Origin: Podarcis vaucheri
Taxonomy: Eukaryota
Reading direction: 5' to 3' (one strand)
DNA: 64,000 nt
Assembly (NCBI GenBank): GCA_965113315.1
Contig: OZ220366.1
A program made the position numbers and the translations under genes. This document shows positions 1 to 64,000 of the stretch, one piece after another (position 1 is the stretch's first letter; each line of letters starts with the position of its first letter). The notes beneath the pieces were generated by a model. That model saw only the letters and a list, made by a program, of their open reading frames with translations, was not told the DNA's origin and searched no databases.

Positions 1-163
1 GCTGGAGTTCAAGCATGTTGAAAAAGGAACTAATTCCTGTTCCTACTCATCCCTTTACAAAACAAACTAGTTAAGTTCAGTCAGTTCAGTTCAAGTCAAT
101 CGAAATGATCATCTGCATCCCCACTCTAGCATCCAGAATGGAAGAAGCTATGGTGCTGAAGTA

Positions 164-332
164 CCGTATTTTTTGCACCATAACACTCACTTTTTTCCTC
201 CTAAAAAGTAAGGGGAAATGTCTGTGCGTGTTATGGAGGGAATGCCTACGGGTGGCATGCCTACGGAATTTCCTCCTCTAAAAACTACGTGCGTGTTATG
301 GTCGGGTGTGTGCTATAGAGCGAAAAATACGG
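164..332. mobile_element. Tc1/mariner-superfamily (Tc2-like) MITE
   Basis: TIRs CCGTATTTTT...AAAAATACGG, TA on both flanks, internal duplicated subterminal motifs (gtgcgtgttatgg). Confidence 0.75.
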
Positions 333-1819
333 TAGGTCAGCTAATATATGAAGGGTGGGGGAGGAATGGTAGGCAAAAAGAAGATTCTGAGAGGAAGGCA
401 AATTTTACCTTGCATATTATAATTCTCTCTCTCTGCTTCTCTTGGCATATTGCACTAATGCCCCAACCCAATGGCCATATTTTGCATGTGAGAATGCTTG
501 TTCAAGTGCATTCTCTGAGGCCAAATAATAAGTTCATTTCTAAAAGTCAAAGTAGAACTCTAACTACTAGATCAGATATTCAGCATTCAGATGTGCCTAC
601 CAGGTTGAATGGGACCACTGCCTCAGATTTTCCCAAAACACAAAACAATTTTTCCTCTCACAACTAGCTGCCCCTGACATGGGCCCACATTTTAGGCTAA
701 AGCAGAGAAAGTCTGAGCGAGTCATAAATCCATTATTCATCTTTCTAGTGAAATATCTCTGCACGATGCCCTCCAGGAATTGGCAGAAGATGCAGAAATT
801 AACCAAAAAACATGGGAAGCGATTGCATGAATCATTCACAAACCCCTTTGCACTCTATTCAAGAAGGATATAAGAAACTTGCTAAGGAAGACCACTGGTC
901 CATCTAGCTCTGTATTGTCCACCATTTTGGACAGCAGCTCTCCAGGGTTTCAGAGAAGGGTGACCTCAGTCCTGCCCAGAAATGCCAGGGAGTGGACCAG
1001 GAACCTTCTGCATGCAAAGCAGATGTGCTACCTCAAAGCCACAGCCCCTTCCTGTAATGGTGCAACTCCTCAGAAGTTCGATATACATCTAGGTTGAAGG
1101 CTAACAATGATTTATCTGCCATTAGAAAGGAAGGAAATATATTAAGGTAACTGATTTGGAACTTGTCCACTGATATTTAGTTCAACATATGCAATATGCC
1201 ACTAAGAAACTGTTGGGATACTGCCAGGGAGCCAAAGTCCATCATGGCCCCACGTCGCCTCCGGACGTCCATCGATCTCCCGTAGACACGCAGTATCAGC
1301 AATTAGCGACACGAGCTCCAGAAATAGCTTGCCACTTTCCAGAGCTGATGCACGCTCTTATCAGCAGATAATGCACAGCGAAAGATGCACGCAGGAGAGC
1401 ATTATTTATAAGTTTATTCTGCGTTAGTCAGAACAGAGAAAAAACATGACCGCCTGCTTCAGCGTTCAGGCACCGAGAGAGAGAAACGAAAGCAACAGAA
1501 AACATAAACTTCCTGTCAACAGGAAATACGCAGACTCTGTGACTCACAAAGCCTGCTCCCTTTTAAGGTGGAACGGAAATATCCTAACATCAACATCCCT
1601 ATTTCCTATTGCAATAAACAAAGCTGGTATTATGAAGTTTTGTTGCACAACTCGGGTTACCTTTCCCTGCTTTCCCCCAGGCACACATATTTTGCACACA
1701 TATTTTGGACAGTCGTGTCATTTCTGCTTCAAGAGTCTTTCAGCTGGAAGTGAATGTTGCTTTGTCTCATGCGCCCACGCTGCATTCAGCTGGCAAACTG
1801 ACTTCATCCTAATCAATTT

Positions 1820-1880
1820 AGAATCACAGATTGGAAGGGAGTTGGAAGGGACCACAAGGATCATCTAGTCCAACTCCCTG
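1820..1880 (-). mobile_element. CR1 LINE 3' end fragment
   Basis: gagttggaagggacc...atcatctagtccaactccctg is the reverse complement of the CR1 3' terminus seen at 2560-2612. Confidence 0.65.
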
Positions 1881-2411
1881 AATGGCTTTAACTGCCAAAT
1901 TAGATATCAATTGTCACCAAGCCTCGGAATCGGCTTGATTTATCATATTCCTGAACAGACTTGATCTTGCAGCCTTGTGACTTGTGATTCGGACCCCTCA
2001 AATCACATTGCCGCTTCGCATCACACATAGGACTGTCTAGATCACATCTGAACAAGAACTGAGGAGGCAAGATAGGGACAAAAGGGCAAAATTAAAGGAT
2101 AAGAGAATATATGGAGCAATATATTAGAGGACCAGATAATTGCAAGGTGGGAATCTGTCTCAATCAATGTCATGTCTGAGCCTGTGGAAAAAATCCTGTG
2201 CTTAAAAATGCCCCCACAGACAGAGCTTTTACCCTAAAGCTCAGTGTTGGAGGAAATAATATTTTATTTATTTTATTTTATTTTATTTCACAAAATTTAT
2301 ACAGCACACTGCTTGATTGTAAGAGACCTCAAAACAGCTTACAGAAAGATACAACAAGAAAAATGAGGGGGGGGGGGAAGTACAGCAATAGTATAAGACA
2401 TACAAAAAAGT

Positions 2412-2612
2412 TTTTTCCTGCTCCACAGTCTAGGACCCAAACCAATGGATTTGAGTTAAAAGAAAGGAGATTCCATGGACTCTCCTTCCTTGGAAGTTTT
2501 TAAGCAGAGGTTGGATGGCCATCTGTCATGGATGATTTAGCCGATATTCCTGCATTGCAGGGGGTTGGGCTAGATGACACCTGAGGTCCCTTCCAACTCT
2601 ATCATTCTATGA
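2412..2612 (+). mobile_element. CR1 LINE 3' end, internally deleted
   Basis: ttggaagtttttaagcagaggttggatggccatctg...ggtcccttccaactct followed by an ATTCTATGAT tail. Confidence 0.8.
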
Positions 2613-5600
2613 TCCCTGCAACATTGCACCAATAGATCTACTGCTCATTCCTAGAAAAACACAGCAATGCTAAGGTTTGGTCGACCTTATCGGAAAGCAG
2701 AGACACCATTTTTAATTCTTCCTATGACCTCAGGGACCGATATAAGAATTATCTTTGCTGGGAAATTGCTTAAAGTCACATCATAAATCATTCGGGGTTA
2801 CGTTCAGCAAGAGAGCTGGCTTTAGTTGTTATCATTTTAACTGTAAAATGTGACAAAACTGAACACTGTATGGTCAAAGGCTCTGCTTTGCATAAATGTC
2901 AAGCTTTCGTAAAACAAAAAAAAAGTATGATGTGACGCTTCGATACTGCTATAAACAGGGGTGAAACAATCAGTTACATATGGTGTTTGAGTTTTAAGTA
3001 GCAGCGATTCACACTTGCGCCAGAGTTTACCATTTACAATTGACGTAATGTTAGCCATGTCTTGAGTCAAGAAAATGCGATTCAGTTTTTCAGCTTAGTC
3101 CTTCAAATGTATCTTGGGTAGGGATGGAGAAATTCAAGCCTGGCCACTGTTCAGAGTTGCTTCCAGTCAGTGCATAGCAATTGGGGGGAAGTCTCTTGTT
3201 TTTATTGTGTTATCTTTTGCTAAACTTCAACAGAAAGTTTTGAGCATTTAGTTTATTTTTGTGTCCTGTTGCAAAGAGCTGTGCTGATGTCTGAGTTGGT
3301 TTCCCCCCACCCCCACCCCCTGTATAGCACTGGCATTTAAATCTGCCAGCATATCCCTATTAAATGCCTGCTTTCTTTCAGAATTTAACATGGGGGGGGG
3401 AGTGTTGTAAAGTGGGCCTGATCGCTCCTGGTGTGCTTGTGCCAAATACTTTCAGACTGTCACAGACAGCTGGTGTTTTTTCCTTCCATATGGAAAGGTC
3501 AGATATTTATGCGGTGACAAACGTGACAGCACATTTTCACTTTAGCTCAGTGCAAATTTTGTGGAAGTTGCTGTGATGTGAATAATGAACTACTAGGCTG
3601 CAAGTAATCCAGTCTGCCGAACGCTGTCGGTGACGGGTGAACTGCCAAAGGTTGAAAGGTTTTTCCTCTGGAAATGAAGATGAGCTGTTTCCATCACAGT
3701 TTAGCCCAGCTTCTCTGAAAGGATACAAGATGGATAGCTTAATTGCTTCTTGATTCCAAAAAACGGTTAGGCAAAAACAAATAGAAAATGGCAGGGACTT
3801 TCATGCAAGTTTATGATGGTCCAGTCCAGAAATAATTTTGTCTCAACTCTCATGTGCATTTGGCCTTGATATAAAACAACAACAGCAACTGCTAGGGCTG
3901 AGAAACATGTCCTAACTAGACTATTTAATATGTGCAGTCTTTAGCTATCCTTTCTTCAAAACTTCTATTGGAGGTTAATTATTGTGGAAGGGAGTTGTGA
4001 AAGAGAGACTGTAGACTAATTCCTACAAACCATAGACTACTTGTTCCTTTCCAGTGCTAGAACAGTTGGTGTCCTTTTCCACCTACCCACACCTCAAGTA
4101 CTATACGGTGTGAGAATTTAGCAAAGTGGAGAAACTGGACTCTAGATCTTGTTGGGGAAAGCTCCCATGATCTCTGGCCCATACTAACTGGGGAGCCGGA
4201 GTTCAACAACACTTGAAGGACCACCATTTCTTCAGCATTGATTTAACACATAACAGCCATATGTCTTGTAGCTCCATTTACTTCATGAGAGATTGCACAG
4301 ACAGGGCCATCCCATGTATGGCCATGTCTTTACCTGAGATGTTGGGGGGACTGACAGACTCCCACTCCCCCTGCAACACGGTCCACCATCCAGTTTGAAA
4401 CCATACAGGACCTGTTAGCTTTGCAAATGTACTAGCAGATTTTTTGAAATTGCTGCCCCACTTCTGAGTAAGCATGCCTAGGAATGCAGCGTTCATTAAC
4501 CTTTTAAAAATGGATGCCAAATGTACGATTCATTTTTCTTGGGATGATGCATATTACTGACAAGACAAAACTTAAATCATTTATTATTTTTTATTTTGCA
4601 CACAGTGGATAACCAGCGGGCATCGCCATGGAAACATAGTCACTCTGTTTGAGTTTCATCGCTCTCTGTCCTTCTAGAAGGCATCCTGTTTTCTTCACAC
4701 TTGACAGTTTCCTTTTGGCAAGTGGCCGTCCTGAATAACAGGACAACTTGTGTTAAGTTGCATTAATCCATATCTGGGAAAGCCAGTTCTTTCCTGGCAG
4801 TTCTTAGGCCTCCGGCAGCAATGATACTGCAGTATTACCAGCTGGAATGAGGGGGGATGTCAACAAAACTGACACTGCAGAGAGGTTTTAGTAGAGTCTC
4901 TTGGAAATAATGACCTTTCTTTTGTTCACTCCAAGCCTTTGGGACAGGTCAGAAAACACATTAGATTCCTTTACTAGCACAGAGTTGATCTGTGTTTAAT
5001 ATTGGCAGAAAGGCTTCATGAATCCTCTACAGGCACTTTAGGCCCCAGGAATGTGCAGTTAATTAAAGCAACTCAACTCTATTATGTTGCAGTGTCTCGA
5101 AGAGAGGTTGGCGATGAAGAGAGCTTCAGAAAACAGCACGAGCTTTTAGGCATCCTTCACTCCATTCTGGGGAAGCTTTGAGTTTCTCTCCCACAGCGAG
5201 AGAGAGGTAAGAAGGCACACTTTAATTGCTATTGAACACTGAGGCCAACTATATACTGATACATTGCCCAGGCATAATTTATTTGATCTGATATTATTTT
5301 AAAATCTTTTTACTGAGCAGTGTACCAATAAAACCTCTGGGGGTGCCTTGATTTATCATCAAATGGGAACGAAACACATGGAAGTGTAAAGCAGGAAGGA
5401 AAAGACAGAGCCATTGAAAGACAGCTCCCCAGGTGCTGCAGACTTGATGTAAATGCTGCATTGTATTTGAGATCATTTAAAGAAACAAAAGCGTAGAGAT
5501 CATTCAGAAAGCAAAAGTGTGCTGTTTCATTCCAGGGCTGGCCCTATCATTAGACAGAGTGAGACAGTTGCCTCAGGAGGGAAGATTCTCCTGGCCATTT

Positions 5601-6620
5601 CTCCTATCACAGTCCGCACCAGCTATTCTCCTGTATTGGAGATGAGAGCTGTGTGTGCCATTCAGTCTGTCTCATACACACCCCAAATAGGCTTCTGATA
5701 GTTGCAGTGGAAGATTCCTTCCAGTTGTCAGGATCAAAGTAAGTGAAATTCAGCTGCCTCCCCCAGTCATAAATAATTTTTTTAAATTTATATCCCACCC
5801 TTCCTGGTTCAGAAAACCGGGCTCAGGGCGGGTAACAACAAATTTAAAACACTTAATTGATGCAACAAAAAACCAGCATAAAATACAGTATAAAACATGA
5901 ATACCAATAAATTCAGAATTCAAAAATCAACTTAGCAGGGAAATCCATCCAGTAAACATTAGATGATCACCAGGGCTAGCTGGCTAAATTAGTCCTATTT
6001 GGGCCACCAAGGAGACTAGGGGAGAATTAGAATTATGCACAGAGCATGGGGAAAGCATCATGTTCTTTGCCTCAGATAGCAAAATGTCTTGGGCCAGGCT
6101 TTGGGCTGTTCTTGTATCTCAGTGGAGAGACAAGTTTTCCATCTTTATGAAAAGGAAAGAGAATTTCATTCTATCCATTGAAGATTCAGGTATGCAGCAT
6201 ATCCAGGTACGTATTGGTTGTGCAGAGGTGACTGTCTTTTTAGGCTTTGGTGTAGCTCACGGATCACTAAATGAGCTTGTTGAAGAGTGTTGGGAGAACT
6301 CAAGAGCTTGCCACAGTTTTGTGCAACAATGTTGTGACGCTTTGGTTGGACTTAATAAAGGAATTGCTCAGCTGTGGATTTCATAGTTTTTGCTCATCAT
6401 GCAGCACACAGATGGTACATTGGTGTTTTAGAAGCCTGCAGGTCAAGACTTTCCTGCCTTGATGAAGACTGTACCCATGATGACAAGGAAGAGATTAAGC
6501 CCAAGTGCACATGCCTTGTTCACTTTCATGTCTGGAGGTGACGTCAACAAGGCATTCTTGAGGGAGAACAATGCCCAATTAGTCTTGAAAGCTGAGGCTG
6601 GAAAGACAGAGAGACATGAC

Positions 6621-7187
6621 AGTGCCGAGGGCCTTCTGGTGGTTTCCTCGCTGCAAGAGGCCAAGTTACAGAGAACCAGGCAGAGGGCCTTCTCGGTAGT
6701 GGCACCCGCCCTGTGGAACACCCTCCCACCAGATGTCAGAGAAAAACAACTACCAGACTTTTAGAAGACATCTGAAGGCAGCCCTGTTTAGGGAAGCTTT
6801 TAATGTTTAATAGATTATTGTATGCCTGTTGTCTTTGTCCATGGAGTTTTCTTGGCAGGGATACTGGAGTGGCATGCTGGTTCCTGCTCCAGGTAGATCA
6901 CGTTTGGTCAAAACTCTCCACTATGACCTGTCCATCTTGGGTGGCCCTGCACGGCATAGCTCATAGCTTCACTGAGTTATTCAAGCCCCTTCACCACGGC
7001 AAGGCAGTGATCCATGAAGGGGGGAGGCAGTGGAAGATAGGAGTGCCTGGCGTGCTCTGGTCCATGGGGTCACGAAGAGTCGGACACGACTAAATGACTA
7101 AACAACAACAACAACAGATTATTGTATTTTAACATTCTGTTGCAAGCCACCCAGAGTGCCTGGGGAAACCCAGTCAGATGAGCGGGG
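6621..7187 (+). mobile_element. L2-type LINE 3' fragment interrupted by a BovB insertion
   Basis: Encodes ...RTRQRAFSVVAPALWNTLP..., typical of the L2 ORF2 end. The 3' UTR resumes after 7127. The same tail recurs at about 31441-31495 (+) and 22795-22885 (-). Confidence 0.75.
6824..7115 (+). mobile_element. BovB (RTE) insertion with an inverted 5' segment
   Basis: 12-bp TSD AGATTATTGTAT (6812-6823, 7116-7127). The 3' end is ggtccatggggtcacgaagagtcggacacgact plus (AAC)n. 6824-7023 is the reverse complement of the BovB 5' region as I recall it. Confidence 0.8.
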
Positions 7188-7196
7188 AAGGAGGGA

Positions 7197-7245
7197 TGGA
7201 AGGAAGGAAGGAAGGAAGGAAGGAAGGAAGGAAGGAAGGAAGGAA
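7197..7245. repeat. (GGAA)n microsatellite
   Basis: Read directly. Confidence 0.95.
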
Positions 7246-7384
7246 GACTTGCTCTCTGTGAGAATCCAAAGTTATGATTTGGGTGCCCCCCTGAAACCTA
7301 GTGAGGCAGCAGGATTTGCTAGAATGTTAATGACATGGACCTTCTATTTTCTACTCAGCCTGTGTGTGTGTGTTGACCAAATTG

Positions 7385-7477
7385 CAGGAGGCAGTGGAAG
7401 ACAGGAGTGCCTGGCATGCTCTGGTCCATGGGGTCATGAAGAGTCGGACACGACTAAACGACTAAACAACAACAACA

Positions 7478-7480
<3 letters not shown>
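7385..7480 (+). mobile_element. BovB 3' end fragment
   Basis: Near copy of 7023-7115 with an (AAC)n tail. Confidence 0.8.

Positions 7481-7532
<52 letters not shown>
7481..7532. repeat. (TA)n microsatellite
   Basis: Read directly. Confidence 0.97.
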
Positions 7533-7534
<2 letters not shown>

Positions 7535-7745
7535 GTCAAAACAAAATAAAAAAGTTCCTTTCAGTAGCACCTTAGAGACCAACTAAGTTTGTTATTGGTA
7601 TGAGCTTTCGTGTGCATGCACACTTCTTCAAATACCACATGAAAGCTCATACTAATAACAAACTTAGTTAGTCTCTAAGGTGCTACTGGAAGGAACTTTT
7701 TTATTTTGTTTCGACTATGGCAGACCAATACGGCTACCTACCTGT

Positions 7746-7748
<3 letters not shown>
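7535..7748. mobile_element. Second Penelope-like family: short fold-back with a one-sided tail
   Basis: About 80-bp imperfect inverted repeat (7535-7614 vs 7636-7715) plus a roughly 33-nt extension (7716-7748). It sits between (TA)n and (TG)n and carries a hammerhead-like motif. Confidence 0.75.
7599..7634 (-). ncRNA. Degenerate minimal hammerhead ribozyme motif (C3 to U change)
   Basis: The minus strand reads UAU-UUGAAGA-A-GUGUG(CAUG)CACAC-GAAA-GC-UC-AUA: 3-bp stem I, 5-bp stem II, palindromic AGCU. The first core base is U instead of C. Confidence 0.62.

Positions 7749-7792
<44 letters not shown>
7749..7792. repeat. (TG)n microsatellite
   Basis: Read directly. Confidence 0.97.
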
Positions 7793-7795
<3 letters not shown>

Positions 7796-10489
7796 CTCAA
7801 CCTTATATCACAGAAATGGCGTAGTCTTCAGTGACCAGCATTTCAAGGAAGCTAAACTCAAGTTTTGCAGTGGGACCCCTGAGATCCCTTGCCATTCTGG
7901 TATCAGCGAATACATAACAATACACTTTTGTCAATTTCTCTGCAGTGTGAGAAACTCAAGCAAAACATGTTACCATAGTGATCCACTGTCTCTGGGAGAA
8001 TCAAGTGGCCTCATACCATTCTTACATTATTTTTCTAACAACTGCTAACAACTCAAGGGCTGGTATATCTTTATAACTGTGTACTTTCTAAAGCTAAGCT
8101 AACAGAAACGAGACACGCTCCTATAACGTCACGATAAGGCATTTAACGGCAAAAGGTAAATGTGCTTTGCTGTGGCTATAAATGAAGTTTGGTGTGCATA
8201 TATTTATCTGTAGTGTTTATAGGCTGTCCTATAAGAAGAAATCTCCAGTGTGGCTTCATACATTCATACATGTCTATATTATCTTTCTTGTGTGTTTAAA
8301 TACATAGCTCTACCCTCTACCTGGAACAATGATGCACAAGGAGAGGATTTACTGTAGAGAATTGCATTGCAGGGCTTTGCTCCTGCGAATTAATTGGGAC
8401 AGTGATGCTGATACCAGTCTTGCTTTCTGCCTGTCCTATGGGTGTTCCTGTTCCACATGGGATGGACATTTGGAATTTGCTTCTGTGCTCCTTTGGGAAA
8501 TTCTAAAAATGCACACATCCTGCCATGATAAATTTCCACATTTCTCCTGACAGTTTTTATCAGATTGCTGCATCGACTCGTTTGACACGTGAAGACTGAA
8601 AAGTACTCTGGCATTTCTTTTCTACATACTGATCCCCCCCCCCCATGAACACGGAGCTGGTATTTGTTGGAGGTCATTAAAACACTGCCTGCAGAGTCAG
8701 AGTTTTAAATCAGGCCAGAGCTCACATGCCAATCTGACCCGTTCCTGGTGGTGGCTGATGCTGGCATAAAAAGATTCACACGGAATCAAGTGACCCAAGT
8801 AAAAGTACCAGGCAGAGAGTGGAGCTATGCTACATACTGTAGTAGTAGAATTGGTTACTCGTCACGTAGTGGTAAGTCACTCACATGTTACAGAATGTTG
8901 CCCTCAGTCTGGGGATCAGGCTGCCTCAAATTCAACCGCATGGTTCTAGGAGTTGTAGATATGTATGCATCTTAATCTAGCAAAACATCACCACCCAGTA
9001 TTATTACTACCAGTATTAATACTGGTAGTAATAGTATTATTACTACTACCAACAGACTTATTACTACCAACAGCCATAATTAATCCCACTTCTCATCCAG
9101 TGGGGCTGTTCCTCACTTTAATTAAAACTGCATCTGATTCCTGAATGCTGTGTTTTTCATTGTACAAATTATGGTTCACTGTGTGCTCTAGACAGATTTT
9201 TGCTTAGGGCTTTCCCCCCCCAGCCAGAATTTACCAGAAATCAGTTCTGGCACTTCTTGAGTGGGTGCCATTGCCATTATCAGAGAACGAGGGAGGCATC
9301 CATGATGCGTTCCAGCACCTGTTTTTCTAAAAAAATAGCACTGCTTCTGCTACAGGGACAATCAGAAGCCACATAACATAAATGGTTCGTTTGAATATAG
9401 GGAAATAATATGCCCTCTCCGCAGGAATGATTTTGTCACACTATTTTGTACTGCTATGAGTGAGTGAACCCCACAACTTCATGAGTGTCAATTATAGAAT
9501 TATAAAGAGTGATCTGTCCTAACCTGGCATCCTCCGGTTGTTTAGGAGTGCAACTTGCAGCAGCACCAGCCTGCAGGCCCAATGGCTATTGATGGGAGCT
9601 GAGGTCCAAAACATCTGGAAGGCACAAGGTTGAGCAAGGATGAGCAAGGGTATGGCAACTGGAATGACAATATATTTGCCCAAGCATGCCTTCCTGTGTG
9701 ATCTGTAGCTGCTACCTTTGTGAAGGGCAACATTTCATCCTATTGTATTCTGCCTGGTCTGGAGGAGTAGAAAGGTTTGGCCTGGCAGACTCCCTTTTGT
9801 TGGCAGAATGAGCCTTTGTATAACTAAAGAAATGTCCTAGTACAGGTGATACGCTGCCAATAGAAGTTAAACAGCTGCAGGTCCTTATGGAACGATATGT
9901 GCCTTCCTTACCCACAGGCTGGAGGTGATGCCATCAAAGTGTCTGAGTGAGAAAGAGAACGAAACAACCCTGTCTTGGAACTGGGGCTGAAAGAGACTTG
10001 CTCTCTGTAAGAACCCAGTGTTTTGGCCAGAGCCGGCCTGTTCATAAAGCGGGGTGTAGCACTCACCTCAGGCGGTGGAACTCCAAAGGGCCCAGCAACA
10101 AAAATTTGAGCGTCGCCTAGGCTCTCACTGAGTTTAGCGATAGCCGAGGCACAGCAGCAGCATAGTTGGTGGTGGGCATTGGCATGGCAGAAGTGTGGCA
10201 ATAAAAGTAAATGTATATCCAATCCCTTTAGGTTTTGCCCGCATGTTTGCCTTGTTTTGCTTTAAAGTCCTCCAAGAGATCAAACTTGCCAAAATATTGA
10301 ATTGCTTTATGATCTACTCAGGGAACATAAAATGACACAATGTACATTCTGGGATATGATCCAGAAATTCTTGGCTACTGTCCTCCATAATTAATATACA
10401 TTTAAGCTCCATAAACTTCAGGGGGACTTATGGAAGATGCAGTTGTGCACTATCCGATTAAGATAATTTTGTCATGGCTATCTTCAGTC

Positions 10490-10652
10490 ATCCCAGCACA
10501 GGGCTCGCACTCTGGGCCTTGTTTTCGTGACTGGGCAGGAAGAAGATGATCTGAAAGTGGGGGATACTGACACTCCTGTCAAAGCCCTGGATGACATATG
10601 GAACATCTGGCTGGCTCAGGCCATTGACACGATCACCCCTGAGCACCCTCTC
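10490..10652 (+). mobile_element. Degraded L2/CR1-type ORF2 fragment
   Basis: Translates in part to ...DIWNIWLAQAIDTITPEHPL, resembling the region after the endonuclease in L2-type LINEs. Confidence 0.45.
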
Positions 10653-13520
10653 CTACTTCTTGTAGCCCAAAAAATCTAGAGGGCACCAGGTTGGCAAAGG
10701 CTGATGTAGCTAAATCCCATTGCACTTGAATCGTAAATCTATGCATGTAGGAGAAGTTTCCATAACTCAGAGTTCAGCATTGTGAATTCTTTAAGAGGAT
10801 GAGTGTATCAAAAGGAAAGGTTAGGAAGGCCACCGTGCTTTCTGGAAATGTAAATTTCCTTGAAATTGTCAAGGCAGAAAATTGCTTCGTAGAAAAACAG
10901 AAGGGGCTGGATGTTGTACATGGAAATCAATCTGTTCCAAAGCACATAAAACATTTTTATTTAATGTTGCTGTTGGTTTTCTGTTTTCTTTTTTTTAAAT
11001 GTATCAATAGCATCATTATTCTTTATGAAGTGTCCATTCTGCATTTGTCACTATTGCAACAAATAGCCTCGGTCTTAAGGTGCTTTATTGAAAGAACAGG
11101 CAGCAATTAGGTCTAGACACTCTTCCCCCACCCCACTCATTTTCCAGCCCAGATAATGTACACTAAAATGCCATCCAATCATGCATAAACTCAACCATCA
11201 TGCAAGCATAAAGATATTGTTATGAAGCTGGAAAAAAAAAACATTTAAAAGTTGTTTTGCCTCTGAGAACAGGCATAAACAATAACTATTAAGACAGAAA
11301 GGAGGAGTAACCCAAAAGATACACTGCAAAAGGTTCGTGATGTGCTCTGAAACTGGGGATGAGAGGGGGACAGTCTATCATAAACTGAATGCCTCTTGTA
11401 GTACAGATCTTATTGGGCCAGGGCACGGGGTTTGGAAACTATATGTCAGTTGGCCTGTGATCTGTGTAAGCTGCAGAGATGTACCTTAGAAAAGTAATAA
11501 AAAATGAGCACATCTGTGTCTTCTGGTATGGGCACCTCTTGTCTTGAGGCAACATCAGAAATGGTCTTTGGGACACTGTGTAAAGCAGCTGGATAGCCAG
11601 GGTAGTCCAGGAGATAGAAGTCCTGGAAAACTGGTGTTCGGAGTCTATTTCAAACATGGAGTCATTACTGTGGCTTTTGTCAAGCCACCCATGCCAATCA
11701 GTATTAATGATTACAAGTGCAAGGAGACACTGTGGGGAAGGTGGGTCGGTCCAACTCTGGCACAGTTGCTGTTCTGATCGCCCTCTACCCATTCTGAAGT
11801 GGAGAGGTTATTGTATCCATAGAGGCTCCATGCACATTTTGGAACCCTGTAAGCCATGTTGACTACTATGCACATGAGTCACCCCTTAAATCAACCGGGT
11901 AATGTCTTATGAGAGTCCTTTGCTTGATTTACAAAACTTCAAGCGCACCTCCCTCGCTTTGCTTAATCTTTGTGTCTTTGCTTTCTTAGAAGAACGCTCT
12001 GAAACCAGACTTTGATACCTTTCTTACTCTAAAAGTCTCTTTCTAAATCAGAGAAATAATGTTGATGATTTATCTGCAGTGCCAAAAATCTTCATAGTTG
12101 GCACAAGAAGAGCAATAATGTATATCTCTGCCCCACTCTCTCTGACAGCTTCCCATTTTCAGTATCTCATGAGAAAAAATTGATGTGGAAGTCACACTGA
12201 CATGAAGAGATATGTCATTTGTGACATCATTCTCCCCCTGTGCTTTGCACATGACAGGTGTTTGGCATTCTTATTTTAAATCTGTCCATTCTTCAGTGAA
12301 GAGCAAACACCTTAATTCCGTTATTTTCCTGTTACAGGGTGTTAGATTTACAGGCCTTCAGTTGATAACACTAATGAGTTTACTTCAGGAGAAGTAGATT
12401 GGGTTGGGGTGGAGGGAACTTGGAGAGTTTCTCGTACTAATGAGGTTCAGTTTGTTGACAGAATGGTTGGCACCTAATTACTACCTCCATCAGAAAACGA
12501 TTTTAAAGCATAATATTTACTTTTACCTCTAGCTGTGGTGAATTTCTGCTTTAATCATCATTCTGCATTTAATGTCAGTACCTCTTGTGATGGGAAAATG
12601 CCAGTGCAAAATGATGCTTGAAATAGTGAGGCTCTTGGTACTGAGGGGAACTGGCACTGTTGTAATACAGCAGCCATCTTGAAACGACAGAGCAGGGCTT
12701 CAGTTAATCACAAAATTACAAACTGGGAAAACATGAGTTCTTCTACTTCTGCCAAGGGATTCTTTAAGGCCTCTCAAACTTCCATTTTTGCAGCTGTAAG
12801 TGAGGATTAAACTGAATGGTTTCATTGTGGGGTGGTAAGGCTTAAGCCTGTAAAATCTGGAACATACAGCGAGAATTTCCATTGCTAATGACACAAGGAA
12901 TGTAGATAAAAATAGGTTTTCAGGTGAACGTTTTAAGATTGCAGTTCCATATTCATTACTTGCTGAGGGTAGTAGATCTCACTGACTTTAGTGGGATTTA
13001 TTTCAGAGTAAACACACCTAGGATTGTGCTTTAAATGTTTTTGGCAGGTCATGCTCGCTCATTCGTTTCTATAATACAAATTCGTCGTTTATAGTGATCT
13101 TAAACAAATGTGTGTAATTTCATCTGTCACTTGCTGGAGGGTGTACACTGTAATTTCTTCATTATGAAAGCAAACATTTACCTTTGAGAGGTAAACCCAA
13201 GTATTACTGAGTGACTTTGCTGCCTCTTAAAATATTATCAATGATTTATATGTCTTATTGATGATCATACAGCATGGTAGTATCATCCAATCAATTTACA
13301 ATGTGGTGCATTTCATTCCTTTTTTCCATTCATCATCTCATCTAGCTTTTTGGTCAATATCCCTGCAAATGGAGCCCATCTACCCTCCTTTTCATTCCCT
13401 CAGTGCTCAGTGAATGGGTGGATTTCTGTGAAGCAACCTCATCTAGCTGAAGCATGCTATAGCCCAGCGGCTACTGGTCAGGTGTGTATTTCAGTGTTGG
13501 GGTCTGGCATAGAATATTTT

Positions 13521-13930
13521 GAATAAGAATAAGAATATCTTTATTGTCATTGCCCCCTTCGGGGACAACGAAATTACTTGACTGCTCCATAAAAACACTA
13601 ATTAAACAATACAGCAAGGGAGATTAGATGACTTTCAAAGTCCGGGCTTCCCATTCAGGGCCAAGATCGCTCTGGAGAAGAAGCTGTTCTTAAGACGGCT
13701 CGTTCTTGTCTTCATCGTCCTGTATCTCCGTCCCGACGGCAAGAGCTCGAAGAGACAGTGACCAGGATGCGATGGATCTTTTACTATGTCCAGTGCCTTC
13801 CTATGGCACCTTGTGGCATAAATCTGCTCTAAGATGGAGAGTGGGCAGCCAACAATGCTCTCTGCTGCCTTAACAACCCTGCACAACCCCACCCTGTCCT
13901 GGGCAGTACAGCTTCCGTACCACACACATA
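13521..13930 (-). mobile_element. Rex1/Babar LINE 3' fragment
   Basis: ORF 13635..13925 (WYGSCTAQDR...DPSHPGHCLFELLPSGRRYR...TSRLKNSFF) matches the Rex1/Babar C-terminus. An (ATTCTT)n tail lies at 13521-13537. Confidence 0.85.
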
Positions 13931-15955
13931 AGCCCGGACAAGGTTGCAGTACAAGGTTCTCGTAAAGCAGGAGTGGGGGCCATTTAGCTCACCACTCAGC
14001 CTTGGCCAGAATAGCTAAAGAGCAGGGAGACAAAATTCAACAACATGTGAATGGTCCCATGTTCCCAATCCGTGTCAATGTAAAAGATATGGCAAGCCTT
14101 ATGCTGTATGGATCAGAGTGAATAATTAGATGGAGAAAGGCATTTTGGCGACAAGTGGTGGGAAGACTTTGAAAAAAAGGCGTGGAATTCTTTCTGGCTT
14201 GTCTGATGGAATCATCTCCCCCCCCCTTCCTTCCATGAGGGGGTCTTACAACCCTTCAGGAGAGGCACAGGGTGCACATGGAGAGAAGAGGGTGGGGAAA
14301 GCCCCACTGAACGAGTGGGAGCCATTGTGCTAGTTTCTGCTAGCAGGGCTGGGTGGCTGAATCTGGCTCAAGGACTATCTTGGGGACGTGGACATCTTTT
14401 TAATGAGGTGGGTTTTTTTAAATTCTGGGATTTCTTTGTAGTCATGCAGGTGCACACTTGCCCTCACGTTTCTGTATATAAAGGGTTCCAGAAATTATTG
14501 AGTCCATGAGAGGCATGTCTGAGAATAGAAGGCCTTGGTGGGAGATGGCAGCATTGAGGGCTCAAGTAAGAGCACGGCTTCTGGCTGCCTGATAATAGTT
14601 CACTTCCTCCTGCTGCTCTAAAAGCAATTCCTGGAAAAGATACCCAGACTAGACATCTTTGCCGAAGTGATGTGGCTCGTGTCACTGGGTGCTATGTTCT
14701 TAACCCCACATGCCTGCCCACCTTCCCTATCAGTGGAAGAAAAAGCCATACATTATGGCAGACAAGGTCACTGTAAATGGAATTCATTGTAACTTGTCTG
14801 CTCCTGAGTTAGGTCCCAGACTTAGAGAACAATGTCTCCCATTTTTCTTCCTGCAGTTCACTGTTATGTTAAGGATCTTATCTGAGTAGAACAAACAGCA
14901 ACTGATCACTATCAGGCCTGTGGCAGAAGAACTTACTGGAAAATAATTATACGTACATAGCTGACAACCATAGAATATATTAAAATGAATATTATTGGGA
15001 TTTTCTTAATTCAGACCACAAACCAATTTTAGTCGGTCTCCAGAGGCCCTGCCATTTTTCTTTTTTAATTGTTCACAATTTCACTCGTCATGAGGGAAGT
15101 TATTTTCAAAAATGGGGAGAAAAGTACATGAATGTTAGTTACATATTGTTTAAGAGGGGTATAGAGCATCATGTCTACAAATCTTATGCCAGAAACGGCA
15201 AACTTTATTCCAAAAGTCTTGGTGTATAGAACCGCATTCCACAACCTGCAACAACAAATGCAAAGTCTACCTTTGCATAGTAAATCTGGTTTCTGCATAC
15301 ACCATCAAGACAAGCAGTGAACATGATCAGAATTCAAGGCTCATTCCAGCCAGACAAAAGCATTCAAGAAGGGCATAAAGTGGGGCCGGTGAGAGTTTTT
15401 GACTTGCAGAGAGTCCCAAGAGTTAGACCTAGAGACCTGGGGGCCACTCTGAGCCTCAAGTTCCCCATCCCGGTCTAGATGCAAAACTTTGTTGCAGAGC
15501 ACAACAAGGCTGTGAGTGTCACAGGATTTGCCATCAGCAGTACATTGAATAAGCGAGTGTGTCGCAGGATCTGAATTTGTTCCAATCCAATTATAATATT
15601 TGGACTTGGTTATTGGTTACTATTCATTTGTCAAATGGGAATTCATTGCAGTTGGAGCTAACAGCATGCAAATGTATTCCATAAGGTGCCCACTTGCTTG
15701 AAATCAAAAACCTTCTGTTGGCATAGCTTGCTGAAGCATTCAGCAGCTGGGTACAGTCACCTAACCATTCCCTCCAGCAGCTGTGTTTGCTAACTGGCTC
15801 TGCCCTCATTTAAACTAGCTGTCATGGCAGTCAACTGATGTTACTCCAGGGGATCAGAGGGAAGTGAAAATAATTCAGAGTCAACAACTAGCAACTCAAC
15901 AACAACATCAACAAGAAAATAGCAGGCAAAACAAAGCAACTAAAATTTCAAAAGG

Positions 15956-16177
15956 NNNNNNNNNNNNNNNNNNNNNNNNNNNNNNNNNNNNNNNNNNNNN
16001 NNNNNNNNNNNNNNNNNNNNNNNNNNNNNNNNNNNNNNNNNNNNNNNNNNNNNNNNNNNNNNNNNNNNNNNNNNNNNNNNNNNNNNNNNNNNNNNNNNNN
16101 NNNNNNNNNNNNNNNNNNNNNNNNNNNNNNNNNNNNNNNNNNNNNNNNNNNNNNNNNNNNNNNNNNNNNNNNNNNNN
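15956..16177. other. Assembly gap
   Basis: Run of N. Confidence 1.
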
Positions 16178-16810
16178 AGACACGCATTTATTACAAACTT
16201 CTAGAAGAGGTCAACATCTCCCTACTGAAATCCGACCAAGTTGATGTATAATTTTTTTTAAAGGAAAGTTTTAAATAAGTCAACCAAACCACCAAGTAGG
16301 GTGAGCAAAACAAACAGGAAGCTCCATCTTTCAAATCTGGCTCTAAAATTACATTTGCTGTAGTGGATAGCATAAATGTATTATTGCTGCAAAGGGGATC
16401 CAGAATAGCATGGCAATGATTCCTGTCAGCAAATTTGTGTAACTGTTGTGAACAAGCTCCCCCCGCTTTGTCTAAAGTTTCTGCTGTGTTCAGACTTTCT
16501 TTGGCCCACAATGCGTCAAAAACGGGCTGTGCTGGTGTGCAAGGGGGGGGGACTCCTCATTTGATATGCCACAGCACAGTCTATGTCTGTGGAAGTTTGT
16601 TTCAACCACTTCCCTTCCACTTTGGAATGCCTGCCTAGTTCACTTCAAGCGTAGTGAAGCCTTGCTCCTGATGATGTGTCCACTAACTGGGCTCTGTCTC
16701 CATGTGTTGGAAGAAGGTCTGAGTGGACAATCAGTTGTACTGCTGGAGGCTCTTCCATGTGACTGGGTAAACCTTTATCCTTTTGTCATGTGGAGTCCAT
16801 GTAGCAGAGC

Positions 16811-17092
16811 CAGGGCCAGATTTAGGTTTGATGAGGCCCTAAGCTACTGAAGGTAATGGGGCCCTTTATTATGTCCAGCAGTCCTTTGTCAACAACAAAT
16901 TGTCACTGTTTTTTTTGTGTGTGTTGAATTTATGGACCTAATAGGTATCTAAAGCCATTTGACATAACAAAATATGTATTTTATCACAGTAATTGTGTAG
17001 TATATTAATAGTGAAATTTTTTGGGGGGGCGCCCCCGAGAGAGTGGGGCCCTAAGCTATAGCTTGTTTAGCTGATACGTAAATCCAGCACTG
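16811..17092. mobile_element. hAT-superfamily MITE
   Basis: Perfect 8-bp TSD AGCAGAGC (16803-16810, 17093-17100) and imperfect TIRs CAGGGCCAGATTTA / TAAATCCAGCACTG. Confidence 0.85.
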
Positions 17093-20000
17093 AGCAGAGC
17101 CTATGAAGGCAGCTTCTGTTTGCACCCTTTCTTCTCTCTTTGTGAGGACTACTGTGCCACCCAGGCACAGAGAGCCATTTCCCATGTCTGCCATATTCAC
17201 AGTGGAAGGAGAGGGAGTCGGAGCAGGTTGTGCAATTACCTTGGGTGCCTTGTGTGCTTTGAAGGAGCTGGCCTGGGGAAAAAAGCAACAGCTAAGGGAG
17301 CCTTAGGGTACATGACACCTAGAGAACCAATTCTGTTGTTCTCGAGTCTGGGAACTTCATTTTCAAAGAGTTCTCAAAGCCTCCACTAAGGAACATTTCC
17401 AAGGAAATCACCGTTGATTTGATTTATTATATTCCTATGTCATGACAACTAAAACTAATAGAAAAAATGTATCATTTGTCAATATTGCCCTGTAAGCCAG
17501 CTGCGTGACCTGAAGTCCAATAGATACTTCAAATGCAGGGCCGGAATGAGATATGTACACAGACATGTTTATCTCAGATTTACAGCTGTTGGGACTGATG
17601 TGTACACTTGAGATGGTGAGGTGCTGTAGCAGTAATGGGAAATATGCAGCAACAGATGAACAGGCTGCGCACCTCTGCCTGTTGTTCATTTGGCCATTTC
17701 TTCTCTGCCGCTTCATGCGCTTAGACCCCCGCTGTCCCTCCTCAGCATCAGTACAGAACACTAGTCCTCCCAGCATTAATTAGCTTAATGTTTGGCATTC
17801 AGATAGCTGAGGGTTAATCCTCTGTCTCCTTTCATTTTTCAACAAGTGAGCCTTTTGGCCATCTGTGCTGGAGGATTCGCTGACAGGACCTTAATCTAAG
17901 CCGAGAGAGATTGATTTCAGGCTCTCTTTTCCTGTTTTATGGCCACCTTTTGTTCATTACCACATTTCTATCAAGCAAATGAACAGCCAAGCGAGGCCAT
18001 GTGTTTTGCTGACATTTTCACGAGAGGATTCGGTATTGCCAGCCGTACAATAGTTGAAGATCTCAAAGGTTAATGTACCCTCAGGATTGTGTAGTCTGGT
18101 TCTCCCCCTCCTGAAACCTAAATGCATAATCACCTCCTTAATCAATGCCTTTAACCTTTCTGAATTTCATCTGAGATGTAATGTTATAATGAATCCAAGA
18201 TTCAAAGGGTGAAATGAGTGGGAAATGGTGGCAAAGCGTCTTCTCTGAAGTGGAGGTGGTGGGGGGGGGGGAGGAATGAAATGGCTTTTGGAAAAAATAT
18301 ATGTAACAGGCTGCTGTTATCTTGGCAGTTCTGCCACATCATGGGCTGCAATGATATAATGCCCCCTGAGCAAAGAGGTAGGCTGCTTGGGTTGTTGACG
18401 CAGATGCCATAAGACAGGCCTATCGAGACAACCGCAGCATACCAGTGCTGTACCGGGTGGTTTGCCAGTGCTTGAAAATCCTTTTATTTTGCAACCTTAA
18501 CCGGGCAGCAAAAAGAGGTTGATAGAATTCTCTGTTGGATTGCCATACGTGGCTGGGCTCATCAAGCTTGATGAGTTACAGGTTGTGCACTAAAGCAGCA
18601 AATAAGATGTAGAGTTCATCTGATACAGGATGTGTATGGCAATGTGCCATGTTTCTCTGTGTGCAAACCCACATGCGACATACTCACATGGTTGCATTGC
18701 CCTGTGTTCAGCTGTCACAGACCAAGGTGAAGAGCTACACCCTCGATTAAGAGGGAAGTTTCACAGTTTGGGAGACATGCAGGAGAAGACTCTCTTACCA
18801 GACCATCACCCCTCGCTCCTCTGAGGGAGATGGCACCCTAAGATGGCCTATCTATCTTGTAGATTGCAATGTCCTGGCTAACGGATAAGAGAAGAGAGGC
18901 TTTTTCATGCACATGAAAATAGACTTCACCTCTCTTCGTTTACTATCATTTTAGAAAGATGGAAGGCTCTAGTTTCACACTCTGCCTTGCTTAGGATACA
19001 ATCCAACCCCCTGATCCACCACGGGATACTGGTGCAACGTTTATTGTGATGCCCACCAATCTTTTTGCCAGCAGGACTCCATGGAAAGCTCTAAAGCAGG
19101 GCATTCTGGCGGTGGGGATGGGCTGATCTGACCTGGGGTCTGCTGGATTGCAAGCCAGTCCCAACAAAAATGACAAATGTTGTTCATCTTTATTGATGTG
19201 AATGCTCCATTGTGAGATTGCATTGTGGGGAGGGGGTATTTGCTTCTGTAAGGGCCATTGAGTTTACTACGTGGTTAATTGTAGCTTCCTCATGTATAGA
19301 ATCATGACTCTCTCTCCACTTCGAACATGACAGTGTACACCACAATGGCACATGCTGTGCATTCTTAATGCACAGCCACTTGGCTCACTTCTTTCAGCAA
19401 TTTGCTGCCAAGGCTCTGCAGAGTGATGGGAAAACTCTCCTCCCCTTCCCTGCAGAATTAATCAGGCAAAAGAACCCAGTATCTTATATAAGGAAAAGGG
19501 GGCACTTCATGAGGATCGTGTTTCTAATGGTTTGAACTTCAATCATTTTATTATCCCCTGAGGGTAAATTTGCCTCCTGGAATTCATTTTCAGTATTACC
19601 CATTATTTCTTTCCAGGGATTTAAATAAATGTATTTCATCAATTTTTATATCTTGAAAATACATAAATTATAATGAGATTCAGGAAAGCCATATGCACAT
19701 TTTCCTCTTGAGGACAGCGTGTATTACAGAATCCTGCTGCTTGTCAATTTCAGTCACATTGATTATTCAACTATTCTGCATTTTCTTATTTCCTGCAATG
19801 CGCTGGCCATTTAGATGCAGATCAAATAGCTTCCGTTTGATCAATACAGTATGGCTTCCTAAGAGAAAGTCATCTCCTTTGTTGTTGTAGTTGTTCACTC
19901 AGGTATGTCTTTCATAACAGACACCCCTTCCCTACCTTAATAATATGAAATTCACTATTCTCTTTAGCCACCTGTGCCAATCATGTATCCTGTAACTAAA

Positions 20001-20268
20001 AAGCACCACCACTCCTTCCACCTCTGCTTACTCAGTGGAAAGAACCAGCATCTGCAAGTTCAGTTGGTAACAACACAAGTATGTCCAAGTTCATCATTCT
20101 GCAAACACAAAGTCTGTTGATGATTTTTGAAAAGAACTTACTACATTTCTTAATCATTTCTGATCTATTAAACAGTTGTCTTTTCCTGCCATTCTGGGCC
20201 CCTCTTGTGGTGATGATGGTGAAGACAAAGAACAGCGAGAGCCGCCGCCACCTGTTCACTGCCTTGTT

Positions 20269-20513
20269 GAGAGCCAGTGTGGTGTAGTGGTTAAGAGCGG
20301 TAGACTCGTAATCTGGGGAACCGGGTTCGCGTTTCCGCTCCTCCACATGCAGCTGCTGGGTGACCTTGGGCTAGTCACACTTCTCTGAAGTCTCTCAGCC
20401 CCACTCACCTCACAGAGTGTTTGTTGTGGGGGAGGAAGGGAAAGGAGAATGTTAGCTGCTTTGAGACTTCTTCGGGTAGTGATAAAGCGGGATATCAAAT
20501 CCAAACTCTTCTT
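20269..20513 (+). mobile_element. tRNA-derived SINE (Squam3-like)
   Basis: A-box TGGTGTAGTGG, B-box-like GGTTCGCGTTTCC, a CORE-like segment (tgggtgaccttgggc-agtcac) and a short (CTT)n tail. Confidence 0.8.
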
Positions 20514-21134
20514 GGTATGTTTCCGCTCTTCCTCAAGGCCCAATGGCATGGTAGTCAGAAGTGGTTTGCAAGGTGGGGCAGAGCTGCTCGGCTAGGTTCA
20601 GACTGGTGGGTTTCTGTAGCTTACAGGGAAGCGGAACGGTAAGATTGTGAGGAGGTCAGCATGGTGCAAACAGGGCATGAGGAGCACTGGATTGGCTCCA
20701 CCAGTGTTTTTGCACCATGCTGAGCTCACTACCTGTTTGCCCCTCCCTCTCACAGTAAGTAACTGTGATTCAGTTGGCAGGAGACTGGTGAAGTGGATAT
20801 GCCCTCCTTAGTGAGCCACTTCTGATGGCAGTGATACTGTTACTCCACCTCAGCACATCCATCCCTCTTCCTGTAGAGCAAGCTACTGCAGCAATCTCTG
20901 TTATGTTATATGTTTTATTCCTAATTGCCAAGAGTTAACTGTTAGCTCACCACCTGCAGAGCTGGATTGAGACCTTTAGAAGCTGTAAGCACTAAAAACA
21001 TGGGGCCTCCCTAAATGTAATTCAAAATAAAAACATTACTAAGTCATAGTATGAAATGTTACCTTTTTTTAATGACGCAAAGCTTACATGTATTCTGAAA
21101 TGCACATCCATATATATCATGTGCAACATGCACT

Positions 21135-21492
21135 AAAGGTAAAGGTAAAGGGACCCCTGACCATTAGGTCCAGTTCTGACCGACTCTGGGGTTGTGGTGC
21201 TCATCTCGCTTTATTGGCTGAGGGAGCCAGCGTACAGCTTCCGGGTCCTGTGGCCAGCATGACTAAGCCGCTTCTGGCAAAATCAGAGCAGCGCATGGAA
21301 ACACAGTTTACCTTCCCACCGGAGCGGTACCTATTTATCTACTTGCACTTTGACGTGCTTTCCAACTGCTAGGTGGGCAGGAGCAGGGACCAAGCAACGG
21401 GAACTCACCCCGTCACGGGGATTTGAACCGCCGACCTTCTGATCGGCAAGTCCTAGGCTCTGTGGTTTAACCCACAGCGCAACCCGCATCCC
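21135..21492 (-). mobile_element. Sauria-type SINE, full length
   Basis: tRNA-like head with B-box on the minus strand, (ACCTTT)n tail, TSD TGCAACATGC(A/G)CTA at 21122-21135 and 21495-21508. Confidence 0.9.
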
Positions 21493-22885
21493 TATGCAAC
21501 ATGCGCTAGATGCCCACTAATTTAGATGGGGATAAGTAATAAACAGAGAACAGAAAAATGTAGTGTGTAAGCAAGTTTAGTAAGCAAGTCCAACAAATTT
21601 CTGACTTCTCCCTTGATATCTACTTTGATGCTTTTTAAAAAAAATAATCAAATGTCAAATTCTTTCCAAAATCTCTCTCTCTCTGTCTCTCCGCCCTAAG
21701 CCCATGCATAGTGTGCCTATTGGATAATGAAGCAGTAACCAGCCTGATATCATTTAGACTATGTGGGCAAGGAAACGCAGTAGGTATTGAATCTGTGATA
21801 AATGTAAGTGCTTGTAATGAGATGGAGCCATTCTGTTTTAAGGGGATTGTGTTTATTTAATACAAGCCACATCAGTTAAGTTCAATTGCATCAACAGCTC
21901 TTACCTCAGTGAAGAAAAGAATTAAACGAACCTTTTTGGGCAGAAACCAGGCAGAGATGAACTCCTTCGATTTCAAAGGGAGGGGGGAGAGAGATTTAAG
22001 TAGGTACTTAACTTTTCCACTGAAATCGATGGGGTGTTAAAGTGCTTCACTTGGCTGGGTTACATTGATCATGCTCCGCACCACCAAATGTGTCTGACGC
22101 TTTTGCTTTGGTTTTGTCCCCTGCCCAAACCTGTTTCTTTAAGATACTCATTGAGTGAATGGAGGAGAACCTAAGTGCCACTGATAACAAATATTAATAT
22201 AACAGTTGCAAGTTCTTGAGAGCCTTATCAAATATTTCAGAATCTTTAAAACTTCAAGCACTCTCACTTCACGGTACCTTTTTAAAAAAAGGACGTTTCA
22301 GTATAAAAACCCATCCACTTAACATGTTCCCCTAATTCTCTTCTGCTACCCACCAAATAAATATTTCACAGAAAATCTTGCACATCAAACCTATGCAGTT
22401 ACTCTGATTTATTTAAAGTGCAAGAGGTCTTTAACTAGCAGAGGGGGAAAGAGATTCCCTGCACTGAAGCAGAAGACAGCGTATTCATTCAGCACTCATA
22501 AAAATTAGCCCCACCTTATCCAGAGCAGAGTATAGGATAAAACAAAAGCAGGAATTTCCATACGACACTTCCTACATTTGCTGCATATTTATCTGTTACT
22601 CCTTCACACTTCACACTTCACACAAACACCTGTTATGTAACCAGAATTCTTAAAAAGTGGCGAGGAAAGGGTTTTACTTTTTGACAAATGTACCGTATTT
22701 TGTGGAATAAAATGAGGGTAGCAATTTCTTCCTGAGGGGCTTGGGAGTACAGAGCTAGCATACCCTCCAGCATTTATCCAATGAAACAACTCCTTTATTT
22801 ACACCCTACCCATATGACTAGGTTATCCCAGCTACTCTGGCTTCCAACATGTATAAAAACATAATAATACATCAAACATTAAAAT

Positions 22886-22953
22886 GAGTGGGGATTTGAA
22901 CTCTGGTCTCCCAGGCCCTAGTCTGCCACTCTAACCATTACACCACACTGACT
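22886..22953 (-). mobile_element. tRNA-derived SINE head fragment
   Basis: The minus strand reads cagtgtggtgtaatggttagagtg...gagttcaaatccccactc (A and B boxes). Confidence 0.6.
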
Positions 22954-25205
22954 TTTCCGTGTCATCTCATCCCTGACCATTAGCCATGCTGACCCAGGAC
23001 TGGTGAGTGCATGGTGCTGTACAAAATGGCAGGTGGCATGGCCAGGCTGGGGATAGGGGTACACATTTGTTGGTTCGGCTCAGGTGCCAAGGTTTCTTGG
23101 GCTGGCCTGGGGGAACAGGGGTCCCTTAAAAACTCTCAGTACTCTTCACAAACTCCCGGGATTCTTGGGGGGAAGCCATGATGGTTTAAAGTAGTACCAT
23201 AGTGCTTTAAATATACCGTGTGGATGTGTTAGAGCTTTAAGAGGGACTGTTAGTTTTTGAGAGGTTTCTCTTTTTCTTTCGTTTGGTGCAGGCCTTAGAG
23301 CTGAGGCACTGTGTCACATGGTTCCTCAAAAGCTTGTGTTTGTGCAAAGGTACCAGAGTCTCCTGAGTATTCCCTGAAGATCAGAACCAAGGGGTGGACT
23401 ACAAACGATAGGTAAGCTCGTTCTTCATATTGACCTCACCCAAGGGATGTTGCAGAGTGGCTGTCATGTGCAGATGCATTGGACACCAAATAGGCCCAGG
23501 GAAGAGGAGACATGGGTCCCTGTCGATGGAAGCAGAGGATGGGGAAGCCCTAGAGATATGCAGGAAAATATTTTCAAGTCGTTGGTTTTATTATTTATGT
23601 TTGTTTTAATATGACTGTAACCAACCACCAAAGAAATTCCAAAATTCACATTAGAGCAATGCCATCATTATTTGCTACCCAAAATGTTACAAAATAGTGC
23701 ACAAGGTTTTACATTATCCAAAAGTGTTCATCATACTAGAAGATAAACAAAGCAAGGATGTGAAGTTGGCTGATGTTGTAGCCACTGGCAGTATTTACGT
23801 TAAGTTATAGTCTAAACCTGGAATGTGGAAAAGGACATGCCAATTGAGCTTTGTTAGGTGCTGTTTTAGACTACACCTAGAATGCCCACAAAGAAGCATT
23901 CCTATACCCACAGTCCCTGAGTGGTGAGAGGTTTCAGGGGTAGCAGCACATACCTCAGGTGTGGTTTCCTTACAATGAAGGGCATAGCAAACTGTGCTGT
24001 ATTTGTAATGTATGATATCATAGATCATGTGGCATATGATTATTCCAGCATAAGATTCCAGGCCAGATCATAAGCAGAGCAATTGTGGATGGTTGTGGAG
24101 CCAGCTGATGATGAAAGCAGCATCATGTATGCTATGAGGGAGGGAGGGAGGGAGGGAGGAAGGGAGGAAGGAAGGAAGGAAACTTATTTAGCTTATACGT
24201 AAATCCGGCCCTGGCTGTGGAGAATGTATCCTACATTTTCATTTTGCAAAATATATCAGCACAAATACACTTTAGTGCTGAGGAATAAAGCAAAGAAAAG
24301 AGAAGCAGAAGCTATGTACACTCAAGTGAAATTCAGCAATAATTTATCCAGCTGATTTAACGCTTCCCCAAGTGCTGTTCTATCTCAAACGGAATATGCA
24401 GAGCATATGGAACTATAGATTTGGAAATTGACCCTCAAGTAGCAACCCTTCTCATGAGTGTAATTGTTTTAGTTAGTAATAACTATTCTTCTCCAGTTTT
24501 AAATATTTTAAGGAAAATTTTCCACCTAATTGTGAATCTGTTGTCTGTTTTTTGCCTCATGAGACCAGTAAACATATGGTAGTAGAGACTGACAACCCTA
24601 CAATCAAAGAAATGTTCATGCTTTTATGATCATTGTAGAGCACATAACTTCATCTACAGTTTTACACAGTTTATCTTCAATGTTAGAGCAAAATGAAGTG
24701 GGTTTGGACAAGAGCAGAACCTCTGGCAACTTTTATATGGGCAACTACAGCTCAGGACCACAAAGAAATAACCTGGACCAGAAAAGTTTATGCAAACAAT
24801 TTTTTGCCCCTGCAAAATCATTGTGGCAAATGGTGTACATAATGAATTTATAGTCTGGCATGCTGAGTGATCTGCAAACACGGCAGTGTAAGCCTCTGCA
24901 CAAATATATCAGCATAAGTGATGGGGAGGAGGAATAAGCAGTAGCAATGCACATGTTCATTCCTTTAAATTGGTTCCCTTTCAGTTGAATTGTGTATTAG
25001 CAAGCTCTCTTGTGTCTGTATTAAAGGCTTTTAAGTATAGCTTTGAATAAAGCTCAATAACAAGAAAACACTCACTCTCCCTCACCCCCCCCCCAATGTG
25101 ATGGAATGTTGGTAAAAATCTGACACAGAGGCATGATCAGAGAACAATGAAATTAGAATGGTAATTTTTAGTTGACAGAGCAATCTTAAACTTTTCTCTG
25201 CTATA

Positions 25206-25446
25206 CAGTGGTACCTCAGGTTAAGAACTTAATTCGTTCTGGAGGTCTGTTCTTAACCTGAAACTGTTCTTAACTTGAAGACCACTTTAGCTAATGGGGC
25301 CTCCTGCTGCCGCCACGCCGCTGGAGCACGGTTTCTGTTCTCATCCTGAAGCAAAGTTCTTAACCCGAGGTACTATTTCTGGGTTGGCGGAGTCTGTAAC
25401 CTGAAGTGTATGTAACCTGAAGCGTATGTAACCCGAGGTACCACTG
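25206..25446. mobile_element. Tc1/mariner (Tigger-like) MITE
   Basis: TIRs CAGTGGTACCTC...GAGGTACCACTG with a TA target duplication. Confidence 0.88.
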
Positions 25447-28400
25447 TATTAATATATGTACCTTTGTCAGTTACTGGTGTTCACCCTTAGCTGGGCCACG
25501 ATCAGGGTGACTACACCACAAGAAAACAGAGACAGAAATCTGTCTTGAGGTGAACAACCGTAGGCTCCTTCTAGGTGCACACAAAAACCTTCTGTTGCTT
25601 TCTCTATGGCATGCTTTCCACGACTTGAGCAGTCCTGCATTCCTACAAGACACAATCATTTATGTTCTTTATTCCCGTTCTAAGAAACACCACAAATTTG
25701 ACAGGGTAGTTTTAACAGAGGGCTTCAAAAACCCGTCTGAAACTTATTAGAAATAAAGCTAACCTAAAGTTACAACAGTCAAAAGTTTGACCGAATTCTT
25801 CTTACATGCTGTTTTCTATATCTATCTGGCATGGCGACAGAATGGGGAGAAAACCACCCTTGCAGAGTGACTAATTTTTGTGACAGGGCTGTCTCTTGCT
25901 ATTAAGTTTCTCTTGCACCCTTTCTAGTCCCTTTCTATGAGGGGGGAAAAAGCCCTGCAAAGAACTTGAGACAAAATGACCCAAACTTGCCTAAAATGTA
26001 CTTTCTTATGTGAGGAGATTTATTAAAATGACACTATACTCTGTTGTAGAAGCATGCATCTGATGCTAATAGTTAAAGGCATTTTGGACCAATAAGTCAT
26101 TAGTCTGTGGAAAACAGAAAGCTTTGGCGGAAGCACATATTGTGCCTATAAACATCATCAGCCACCGTTCTCTGACTCTTGAGCACCACTTGAAACAACC
26201 TCTGTATGGTGACTGGTTCCCATGAAGGTTTTATATGCAGCAAATTGGACCCACTTCATGTAGACATTCTCCACCAGGCACTCCTAGTAGTAGCTGCTAG
26301 AGGTATGAAAGCAGTCAAAACAACTGATGGGACCCATCTGGAAGTCTTCACACATAACATTGCCACGTATTGTTTTGAGTTAAGTGGCACTGGTAATAAG
26401 TAGACCTGCCACCGGCCTAAGCATAGGAAACTTCTCCATCCAGAGTTGGCCCAATGTTCCTTACAGTGGCTAGCAGTAGCTCTCCAATGTTTGTCATAGG
26501 GCTGGATCCTTCCCTTAAAATTCTGGGTATCCTACTTCATGTCATTATGGTCCTGTGTACAACTGTCTTTGGCTCAAACTACTAAGCTCCATGCCTGGAT
26601 CTCCCGATGTCTCCTCCTTTCCCTAAAAGCAAACGCACCTTTTTGAAGCATGGTGTTTGAGATCAGAGCCATAGCATGTATTATGAAAGAATGCAGCTCA
26701 CAGCAGCACTGGGAGGGAGACGTTTTGCCCTGGTAAATTGCCTGCCCTGATCCAAATGGCCCTTCACCACATGGCTGCCTTTAAGAAGAATCACACATAT
26801 CCTGAAAAAGGTGAAGTTTGTCCTTTAATACTAGTTCTTGTTTAAGTATGCCAGTGCTGAGAACCCTCCAGTCTTGCCATTAGTGCAATAGCTATCCTTC
26901 AAACTGCTGTGTCATTTTCCCTTTGCCAGCTCCTGTGTGTCAAAGCAGTCCTGTATGAGAGTAATAACTGATAATAAGAGAGGGGTATTTGTTTCTTAGA
27001 AAGTGGAATGGAGTCATATTCTGAATTGATGCAGCTTGAACTCAGCAATGCTTAAAACCAGGTTCAAGTTGTAATGCTTTCTCAATCTCACATGAATTGC
27101 GTCTTTGTTTGAAAAAAGTTGTTTCGTTTCATGAATTATCGGCACTTTTTCTGATGGTTCCCTGAATTGGTGTTGTCAACCGACAACAGTGAAGACTCTG
27201 CCAATAGATACTCATTGGCTCCTTCTCTGCCACCTTTTAAACACCTGCTGATAACTTTTCTATTCTGCCAGCCCTAGGCAGGCCATTAAGAGTACATCCC
27301 CACAATTGTCTATAGATGTTTTTATTTATTTATTTATTATTGCTTTTAACTTGCTTTTAACTTTTTATGGCTTTAATGTCTGGTTTTTGTTTTATATTTT
27401 AAACCCCTGTGATAATTTTATTTTATGATGCATCAGCATATAAATATTTTAATAAATAACTGGTTTTCTTTGATAAAATCATTGCAGTAATACGTTTCTC
27501 AGAGATGGCAGGGTGAGCTAGCATATGGCTACAAACCAAAACGACTATGTTGTCCTTCCATTGTTGGAGGCAGTTTGCTTGGCCACTGCAAGAAGAGGAT
27601 GCTGGACTAGTTGGGTCATTGATCTGATCCAACAGGACTCTTTTTATTCAAGAAGACCATGTTTTTTTCTTTATTGTTTTCTATTCTCCCCTTGGTTTGA
27701 GGGTAAAATAAAATTTGATGCTCCATTCTAAGTCAGCTTTCTCTCTCTTCTATGACGGTCTTGCTCATTAGGCCACTTTGACTGAGTTTATTTATTTTTT
27801 TGCATAGCACCGTGCACTGAACAGGATCTGAATTGAAGCCACCTTTGGGCGTTGCTTCCTTTTTAAGGCATGCAGAGAAACCCTCTGTACATGTGTGCAC
27901 ACTTAGGGGTCCATGTAATACCCAGTTCCTCACATCCTCCCTGTCCATCATACTGAGAAGGGCATTTTGCTCATTAGAATAACAATGGTCCGTTTCCTTA
28001 CCTGTTTTTTTAATGGATGAATGGGAGTGAGGATATACTGACTTTTCTATAAACACTTGGATACACGTCTGCTTTTGTCCTCCAATTCTCCCTTCTCCTT
28101 CGTTCTGCTGCTCTTGCGTCTTCACCGTTCAGCACCTGGCAAATCCCTGGGTGATGCAAGCGGTTCTAGTCCCAGCTTGAACAATGGGAAGAGTTCCCAA
28201 GGAAACCTGCAAATTCAACAAAGATAACCCCAATGTGTCAGAAGCTCTACAGTGCGGAATGGTAATGCACTGTCCTTTCCATCCAAATTGGTAAGGGTAT
28301 CTAATTAATTTGGCAGAGTTTCCCAGCCCTCAATTACGGCATCTGTTGCAGCACGGAACAATCCAGAGCAACCATCTGTCTTTCTACATGTAAAATGAAT

Positions 28401-29341
28401 GGATGAGCAAAGATATAATTTTATTTTAGCAGCAGAGGGTAGGGACGAGCATGATACCCAGGCTGAAGCTGTACACTTCAAATTGTCAAGGTTAATTACC
28501 AGAGAAATATACAGAGCTGCATATTGGGCTGGAGTAGGCTTGGTGTTCCCTGCCAAAGCACAGTTGGAAGGAGATTAGCAACGAGCAAGTTATACAGGAT
28601 CATACAGGTTTCGTTATATTGGATGTATAAATCTCTTTACCTCTTCCAGCTAATCAGTGCTCATCCCGGTTCCCCACCTGAGGCCCATCTTTCTGCCAAG
28701 AGCATCTTGGGCAAGAGAAGCAAAGGGGAACTGTGCAACATCCGCTGCGTCTGGATGCAAACCCAGCATTTGACTGCAGCTGACCCACTCAGGGACTTGG
28801 AATTTAAGACCTGTTTTTGATAGCACCCATTTTGCATGTGGAAGTGGAGATACACAACAGCAGGCATGGTTGTGTGTGTGTGTGTTTTGGGTTTGATGAA
28901 AGCATCTCTGTGGGGTGTATGGAAATAAGCAATGAACTGTGGCTCCCGTACAGCAGAGGGAAGATCATGCGCAAACAGGTGCTGCGGATGTGTCTCTCAG
29001 GGCGTGGGAACAAGGGTCTAAAAGGTGAAAATGAGAGTGCAAACATGAGGCCTTATCAAACGGTTTTGAAGAGCATCAATAATCAGTTCAGGCAAAGAAC
29101 TAGATTCAGTCCACTCGTGCATCCACATGTGGTTTTGAAGGTGATTTTAGTGGGGCTTCTGCCTCCTGGCTCAGGTCTTTCTAGTTCTGGTAAACACATG
29201 TGTTTCACTTGTTGGACCAAGGCAATAGCTTCACCATCCTCCATCATGAGCTCAGACATGCAGTTGAAGGAGCTTTTGCCTTCAGATGAGCAAAACAGGA
29301 AACCTCTGCAAGTGTAGTGTTTTGGTTTGTATTGATCAGAA

Positions 29342-29594
29342 CATGGGTAGGCAAACTAAGGTCCAGGGGCCAGATCCAGCCCAATCGCCTTCTAAATCCG
29401 GCCTGTGGATGGTCCAGGAATCAGTGTTTTTTCATGAGTAGAATGTGTGCTTCTATTTAAAATGCGTCTCTGGGTTATTTGTGGGGCATAGGAATTCGTT
29501 CATCCCCCCCCCAAAAAAAATATATAGTCCGGCCCACCACAAGGTCTGAGGGACAGTGGAATGGCCCCCTGATGAAAAAGTTTGCTGACCCCTG
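29342..29594. mobile_element. hAT-Charlie-like MITE
   Basis: Ends CATGGGTAGGCAAACT / AGTTTGCTGACCCCTG, internal ggccc motifs, degenerate 8-bp flanks ending in AGAA. Confidence 0.7.
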
Positions 29595-31626
29595 CTTTAG
29601 AATATACAATGTGGTTTTCTCAGATCTTCAGCTGTTGTCACTACATACATCTGCAGCAAGTGTTGCCAGAGATGTTGATGTTGTTTAAACAATTTTCAAC
29701 AAGAAGGAATCATTCCAAAGCTCATGGTGTATAAAATAAAATACATAGGTTATTTTCGTCAGGGCTACATAAACCAGAAAACAAAACACAAACCGTTTAG
29801 ATTGCAATCCTGTGGCCCCTGAAAGGGCATCCCTGGGGCGATAGGATACATCAGATTGCTTTAAGTGCTCATGGAAATTCATTACCAATTTAGTGCAAAT
29901 TTCTCCCAATACAGACATTTTTCTAGGAAATTTTGCCTAATAAACATGTTTTGCAAAACAATTTCCCATAATATAAGACACCTGTGTATGTTTTATCACT
30001 GATATATGCATTTTTATGCACACTTATCCTAGTATATGTCTTTTTGTACAGGTTACTTGAACATAGAACTGCACTGCAAAATTCTGAGGTGTGAATTGCA
30101 AACGATGGTCAGTGTTTTTTTTAGTTTGCATATTGTTTCAGAAAGTGCAAATCTGGTAGGTTTGCTTTTAAATTCAGCCAGAAGCAAAGGGCAACAGGGT
30201 CATGGCTAAAGCAGAAAATCCCAGCTTGAGCTCCTTAGAGTTGCACTTAGAGTTGTATGCCCAGGCCTATCAGGAATGCTTTCGTACTGACAATATATCA
30301 GCACTCTTAGACCTTGTGTCTGTCAAACTGGAACATCCTGATTTAAATTTTATTTAGCCTTTATTGATTTTCCTTCTTTTTCTTAGCAAGGAGAAGGCAT
30401 GATGTATATTCCTGTGAGCTAGAAGGAATGGAGAAGCACGATTAAAAATGACCTACTTTAGTATGATAAATAATACGTCAGAAATTGAACAGATGGACCC
30501 CTGCTGCTACATTCAAGACTAATTTCTCACCCTTCTTCATGCTCAGGTTTGGTGCTACATTATAACTGCATCCTTCTAAGCCTTTCAGCTTGACCCATCT
30601 GATAGACAATGGTTCCTGTACTGAACACAGTATATTCTCTACAGCCATATTTATGCATGGTTATCTGTGTTAAATCAAACTCACTGAGGGTGGCCTGGGG
30701 GTTCCCCTGTAACTGGTGGCTTCACCTTTGACTCTGAAAGAGTCTTCAAGCTACATTCAGTTGAATGCATCAGCACACAGGCTCCTATTGGAAATCCTGA
30801 ATGTTTTCAGATGCCTCTTTTACACAACGGGAAGTGAAGCTGGTGGGGAGGAGGACATTGGCAGTGGCGTGCACCCCCCCTTTCCCCCATGCAGCTTTAT
30901 TTCAGCACAGAGAACTTAATGTAGGGTCCGCCAGCGTGGTGCCAGGGTGCCTGCTGGTATCTCCTGTGGTGCCTGAGAAATGTCTAATTACGTATCCCCT
31001 CAAAAATCTACATTGTGTTAAAGATTCTTTGCTCTTCCTGTGCAGTTCCTGTTTGCACTGGCTCACCCTTTCATACATAAAACACTCTCTTAAATAAGCC
31101 CACATCTCAGTGGATGCCAGCATATTCAGTGGACACTCTCTCTTCTGTTCCGAACAAAGAAGAGGTACACGGAGCTTCTCTTTTTGAGTGTTGCATTGGC
31201 TGATGTAGGCACCTTTCCCCTGTTGCACGTGCCCACACTAATTTGTGGCCCAATCTCTTTGTCTGCTCCTTTAGGTGTGGAAGCCATTTTGTGTTGCCCC
31301 ACATTCCCATGGCAACCATTTTGTGTTATGCTACACTCCCATGGCAGCCATCAAAGTTCCAAATGTGCCCACTGGCCACGAAAGGTTAGAAACCCCGATA
31401 TAATACCTGAATATTGCTACCATTATGTTTTTATATGGTTGGAAGTCGCCCAGTGTGGATGGGGCAACCCAGCCAGATGGGCAGGGTATAAATAAGAAAA
31501 TTTTGATCATCATCATGTATGTATATTGCTGGCGCGTACTTAAATTGTGCCCATAGTGGTACCCATTTGCCTGATTGCCACTGAAAACCTTACTTTATTA
31601 TTAGTAATAACAATTAAATTTCTGTA

Positions 31627-31875
31627 CAGTGGTACCTCAGGTTACATACGCTTCAGGTTACATACGCTTCAGGTTACATATGCTTCAGGTTACAGACTCA
31701 GAAATAGTACCTCGGGTTAAGAACTTTGCTTCAGGATGAGAACAGAAATCGTGCTCCAGCAGCGTGGCGGCAGCAGGAGGCCCCATTAGCTAAAGTGGTG
31801 CTTCATGTTAATAACAGTTTCAGGTTAAGAACAGACCTCCGGAACGAATTAAATACTTAACCTGAGGTACCACTG
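31627..31875. mobile_element. Tc1/mariner MITE, same family as 25206-25446 in the opposite orientation
   Basis: Same TIRs and TA TSD, with an internal tandem of ggttacatacgcttca. Confidence 0.88.
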
Positions 31876-32886
31876 TACTGCCCTTCATCTGAGAATCACA
31901 GGTGGTTTACAACATAAAAACACAGAAATATATAACATAGTAACAAACAAAACAACATCCCTCACTATTTTGTGGCTACTAAATTGTGACATCTCCAAAT
32001 TTCAAGTAATTTTGAGTCTTTTATTTTTATTTTTGGACAGCTGCATTACGCCACGCTGCAGAATTCCATAATGTTTTTGTGCTATTGTTCATGGCTTGTT
32101 TAATGCATGTTATCTAGTAAACATTCACTTAGGTTTGCTCACAATTCAGTACATCCTCCTTGAGAATGAACTATTCAAAATAATTATATTGCTAATTAAA
32201 GGGAAAGAGAAAAAAGGACAGACAAATTATTTTGAACTTAATCTTTGAAAATCTCTTTGGTGGGGAAGATCATCACAATCCAAATGTAGGGTTACCATAT
32301 GGCTGGAATTTCCCAGACATATCCGGAATACCGCAACAACTTTTCTGTCCAGATTTTCACTGTTTGAATGGCAACCCTACCAAATGCATTTCTGTGGTAT
32401 TTTATTTGTTTTGCTTATTCACTACCATTCACCCTCCACAGCTAATTAACACAAAATATTATACTTATTTCCTGAGCCAGATTTCCCTTTCCTATACAAG
32501 GGATCAAAGAATCATGTCTGGTAGGTAGACCAGCTTTTCCTAACCTGGTGCCTTTTAGATGCAGGACTACAACTCCCATTATCACTTGCTATTGGCCATG
32601 CTGATGAAAGTTGTCCAAAACATCTGGAGTGCACCTGATTGGGGAAGGCTGTTGTAAACGAACTCATTTATATCAGTAGAATCTGTGCACACTTCCTGTG
32701 CCCCTTTCAATTCCGTCCATCCCCATAGGTTTCTAAAGCCCCTCAGAATTGAAAACACAAGTTGTCATGTCCTATCTCCACTAGTGCCAAGTGAAATGTC
32801 AAATTCTTCTGAATACTTGTTTGTGGCAAATTGGTGTGAAAAGAACTAATGATAATGGATGGATCCCCCTACCCCATGTACACGGA

Positions 32887-33133
32887 CAGTGGTTCCTTGG
32901 TTCTCAAATTTAATCTGTTCTGAGAGTTCGTTTGACTCCTGGAACTTGTTCAAAAACCAAGGCTTCTGATTGGCTGCAGGAGCTTCCTGCAGCCAATCGG
33001 AAGCCGTGTAAACCACATTGGTTGTTCGGCTTTCAAAGGACATTCGCAAACCAGAACACTCACTTCTGGGTTTGTGGCATTGGGGAGCCGATTTTTTTGA
33101 CAACCAAGGTGTTCAACAACCAAGGTACCACTG
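32887..33133. mobile_element. Related Tc1/mariner MITE
   Basis: Ends CAGTGGTTCCTTGGTT / AACCAAGGTACCACTG-TA and an internal hairpin (gattggctgcagga...tcctgcagccaatc). Confidence 0.8.
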
Positions 33134-36100
33134 TATTTAAAATCCGCTTTGAGTTCCCGCCCCAAACAAACAATCAACCAGTGTATAAATTTTATGAAAT
33201 AAATAAACGTAACCTCTTGCTGTCATATGAGGAGTTTTGCTGGACTGAGACCGCTGTGTTGGGATGGAACTTGACACAGTTGAATGGGCATTGGATCTAA
33301 TCGGTTGTCATGCGGAAACAACCGCTTTTCAGTGCTATCATCCAGCTGGCATGTGTCTTTAGTGCACAACTGGTAAAGTGGAACACATCTTGTTGACGAA
33401 GATCCCCTTTCCATAAAAAGTAACAAACCAAAATCATGGCAGAAAAATAATTGACACTTCACATCCATTATACATTTGTACCATTTCCAAAGATGGTGTA
33501 AATCCAACCTGACATGGCACATATGGAAAATACGTTTTCCTTATTGCTCTGAAAATAACGTTGGAAGTGCTTTTAATGTAACATAAACTTTGGCCTACAG
33601 GCAAAGGATTCTTAAGCCTGTCTTCCCAAGAGTAGCAACACTGTTGGCAGAGGTTTCCTTTTATGCATTTTGGCTGCTTACTCTTGTATACAAGGACCCA
33701 GGCAGAATCAGGGAATAATTTGTTGTTTGTGCTTAGCAGGAAAGGGTTAACAAGTGTTTTGTGTGTGCCTGATTCACGGGGGGGATTTAAACTGCAGGAA
33801 ACAGAGCAGTGGTGCAATGTAGATAATTTTAGACCCTGGACTCTGGTGCTATTTGTGTGTGTTGCAGGGAAGTGCTCTTAGGTGTATTACTTCACTCCCG
33901 ATTGTGGCAAGCCAGCTGTACTATATTGGGAGGGGAGGGCTTCCTGCTCTTTCTGCAGAGGGGAGCCATGGACTTCTGCCTGGAAGTCTTGTACTGACAG
34001 CACCATTGCAGCAGAATTAATGCTGGCTGGGCCTTCAGCCCTAGCTGCTGTTGTAACCTGTAGCCTAACCATCATCCAGATCCAAAGAAAAGGTGCGTGA
34101 ATGTGCACGCAAGGACTGATGTGATTTAGTACCTGCCGACTAGTTTTCCATACGAAACTCTACATAGTAGTGATTGGTTTGGGTTCCACAGGGCGGATGT
34201 TTCTATCTTCCCAACGTGAGAATGGACAATGGCAAATAACTGGAGTGCAGACATGAGTAAATAAGTATGACGCGTTGCCTGCCTGAGGTATGAGCAGCTA
34301 GAATACAAAACAGGAATACAGTGGAACAAGTAGGAGGCAGCTGTTTATTGTGGAAGATGCATACATTTTTGGCCGATGTAATCTGCTGAAAGCATGCAGG
34401 TGAATGAGCTGTTGACAGTGTGACATTATTAGGACCAGGGGTGCCAAAGTAGATGGAGGGCCAGATCTAGATTTGGGATTTATTCCCTAACTGTTGCTTG
34501 GTCAAGTACTGCTGATCGGAGATGCCAATTTTGGAATCAGTAGGGGGATCATTTCACATGGGTGAAATGCCTGCTTTGAGATATATTCAGGATTCAAGAT
34601 TTGATTCTAGTCACACTTATGTAGGAGCAAGCCTCACAGTACACAGTAGGATTTGTGTACTGAGTCAACATGCGTAGGATTGTGCCTAACTTGCAAAAAA
34701 GGAGAGGCCGTTTTTTCTAGCTCCATATCTTTTGGCCCTCTCAAATAGCACCTCTGCAGTTGGTCAGTAGCTGTTTCAGATTGGGCCATCTCCCAGATAA
34801 CACCTAAGAGAATTGTAATGTTTGAGTATAGAGATGCTAACTTGTCAAATTCAATGGGAAAGTAGGATGCTGCCAGGATAACGATATCCCTATAGCAGCC
34901 GCTTGAATTCTGTGAAACACAGTAAACAGAACTGGGGATGGAAGCATTATAGTTTATATCATATGTCTGGAATTATTACTTTGGCAGGAGTGAGGTGGGC
35001 GCAGGTGGCATTCAAATGCCCCATTAGGTGCATGAGCAAATTCATACTTGGCAGTTAGCTGCCCTCTGTCAAACTGCAGTTTAAGGTTTCCGAACGCTAA
35101 ATGCCGCTGTGGCAGCCACTCACACGTCTACAGGCGTTCAAGTCTTGGGAGCTTGCATTTTATCTATGATCCAAGTACAACTCTGTAGGCAGACACAAGC
35201 TCCCAAGTCCATTCATTTCATGTGTGTGTTTGTCATTTTGGAATACTCAAGTCTGGCTCCCCATGATATTGTGCTTGTTGCCATTTCTTTGAATGCTTTA
35301 AAAATACACATTAAAAATTGTTCTGTTGTATTTTACTGGGAATCAAATGTGGGGCACCTGCCAAAAAGTGAATAAGGGGGGGGGACCCTTTGGGTACAAT
35401 ATGTAACAGTTTGAGATGTCTCTCTCTCTCTCTCCCCAACCCCCACTTACAATATTTTTCTGATTTAATCATGAAATGTCCCACTTTTCTTTAGGACGTC
35501 CCTATTTTCCTTGGAGAAAATAGGGACATGACCTCAGTAAGGGTATGACCTTAGTCACTTCACAGTTCCAGGATACACATGACAGGGTCCTTTTTGCATA
35601 CCCCCAGGGGAAGCCATGCCACATCAAGATGGGGGCCAATGTCACATAACTGTGGAATGGGGCCCTGGGTGCAGTCTCACTGCCCCTTTCTTTGAAAGGC
35701 CTTTTGTTGCTTGTATAGACCAGACTTGACTACTGAAAATTCTAATGGCTCCCTCAAAGACAGCCAGAGGAAGCTGGAGGGGATTGCACAGCTATCTGTT
35801 CCATCTCTTGTTTACCTTTTCTTTCATTGGCAGCTGATTGCGGTTGCTCTTCCCAACTCCTTGGGAAAAAATAGCCACTAACTGAGAGAGATTTATGTGT
35901 CAACAGCGGAGAAAGGTGGTCAGTGGAGCTACGAGAAGCATGAATACTGGAGAAAGGTGATCAATGGGTCTACAATCCCTTCCAACTTTCTCCTTGAAGA
36001 ATCTACATAATTCTCATCAGTCAGAGTCTTGCTCTTCTTCAGAACAGTTCCATGTGATGAGGTAACACGCAGCCAGGGTCTCAGTACATGGGAAGCTGCA

Positions 36101-38409
36101 GTGGGTTAGGAAAGCATTTCAATCTTCCAACCCTGTTGAGGTCCCAACTAAAAAGGATGTGGAAAGTTATCGTTACAGGGCACAATGAGACATCCTACAG
36201 GGAAGTGTTGCAGAAAATTCTTCTGGTCCAGTTAAGATAAATCAACCTGACAATGTCAGAAGTGACTATCAGACACTTGCTGGTACAAAGGGAGCGGAAA
36301 GAAGACATCTCTTTAGGGACAAGAGAGGTAGAATCAAAACAAAAAGCAGAATGTCATCTGATACCATAGGACAGCCGACACGAAGTCTGAGGTCGAGTCA
36401 TGTCAGCTAAAGACAGCTCTGAAATCTGGCTAGGAGGTTTGCTTGAACCACTTTCTTAGGCAATCAGTGAGATTTTGGAAGCAAGCAGGCAGAAGGAGGT
36501 TAGATATTGACTGCTGTCTTGTTCTTCAATTAGGAACCTGTGAGCTGTGAGTATTGGCAATATGATATTCCAGGGCCCGAGGATTCCCCTTAGACTTCCA
36601 ATATCTTGCCCCCAACATGTCTGGTCTACAGGGTTAACTTGCCTCTCCTGTACCCAGTACCTTCCTTATTTTGTTCATTAAGTCTAAACATGAACAAGGA
36701 GCAAGTTAGTGTCTAGAAACTCATGCTTTGCAAATGGTGTTTACCTGAACAGAGGTGTGGCTATGTTGAGATTTTCCACTGCTGGCCAGGGAGCTCTGTG
36801 AATAACCTCCTAAGAATTATCAGCACCATTAACAAACTACAGTTCCTAGGATTCTTTTGGTGGACGCCATGACTGGTATAAGAGTGCTTTAAAAGTATGT
36901 TGCAGATGTGACACCTTATTTTATTGACCCATGTGAAGTGGAGATAAGCAGGAGGGTGGAGCAGGCGATAAAACGAGCATTCTGGGGTTTGCATCTTGGA
37001 TCAGCCCAGAGCAAATATTAAGGAATGGGAAGTTAGGAGGACATCCTATATATACACACCAGCATAGTCTTGTCACAGGGCTGGGTGGAATGCTTAAATA
37101 GTTAACAAGAAGTGCCGCGATTATGTAAGTGTGTTTTAAAATCTTGGAGTGAGCATGAAGTCTCATTCCTAAGGGCATAAACTAACTGCTAACCAAGGAG
37201 GAGGGGGAGAAAAAAACACACACCATCCCTTGTGGCGAGGTCATTCTATAAATGCCTGCTGCCAAGTCTGTAAAGTGCTCTGGAAGCTTTGCATGAAAAA
37301 GAATTCACAAGTATTTGGGGAAGCAGGGAGGGGAGGAAAAGGATGCTGAATGGCCTATTAGGCATCCTATTAGGTCTTTCTTTCCAGTCTCAGAATGTCA
37401 GTCGAGTTGTTTACATAGTGCCGCACCAAAATTGTACAGCAAAAAGGGAAAAAGAGATACCTGAGTTTTATCACATGGCCATAGGAGCCAACTCCTAGGG
37501 GCTGAGGTCCCCTCCTTGAAATATTTGAGGGGGCCAGTTCCCCCACCCCCCAAAAAGTTGATGGGCATTGTCATTCAAGTGTCGCGTCATGTGAGCAATA
37601 ATTTGAGGTGGGGCTTACCTGTCCTACAATGTTTTATTCAGGTTGGCCCTCAACTGCAACTTATTTGTAACATTTCAAAGGCATTCAAGTTTGTAAAAGT
37701 ATGAGGTAAACAGTTAGACAAGGAGACCTCAGTTGTGAGTTAATATGTAAAGGATCGGGCTGTAGGTCACATATACAACAGAGCAACGAAAGATTCTTAT
37801 TGAATGCTGTTTGTAGGTAGGCATGTTTCACAGGAAATCATTAGTGCACTGATTTGATTTGAATGTACTAACTTATTTCCCATAAAGCTCCTGCAATTTG
37901 GGGCAAACAATGAGCACTTCTGGTGGAAGATTAGCCCAAGGTACTTAGGAACGGCTGAACTGGAGGTTTAGCCGCCTCAGAGTAATCTCCAGAAATATAT
38001 AAACTCTGGAATGAAGCTAATTAAAGCCTCCAAAATCCTTAACCCTACCACTTCTGAGAAGGGTTTGGGAAATCTTTAAGATCTTTAGAGAGAATTTAGT
38101 CTAGGTGCTCAGCTGAAAAGAGCACTGCTGAGAGACACACTTCTTTGGGAGAATTTACTACAAGAAAAGGGGTGGGTGGGAAAACTGTTTGGATGAAAGA
38201 GTATAGGTGTTGGACTGTCACATATGTGTTCTGGCGATGTAGAAGGGAGAGATTCTGCCCCCAATGAGCAGATTCCTTGCTCCATTGTTTTAAGCCTGTT
38301 TAACAGTTTGATCATAGCCTTATGCTCACTTTAAAAACAACACCCAAATGATTAAATGCCTTTACTGACAGCAGTACCCCAAGGTCTCAGGCATGCGTCT
38401 TTCCCTTAG

Positions 38410-38763
38410 GTAAAGATAAACGGGCAACTGACCATTAGGTCCAGTCGTGGCTGACTCTGGGGTTGCGGTGCTCATCTCGCTTTATTGGCCCGGGGAGCCG
38501 GCGTACAACTTCTGGGTCATGTGGCCAGTATGACTAAGCCGCTTCTGGCGAACCAGAGCAGTGCATGGAAACGCCGTTTACCTTCCCGCTGGAGCGGTAC
38601 CTATTTATCTACTTGCACTTTGACGTGCTTTTGAACTGCTAGGTTGGCAGGAGCAGGGATCAAGCAACGGGAGCTCACCCTGTTGCGGGGATTCAAACCA
38701 CCAACCTTCTGATCGGCAAGTCCTAGGCTCTGTGGTTTAACCCACAGCACCACCCGCGTCCCT
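38410..38763 (-). mobile_element. Sauria-type SINE, full length
   Basis: Closely similar to 21135-21492, with a 13-bp TSD GTCTTTCCCTTAG (38397-38409, 38764-38776). Confidence 0.9.
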
Positions 38764-39006
38764 GTCTTTCCCTTAGAGATCCTTTCTCTAGAAGAGCATG
38801 CAAAACATGTACTCTCCTACTGAGCTAAGGCTCCCTCCTGCCTGAAAGAGGAAGAACAGGGCAGCCATTGATTAACCAGTGCCACTTTTCAACGGGAAGG
38901 GAATCACAGGCTGTGAGGCCCGATGTGGCCCTCAATATCTCTTTGTATGGCCCTTAGGGACTTTTTCCAGGCTACATTTCCTCCCCAGCCACACAGCCCT
39001 CTTCAC

Positions 39007-39482
39007 CAGTGGCGTCACAACGGGGGCTGGGGGTGGGGCAGTGCACCTCGGGTTCCACATCTGGGAGCGTGACAAGGCGGCACCCCGCGGGGTGCTTGCC
39101 CTGCCGCCCCGGCCCGGGCATGGCGGCGGGAGCAGCCATCACGCCACTACAGCCACATGTGGAGGATCCTCCGTTCGTGGCTGCAGCTGTGAGCAGAGGA
39201 TCCCGGTGCCGGTGGCAAACCACTATGTACAGTGCATGTGCAGCATCGCATGCATGCGTCACACATAACAATGCCACACATGCGTTGTACATAGCAGTTT
39301 GTCACCAGCGCCACTGTATGGACGGCAGTGGGATTCTGGCACTGAGTGCCGCCGCCAAACCGCTATGTACAGCGCATGGGCGTCGCCGCTACGTACAGCG
39401 CATGCGTTATACATAACACCGCACATGCGCCCTATGTAGCGACGCCCCACCTCAGGTGTCACGATGCCTTCGTTCACACCTG
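39007..39482. mobile_element. CpG-rich hAT-like non-autonomous element nested in an older hAT-Charlie-like element (about 38875-39698)
   Basis: 8-bp TSD CTCTTCAC (38999-39006, 39483-39490), CAG...CTG termini and internal inverted repeats. Confidence 0.7.
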
Positions 39483-40876
39483 CTCTTCACAAGCCACATT
39501 GACATTGGCTTGCAGCATCCTCGAGTGTTTTGACCTGGCTGGAATGCATGTTTGAATTCTTGCTTGCTTGCTTAGACGGAGGATAGCTAAACTTGACCTT
39601 CATTTCTCCACCCTGTCTCTGGCCCTGCCCATCACTGGCAAGTGGGGTTGCTGGGAAGGTCTTCTATCTTAAAAAGAAAAAAGGTTCCCCATCCCTGCCT
39701 TAGCATGTCACTTTTAAACCACACCTGAAGCAGCAGTGATACTTGTCTTTGCTCTGACTAGCTGAAGAAAAGCTTTCTGAAAGTAATGACCAGGCAGGTC
39801 TTTGATCAAAATTTGTAATACGCCTTTGTTAAGCTGGTCCCTTCCATATACTTTGGCTCTCATCAGCCTCTGGCATAATTGCACCAGTGTGGCTTTTCTG
39901 AGGGAATATGGAAAACTAACAATGCACAAAAAACCCCAATAATACAGATATACTCTTTGGGAAGGACAAAATAAATACAGACACAGTAAACAATAGATAT
40001 ACTATATTTTAATAAGCTATTGCTCCTTGGTATTTTTTTTTAAAGACAATGAGAAGCAGCTCAGAATTCTGCTTCTGATCAAGCAAGGTAGCCCTAGATT
40101 TCCACAATCTCAAAATAAACAGTTATGTGTTTGTGTTATAGACAAATCTCTGAATATAAGACGATTAGGGGCAACCTAATCAGGGATTATTGTTAATAAA
40201 CTTGAACTAAGCCACACGTGGTTAGGTAGCAAGAAACTGACCCAGTAATATGACAGCTCCCGTGGAAATGAAATCTTAAATAGAAAAATAAAATTAAAAA
40301 TGCACATACACAGATATGCTCTCTATTCAAGTGGCATAATCATGCGCTGTGATTATGAATAATAAATAACAATAATTATATTTATAAAGCAGCCTGCACA
40401 TATACTATGATGGCACTTGTGATTCAATGAGCTGTTGCATCAAGCAGAGTATGATTAAATGAAAGAACACTTATTTTAAAAGGACATTTTAGAAAACGAA
40501 ACGGGGAAGGGAAAGGATGAAAAGCATATCTGTACTATTTTATATTTTCCAAACCTGTTGTTTCTTTAGCCACTGATTTGTCCAGGCCACTGGACTTGCC
40601 TGTTCTTATATAATATTTGACCCAGTCACAGAGCTATACATGCCCTCCAATAGTATACATGTCTACTCAGAAGTAAGCAGGCCTACTGAATTCAGGGGGA
40701 CTAACTTCCAGGAGAGAACAGAAAATTTACCAGTTTGGGGGTGGGACTAGTGCCATGTTGAATTTTGGGGATGTGTAAAATTTCAGCTGCAAAAGTTGTT
40801 TTTGGGTGGCATTACAAAAAGTGTTCACAAACCTTGCACTCTGCATACATAGGAGACTATCTCATTCGATTAATGT

Positions 40877-41010
40877 GCACTAGGGCTTTTTCTGCGGTGT
40901 TGCCCCAAAAGTGGACAACTCTCTCTCAAGAGATTAGGTTATCGCCCTCTCTTTAATTAAACACTGTTAATTGAAAAGATTCATGTTTAAATAAGCTTTT
41001 GAGTCTGTTA
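40877..41010 (+). mobile_element. Old L2-type LINE 3' fragment
   Basis: Translates to RAFSAVLPQKWTTLSQEIRLSPSL, a decayed version of the L2 ORF2 C-terminal motif. Confidence 0.6.
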
Positions 41011-44000
41011 CTGCTTGACGTGTTGATTTTGAGACCTGCAATTTGCGTGTTGTTGTTTTGGCTGCTGTCTTTAGACTGATCATTTGTGTTGGATCGCAGT
41101 TGGTTGTTTTGTGGAGGGGAGAAGTAGGGCACATTTTAAATAAATAAATGCACAATTATAGCCGTAGTCACTAGAACTAGAGAGCTGGCTAAAAATATAT
41201 GTGCTCTGTAGGTGAATTTACATTTAATTCGTGGAAACCCCACTTCCAAGTTGGGCCCTCTGCGCATAAGAACTTCTGTATGATGTCTTGTTTCGCTATC
41301 AGAAGAGGTTTTGGTTTTTAGCACATGTTGCCTCTTTAGATGAGCCAGTTTGTCTCTGGCAATTTTTTCTTTTTTTCTTTCAATATTTGATTTGCAAAGG
41401 GTTGAAATAATTATAAAGAATTGTTTTGCTCGAGGGACTCCGGACTTACAACACTATAGAACTGCCATTTACTAGGATTTTTAAAGGACATCATTACATA
41501 AATATCTAGTGTGGCAGTGACTCTTCTTTTTTCAACTGCCCTTGAAATTTGAGCTTATATGTAAGCACAGGGCCAGGACTAGCTTTGTCTGAAGATTAGC
41601 AGTCAATCAAAGAGCCCCTACAGATTAAACCTGCATCAAGGTAGACCTGATCTACCTTGGTATTTGGTAGGAAACAGCTCAATCCATAAATTCAAAGAGG
41701 GAAAACAGAAGGATAGCAGCTGGCGAAAAAAGATTACTTTTCTCATTCCACAGTACATCACATTGTAGTGCAGCTCTCAAAGTGAGAACAAATTATGACT
41801 AAATGTTCAGTGACTGAGGGATTAGAGAGTTCAGTTTAATAAACAGGCAGAAGCCCTGGTAATTCCTAGTGAAAAGAGACTTTAATAACTCGCTTTGGAT
41901 ACATTGATAACAGGAATAGGCGAGCGCTATAATAGAGACAGAGTGAAAAGTGACAGTCATTTTCAAACTTGCTACTTTGCCGAATGATTGAATCTCAATC
42001 ATTCAAGTCCAATGGGCACTTGAGTCTGATGGAACAGGGAAGCAGCCATCACTAGGAATAATGTACTTGTATAAATAACTTTTCTTATCTCATGAAAAGT
42101 TCCTGTTTGAGAAGCAGTACTTTAGTCTTCCTTGTTGGGAACAAAACAAATATATATTCTCAGGCATTTGTTCTTTTCAAAATGCTTCCAGATTGCTAAG
42201 GAAGGAGATGGCTTACATTGTTAACGTAATATGTACAAATGTGGGTCCAGTGGCTTTATTTGTACATTCAAAATTTGGCCTTCATTCAAACCGCACTTGA
42301 TTAAAGCTTTGAAGCCTTACTACTTTTAAGCATTAAGCAATATGATCTGAATATGTATGTACAGCAGGGTGGGTGCAAGACATGTTACTACCTGAGGTGC
42401 AGCAGCAAATGATCTTCAATCTTCCCCAAGTGTCATGCCGTTTTGTATCCAAGGTGGCTGAGACAGAAAATTTCACAATCGAGGATTTGTGCAATCCCTT
42501 CCTGACTGTAAAAATACAGCAACAGTAAATTTCATAGCTAACAATATGCTCCCCTTTCATGATACCCCAAATCAGCTGTCTGAGGCAGTTGCCTACCTCT
42601 GCCTAATGGTAGGGCCAGCTCTGTCTCACAGCAAACCTGTTCTCTGCCATATATTGGGCGAAGGTTTGGGTACCATTTCCAAAATCTTAGTCTTAAAGGC
42701 AGCAGAAAAATAAAATGCTCTTGTTTTTAAAATTAAGGACTTAAAAACCAAAACTTGTTTGTCTAGAAATGACGGGGAAGGGTCATGCATGCAGAAGATT
42801 CCAGGTTCAGTTGTTGGCTGGGAGAGAATTCTGCCTGCAATCCTGGAGGGCTGCTGGCGGCCACTGCAAACGATACTGCGCTCAGTGGTCCAATGGTCTG
42901 ACTCAATATAAGGCAGTTTCTTATGCTCCTATTCAATTATTCTTTCTAGCTATACATACGTTCAAGGAAATGATTTGCACGATGTGCTGTGGAAACAGGA
43001 GGTTCAATAGCCTGCAGTCCTTTCCCCCCGAATTATGCCAGGTCAAGATTGCATATGATTTGGCCTATGCACTTTGGACTTTGTGCTCGTAGGCATAGCT
43101 GATATGTCAGTTCTAATGTGCAGAGGAGCGCCAGGTTGCTAGGCTGGTTATGAGCAGAGGTGAGGCAGGCTTGGCACCAGAACTGAATTGTCTCCCCTCC
43201 CCTGCCCCATACTGTACTCTTACTTGCATATGAATAGGGTTAGTGTAGATCTGTGTTGCATAATTTACATATTATGCAAACTGTTTCCTAATGATGCACA
43301 CCTTCCTCTGATTTTGTTTGGGAAATGTACTAGAGGGTTTTGAATGTCTTAACGAGATTATGCATCTGAACGCAAATCAGTGGCGCACACGGCTTCAGCA
43401 TGCAGCTGAGCACAGACCTAGGCTGGGAGTGTGTCTGAGAAGGCAACTGAAACTCTGAGCTTCCCTACAATCTGAGGTGGGCTTGTTATGGGGTTCAGAG
43501 TTCAGTTTCCTCAGAATGAAGGTCAGCAGAGACTGGGGAGGTGGGGGAAGCCCTCTGAACACTGAGGGTGCCTGGCCTCTTCAAATAACAACAAAAAACT
43601 ACTGGCCCCTAGGACCTCTAAACTATCTGTAATTGCAAGTAAAGTCTTGTAAGAGATCACCTCACAGTAATAACATTCTTTCGTATCCCTGTCTCATTGC
43701 CCATGCCTACTAGTGCTATGTGCTACATCTTGTGACTTCAATTTGCTCTGATTTCTGAGTCGTTGTTTCTTCCATCTCTGTCAGGAATGCTTCTAACAGC
43801 AAGCCCCTGACAGTTTGCACTACTGCTAAGTAACTTCACTTCGCATATCTCAGCTACTTAAAACTAACAAGCCATGCGTGTTTCTCTCATCCAAAATTCC
43901 TCCACAACATTACAAAACTATTTCCATGATCCTTCAAAGCTTTAGGAGGCAGGGTGTGTTTCTGTGTGCCCAATGAGCTGATGGCAAGCATTCGAGCCCT

Positions 44001-46163
44001 TGTCAAATTGCCATCTTTGGAACTTTAAATAAAATTACCAGATGCTAATTCTTGACTTTTAATTGTTCCCTTTTGTTTTGCATGAAACTCTATGGGTATC
44101 GCTGTGCTTGCATTTTCACAGGCAAGTCAGCACAGCTGTGAACTAGTGTATAATTGCATCTTTACAAATAAAAGTCCAATGTGTTTGAAACAAATGCAAC
44201 AAACCTGCCTTCCCCTATCAAAATTATGGAGGAAGTTAGGAGGGCCATTAATGAAATCCACAGTCAAATCGTAGCATTTTAAAAATAGTAGGTAAAAGGG
44301 GACTATTGTAAAAGCTAAGGGGGCTTCCCTGCCCCTATAATTCAAGCCCTGCCTTGTCGGCCACATCCAGAATCCTCTGTGGAAATCACAATTCGAAAAA
44401 TGAATTGTGTTTGTTGCATTGCTTGAGAACTTCAATGTAACTCAAGTTGAAAAGTTTTGCTGGGTTCTTTCATAATAAAATATGTCATGAAACATTAAAG
44501 CAGGGTTTGTTTAATTGTGTGTCGTTTCTTGCGTATTTGGTCCTTTAGGCATTATAAACAGCAAAAGCCTGTCTCTTTCTTTCTCTCTACAGACACTTGG
44601 AACGTTTCTCTTTGCAAAACGAGCGCTCCCTTTCCATAAAAAATGAAAGCCTTGCAACCAGCACCAGGGCACTCAAATATCATTGGAGAATTGAAACCTG
44701 TCACACTGCATTCCATAATTTTCCAGCATCACAGGAATGATTCACCCTGATTGAGACTGCAGGCAAGTGACAAAATACTGCTGTATTAGCCAAATAATAA
44801 AAAAAGCAATTTTTGCTTGTTTTGTCTCATTTTTAATCCATCGTATAAGGAAAAGCACATGGAGATCGTGAACCTGCATAAAAGCACAAATGACTAATGC
44901 AAAATCAGCACACTTTAAATCTCTTTTGAGTTGTATCCAATTGTGCTTTTGCTAAAGCAAGTCAGGGCAACTGATTTTTGCAAACTGACCCCACACTTTG
45001 TTCTGGGGCCTCTTTCTCTGGCTTCTAAGAAAAAGGAGCTCAGAAAACCATGCTAAAATGAGTTGGGTGGGCTGCTGTTGAATGTCATATTGTCAAAAGT
45101 ACCTTCTCTTGAATAGCTGAAGGTAGGAGATCCAAATGTCAGGCTGAGCACCAGAGACCTCTCACATCTGCATTTAAGGCCACAAAAAAGCATTTAACAG
45201 CTTTGTGCAAAGGTCTCCCAAGTTTAGCTTTCACTATTTGCAGGCAGGGGGAAATTCTAAAGTTTCTGCTACGTATTTAGCCTTTCCTGCAAATTCTGAG
45301 AGCGAGCATTGCACCTGATCCACAGCTAGCACCTTGTCGAACAAGAATAGCAAAGGAGATACAGTCCAGTATGCTCCTGAGATAATTACCTTCTTTTTCA
45401 TATCCTTTGTCAGTCAAGCTGTACAATCCTTTAAACATCCACAGTAAAAAATATTTCAAAAGGCTTTACCTGATGTCTGCAAAAGCAGAAACACTTGAAA
45501 ACTTAATCCCGCTTGATAAAAGCTGGCTGTGCTGATTGATTTAAATCAGAAACACAGGATCTGGCTATTGGGTACAGAAACTGTGGAACAGTAAAATCAA
45601 ATTCACACCCATTTCTGTACAATGGAATGCAAGGGAATTTCACATACCTACTAAATATTTCATTGAATTTTAGGGGCCATTTCCAAGATCTTAAGTTTGA
45701 TTTACTGCACACTGCTTTCTTGAATATACTTTTGCATCCAAACTGCTAATAGTTAGGACTTAACAAAGTTATTAGTGAAATAATAATAAAAAATTGAGCA
45801 TCAATGCTACTGTTGCTATTGGTAGTTTGGGGCAGAATAGTCTCCTTAAAAGATGGAGGAAAAGAAATGCATTGAGTCTCTTGTTATTTTGAGAACACGA
45901 GTGGAGCAGGAGTGGTTTCCATTGGAGTGGCCTGTTAAAACCATACAGTTAAGCAATATTCAGCTGAATGTGCAAACTGCAATCTATCGAGCTGGAGAGG
46001 ACATAAAATGTGGGTGTTTGCAAAGTGATCATGATGTTGTAGACACTGAATGATCAACAGTGAACTTGCTATTTGGAGATGAATGACTGGATGTGGTTCA
46101 GAGGATGATTGCTGCGGTTACTACTAGCTGGTTTATTTTTGGGATGGAAATCAGCTGTTTGCG

Positions 46164-46886
46164 TGTCGAGACCCCGAGACCACCCTCTCGTTGATGAGTA
46201 AGACACAAGGACACAGATATTAGGTTAATGTTATTGGTTACAGAATGTGAGCGGTATTGGCTTAGGCATTGGAATTGACGAGACTATATCTGACTCCTGC
46301 CCGTCACACAGGGAGTCCTGTAAGGATCAACCACTGGTAGGGGAAGCCCCGTCGATGCAAACCAACTTGAGCTCCCTGTGGGTTCCTGACGGAGTCATGG
46401 CATGGCCCTAGCCCAGCCCCGGACTTCAGACAAGATCCACACCCCCGGATTCCTTTAACGGAATACCCTTAAGCTTGGAGGGGCAGGTGATGGCCACACC
46501 TCCCCTCCCCCATCATAAGATCAATCAATGCCTAACCGCCAAACCTTACAAAGTTGTGACGATTGCTACGAGGTAGGTGAAAACCAAATGGCCCAAGCCA
46601 ATTTGCCAAGTGGGAAAATTCCTACCACGCCCCTCAATGGCAACCAACTGAGGTCCATAGCAAGGCCAAATTCAAAACCTGAAAATAGGGAGAGCGAGGG
46701 ATCAAGGAAGTGAGCCAAGTGGAAGCTCTCCGGCTCACGCCTCAGTTTAAATGGGGCCTGGCCAGGCCCCCGCCCCCAGCCAGCGGATTTGCTGGCAGGC
46801 GAATGACATGGCTGGGAACCTCCGGGGGATGCAGGACTTCGTCCCCCGCCCCCGGAGGGGAGTGGGTGGCCATGTGGTCCACCACA
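46164..46886 (-). mobile_element. Possible solo LTR
   Basis: GC-richer block with TG...CA termini. The minus strand has a TATA-like ATTTAAA near 46746 and a degenerate polyA signal (AATAAC) followed by GT-rich sequence near 46230. No TSD found. Confidence 0.45.
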
Positions 46887-49739
46887 ACCCCTCCCCACTG
46901 GGAAGTAGAGCAGATTTGTAGTATGTTCTGGTATCTTTTAGGCACTTACATCAATATGGCAGGTGGCCATCTCTGGAGAAATGTACAATTTCTTTAATGA
47001 GGCTGGTTGTTTAAGCGGGGCTGAGGAGCTTTGATACTGCAGACTTCCATCAACCCCAGCCAGCAAAGCCAGAAGTCAGAGAAGGTAATAGACATGGCTA
47101 ACTTTGGTAGATTAATTTCAGTGGGTCTACTCTGAGTAGGACTTAGTTGAAGACAACCCACAGTCATGGCTCATTGTTATGCTTTTCAAGGAAGCAGGCA
47201 TGACAAAACAAAGAGTAGGAGGTTTTGCCTCAATGCCAGGCTCTCTTGGCATTGAAGAAAAGACCCGATTGCCACCTTATTCTTCTGTTGCTCATTGTTT
47301 GCATGCAAAACAGCTACAACAAAAGCATATGCCAATGTCTAAAGCAAGGAACCTGTGGCTTTCCAGATGTTTTTGGAATGGAAATCCCATCGTCCCTGGC
47401 CACTGGCTGGTCTGATGGGAGCTGGGAGTCCAGCCACATTTGAAGAGCCATAGGTCCATCCCTGGAATAAACAATTCCTCAAATATGCATTTTAGTGACA
47501 GAATTTGCTGCCAGCTTTCAGATTCGTATTAAGTCTGCCTAGGGCATTGTGGTTCAACCTTTCCAGTACTATGCCTACCCAAAGCAGTAGCAGGTTGTTA
47601 AGACAGCAAGCTTTTGCCTGGCATCGTATTCAATAATCAAGTTTTTCCTGTTTGAGCAACATTTTTGGTCATGGCATCAGTTGGAGTACCTGTCAAATAA
47701 TTTGTTGTACAGGAAACAAAAGCGTAGGAGGTGGCAATTGCTCCTGGTACTTGTGTTTGAACTCCATGGTAGTGATCAGTCACTACTTTACCCTGCAGGA
47801 CTCTCCTAATGAATTAAGAGTGAGCTTGTCATTTCTATTCAGACAGACAATGAACTGCATACAAAGGAGGAAGAACCACCCATCACCTTGCTCTTTCTTT
47901 TCTTGTTTCACAGACCCTCTGCATGATCTGGTAAGTTTTACACAACTGATGCCGTTTGCAGTAATTTTTCTTGGAGCAATTTGTCAATAGCACTAGCGCT
48001 AGCAAGAAGCCCTGACATTCTGTTTTGAGCTCTTTTGCGGTGTTCCTGCCAGGGAAATGACACTCCCAATTTCTTGCTTTCCTCCCCAAGATTTGTAGAA
48101 CAGGTGTTTGAGCTTTTCTTCAAGCTGTTATTACTTGGAAGCGATTTTCTCCTCCTCCTAAAGTAAGCTGTTGGTGTTGTGGGGCCACGGGCAACTTATT
48201 TCTATATTGAGCATTTTTCATTAGTGTTCCTCGTAGTTAAGAAAGCGTTTATTTACATATTTTATTAGCTGGTTGACTTCTGCCTGGCTTTCTAGAGATT
48301 AGGCTCCGTGGAGGAGAGGATAACTTTGAGAACTTGTCTTAAGAGTGGGGTGGAGGTAGGAAACCTGGAGCACTCCATTGTCCTATTAGCTCATGAGTGT
48401 CTGAAACAGGAGCTCCAGTAGAAAAGGTGGGGAGAGTGAAGAGGATGAATACTTGAAGCCATTTCGGAGTATCCAGAGAACAAAAGGTTTCTCTGCTGAT
48501 TGTGAGTTTGGGCCACTAGTAAATCCTCCATCCAAATCTGTAGTATGGCATTTGGGCATGCAAGTGGAGGACTGAAAGCCCACCCCCATTGTAAACTGTG
48601 TGTGCGTCTCTGGTCAGAAGGGTCAGTGATAGCAGTAGCAGCTAGCATATACATGTTTTAGCAAGAATTGGCGCTGACCAGTGTTGGGCTCTTTCAGGTA
48701 GAAACCCAATGCTGGTAGTGGAAGTTTACCTATTATCATGCTAATTCATGTATTCTATTTGCAGCTGCTGCTTCCCAGTTAGTGCCAGGCCCCAGAACTA
48801 AGGAGGTAAAGGCAATACTTTATTTTAAAGGAAAGATGCTAGCGCACCCAAACCCAACACAACTAAGAAGGAAATGCTAAAAATGAACAATTTTACAGCT
48901 GATTTGTTGATGGGCAAGAGAGGGAAGGAACTGAAGTCACATGAGCTGTATGCTCTGTACTAGAGTTCATCAGCGCTCTGTGTAACCCAAATAATGAGAT
49001 GATTGGGGTGATTTTGGTTGCACGCTCACATTCCTGAGTTTGAACATGCTTCTGAGTCATTCTGTGGCCTGTTTTTACAGGAAGTTAAAAGCACAACCTA
49101 CCCTCCTTATAGTTTCTGAGAAAGAAATTTCAGAGTTCAAGGGGGGAGGGGTAATGAAGTTGTTTTGGCTGAGAGTAAAGCATAAGTACCTTCTTTCCAT
49201 GAAAATTAAAAACCAGAGCATGCTTGCCTTCACAGAGGGTACTTCCAGAAAATGGGTAGCAGTGGCAAGGAAAAGGTAAGATTGCCTAGATGCTTGACCT
49301 ACTATTTGTCTGAACTTTGGCTGGTCATACCCAGGGACACTTTTCTCATGTTCCTCGTTTTCAGACCTAAGAGAACATGATTTTCCTAACATCCCAATAT
49401 TATGCTTATTTGCTCAGAAATAAAACCTGCAACCCTTTGGTTCTATAAAAGGCAAAGGCATGTGTTCGGGGGGGGGGGGGGCACACAACACAAACACAGC
49501 CTAGCAGCATGTGCTAAAGGTTGGTTATTTGTATTATACTAAAGTCGATGGGGCTACATAACTTGAAGAATTTTCTGTAAGTTACAAATGAGGTAGAATG
49601 GAAGGGCAATGTAATATTTCATTTTAAATACAATCTGCACTAAAAAGAGAAAGCAAGAAACGCAACTGAACTTTGAATAAACGTATGTCCAAACTATGTC
49701 TGTTAAGAACTACAATGAACACGTTTTCCCCCCTTTTTG

Positions 49740-52139
49740 TTTCACAAATGCAGTTATTTATTTATAACATATTAAAATATAAAACATTGTCTATCTGATC
49801 AATTTTACATAGAAAATATGAATACAGTAATAAAATACTGAAAATATTTGAAGCACCAGAACATTAAGAGCATTAATTGGCATATGCTTATGAATATATT
49901 CTGAAAACATTTATCAAAGTGAAATTAAATCTAATCCAACTCACTGATAAGCATTTTAAAAAATAATAATTTGAGACTAGAATTATTCTATATTTTGTAC
50001 TTACAGTTGACTTGCTGAGGAACTACAATAATAGAATTTAACTGAAGGTAATGGAACTGATGAGAGACCAATTAATCAAATTGTTTTGGCTTGTTTGTGA
50101 AATATGAAGTGACTTGCATAAGAAAGATATGTTTCTTATGATCAGCTGAAACCGTAAGCCAATAAAGAACAAATCCATGGGCACAAAGGTAAATTCTATA
50201 AAAGCATTTCATACCTGTATCATTGAATGCTTGACTAAAATCACCTTGCATTATTATTGTCTAGAATATGTTCAATTTTATAAAAGTCAATTCAGTGATC
50301 AAAACCTTTGGTGAATGTTTCAGTAAAATGAGTAGGTAGCAAGAGACCCATCTTCCTAGGGTTTGGGATATGAAACAAGGTGGCACTATACAGGAAGCCA
50401 GCAGACTCATAAAATTATTATAACAAGCCAAATAAATCTGCTGTCATCCTCTCTACTTTCAAGCTTAGCTAAATGAACATAGCCAAATTCTACACATTAA
50501 GGTAACAGTCAAATAGATATACATGCTTAAGCCTACTGAAACCAATAGCTGAAAATTTGTTTAACTTGTAAAAGTAAACTGCATTTCCCACAAAGTTATT
50601 ACTAATAAATTAAAAATAAAATACAAGAACCCAGAAGAGTGAGCAGCATTATCAAGGTGAGATACATTGTAGTGGAAGTAGTAGTATGTGATATAAATTA
50701 TGGCCTCAATTATGAGAGCTTAGTGCCACTGGAGTGAAGCAACATCACTGCATATGCAGAAGCTCAGCTACTCAGGGATTTTTTTCCTTTACATAAAATA
50801 GGAACAGCGGAAGAGTGTAGCAAAAAGTGCCTATGTGCACATAGAGCTTCTCATATGCAGAAGGAAAGAGGAAGTCCCTGCACATGCTGTGTGCTCCAGA
50901 GCATAACCAATGAGTGCCTGATTGCGAGTACAGGCTGGTTTAGATTTTTTGATTCAAATTATTCTACAGCAGAAAGAAGCGCTGAGAACTGATCTTAGGA
51001 CTTCATCTGCAAACATGACTTACGGCACCATGTATTGTTACAACTTGTCTGATTTACAGAAGATTAAATGTTAACCAAAACATGAGCACTCTCTTACTTT
51101 TAAATTTCATATAGCATAGTTATAGTTATGTAAAAGGAATGTTTAACTGGGAATGTTTTTATTCATCTTTTAGAATGCTTTCTTGTAATGGTTTTCAAAA
51201 AGAACTATTTGCAATTCCTCTGTATACCTGTATCTTCCTACTTTCTTCCATATCACACGTGATTTACAACACATATTTGAGAAATTACAGGAATTATTCC
51301 AAACTTAATAACAAATAATAATTTATGGTGTTCTATTTGTTGTCCTTGAATTGCAGAAGAACACCAACCTAGTGGGAAACTGACAATAAATTTCATGGCA
51401 TAATATGGTTACACTCCTGAACTAGCTAGTTTAGTTCTGTAGACTAAGACACACTGAAGAATGGAGAGTTGTGTTCCTGCACAATTCTTTTTCAGGTATC
51501 ATGGTATATAGTAATGTACTATGGCATTCTTGGAAAAACTAACTTTTATTTTGGCTCTTTGGAACCATTGCAGGCATTTCCAGGCAATTATGGCTACAAA
51601 TTATTCAATGCAAAATAGTATAACCTTAAATATCTGTAATAATTTCAGGGGGGGAAGTGAGCAAGAATAAAGACCACCACCCCCAGACTGCAGTTCTTCC
51701 ATTTCAAACTGCATGAGCTGTATCATTTCCTTTTATGTACAAATAGCATAAATGAGGCTTTCCTATATTGTTACTAATTTGCACTTTCATTTCAAGGGAA
51801 ATACATTTTATGCACAAATTGTTTTGATACATCTTGTATACTTCTGCATGACAGAAATAAAAGTAAAAATACATTAAGTCATAAACACCTTTTGTTCTGT
51901 AACAGTTATTAGGTTGCCCAGTGTAAATGACTCCTTTAATATCCTGTTTTATTTCCTGTACTTTAATAAATATCAACAAAGTCACTCTACTTGTTGATTA
52001 AAGGCATAGATCACAATCTTGTGATTCACAGTTTCTGGAGAGTCTCATATAGATCTCCTTTTTGGCAGTTTCATAGTACTGGTTCTTTGCCTTTTCCAAA
52101 TGAATTGCAGAGAGGGCTTACCGTACAAAGCATTGCTAC
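49740..52139 (-). other. MOSPD2: Probable MOSPD2 3' UTR
   Basis: AT-rich, repeat-poor stretch after the stop codon. Minus-strand AATAAA occurs at 49757-49762, with more proximal candidates at 51545-51550 and 51948-51953. The end point is inferred. Confidence 0.55.
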
Positions 52140-52286
52140 TTAGCTCCTTGGCGCATACAACAAGTAGAAACAAAAGGTAGTACTGGCCAGTAATAGAAAC
52201 ATAAACAAGAGAGTCAATTGCTGGAACCAGACGCAACGATCAATCTGTTCTCGGAGTCTTTTATTAGCTTGCAATAACTGTGTTAG
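52140..52286 (-). CDS. MOSPD2: MOSPD2 last coding exon (short coiled segment, C-terminal transmembrane anchor, stop)
   Basis: Polypyrimidine tract and AG acceptor, then LTQLLQANKRLREQIDRCVWFQQLTLLFMFLLLASTTFCFYLLYAPRS* (recalled human: ...RCIWFQQLLLSLTMLLLAFVTSFFYLLYS). Confidence 0.96.
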   Translation of the reverse strand, partial: LTQLLQANKRLREQIDRCVWFQQLTLLFMFLLLASTTFCFYLLYAPRS

Positions 52287-52772
52287 CTGGAAAGGGGGGG
52301 GTGAGAGTAAACAATAAATAAATAAATCACACAATTTTAATGCCTAAAACATATTTTATCAGTTAGCGGAAAATATGCCTATGTTCTACTATATAAGTAA
52401 GGCATGCTATGTGCTAGCCATACATTCAACATATACTAAGCTCATAGTACTTTCCTTATCACTATTATCGTCCCTCACATTAGATATGGCCACTACATGG
52501 CCTAATGTCCAGTTACATAATTTAACTGTGTTCTGTAAAAAAATACTTCATTTATTTCTGTCCTGAATTCCCCACTATCTATTGCTTTTTAAAGAGCAGC
52601 TCCTTAGAATACAGCAACAGTCATCCTGGAGGGGAGTCTCCAACCTTCAGTTCTTCAGGTTTTCAAGGGCACTAAAGGCTACAGGAGGAAGGAGGATATT
52701 GAAAGCCCCCAATGCACTGTACATTCCTACAGATCCAGCTGGAAGCTATATATTAATATGCACAAGTGTTAC

Positions 52773-52875
52773 CTGTACGTGTAAATCTTCATTCGTTTTT
52801 GCAGGAATATTGAAGGAATTTTCATTTATTGTTAATGAAGAAGGTTTGCTGCTTTCCACAACATGACATCTTAAC
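52773..52875 (-). CDS. MOSPD2: MOSPD2 penultimate coding exon
   Basis: 103-bp AG/GT exon encoding LRCHVVESSKPSSLTINENSFNIPAKTNEDLHVQ (part of ORF 52746..53003). Confidence 0.95.
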
Positions 52876-53434
52876 CTGGGACAAATAGAAACAGCAGAAC
52901 AGTGAAATGTAGTACAATTGTAAGAGGACATGGTTATTTTTTCTTTCTTTCTCCAAGCCTCTTCTGCTTCATAGATTCCATTCCCTGCTGGTATTTGTTT
53001 CATATGTTCAACGATGCAGCCTTTATTTCTGCTTCCCTTCCTTGCCCCTGCCCATCACAGTGACCAGCAAAGAGAAGATCATCATCAATTATAACAGTGC
53101 TGGAGTCAAAAGGAAACCTAACCATATTTCTGAGGAACCAGCAATCAGAAGGACAAGATTACCTGCACAAAACATAAGTGGTAATGGTTTGGGAAGCTTC
53201 TATAAGCACTGACTAGCTACAGACAGTGACGTGCTAGGGAGAACACAATCTGAAAGGGAGTGATGAGAACACTATTTTGGAGACTGGCTCTCATCTTTGG
53301 CTGTGCACATGTACTAGATTTGAAAGGGAAAGGAAGGGGGCTTGGAAGGGCAATAGATAATTCAGGAAGCATTTCAATTTAAAGCTTTGTAAATTTAAAC
53401 AGGGAAAACAGGTAGAGAAAAACGGGACTCCACG

Positions 53435-53450
53435 TCGCCATCTGGTGGCA
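53435..53450 (-). promoter_or_regulatory. Candidate CTCF binding site
   Basis: The minus strand reads TGCCACCAGATGGCGA, a close match to the CTCF core GCCACCAGRKGGCR. Confidence 0.55.
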
Positions 53451-53963
53451 CATTGTTACACCACACATACAACACATATAAATCGCTTTTTCTTTAGCAG
53501 TCTAGCTGAGTCCTCTATCATCCTCTCTCTTATTTCAGGACAGAGGCTCTGATTATTATTTTTTTTGTGTGTGGTAAAGCTTGCCATGCATGTTCTGCAG
53601 CTGGCCACACATGTTGCGTTACTCTTCTCCCAGTAGCTTTTTTTGTTTTTCATGTTTAAAAGCTGCTCTGTACTCTAGAACAGGCAGTTAGTTACTGGCA
53701 ACTATCCTCTTTCTTCTTAAATCATTTTTACATATATATCATACTTGTAATTATAAACACCAGCAGTAAATATTTCAAAGAGCTGTATCTGTGCAACTCC
53801 CAAGGAAGGAACCAACAAGTCATTCTTTATTTTATACCATGCCTATCAAGGGTGCATCTGTGGCAAATTTCACCTACCAAGGTGATACTAATCAATGTGG
53901 AACACTTGTTTTCAGTTGCATAGGCAGCTCAATATGTCCCCCAAAACAACATGAAATGCTTAC

Positions 53964-54093
53964 CTATGTTCCATCACTTTGTTTCTTGGAACTTCCTTCC
54001 AAAACTGACCCAGTTCTTGTGTTCCTGTTCCAGAACACTGCTCCATTTCTGCTGCCATAATCAAAAAACGATCTTGCAGGGAAGCTGCACAAC
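53964..54093 (-). CDS. MOSPD2: MOSPD2 coding exon, C-terminal half of the MSP domain
   Basis: 130-bp AG/GT exon encoding GCAASLQDRFLIMAAEMEQCSGTGTQELGQFWKEVPRNKVMEHR, in frame with both neighbours. Confidence 0.96.
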
Positions 54094-55112
54094 CTGTTTA
54101 ATCAACATGACAATTTTACTTCCTTTGGATTTAGGCAGAATTTCAAAAGTTTATACACTACAAGGAAAAAAAACCACACCCTTGACTATATCTACATATA
54201 CAAAAAGCTAGTTAGTTACTGAAGATATGCAGTAATTAGAAGCACTGAACAAAATTTGCCAATTCACAAAAGAGTTATGAAAGAGTAGAAGATAGATTCA
54301 GAGATTAAAATGTAAAACTATAAAGGCTGTACCTGCAAGAAAGCCACTACCTGTCATCCTTCTGAAATCATGAAAGTCCCTCAAATGGGGCTTCCTTGAC
54401 TACAAATTTCACCCCTTCATAATTATAGGTGCCCCTCTTAATCTCAATATACAAGGTACCCCTTGTAATTCGCAGACTTTATCTACTCAGCAAATTTTAT
54501 TTATTTTGGTCAAAAGTGGGCATGGGTGGGTAGGTGATAGATTTTTTAAAAAAAACAAAAAATCCCCATAATAGTAGCAGAGAAAGGCAGAAAGAATCAT
54601 CTCTCCAAAGTGGGATTCAGACTTTGAGTCTGAATTGGTGTAAATTGGGCTGTTTTCCAAAGCATGAATGTGGATTCAAATTGTATCTTGTAACCGGTGT
54701 TCAGATCTCATAAGAAGCCCTGGTGGACATAAGCTAATTGTAGGTTCATGAAAATCCCCAAACTGATTTACAGCAGATTCATGGGGCATATAAATAATTT
54801 GGGATTAATTTATTTTACCATATACCTATCACACAGCTGTCCTAAAACAAATTCTTCTAAAATCTAGTTGCTGTAGTTTTTCAAACACAGGTGGTATACA
54901 TTCTAATAGTCTCTCTCTCTCCCCCTCTCCACCCCCCTCTCCCACACACACTTTTGAAAGAATACACTACCTTTTACTTATTCATCCAACATTAAATATG
55001 CAGCCCAATTCCAGAATAAATAAAAAATAACAGTAATTAAATGTTAATAGGATCCAGCATATTTTGAATTTTTAGGGCAGGGCTCAATATAATGTTTACA
55101 CTATATACACAG

Positions 55113-55282
55113 NNNNNNNNNNNNNNNNNNNNNNNNNNNNNNNNNNNNNNNNNNNNNNNNNNNNNNNNNNNNNNNNNNNNNNNNNNNNNNNNNNNNNNNN
55201 NNNNNNNNNNNNNNNNNNNNNNNNNNNNNNNNNNNNNNNNNNNNNNNNNNNNNNNNNNNNNNNNNNNNNNNNNNNNNNNNNN
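55113..55282. other. Assembly gap abutting the fold-back array
   Basis: Run of N. Confidence 1.
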
Positions 55283-55345
55283 GGTACAGGAATGCAGGTT
55301 TTGGTGTCTTCGGGTGTCTTCCCGTGTAAGAGTCGGGGTGTCTGT

Positions 55346-55383
55346 GCGACGTTTCGACGAGGTCTCACTCGTCATCTTCAGGC
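55346..55383 (-). ncRNA. Minimal type I hammerhead ribozyme motif, copy 1
   Basis: GC-CUGAAGA-U-GACGAG(UGAGAC)CUCGUC-GAAA-CG-UC-GC: intact core, 6-bp stem II, palindromic ACGU in place of stem III, GUC cleavage triplet. Only 2 bp of stem I are evident. Confidence 0.75.
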
Positions 55384-55629
55384 TGGTGCTTTCGGCTTCT
55401 TGTTACTGGAACAGAGCAGAGTCTGGTGTTTGAGTTCCTATAAATACTGTTGAGGGGTGTGGTGTATAGCCTCCAACGTTCTGGGCAGAGAGGAAGTTCC
55501 TAGATTAGTGTGCCTTTTCTTCTTTTGTTCCTTAATTACTTGAGGGATATCTTGGGTGATTTCATGAGTGATATTCTGAATACCACTGGGTGGGTCATTA
55601 AGTGTAGATTAGTTGCTAAAGCTTTCGTG

Positions 55630-56046
55630 GAACATCACCACAAGAGAATAATCATGGAAGCCATCGAGATAGAGAAACACCCTCACAACATGAACAAGCG
55701 TGACGACACGTCCCGCCTGCCTGACATCTGGAAATTAGCCCTCCCCACAAAAACCGACACCAGAACCAGAGGCACACAGAACGCCGTCACCAATCAACCA
55801 CACCAGACCCAAACCCAGACCCTCTCCACAGACATATTACAGACTCCATCCAGTAGCCAAACTATAGTGGCACCTCCGGATGCTGCACCCCCCTGCAATC
55901 CCTACACAGATCTGGCTGGCACAAGGCACAAAACCACAGCTCGCCCCTATACACGAAGCCAAGCCAGAGCACAACTAAATGCAGCACAGCCATCTTCTCA
56001 GAAAAACTCTTCACAAGCTCAAGAGGTCAAGACACGAAAGCTTTAG
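55630..56046 (+). pseudogene. 5'-truncated Penelope-like ORF: C-terminus of the GIY-YIG endonuclease plus a low-complexity tail
   Basis: EHHHKRIIMEAIEIEKHPHNMNKRDDTSRLPDIWKLAL fits the R-x2-EAIEI...N-x-N-R-D...L-x3-W pattern that ends Penelope-like endonucleases. The frame is open to TAG at 56046. The listed ORF start at 55510 is an artefact of the inverted arm. Confidence 0.8.
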
Positions 56047-56278
56047 CAACTAATCTACACTTAATGACCCACCCAGTGGTATTCAGAATATCACTCATGA
56101 AATCACCCAAGATATCCCTCAAGTAATTAAGGAACAAAAGAAGAAAAGGCACACTAATCTAGGAACTTCCTCTCTGCCCAGAACGTTGGAGGCTATACAC
56201 CACACCCCTCAACAGTATTTATAGGAACTCAAACACCAGACTCTGCTCTGTTCCAGTAACAAGAAGCCGAAAGCACCA

Positions 56279-56316
56279 GCCTGAAGATGACGAGTGAGAC
56301 CTCGTCGAAACGTCGC
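56279..56316 (+). ncRNA. Minimal type I hammerhead ribozyme motif, copy 2
   Basis: gcCTGAAGAtGACGAGtgagacCTCGTCGAAAcgTCgc, identical to copy 1. Confidence 0.75.
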
Positions 56317-56365
56317 ACAGACACCCCGACTCTTACACGGGAAGACACCCGAAGACACCAAAACC

Positions 56366-56368
<3 letters not shown>

Positions 56369-56400
<32 letters not shown>
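56369..56400. repeat. (TA)n microsatellite between fold-back units 1 and 2
   Basis: Read directly. Further (TA)n tracts lie at about 57219-57266 and 57524-57553. Confidence 0.97.
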
Positions 56401-56403
<3 letters not shown>

Positions 56404-56484
56404 CTTTCGTAGATTTTCACGGGTACAGGAATGCAGGTTTTGGTGTCTTCGGGTGTCTTCCCGTGTAAGAGTCGGGGTGTCTGG

Positions 56485-56522
56485 GCGACGTTTCGACGAG
56501 GTCTCACTCGTCATCTTCAGGC
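56485..56522 (-). ncRNA. Minimal type I hammerhead ribozyme motif, copy 3
   Basis: Exact reverse complement of copy 2. Confidence 0.75.
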
Positions 56523-57128
56523 TGGTGCTTTCGGCTTCTTGTTACTGGAACAGAGCAGAATCTGGTGTTTGAGTTCCTATAAATACTGTTGAGGGGTGTG
56601 GTGTATAGCCTCCAACGTTCTGGGCAGAGAGGAAGTTCCTAGATTAGTGTGCCTTTTCTTCTTTTGTTCCTTAATTACTTGAGGGATATCTTGAGTGATT
56701 TCATGAGTGATATTCTGAATACCACTGGGTGGGTCATTAAGTGTAGATTAGTTGCTAAAGCTTTCGTGTCTTGACCTCTTGAGCTTGTGAAGAGTTTTTC
56801 TGAGAAGATGGCTGTGCTGCATTTAGTTGTGCTCTGGCTTGGCTTCGTGTATAGGGGCGAGCTGTGGTTTTGTGCCTTGTGCCAGCCAGATCTGTGTAGG
56901 GATTGCAGGGGGGTGCAGCATCCGGAGGTGCCACTATAGTTTGGCTACTGGATCACTCAAGATATCCCTCAAGTAATTAAGGAACAAAAGAAGAAAAGGC
57001 ACACTAATCTAGGAACTTCCTCTCTGCCCAGAACGTTGGAGGCTATACACCACACCCCTCAACAGTATTTATAGGAACTCAAACACCAGATTCTGCTCTG
57101 TTCCAGTAACAAGAAGCCGAAAGCACCA

Positions 57129-57166
57129 GCCTGAAGATGACGAGTGAGACCTCGTCGAAACGTCGC
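57129..57166 (+). ncRNA. Minimal type I hammerhead ribozyme motif, copy 4
   Basis: Same 38-nt motif. Confidence 0.75.
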
Positions 57167-57215
57167 CCAGACACCCCGACTCTTACACGGGAAGACACCC
57201 GAAGACACCAAAACC

Positions 57216-57268
<53 letters not shown>

Positions 57269-57348
57269 TTTCGTAGATTTTCACGGGTACAGGAATGCAG
57301 GTTTTGGTGTCTTCGGGTGTCTTCCCGTGTAAGAGTCGGGGTGTCTGG

Positions 57349-57386
57349 GCGACGTTTCGACGAGGTCTCACTCGTCATCTTCAGGC
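57349..57386 (-). ncRNA. Minimal type I hammerhead ribozyme motif, copy 5
   Basis: Same 38-nt motif, reverse complement. Confidence 0.75.
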
Positions 57387-57433
57387 TGGAGCTTTCGGCT
57401 TCTTGTTACTGGAACAAGAAGCCGAAAGCTCCA

Positions 57434-57471
57434 GCCTGAAGATGACGAGTGAGACCTCGTCGAAACGTCGC
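57434..57471 (+). ncRNA. Minimal type I hammerhead ribozyme motif, copy 6
   Basis: Same 38-nt motif. Confidence 0.75.
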
Positions 57472-57520
57472 CCAGACACCCCGACTCTTACACGGGAAGA
57501 CACCCGAAGACACCAAAACC

Positions 57521-57556
<36 letters not shown>

Positions 57557-58127
57557 CAATGACAATCCAAGTGCTCTCCTAATCATTCTAGAAAATAACT
57601 CAAATATCTTTACACTACATCAGTGAGGCTGCTACTTATTTGAAACATGTCCCTAAATGTCAAAGTTTTGATAAGCAAAAATGGTCATTTAAATAGTACA
57701 CAACTTGAACCCGAGGCCTCTTTAACAGTATATTTATTTGTTAATCAGTAGCTAACTTTTTGCATATTTACCGGAAGCATAATAAACAATAGAATTTTTA
57801 GAAACAGGCTACTAATGATAGAGATTTGCAAAGAGATTGAGGAATGAACTTTATTAGGGTTTGTTCTGTTCAAATTTTGGCCTATGGAATTCTACCTATA
57901 AGGGACTGCAAACAGGCCTCTTCTCTCCACTACTGGGGATGAGTGAAAGGTTGCACTGGGAGATGTGGACTAGACAGAAGCAGTCATATGAAATCTGAAC
58001 AGTTATTTGGTTTCACGAATGCTTATGTTCTAGTACATGTACATAGAATTCCAAGCTTGCTGCCAGTAATGTACATTACAGAACTTGTTTATTTCATTCA
58101 TACAATAGTGTAAAAGATTTTACTTAC

Positions 58128-58224
58128 CTCCATGAAGAGATACTATTATATCTAGTGATGTGCCTGGTTCACAGCTGCTGTTACTTGGCTTCACTCTGTA
58201 CTTGTCAGGAGCAGTTGTTCTAAC
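58128..58224 (-). CDS. MOSPD2: MOSPD2 coding exon, MSP domain signature
   Basis: 97-bp AG/GT exon encoding VRTTAPDKYRVKPSNSSCEPGTSLDIIVSLHG. It completes the VAP/MSP signature FKVRTTAPxKYRVKP. Confidence 0.96.
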
Positions 58225-58500
58225 CTAAACAAAGTGTAACTGTATTAAATGCTACCAGTTTTCTTATTTAACAAAGTAGAGGACTAGATTCTACTCACAA
58301 CTTACCAGTAGGACAAAAACTTGATTAGTATTCTCCATTTGTGTTATTTTGCTTCTGAACACTAATCTTCTATTTAACTTCTGCAAAATACCAAACTTTA
58401 CTCTCCGAAGTGTGTGTGTGTGTGGGGGGGGGTATCAACAGGCTTGGGGGAAGCCCAAAGTTTGCAACAAGGACTTGGCATGCACAGTGGCCACGTAATG

Positions 58501-58501
<1 letters not shown>

Positions 58502-58555
<54 letters not shown>

Positions 58556-58566
58556 TGTGTGTGTGC
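58502..58566. repeat. Compound (TG)n(AG)n(TG)n microsatellite
   Basis: Read directly. Confidence 0.95.
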
Positions 58567-59233
58567 ATGTGTGCAATAGCTAAAAGAGGGAAGTATAGGA
58601 TGCAAAATCAGCAGGAGTCTTGAGAACCTTCTGCATGTTTACTCAACAGGAATATATGCGTGCCAGACTGTAACCCTGAACAAGAACACTTCACACTAAC
58701 CTTTTATTGTTGGTACCACTTATCAATAACAAATAACCAATGATAACACCCAATTCTTCTTAAATGTAATCTAAGCAATCACTGTAATAAATTACGTAAA
58801 TTAAGCCAAAGAAAACAATATACTCTTCTGCTCTCAACTCACTGTACTGCTAATTCTTCATTAGGACACCACAAGTTCTAGTATAATGGGAGAATAAGAT
58901 CTCCTCTTTCCATGTAAGTTTTACACACGTTTCCACATTAGCTTTATAAACTGCATATCATGTTCTTCCTTGGGGTATCTTTCCTGATACTTCACTGCTA
59001 TTATCTGGCATTTCACTGCAATATTAAAGTGACAAACATTTGATGAGATCCAGTTATACAGTATAATATAAAAAAATTATAGTTACTCCACCTTTAAGAC
59101 CATTTATCTGATCCTGGTTTGACAGTTTTGTCAGCTTGGCATAGAAAGTTATGCATACCTTCTGAAAACCATTTCATCAGCTATTATGGTTACTATTCAG
59201 TCAGGTTAATCACCACATAAACACAATATTTAC

Positions 59234-59330
59234 CTTAAATGCCACTGTATTTTTGGTCACATTTGTGAGAACGATCAAGCATTTCTTCTCTCCAGTTTCT
59301 TTGGACCCAAAATGCAGTTCTTCTGCTGGA
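59234..59330 (-). CDS. MOSPD2: MOSPD2 coding exon, start of the MSP domain
   Basis: 97-bp AG/GT exon encoding PAEELHFGSKETGEKKCLIVLTNVTKNTVAFK (recalled human: PAEELYFGSTESGEKKTLIVLTNVTKNIVAFK). Confidence 0.96.
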
Positions 59331-61595
59331 CTAATGAAAAATCACAAATTTGTATTAAAGTATTTGCAATGCAGGTTGACAAACTTCATTCATTCTCTTA
59401 AAAATAAAGTTTGTGCTTCTTTAGAACACTATCTGTCAGTTAACAGGCTCTAACCCAATCCTTCAACGTATACTGCTAAATGTAAAATACTTTTAACCGT
59501 CCTTTCAGTGAGCTTTTCACTTGAAAAGCAATTCATACTTCTATTTTACTCATCACATCCAGGACTCATTTTGTGTTCCAAGTTTTAAGAAATACGTGTT
59601 TGGGTAAAATACATATGTATTTTAACAAAGTATCATGAAGCATCAACAAACCAAGGGCAAAACAACTGTTGTCATCTTTTGGGGTAAGTAATATATATAT
59701 ATATTTATGTGTAGTGTTACCTGACATGAAATCACATCACTAGTCCATCTAGCTCAGTACTGTCTACTCTGAATGGCAGCAACTCTCCAAACGCTTTCAC
59801 AGCCCTACTACCGGATATAATTTTTAAATGGAAGATGGGCGAGACAGAATCTGGCTCTTGCGTATGAAAATTGTGAGCTGCGACACTTACGGCCAGCAGG
59901 AACTTCCAAATAGCTGTATCAGTTCAACATTTTAAGAGAAAGCGAAAGTGTTTTACACATGCTGAGGCAAAGTCTGCTCTTGCTATTTTATTTTGTAGCA
60001 GAAATATACGCACTTTTAACACTCAACTCAGTACCTGGGACCCAAAGAGCTATTTTGCATGCACTGAAGGCATGCAAGCAATAGATTCACATTTTGTAAC
60101 ACAACTGCTTTCTGAGCTTTCCTCATCTTTAGAAGAGCTTAGGGGATTTGCTGCTTGAGAAACAGAAGCCCCAGGCTTGGTGCACAGAACCAGTCAGGTG
60201 GCTCTTTGGATCCCAACAAATAGGCATTACAATAATGAATTATGCACACCAACTTATCTGTATAACACTCACAATGCAAAATGAAATTTAAAAATGTGGG
60301 AATATATTTTGCCCAAATTATGACGTTAGATCTGGAAAAAATGTTAGAACATTTCATCTTTATTATAATCTCTATTCCCCTCTCCCATACCCACAAACAC
60401 ATTATGAACCTACAGACACCTAGGTCAGTGAGGTTACTAGCCTGCTGGGGACTGGCTAGCTGAAAAGGTATGGAAAACTGGACTTCTACGCCAGGTGAAG
60501 ATGAAGGGGTTTCACTCCTCCAGCAGTCTGCTTGGTTTCAGAGTGCTGTATTACTCCTCTACCATCCCGCTCACCTGCCACAATGAATTTCATGCACTTG
60601 CTTGCCTATAGTATATGGAATTCCTGACTGCAATGTTGATGTATGTATATCAAATGCTTGGGTGATATACATGACATAACTAGGGTGAAATAATGAAACA
60701 ATCCTTTCTTTTCTGGAAGACAAGTGGAAGTGATGAACTTTTCAATCATTCATTTATAATCACATGAAGAATTTATTTTAGTGACAAAATCAAATGCTAG
60801 AAGTTCTGAATTATGTTTCTTAGGTTGGAATGTTCCTTGGCCATATTAGAAGTTTGTGTTCCAAAATTATCTTCAGTTACCTGCTCAGAAACCTATGTGG
60901 TACACACTTCAGATGTAATCAACATCACAATAATGCAACTGCTACAGATTTCCCACTGCTTCCCCAAAATCTAGATACCAGATTTGTATAAACAAAAACT
61001 TTAATTCAAATTTCTAATGAAACAGTCACATTTTCAAATGCTTTCAAATTCTTACGACACATCAGGATATTTTCTACATATTTTATGTTACAGGTTATGT
61101 AAAAGGAAACATCTATACTTCAACAGGTGTTACAGTTCAATTTACAGACTTTTCTGCACTATACAAATTAACAAAGTAATAATTAAAATCAGAGCAATTT
61201 TGTAGATCTCATTTTTCAACTTAAGGTACAGTATTTGACTCCCACACTATAGCTACCTAACACTAACTGACTACATAATAGGATACTGCTGTGAGGGGTG
61301 GAGAAAGGCAGCTATAATACACTCATAAAATGTGTATCCATCACAACATATTCCAAATTCATTAGAAATCTAGGTGTCTGAACTTCTTTGCGAAAAGAAC
61401 CCTGACTTCATCAACACCACCATGTCCTTCGTAAAGAAACATCATGAGCTTCAGAGAAGACCTCTGAATCAGATGTGAAACAATTCTTAAAATATCAAAT
61501 ATATTTTCCTTCACATTCAAGTAGTTTTCAAGACACAGAACAGCAATATTACAATATAGAAAGAACTACATTTTTAATGAAATTATTATTGATAC

Positions 61596-61708
61596 CTGAT
61601 ATGCAATAAAGGTCCTTTAAAAGTGGTTAGTGCTTTCTTTGCATTTTTTGTTTTGGAATCTTGTTTTTCACACTCTTCTGATTTTGGAGTTTGTTCTGCA
61701 AAATTTGC
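61596..61708 (-). CDS. MOSPD2: MOSPD2 internal coding exon (linker before the MSP domain); most upstream exon found in the window
   Basis: 113-bp exon bounded by AG/GT. It translates to ANFAEQTPKSEECEKQDSKTKNAKKALTTFKGPLLHIS, matching recalled mammalian MOSPD2 ...KKPLSVFKGPLLHIS. Its phase joins the next exon. Confidence 0.93.
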
Positions 61709-63929
61709 CTAGGGAAACAGAAACAAGGAAGACTATTCAGGAATCAATTATATTTTACTATCAAGTAAAATGACATGCCTGCAAATTATGGACTCTGCTT
61801 CATTCACTAAATGAAAGTTATCACGAACTAAACCTACATTTAACAATTTTTTATTTGGGTTTGATATATGGTAAACAGAGTTTTATACGTACTGAAAGTT
61901 TTTCACTTAATGAAGCAAATGTTTTTATTTTTGATAAATGGGAATACACTTTAAGATTAAGATGCTTTGGTGTGTCTGAGGTTTCCTAGACTTCATCCCA
62001 TTTTCTGTCCCACTCCATCACAACATATTCCAAATTTATCAGAAATCCAAGCACAATTTTCAGCTATACAAATTAAACGATTTTGTTTACATGTGTATTA
62101 TTCCAACATCTTGATGAACCTTGGGGACTCTCGAGAGGAATGGCGTTTTGGCTGTCTCTGTTAGCTCTCCTCTGACAGAAGATAATCATGTGGTGATTGA
62201 TAATAGTCAGACAGATGGTCTGACTATTCATAACTCTGGAAGATAAGAGTGATCTGGGAGCAACCTCAAATACTTTGACCAAGGCCATTTTCTGATGTCT
62301 ATGCCTGGCAGCTTAAACAGGAGTTAAAATGAGCTGGCAAGCTGAGAAACTGACATTGTTGCCCATTGTGCACCTTCCATAGTTAGAAAGATCCACCCCC
62401 TCTCAAACACTTCTGGGACAAGCAAAACCGAAACTTAGAGAAATCCCTCTACCAGCTGGTGAAAATTTAATCTGAAAATTTCTAAGTACTGCTTCCTGTT
62501 GTTAAGAAGAACACAAAGGAAAACTAGTTGTTAAAGTGTCTAAGGCAGAGCAAAAAGCTTAATTTATGGTTAGCAATAAAGTTTAAACCAACGAGGGAAT
62601 CCCCTGTATGAAAAATCTTTAACTTCTTTTCTGTTTCTTGCCACTAATGAACTGAAAGTACACCAGCCATTAGTCCAGCAACAGGGAAGAATTTATTGTG
62701 AGAGATCATATCCATAGCCTGTCTTAAGGTGGAAATATTAAGGTAGACTGAGTTGCTAATAATTTCCAAAACATCAAAAGCACCCAGTATGGCAAAAGTA
62801 CATCTGGATCTCCCAATGACTCTTAGTATTGTTCCACAGTTGATTACTGAAAATGACAGGATCGGTGTTTGATAAAACGGGGAAAGAAAATGAATCAGAG
62901 AGATATGAAATGGAAATGGAAAATACTAGAGACTTCAGACCAAATCAATGAAAAGTTGGCAGGACTGAATGATGAAGTAACTATATTGAAGACATGGAAT
63001 GACTTGTCTTAACCTTTTTTTCTTTTACTGGCAGTTGGAAAATAGGTCTGGGTCTGGTCAGTGCCTGAGCAACTGACCACCTGGGATTCACATGTACACT
63101 TCCTTTGGGGTCCATGACAGAATGAAAGTGGGATATTAATGTAAGAACATGAATAAATAAATGCTAGGAGTGTGATGGAATATAGTGCATGCTTTCAAAA
63201 CTGTAAGAGCATTCAGGTAACTATAATGCCCCAAACTGGAAAGGAACATCTAACAGAAAAAACTATGTATATTTAACTCTCCACAGTAACCCATACACAG
63301 TACTTTTAAAAAAGTGAACATAGATGTTACTTGTAACTGCAGTACAGTAGATCCAAATGTGTTACTTTCAAAATGTACTCTCAAATAAAAAGGCGCCCAA
63401 ATTATTGAGACAAAATATTATCAAGGCAGTACCATGTCACATGGATACCACTTTAGTTGACAATCTCTAAATGAGACATCTCTGATAGTAGTTAGGACTT
63501 TAGGGAGAAAAAAAGGCTAAAAGTAAATAAGTAGGAACAACTTATATAGATTCTCTGTTCAGGGTTGCAGGACCAAAACTACTGTAATGCAGACATTACC
63601 TCTGTACATTCCAAGCTCAGATATAGACAAACACGCAGGAAAAGAAAAGGTTGATAAACTTTCTATCACTTAAATCATTTATGAAGTGTTCTAAAGTTCA
63701 CCACTCAAAATTTTAAAGCAGGCAAATTTTGCTGAGTTACTTCACAAAGTAACTCCAGTTCTCATATAAGGTAAAATAAGGAAAGTGTGTGTTTGTGTGT
63801 GAAGTGTCTCCTCTAAGCAAAGTCTTCTGGTATCTCAGAATGATTGCTTAGGATTCCTGGATAACTGGTGCATAATACTAACAGCCAAGCAACACATTCA
63901 CAGGCACAGAATTAGGGTACTGGGAAGGA

Positions 63930-64000
63930 TCATCATTCTGGGGGAAAATGACAAGTGGGGTGCCGCAGGGTTCTGTCCCAAACCTGTTGTTCAACATCTT
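63930..64000 (+). mobile_element. CR1-type reverse transcriptase fragment at the window edge
   Basis: Translates to ...WGKMTSGVPQGSV..., the conserved SGVPQGS RT motif. Confidence 0.65.

What the first reader, a model, noticed from the sequence alone, without database searches (positions are those of the whole stretch)
55283..57553. Tandem array of three fold-back Penelope-like ends carrying six hammerhead ribozyme motifs, inside a MOSPD2 intron
Seen: the layout is [<- ->](TA)n[<- ->](TA)n[<- ->](TA)n, with stems of 338, 269 and 113 bp in which I found no mismatches. Every arm holds the same 38-nt motif GC-CUGAAGA-U-GACGAG-UGAGAC-CUCGUC-GAAA-CG-UC-GC. Known: CUGANGA...GAAA...UH is the hammerhead core. 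Penelope-like elements carry minimal type I hammerheads in their terminal repeats, with stem III replaced by a short palindrome (here ACGU), and these are reported to cleave as dimers. Inference: this is a young cluster with three ribozyme copies per strand, so a read-through transcript in either direction would carry potential dimer partners in cis.
Basis: partly seen in the sequence, partly recalled or inferred. Interest (0 to 1): 0.82.

Follow-up and report, generated by a model that had tools for sequence, protein, structure and literature searches.

The report
Three fold-back Penelope retroelement insertions
Three young, head-to-head pairs of truncated copies of a lizard Penelope-like (Poseidon-type) retrotransposon sit in a (TA)n microsatellite inside a MOSPD2 intron; each arm carries the family's usual minimal hammerhead motif, so this is a tidy but ordinary example of a known kind of insertion.

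Summary
There are three inverted-repeat units with perfect stems of 338, 269 and 113 nt, separated by (TA)16, (TA)24 and (TA)15. The hammerhead-like motif occurs six times without a mismatch, three per strand.

Each arm is a 5'-truncated copy of one Penelope-like element. A copy holds the end of the GIY-YIG endonuclease ORF, a ~240-nt pseudo-LTR, and a hammerhead motif overlapping the next ORF's ATG. The right arms stop at about +83 of that ORF. The left arms stop at about +113, so they carry a 30-nt "tail".

These features match the published biochemistry of the anole element Poseidon_Ac:
- two internal reverse-transcription start sites;
- a tail at one end only;
- cleavage and extension of both DNA strands;
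- AT-rich targets.

The MOSPD2 intron claim is confirmed by spliced RNA contigs.

Read-through RNA is predicted to bury every motif in a perfect hairpin. Rfam hammerhead models give no hit. The studied anole hammerhead needs protein to cleave and is dispensable for insertion.

Short-read contigs cannot span the array, and it abuts an N gap, so the unit number is unverified.

The scan already holds 65 Penelope/hammerhead notes on other DNA of this genome. This is a known kind, of low interest.

The parts
54094..58127 (-). MOSPD2 intron (4,034 nt, GT..AG on the - strand) that holds the N run and the whole array
   Evidence: A spliced contig of run X15 joins 54091|58126 and 58226|59236 (loose ends). 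Splice dinucleotides were read.
58128..58224 (-). MOSPD2 exon (MSP domain), upstream of the intron
   Evidence: Pfam PF00635, E 2e-5. PDB MOSPD2 6tqu residues 54-86, E 7e-14, against VAPA at 0.04.
53964..54093 (-). MOSPD2 exon (MSP domain, next part), downstream of the intron
   Evidence: PDB MOSPD2 6tqu residues 89-128, E 3e-17.
55113..55282 (.). N run that cuts the tail of unit 1; the left limit of the array is unknown
55283..55629 (-). Unit 1, left copy: 338 nt of the element's 3' region plus the 9-10 nt of tail that the N run leaves
55630..56370 (+). Unit 1, right copy (741 nt, the longest). It holds the ORF C-terminus 55630-56046 (stop at 56044-56046), the pLTR ~56047-56280, the hammerhead motif with ATG at 56287, and ends at about +83 on (TA)n
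   Evidence: Other genomic copies continue upstream of 55628 (loose ends).
56369..56400 (.). (TA)16, a remnant of the target microsatellite
56402..56431 (-). 30-nt 'tail' of the unit 2 left copy (ORF nt ~+84 to +113, in frame)
   Evidence: It matches the tail at nt ~85-119 of Poseidon_Ac.
56432..56953 (-). Unit 2, left copy (523 nt; reaches into the ORF C-terminus)
   Evidence: (I1)
56952..57220 (+). Unit 2, right copy (269 nt, no tail)
57219..57266 (.). (TA)24
57266..57295 (-). 30-nt tail of the unit 3 left copy
57296..57416 (-). Unit 3, left copy (122 nt)
57413..57525 (+). Unit 3, right copy (113 nt, no tail)
57524..57553 (.). (TA)15, followed by unique intron sequence
   Evidence: The flank 57563-58300 lies in single-copy contigs of three runs.
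56279..56316 (+). Minimal hammerhead-like motif; predicted cut after C56314. Identical copies lie at 57129-57166 (+), 57434-57471 (+), 55346-55383 (-), 56485-56522 (-) and 57349-57386 (-)

Best explanation
The array is a cluster of three insertions of one young, very abundant Poseidon-type Penelope-like retroelement (PLE) into a (TA)n microsatellite in a MOSPD2 intron. Each insertion is a head-to-head pair of 5'-truncated copies. The 3' ends of the two copies face outward onto (TA)n. Their truncated 5' ends are joined in the middle through 2-4 nt of microhomology. Inferred mechanism: the element's ribonucleoprotein cut both strands of the AT-rich target, and each 3'-OH primed reverse transcription of the element RNA inward. 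One cDNA started at the distal internal start site (about +113 of the ORF, which gives the 30-nt tail). The other started at the proximal site (about +83, no tail). Both cDNAs stopped early and were joined. Both arms were copied from RNA of one source copy, so each unit has private variants that its two arms share. The hammerhead motif is a passenger: it overlaps the ORF start codon, which lies just upstream of the reverse-transcription start sites, so every 3' fragment longer than about 90 nt carries it. At this locus it probably does nothing. Shown here: the anatomy, the family identity, the termini, the microhomology and the shared private variants. Inferred: dual-strand priming, and three separate events.
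For: Anatomy. PLE identity: the ORF fragment is 68% identical to Phrynocephalus 'GIY-YIG domain-containing' proteins and starts inside the last ~17 residues of their Pfam GIY-YIG domain. By eye it also aligns with the Poseidon_Ac C-terminus...REAIEIHKH..N.N.K....IW. Termini: right arms end at +82 to +84 and left arms at about +113 of the ORF that starts at the ATG inside the hammerhead motif. In Poseidon_Ac the hammerhead likewise overlaps the ATG, the cut lies 26 nt after it, reverse transcription starts at two internal sites, and the ~34-nt tail spans nt ~85-119. The Poseidon_Ac protein cuts and extends both DNA strands and prefers AT-rich DNA. Inverted 5'-truncated copies, a 30-40-bp tail at one end only, and (TA)n targets are described PLE hallmarks (PMC8557442). 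All 4 variant sites between units are shared by both arms of a unit, and the arms show 0 differences over 720 compared nt. The centre junctions have 2, 2 and 4 nt of microhomology (loose end at 55628). My calculation gives P about 0.004 for three blunt joins to show at least 2 nt each. Many other genomic copies end at the same tail-less terminus directly on (TA)n (loose ends at 57295 in three runs). PLEs are reported to insert into or next to earlier PLE copies (PMC6765202).
Against: No read or contig spans the array, and it abuts an N run, so the unit number and left boundary are unverified. All three units have the tail on the same side. That has a 1-in-4 chance for independent events but is automatic under tandem duplication. 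In vitro, Poseidon_Ac showed no strand difference in start-site use, so 'one tail per unit' needs a coupling that has not been demonstrated. Dual-strand priming in vivo is an inference from in vitro work on a different family: about 45% amino-acid identity in the short region I could compare by eye.
Confidence: 0.72

Rival explanations
1. A single ancestral fold-back insertion was amplified to three units by unequal exchange or slippage between the flanking (TA)n tracts. Each palindrome then lost a different part of its centre by microhomology-mediated deletion, and arm-to-arm gene conversion kept the arms identical.
For: All units have the same polarity, with the tail on the left. The (TA)n tracts offer substrates for unequal exchange. 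Palindrome-centre deletions would also leave microhomology. The conserved tail-plus-arm boundary in units 2 and 3 differs at only one base (56401 T against 57265 A).
Against: It needs at least two duplications, two or three independent centre deletions, and conversion at all 4 variant sites with none left unconverted. The longer arm is on the right in unit 1 and on the left in unit 2. Repeated PLE insertion next to earlier copies and into (TA)n is the documented behaviour.
Confidence: 0.15
2. Each fold-back arose by snap-back. A single cDNA folded onto itself at a 2-4-nt microhomology and copied itself back, so the second arm is a copy of the first rather than a second priming event.
For: The arms are identical and include the private variants. 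There is microhomology at the turn. The loops of 403, 252 and about 0-5 nt fit a fold-back point internal to the cDNA.
Against: A self-copy should reproduce the first arm's terminus. Here one arm always has the 30-nt tail and the other always stops exactly at the proximal start site, a terminus that many independent copies in the genome share. Two priming events at the two known start sites explain this directly.
Confidence: 0.1
3. The array, or its unit number, is an assembly artefact: a mis-join or over-expansion of a high-copy repeat next to a gap.
For: It begins at an N run. The family is extremely abundant: summed contig depth is about 10^6 against 141 for the single-copy flank in X1. No contig spans any unit. 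PLE structures are known to trouble assemblies.
Against: The units differ from one another in a structured way, with private variants on both arms, different truncation points, and junctions with microhomology. A collapse or duplication error would not create that. The bin holding the unit 3 centre and its private variant has depth of about 1.7-2.1 times single copy in X1 and X3 (6 times in X4) after multi-mapping contigs are placed elsewhere (table 2). This is indirect. The structure obeys PLE insertion rules in detail.
Confidence: 0.07
4. The six motifs are working ribozymes here. Read-through or MOSPD2 pre-mRNA transcripts carry three sense copies that pair as dimers and self-cleave.
For: All core positions are present, with the ACGU palindrome for an intermolecular helix III. 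PLE min-HHRs cleave weakly as dimers or trimers in vitro. The Poseidon_Ac motif of the same design cleaves with protein, and its C3/G8 mutants behave as expected.
Against: The predicted hairpins of -246 to -760 kcal/mol bury every motif. The double-hammerhead fold is less stable than two free monomers. Helix I has only 2 contiguous base pairs (sequence). Rfam gives no hit. For Poseidon_Ac there is no cleavage without protein, no RNA ends at the cut site in vivo, and cleavage is dispensable for insertion. A spliced MOSPD2 contig crossing this intron was seen in run X15, but whether that animal carries the array is unknown.
Confidence: 0.06

Closest known systems
Poseidon_Ac (PAc), the Penelope/Poseidon-clade PLE of Anolis carolinensis (Frangieh et al. 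2024, PMC11167929)
   Same: A hammerhead of the design CUGANGA-U-(6-bp stem II)-GAAACGUC overlaps the ORF start codon, with the cut about 25-26 nt after the ATG. Copies end at two internal positions of the ORF, about +84 and +113-119, and the 30-34 nt between them is the 'tail'. Targets are AT-rich. The GIY-YIG C-terminus shares the REAIEI..KH..N.N motif.
   Different: It is a different family. Stem II differs at 5 of 6 pairs while pairing is kept (GACGAG/CUCGUC here, GCCUGC/GUGGGC in PAc). The loop is 6 nt against 7. Helix I has 2 bp against 3. The pLTR is about 240 nt against 126. The 3' core GAAACGUC is read in another frame (K-R-R against E-T-S). The target here is a pure (TA)n rather than ATT. 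This comparison was made by eye, because the PAc letters have no reference usable in the tools.
Minimal hammerheads (min-HHR) of metazoan PLEs (Cervera & de la Pena 2014, PMC4209133; dimer cleavage also in Lunse et al. 2017, cited through PMC6765202)
   Same: Type I topology, no stem III hairpin, palindromic 15.2-16.2, an extra nucleotide between A9 and G10.1, a long helix II, a short helix I, and pairs on opposite strands 100-700 bp apart.
   Different: Helix I has only 2 contiguous pairs, as in the D. virilis variant. Activity is untested.
Canonical PLE insertion architecture (Craig et al. 2021, PMC8557442)
   Same: An inverted 5'-truncated copy lies next to another copy, a 30-40-bp tail sits at one end only, and the insertion bias is towards (TA)n microsatellites.
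   Different: No full-length or tandem (pLTR-ORF-pLTR) copy is present. There are three such fold-backs in a row with the same polarity.
Animal non-LTR retrozymes (tandem hammerhead repeats giving circRNAs; PMC7229834, bioRxiv 10.64898/2026.07.22.740005)
   Same: They derive from PLE pLTR sequences. Several same-strand hammerheads lie within about 1 kb.
   Different: Retrozymes are direct head-to-tail repeats of one unit. Here same-strand motifs, 850 and 305 nt apart, are separated by inverted copies and microsatellite, and there is no unit-length repeat.
L1 twin priming (inversion/5'-truncation of LINE-1 insertions; from my own knowledge)
   Same: Two priming events on opposite strands of one target give inverted segments joined with microhomology.
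   Different: In L1 the two segments are adjacent, non-overlapping parts of one RNA. Here the two arms are overlapping copies of the same 3' region, which gives a true palindrome.

Membership tests
Penelope-like element (Penelope/Poseidon clade), truncated insertion | ORF ending in a GIY-YIG endonuclease | tested here: met
   The 138-aa fragment (55630-56043) is 68% identical to P0001 (Phrynocephalus forsythii, 'GIY-YIG domain-containing') from its residue 118. Pfam GIY-YIG covers P0001 residues 66-134. Only the last ~17 domain residues survive here. Pfam on the fragment alone finds nothing.
Penelope-like element (Penelope/Poseidon clade), truncated insertion | Telomerase-like reverse transcriptase in full-length members | not testable with these tools
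   All six copies are 5'-truncated (741 nt at most). Contigs of other copies continue upstream of 55628, but no full-length copy is in the window, and no eukaryote genome collection is on hand.
Penelope-like element (Penelope/Poseidon clade), truncated insertion | pLTR with a hammerhead motif near the ORF start | tested here: met
   ORF stop at 56044-56046, then about 240 nt, then the motif at 56279-56316 with ATG at 56287. Poseidon_Ac has the same layout.
Penelope-like element (Penelope/Poseidon clade), truncated insertion | Adjacent inverted 5'-truncated copy, and a 30-40-bp tail at one end only | tested here: met
   This holds for three units out of three. The rule is described in PMC8557442.
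Penelope-like element (Penelope/Poseidon clade), truncated insertion | AT-rich or (TA)n target | tested here: met
   Every outward terminus abuts (TA)15-24. Other genomic copies do the same (loose ends at 57295).
Hammerhead ribozyme, minimal type I (PLE min-HHR) | Core C3 U4 G5 A6 N7 G8 A9 ... G12 A13 A14 ... A15.1-U16.1, H17 | tested here: met
   CUGAAGA ... GAAA-CG-UC in all six copies.
Hammerhead ribozyme, minimal type I (PLE min-HHR) | Helix II closed by G10.1-C11.1, with one extra nucleotide after A9 | tested here: met
   U, then GACGAG/CUCGUC (6 bp) with the loop UGAGAC. This is the only helix in the monomer MFE that belongs to the hammerhead fold. The features are listed.
Hammerhead ribozyme, minimal type I (PLE min-HHR) | Palindromic 15.2-16.2 that allows an intermolecular helix III | tested here: met
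   ACGU. The designed dimer is nested and evaluates to -19.1 kcal/mol, which is less stable than the alternatives.
Hammerhead ribozyme, minimal type I (PLE min-HHR) | Helix I | tested here: inconclusive
   Only GC/GC (2 bp) is contiguous with the core. Position 1.3 is A in unit 1 and C in units 2 and 3, and neither pairs with A2.3. A 2-bp helix I is reported for D. virilis.
Hammerhead ribozyme, minimal type I (PLE min-HHR) | Match to curated hammerhead covariance models (Rfam) | tested here: not met
   No hammerhead hit at gathering score, at E<=10 on 2.3 kb, or at E<=10 on the 74-nt motif alone. This is expected, since min-HHRs lack the stem III hairpin and were found with RNAmotif descriptors.
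Hammerhead ribozyme, minimal type I (PLE min-HHR) | Covariation that supports the helices | tested here: inconclusive
   The six copies are identical. Against the Poseidon_Ac motif printed, stem II changes at 5 of 6 pairs and stays paired. This is by eye and rests on one comparison.
Hammerhead ribozyme, minimal type I (PLE min-HHR) | Site-specific self-cleavage | not testable with these tools
   It needs an in vitro assay. The contigs laid cannot show RNA ends.
Animal non-LTR retrozyme | Direct head-to-tail repeats of one hammerhead-bearing unit | tested here: not met
   Same-strand motifs are 850 and 305 nt apart, with inverted copies between them. There is no unit-length direct repeat.

The most novel reading that the evidence does not exclude
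The three units may be a natural record that PLE integration is a coupled two-strand event in which the two strands are not equivalent. One strand's cDNA always starts at the distal site (tail) and the other's at the proximal site (no tail), both from RNA of one source copy. If the two ends chose start sites independently, 'exactly one tail per unit, always on the same side' would occur with probability of at most 1/64. A genome-wide census of such young fold-backs could then give the in vivo order and geometry of PLE integration, which in vitro work has left open.
Probability: 0.3. Interest if true: 0.45.

Novelty: new member of a known kind. Interest (0 to 1): 0.22.

Why it matters
The locus mainly serves as a clean, young example. 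It preserves both reverse-transcription start sites, the one-sided tail, the microhomology joins and the (TA)n target of a Poseidon-type PLE. It therefore gives in vivo support to the in vitro model for the anole element. It also shows that the hammerhead core is conserved at the nucleotide level between two lizard PLE families, even though the ORF reads it in different frames. For the host, 2.3 kb of perfect palindromes fill more than half of a 4-kb MOSPD2 intron. That could yield long double-stranded RNA (editing, small RNAs) or genomic instability. None of this is new in kind.

Tried and rejected
- Rfam at gathering score on the whole window, at E<=10 on the array, and at E<=10 on the motif alone gave no hammerhead. 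The only hits were spurious miRNA-hairpin matches caused by the palindromes.
- Pfam on the ORF fragment and on the 27-aa ORF start found nothing.
- Short-read contigs of four runs are too fragmented (60-130 nt within the repeat) to span any unit or the array. They show no RNA ends either.
- The post-cleavage leader with tail (56401-56486, - strand) was folded to look for the AC-rich stem-loop reported for Poseidon_Ac. A weak hairpin appears, but it is not better than shuffles (z = -1.19).
- The 'tail-to-tail' pairing (I1, 523 nt, 99%) was considered as the true unit and rejected, because those arms differ at 3 sites while arms within a fold-back differ at none.
- A retrozyme reading was rejected because there are no direct unit repeats.
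- A look-up of our findings by sequence came back blank.
- Lunse et al. 2017 is not held and is cited only through a review.
- A tool alignment of the Poseidon_Ac consensus with this element was left out, because those letters exist only in a paper's text and have no reference. The comparison is by eye.
- No attempt was made to fill the N run.
Full report
**Observation**

- The repeat finder finds three inverted repeats with perfect complementarity: 55292-55629/56033-56370 (338 nt), 56431-56699/56952-57220 (269 nt) and 57295-57407/57413-57525 (113 nt).
- Tandem Repeats Finder gives (AT)16, (AT)24 and (AT)15 after units 1, 2 and 3.
- The hammerhead-like motif occurs six times without a mismatch, three per strand, and none is expected by chance.
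- Looser descriptors (CTGANGA, 10-34 nt, then GAAACGTC or CGAAAC) hit only these six places in the 64-kb window.

- A conserved 30-nt stretch lies between each (TA)n and the following left arm.
- An N run (55113-55282) touches unit 1.
- The arms are of unequal length, so the 'stems' are only the parts the arms share.

**Anatomy**

I oriented all six arms as copies of one element and aligned them from their outward ends. Their lengths are 338 and 741 nt (unit 1), 523 and 269 nt (unit 2), and 122 and 113 nt (unit 3).

The longest copy (55630-56370, + strand) reads, in order:
- the end of an ORF, with its stop at 56044-56046;
- about 240 nt of non-coding sequence;
- the hammerhead motif (56279-56316), with an ATG at 56287 inside it;
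- 82-84 nt of a new ORF, after which (TA)n begins.

The three left (- strand) copies run 30 nt further, in frame (MTSETSSKRRPDTPTLTREDTRRHQNLH-SCTRENLRK), before they meet (TA)n. In unit 1 the N run cuts this extension.

At the three centres the two copies overlap by 2, 2 and 4 nt. For unit 1 the natural upstream sequence comes from the contigs that run on at 55628. Three blunt joins would each show at least 2 nt of apparent microhomology with P of about 0.004 (my calculation).

**Identity**

- The ORF fragment finds lizard proteins named 'GIY-YIG domain-containing' (Phrynocephalus forsythii; 68% identity, E 4e-25).
- It aligns from residue 118 of P0001, whose Pfam GIY-YIG domain covers residues 66-134. 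The fragment is therefore the last few residues of a GIY-YIG endonuclease plus its C-terminal extension.
- By eye it also matches the C-terminus of Poseidon_Ac printed (HREAIEIHKHVDNFNRKEETMKMNKIW against IMEAIEIEKHPHNMNKRDDTSRLPDIW).
- A GIY-YIG ORF followed by a short repeat with a hammerhead is the signature of Penelope-like elements.
- The family is very abundant. Summed contig depth over the arms is three to four orders of magnitude above the single-copy flank in three DNA runs (the tool warns this is not a copy number).
- The scan already holds 65 notes on Penelope/hammerhead in this genome.

**Match to the studied anole element**

Frangieh et al. 2024 (PMC11167929) report the following for Poseidon_Ac.
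- The cut lies 26 nt after the ATG.
- Reverse transcription starts at two internal sites of the RNA.
- The roughly 34-nt 'tail', seen at one end of genomic copies, is the sequence between those sites (nt ~85-119).
- The protein cuts and extends both DNA strands.
- It prefers AT-rich DNA.

Here the ATG is A9-U-G10.1 of the motif and the cut is 25 nt after it. The right arms end at +82 to +84 and the left arms at about +113. Craig et al. [quoted passage not shown] All of these hold for three units out of three. Many other copies in the genome also end at the tail-less terminus directly on (TA)n (loose ends at 57295 in runs X1, X3 and X4).

**How the units formed**

Four sites vary between units (window 56317/55345, 56275/55387, 56241/55421 and 56107/55555, with their counterparts in the other units). 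At all four sites the two arms of a unit agree, and no arm differs from its partner over 720 compared nt. The arms of a unit therefore share a more recent origin than the units share with each other.

The simplest reading is three insertions. In each, both strands of the microsatellite were nicked and both 3'-OH ends primed cDNA synthesis on RNA of one source copy, one at the distal start site and one at the proximal. The two incomplete cDNAs were then joined by microhomology. This part is inference.

The rivals are as follows.
- A single ancestral unit was amplified by exchange between (TA)n tracts, with later centre deletions and arm-to-arm conversion. This explains the common polarity but needs many steps.
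- Each unit arose by snap-back self-copying. This does not explain why one arm has the tail and the other stops exactly at the proximal start site.
- The array is an assembly error. The structured differences between units argue against this.

**The hammerhead motif**

- All core positions are present.
- Helix II is 6 bp, closed by G10.1-C11.1.
- There is the extra nucleotide after A9.
- Positions 15.1-16.1 form the palindrome ACGU.

These are the features listed for PLE min-HHRs.

Compared by eye with the Poseidon_Ac motif, stem II differs at five of six pairs yet stays paired. The 3' core GAAACGUC is read in another frame (K-R-R here, E-T-S there). Both points speak for conservation at the RNA level.

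Evidence against a strong claim:
- helix I has only two contiguous pairs;
- Rfam's hammerhead models give no hit at any threshold;
- published PLE min-HHRs cleave poorly even as dimers;
- the Poseidon_Ac motif cleaves only with protein, is not needed for insertion in vitro, and leaves no RNA ends at the cut site in vivo.

The copies lie head to head, so an RNA made in either direction meets the antisense copy of a unit before the sense copy.
- ViennaRNA folds unit 3 in both directions as one complete hairpin (-245.8 kcal/mol).
- Units 1 and 2 fold at -760.5 and -632.1 kcal/mol, with the sense motif fully paired to its complement.
- The designed double hammerhead scores -19.1 kcal/mol. Two free monomers score -23.2, and the unconstrained dimer scores -29.4.

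Thermodynamic folding ignores kinetics, tertiary contacts and proteins, so this lowers the idea but does not exclude it.

**Context**

- A contig of run X15 joins 54091|58126 and 58226|59236, so X15 is RNA and the joins are splices.
- The exon 58128-58224 (- strand) matches the MSP domain (Pfam) and MOSPD2 chain 6tqu residues 54-86, far better than it matches VAPA.
- The exon 53964-54093 matches residues 89-128 of the same chain.
- The intron 54094-58127 has GT..AG on the - strand. It is 4,034 nt long, and the array fills 2,271 nt of it.
- I searched the exons one by one and did not join them.
- Whether the animal of run X15 carries the array is unknown.

**Limits**

- No read or contig spans the array.
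- After multi-mapping contigs are placed elsewhere, the bin with the unit 3 centre and its private variant keeps a depth of about twice single copy in X1 and X3. A real palindrome would give this, but the evidence is indirect.
- The N run was left as it is.
- The Poseidon_Ac letters have no reference, so they were not put into any tool.

**Verdict**

This is a real, young and well-preserved cluster of Penelope-like fold-back insertions with the family's minimal hammerhead motif. It is a new instance of a known kind. The most interesting reading not excluded is that such units record a coupled, strand-asymmetric use of the two reverse-transcription start sites.

Noticed in passing
window 58128-58224, 53964-54093, 59234 onward (- strand): Three consecutive MOSPD2 exons of the MSP domain, joined in a spliced contig of run X15. 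This shows that the run, listed only as 'RNA?', is RNA.
   Followed up: yes
window 56307-56316 compared with Poseidon_Ac nt 22-29: The 3' half of the hammerhead core (GAAACGUC) lies inside the ORF in both lizard families but is read in different frames (K-R-R here, E-T-S in Poseidon_Ac). The frames are back in register by the tail (RENLRK against HESLRQ). This suggests selection on the RNA, not the peptide. It was seen by eye only.
   Followed up: partly
window 56401 against 57265: The tail/(TA)n boundary differs by one base between units 2 and 3 (...GAAAGCAA|AT.. against ...GAAAGCAT|AT..). This is either a 1-nt difference in the reverse-transcription start or a point change.
   Followed up: no
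window 57563-58300: The unique flank is identical in contigs of X1 and X3, which carry different organism labels. It shows 6 substitutions and 3 indels in X4, which carries the same label as X1 but comes from another study. The labels therefore do not track divergence simply.
   Followed up: no
window 15956-16177: A second N run in the window.
   Followed up: no
window 55283-57600: The palindromes draw strong but spurious Rfam miRNA-precursor matches (MIR7723, 110 bits, E 2e-23, below its gathering score of 200). This is a warning for automated miRNA annotation at PLE fold-backs.
   Followed up: yes
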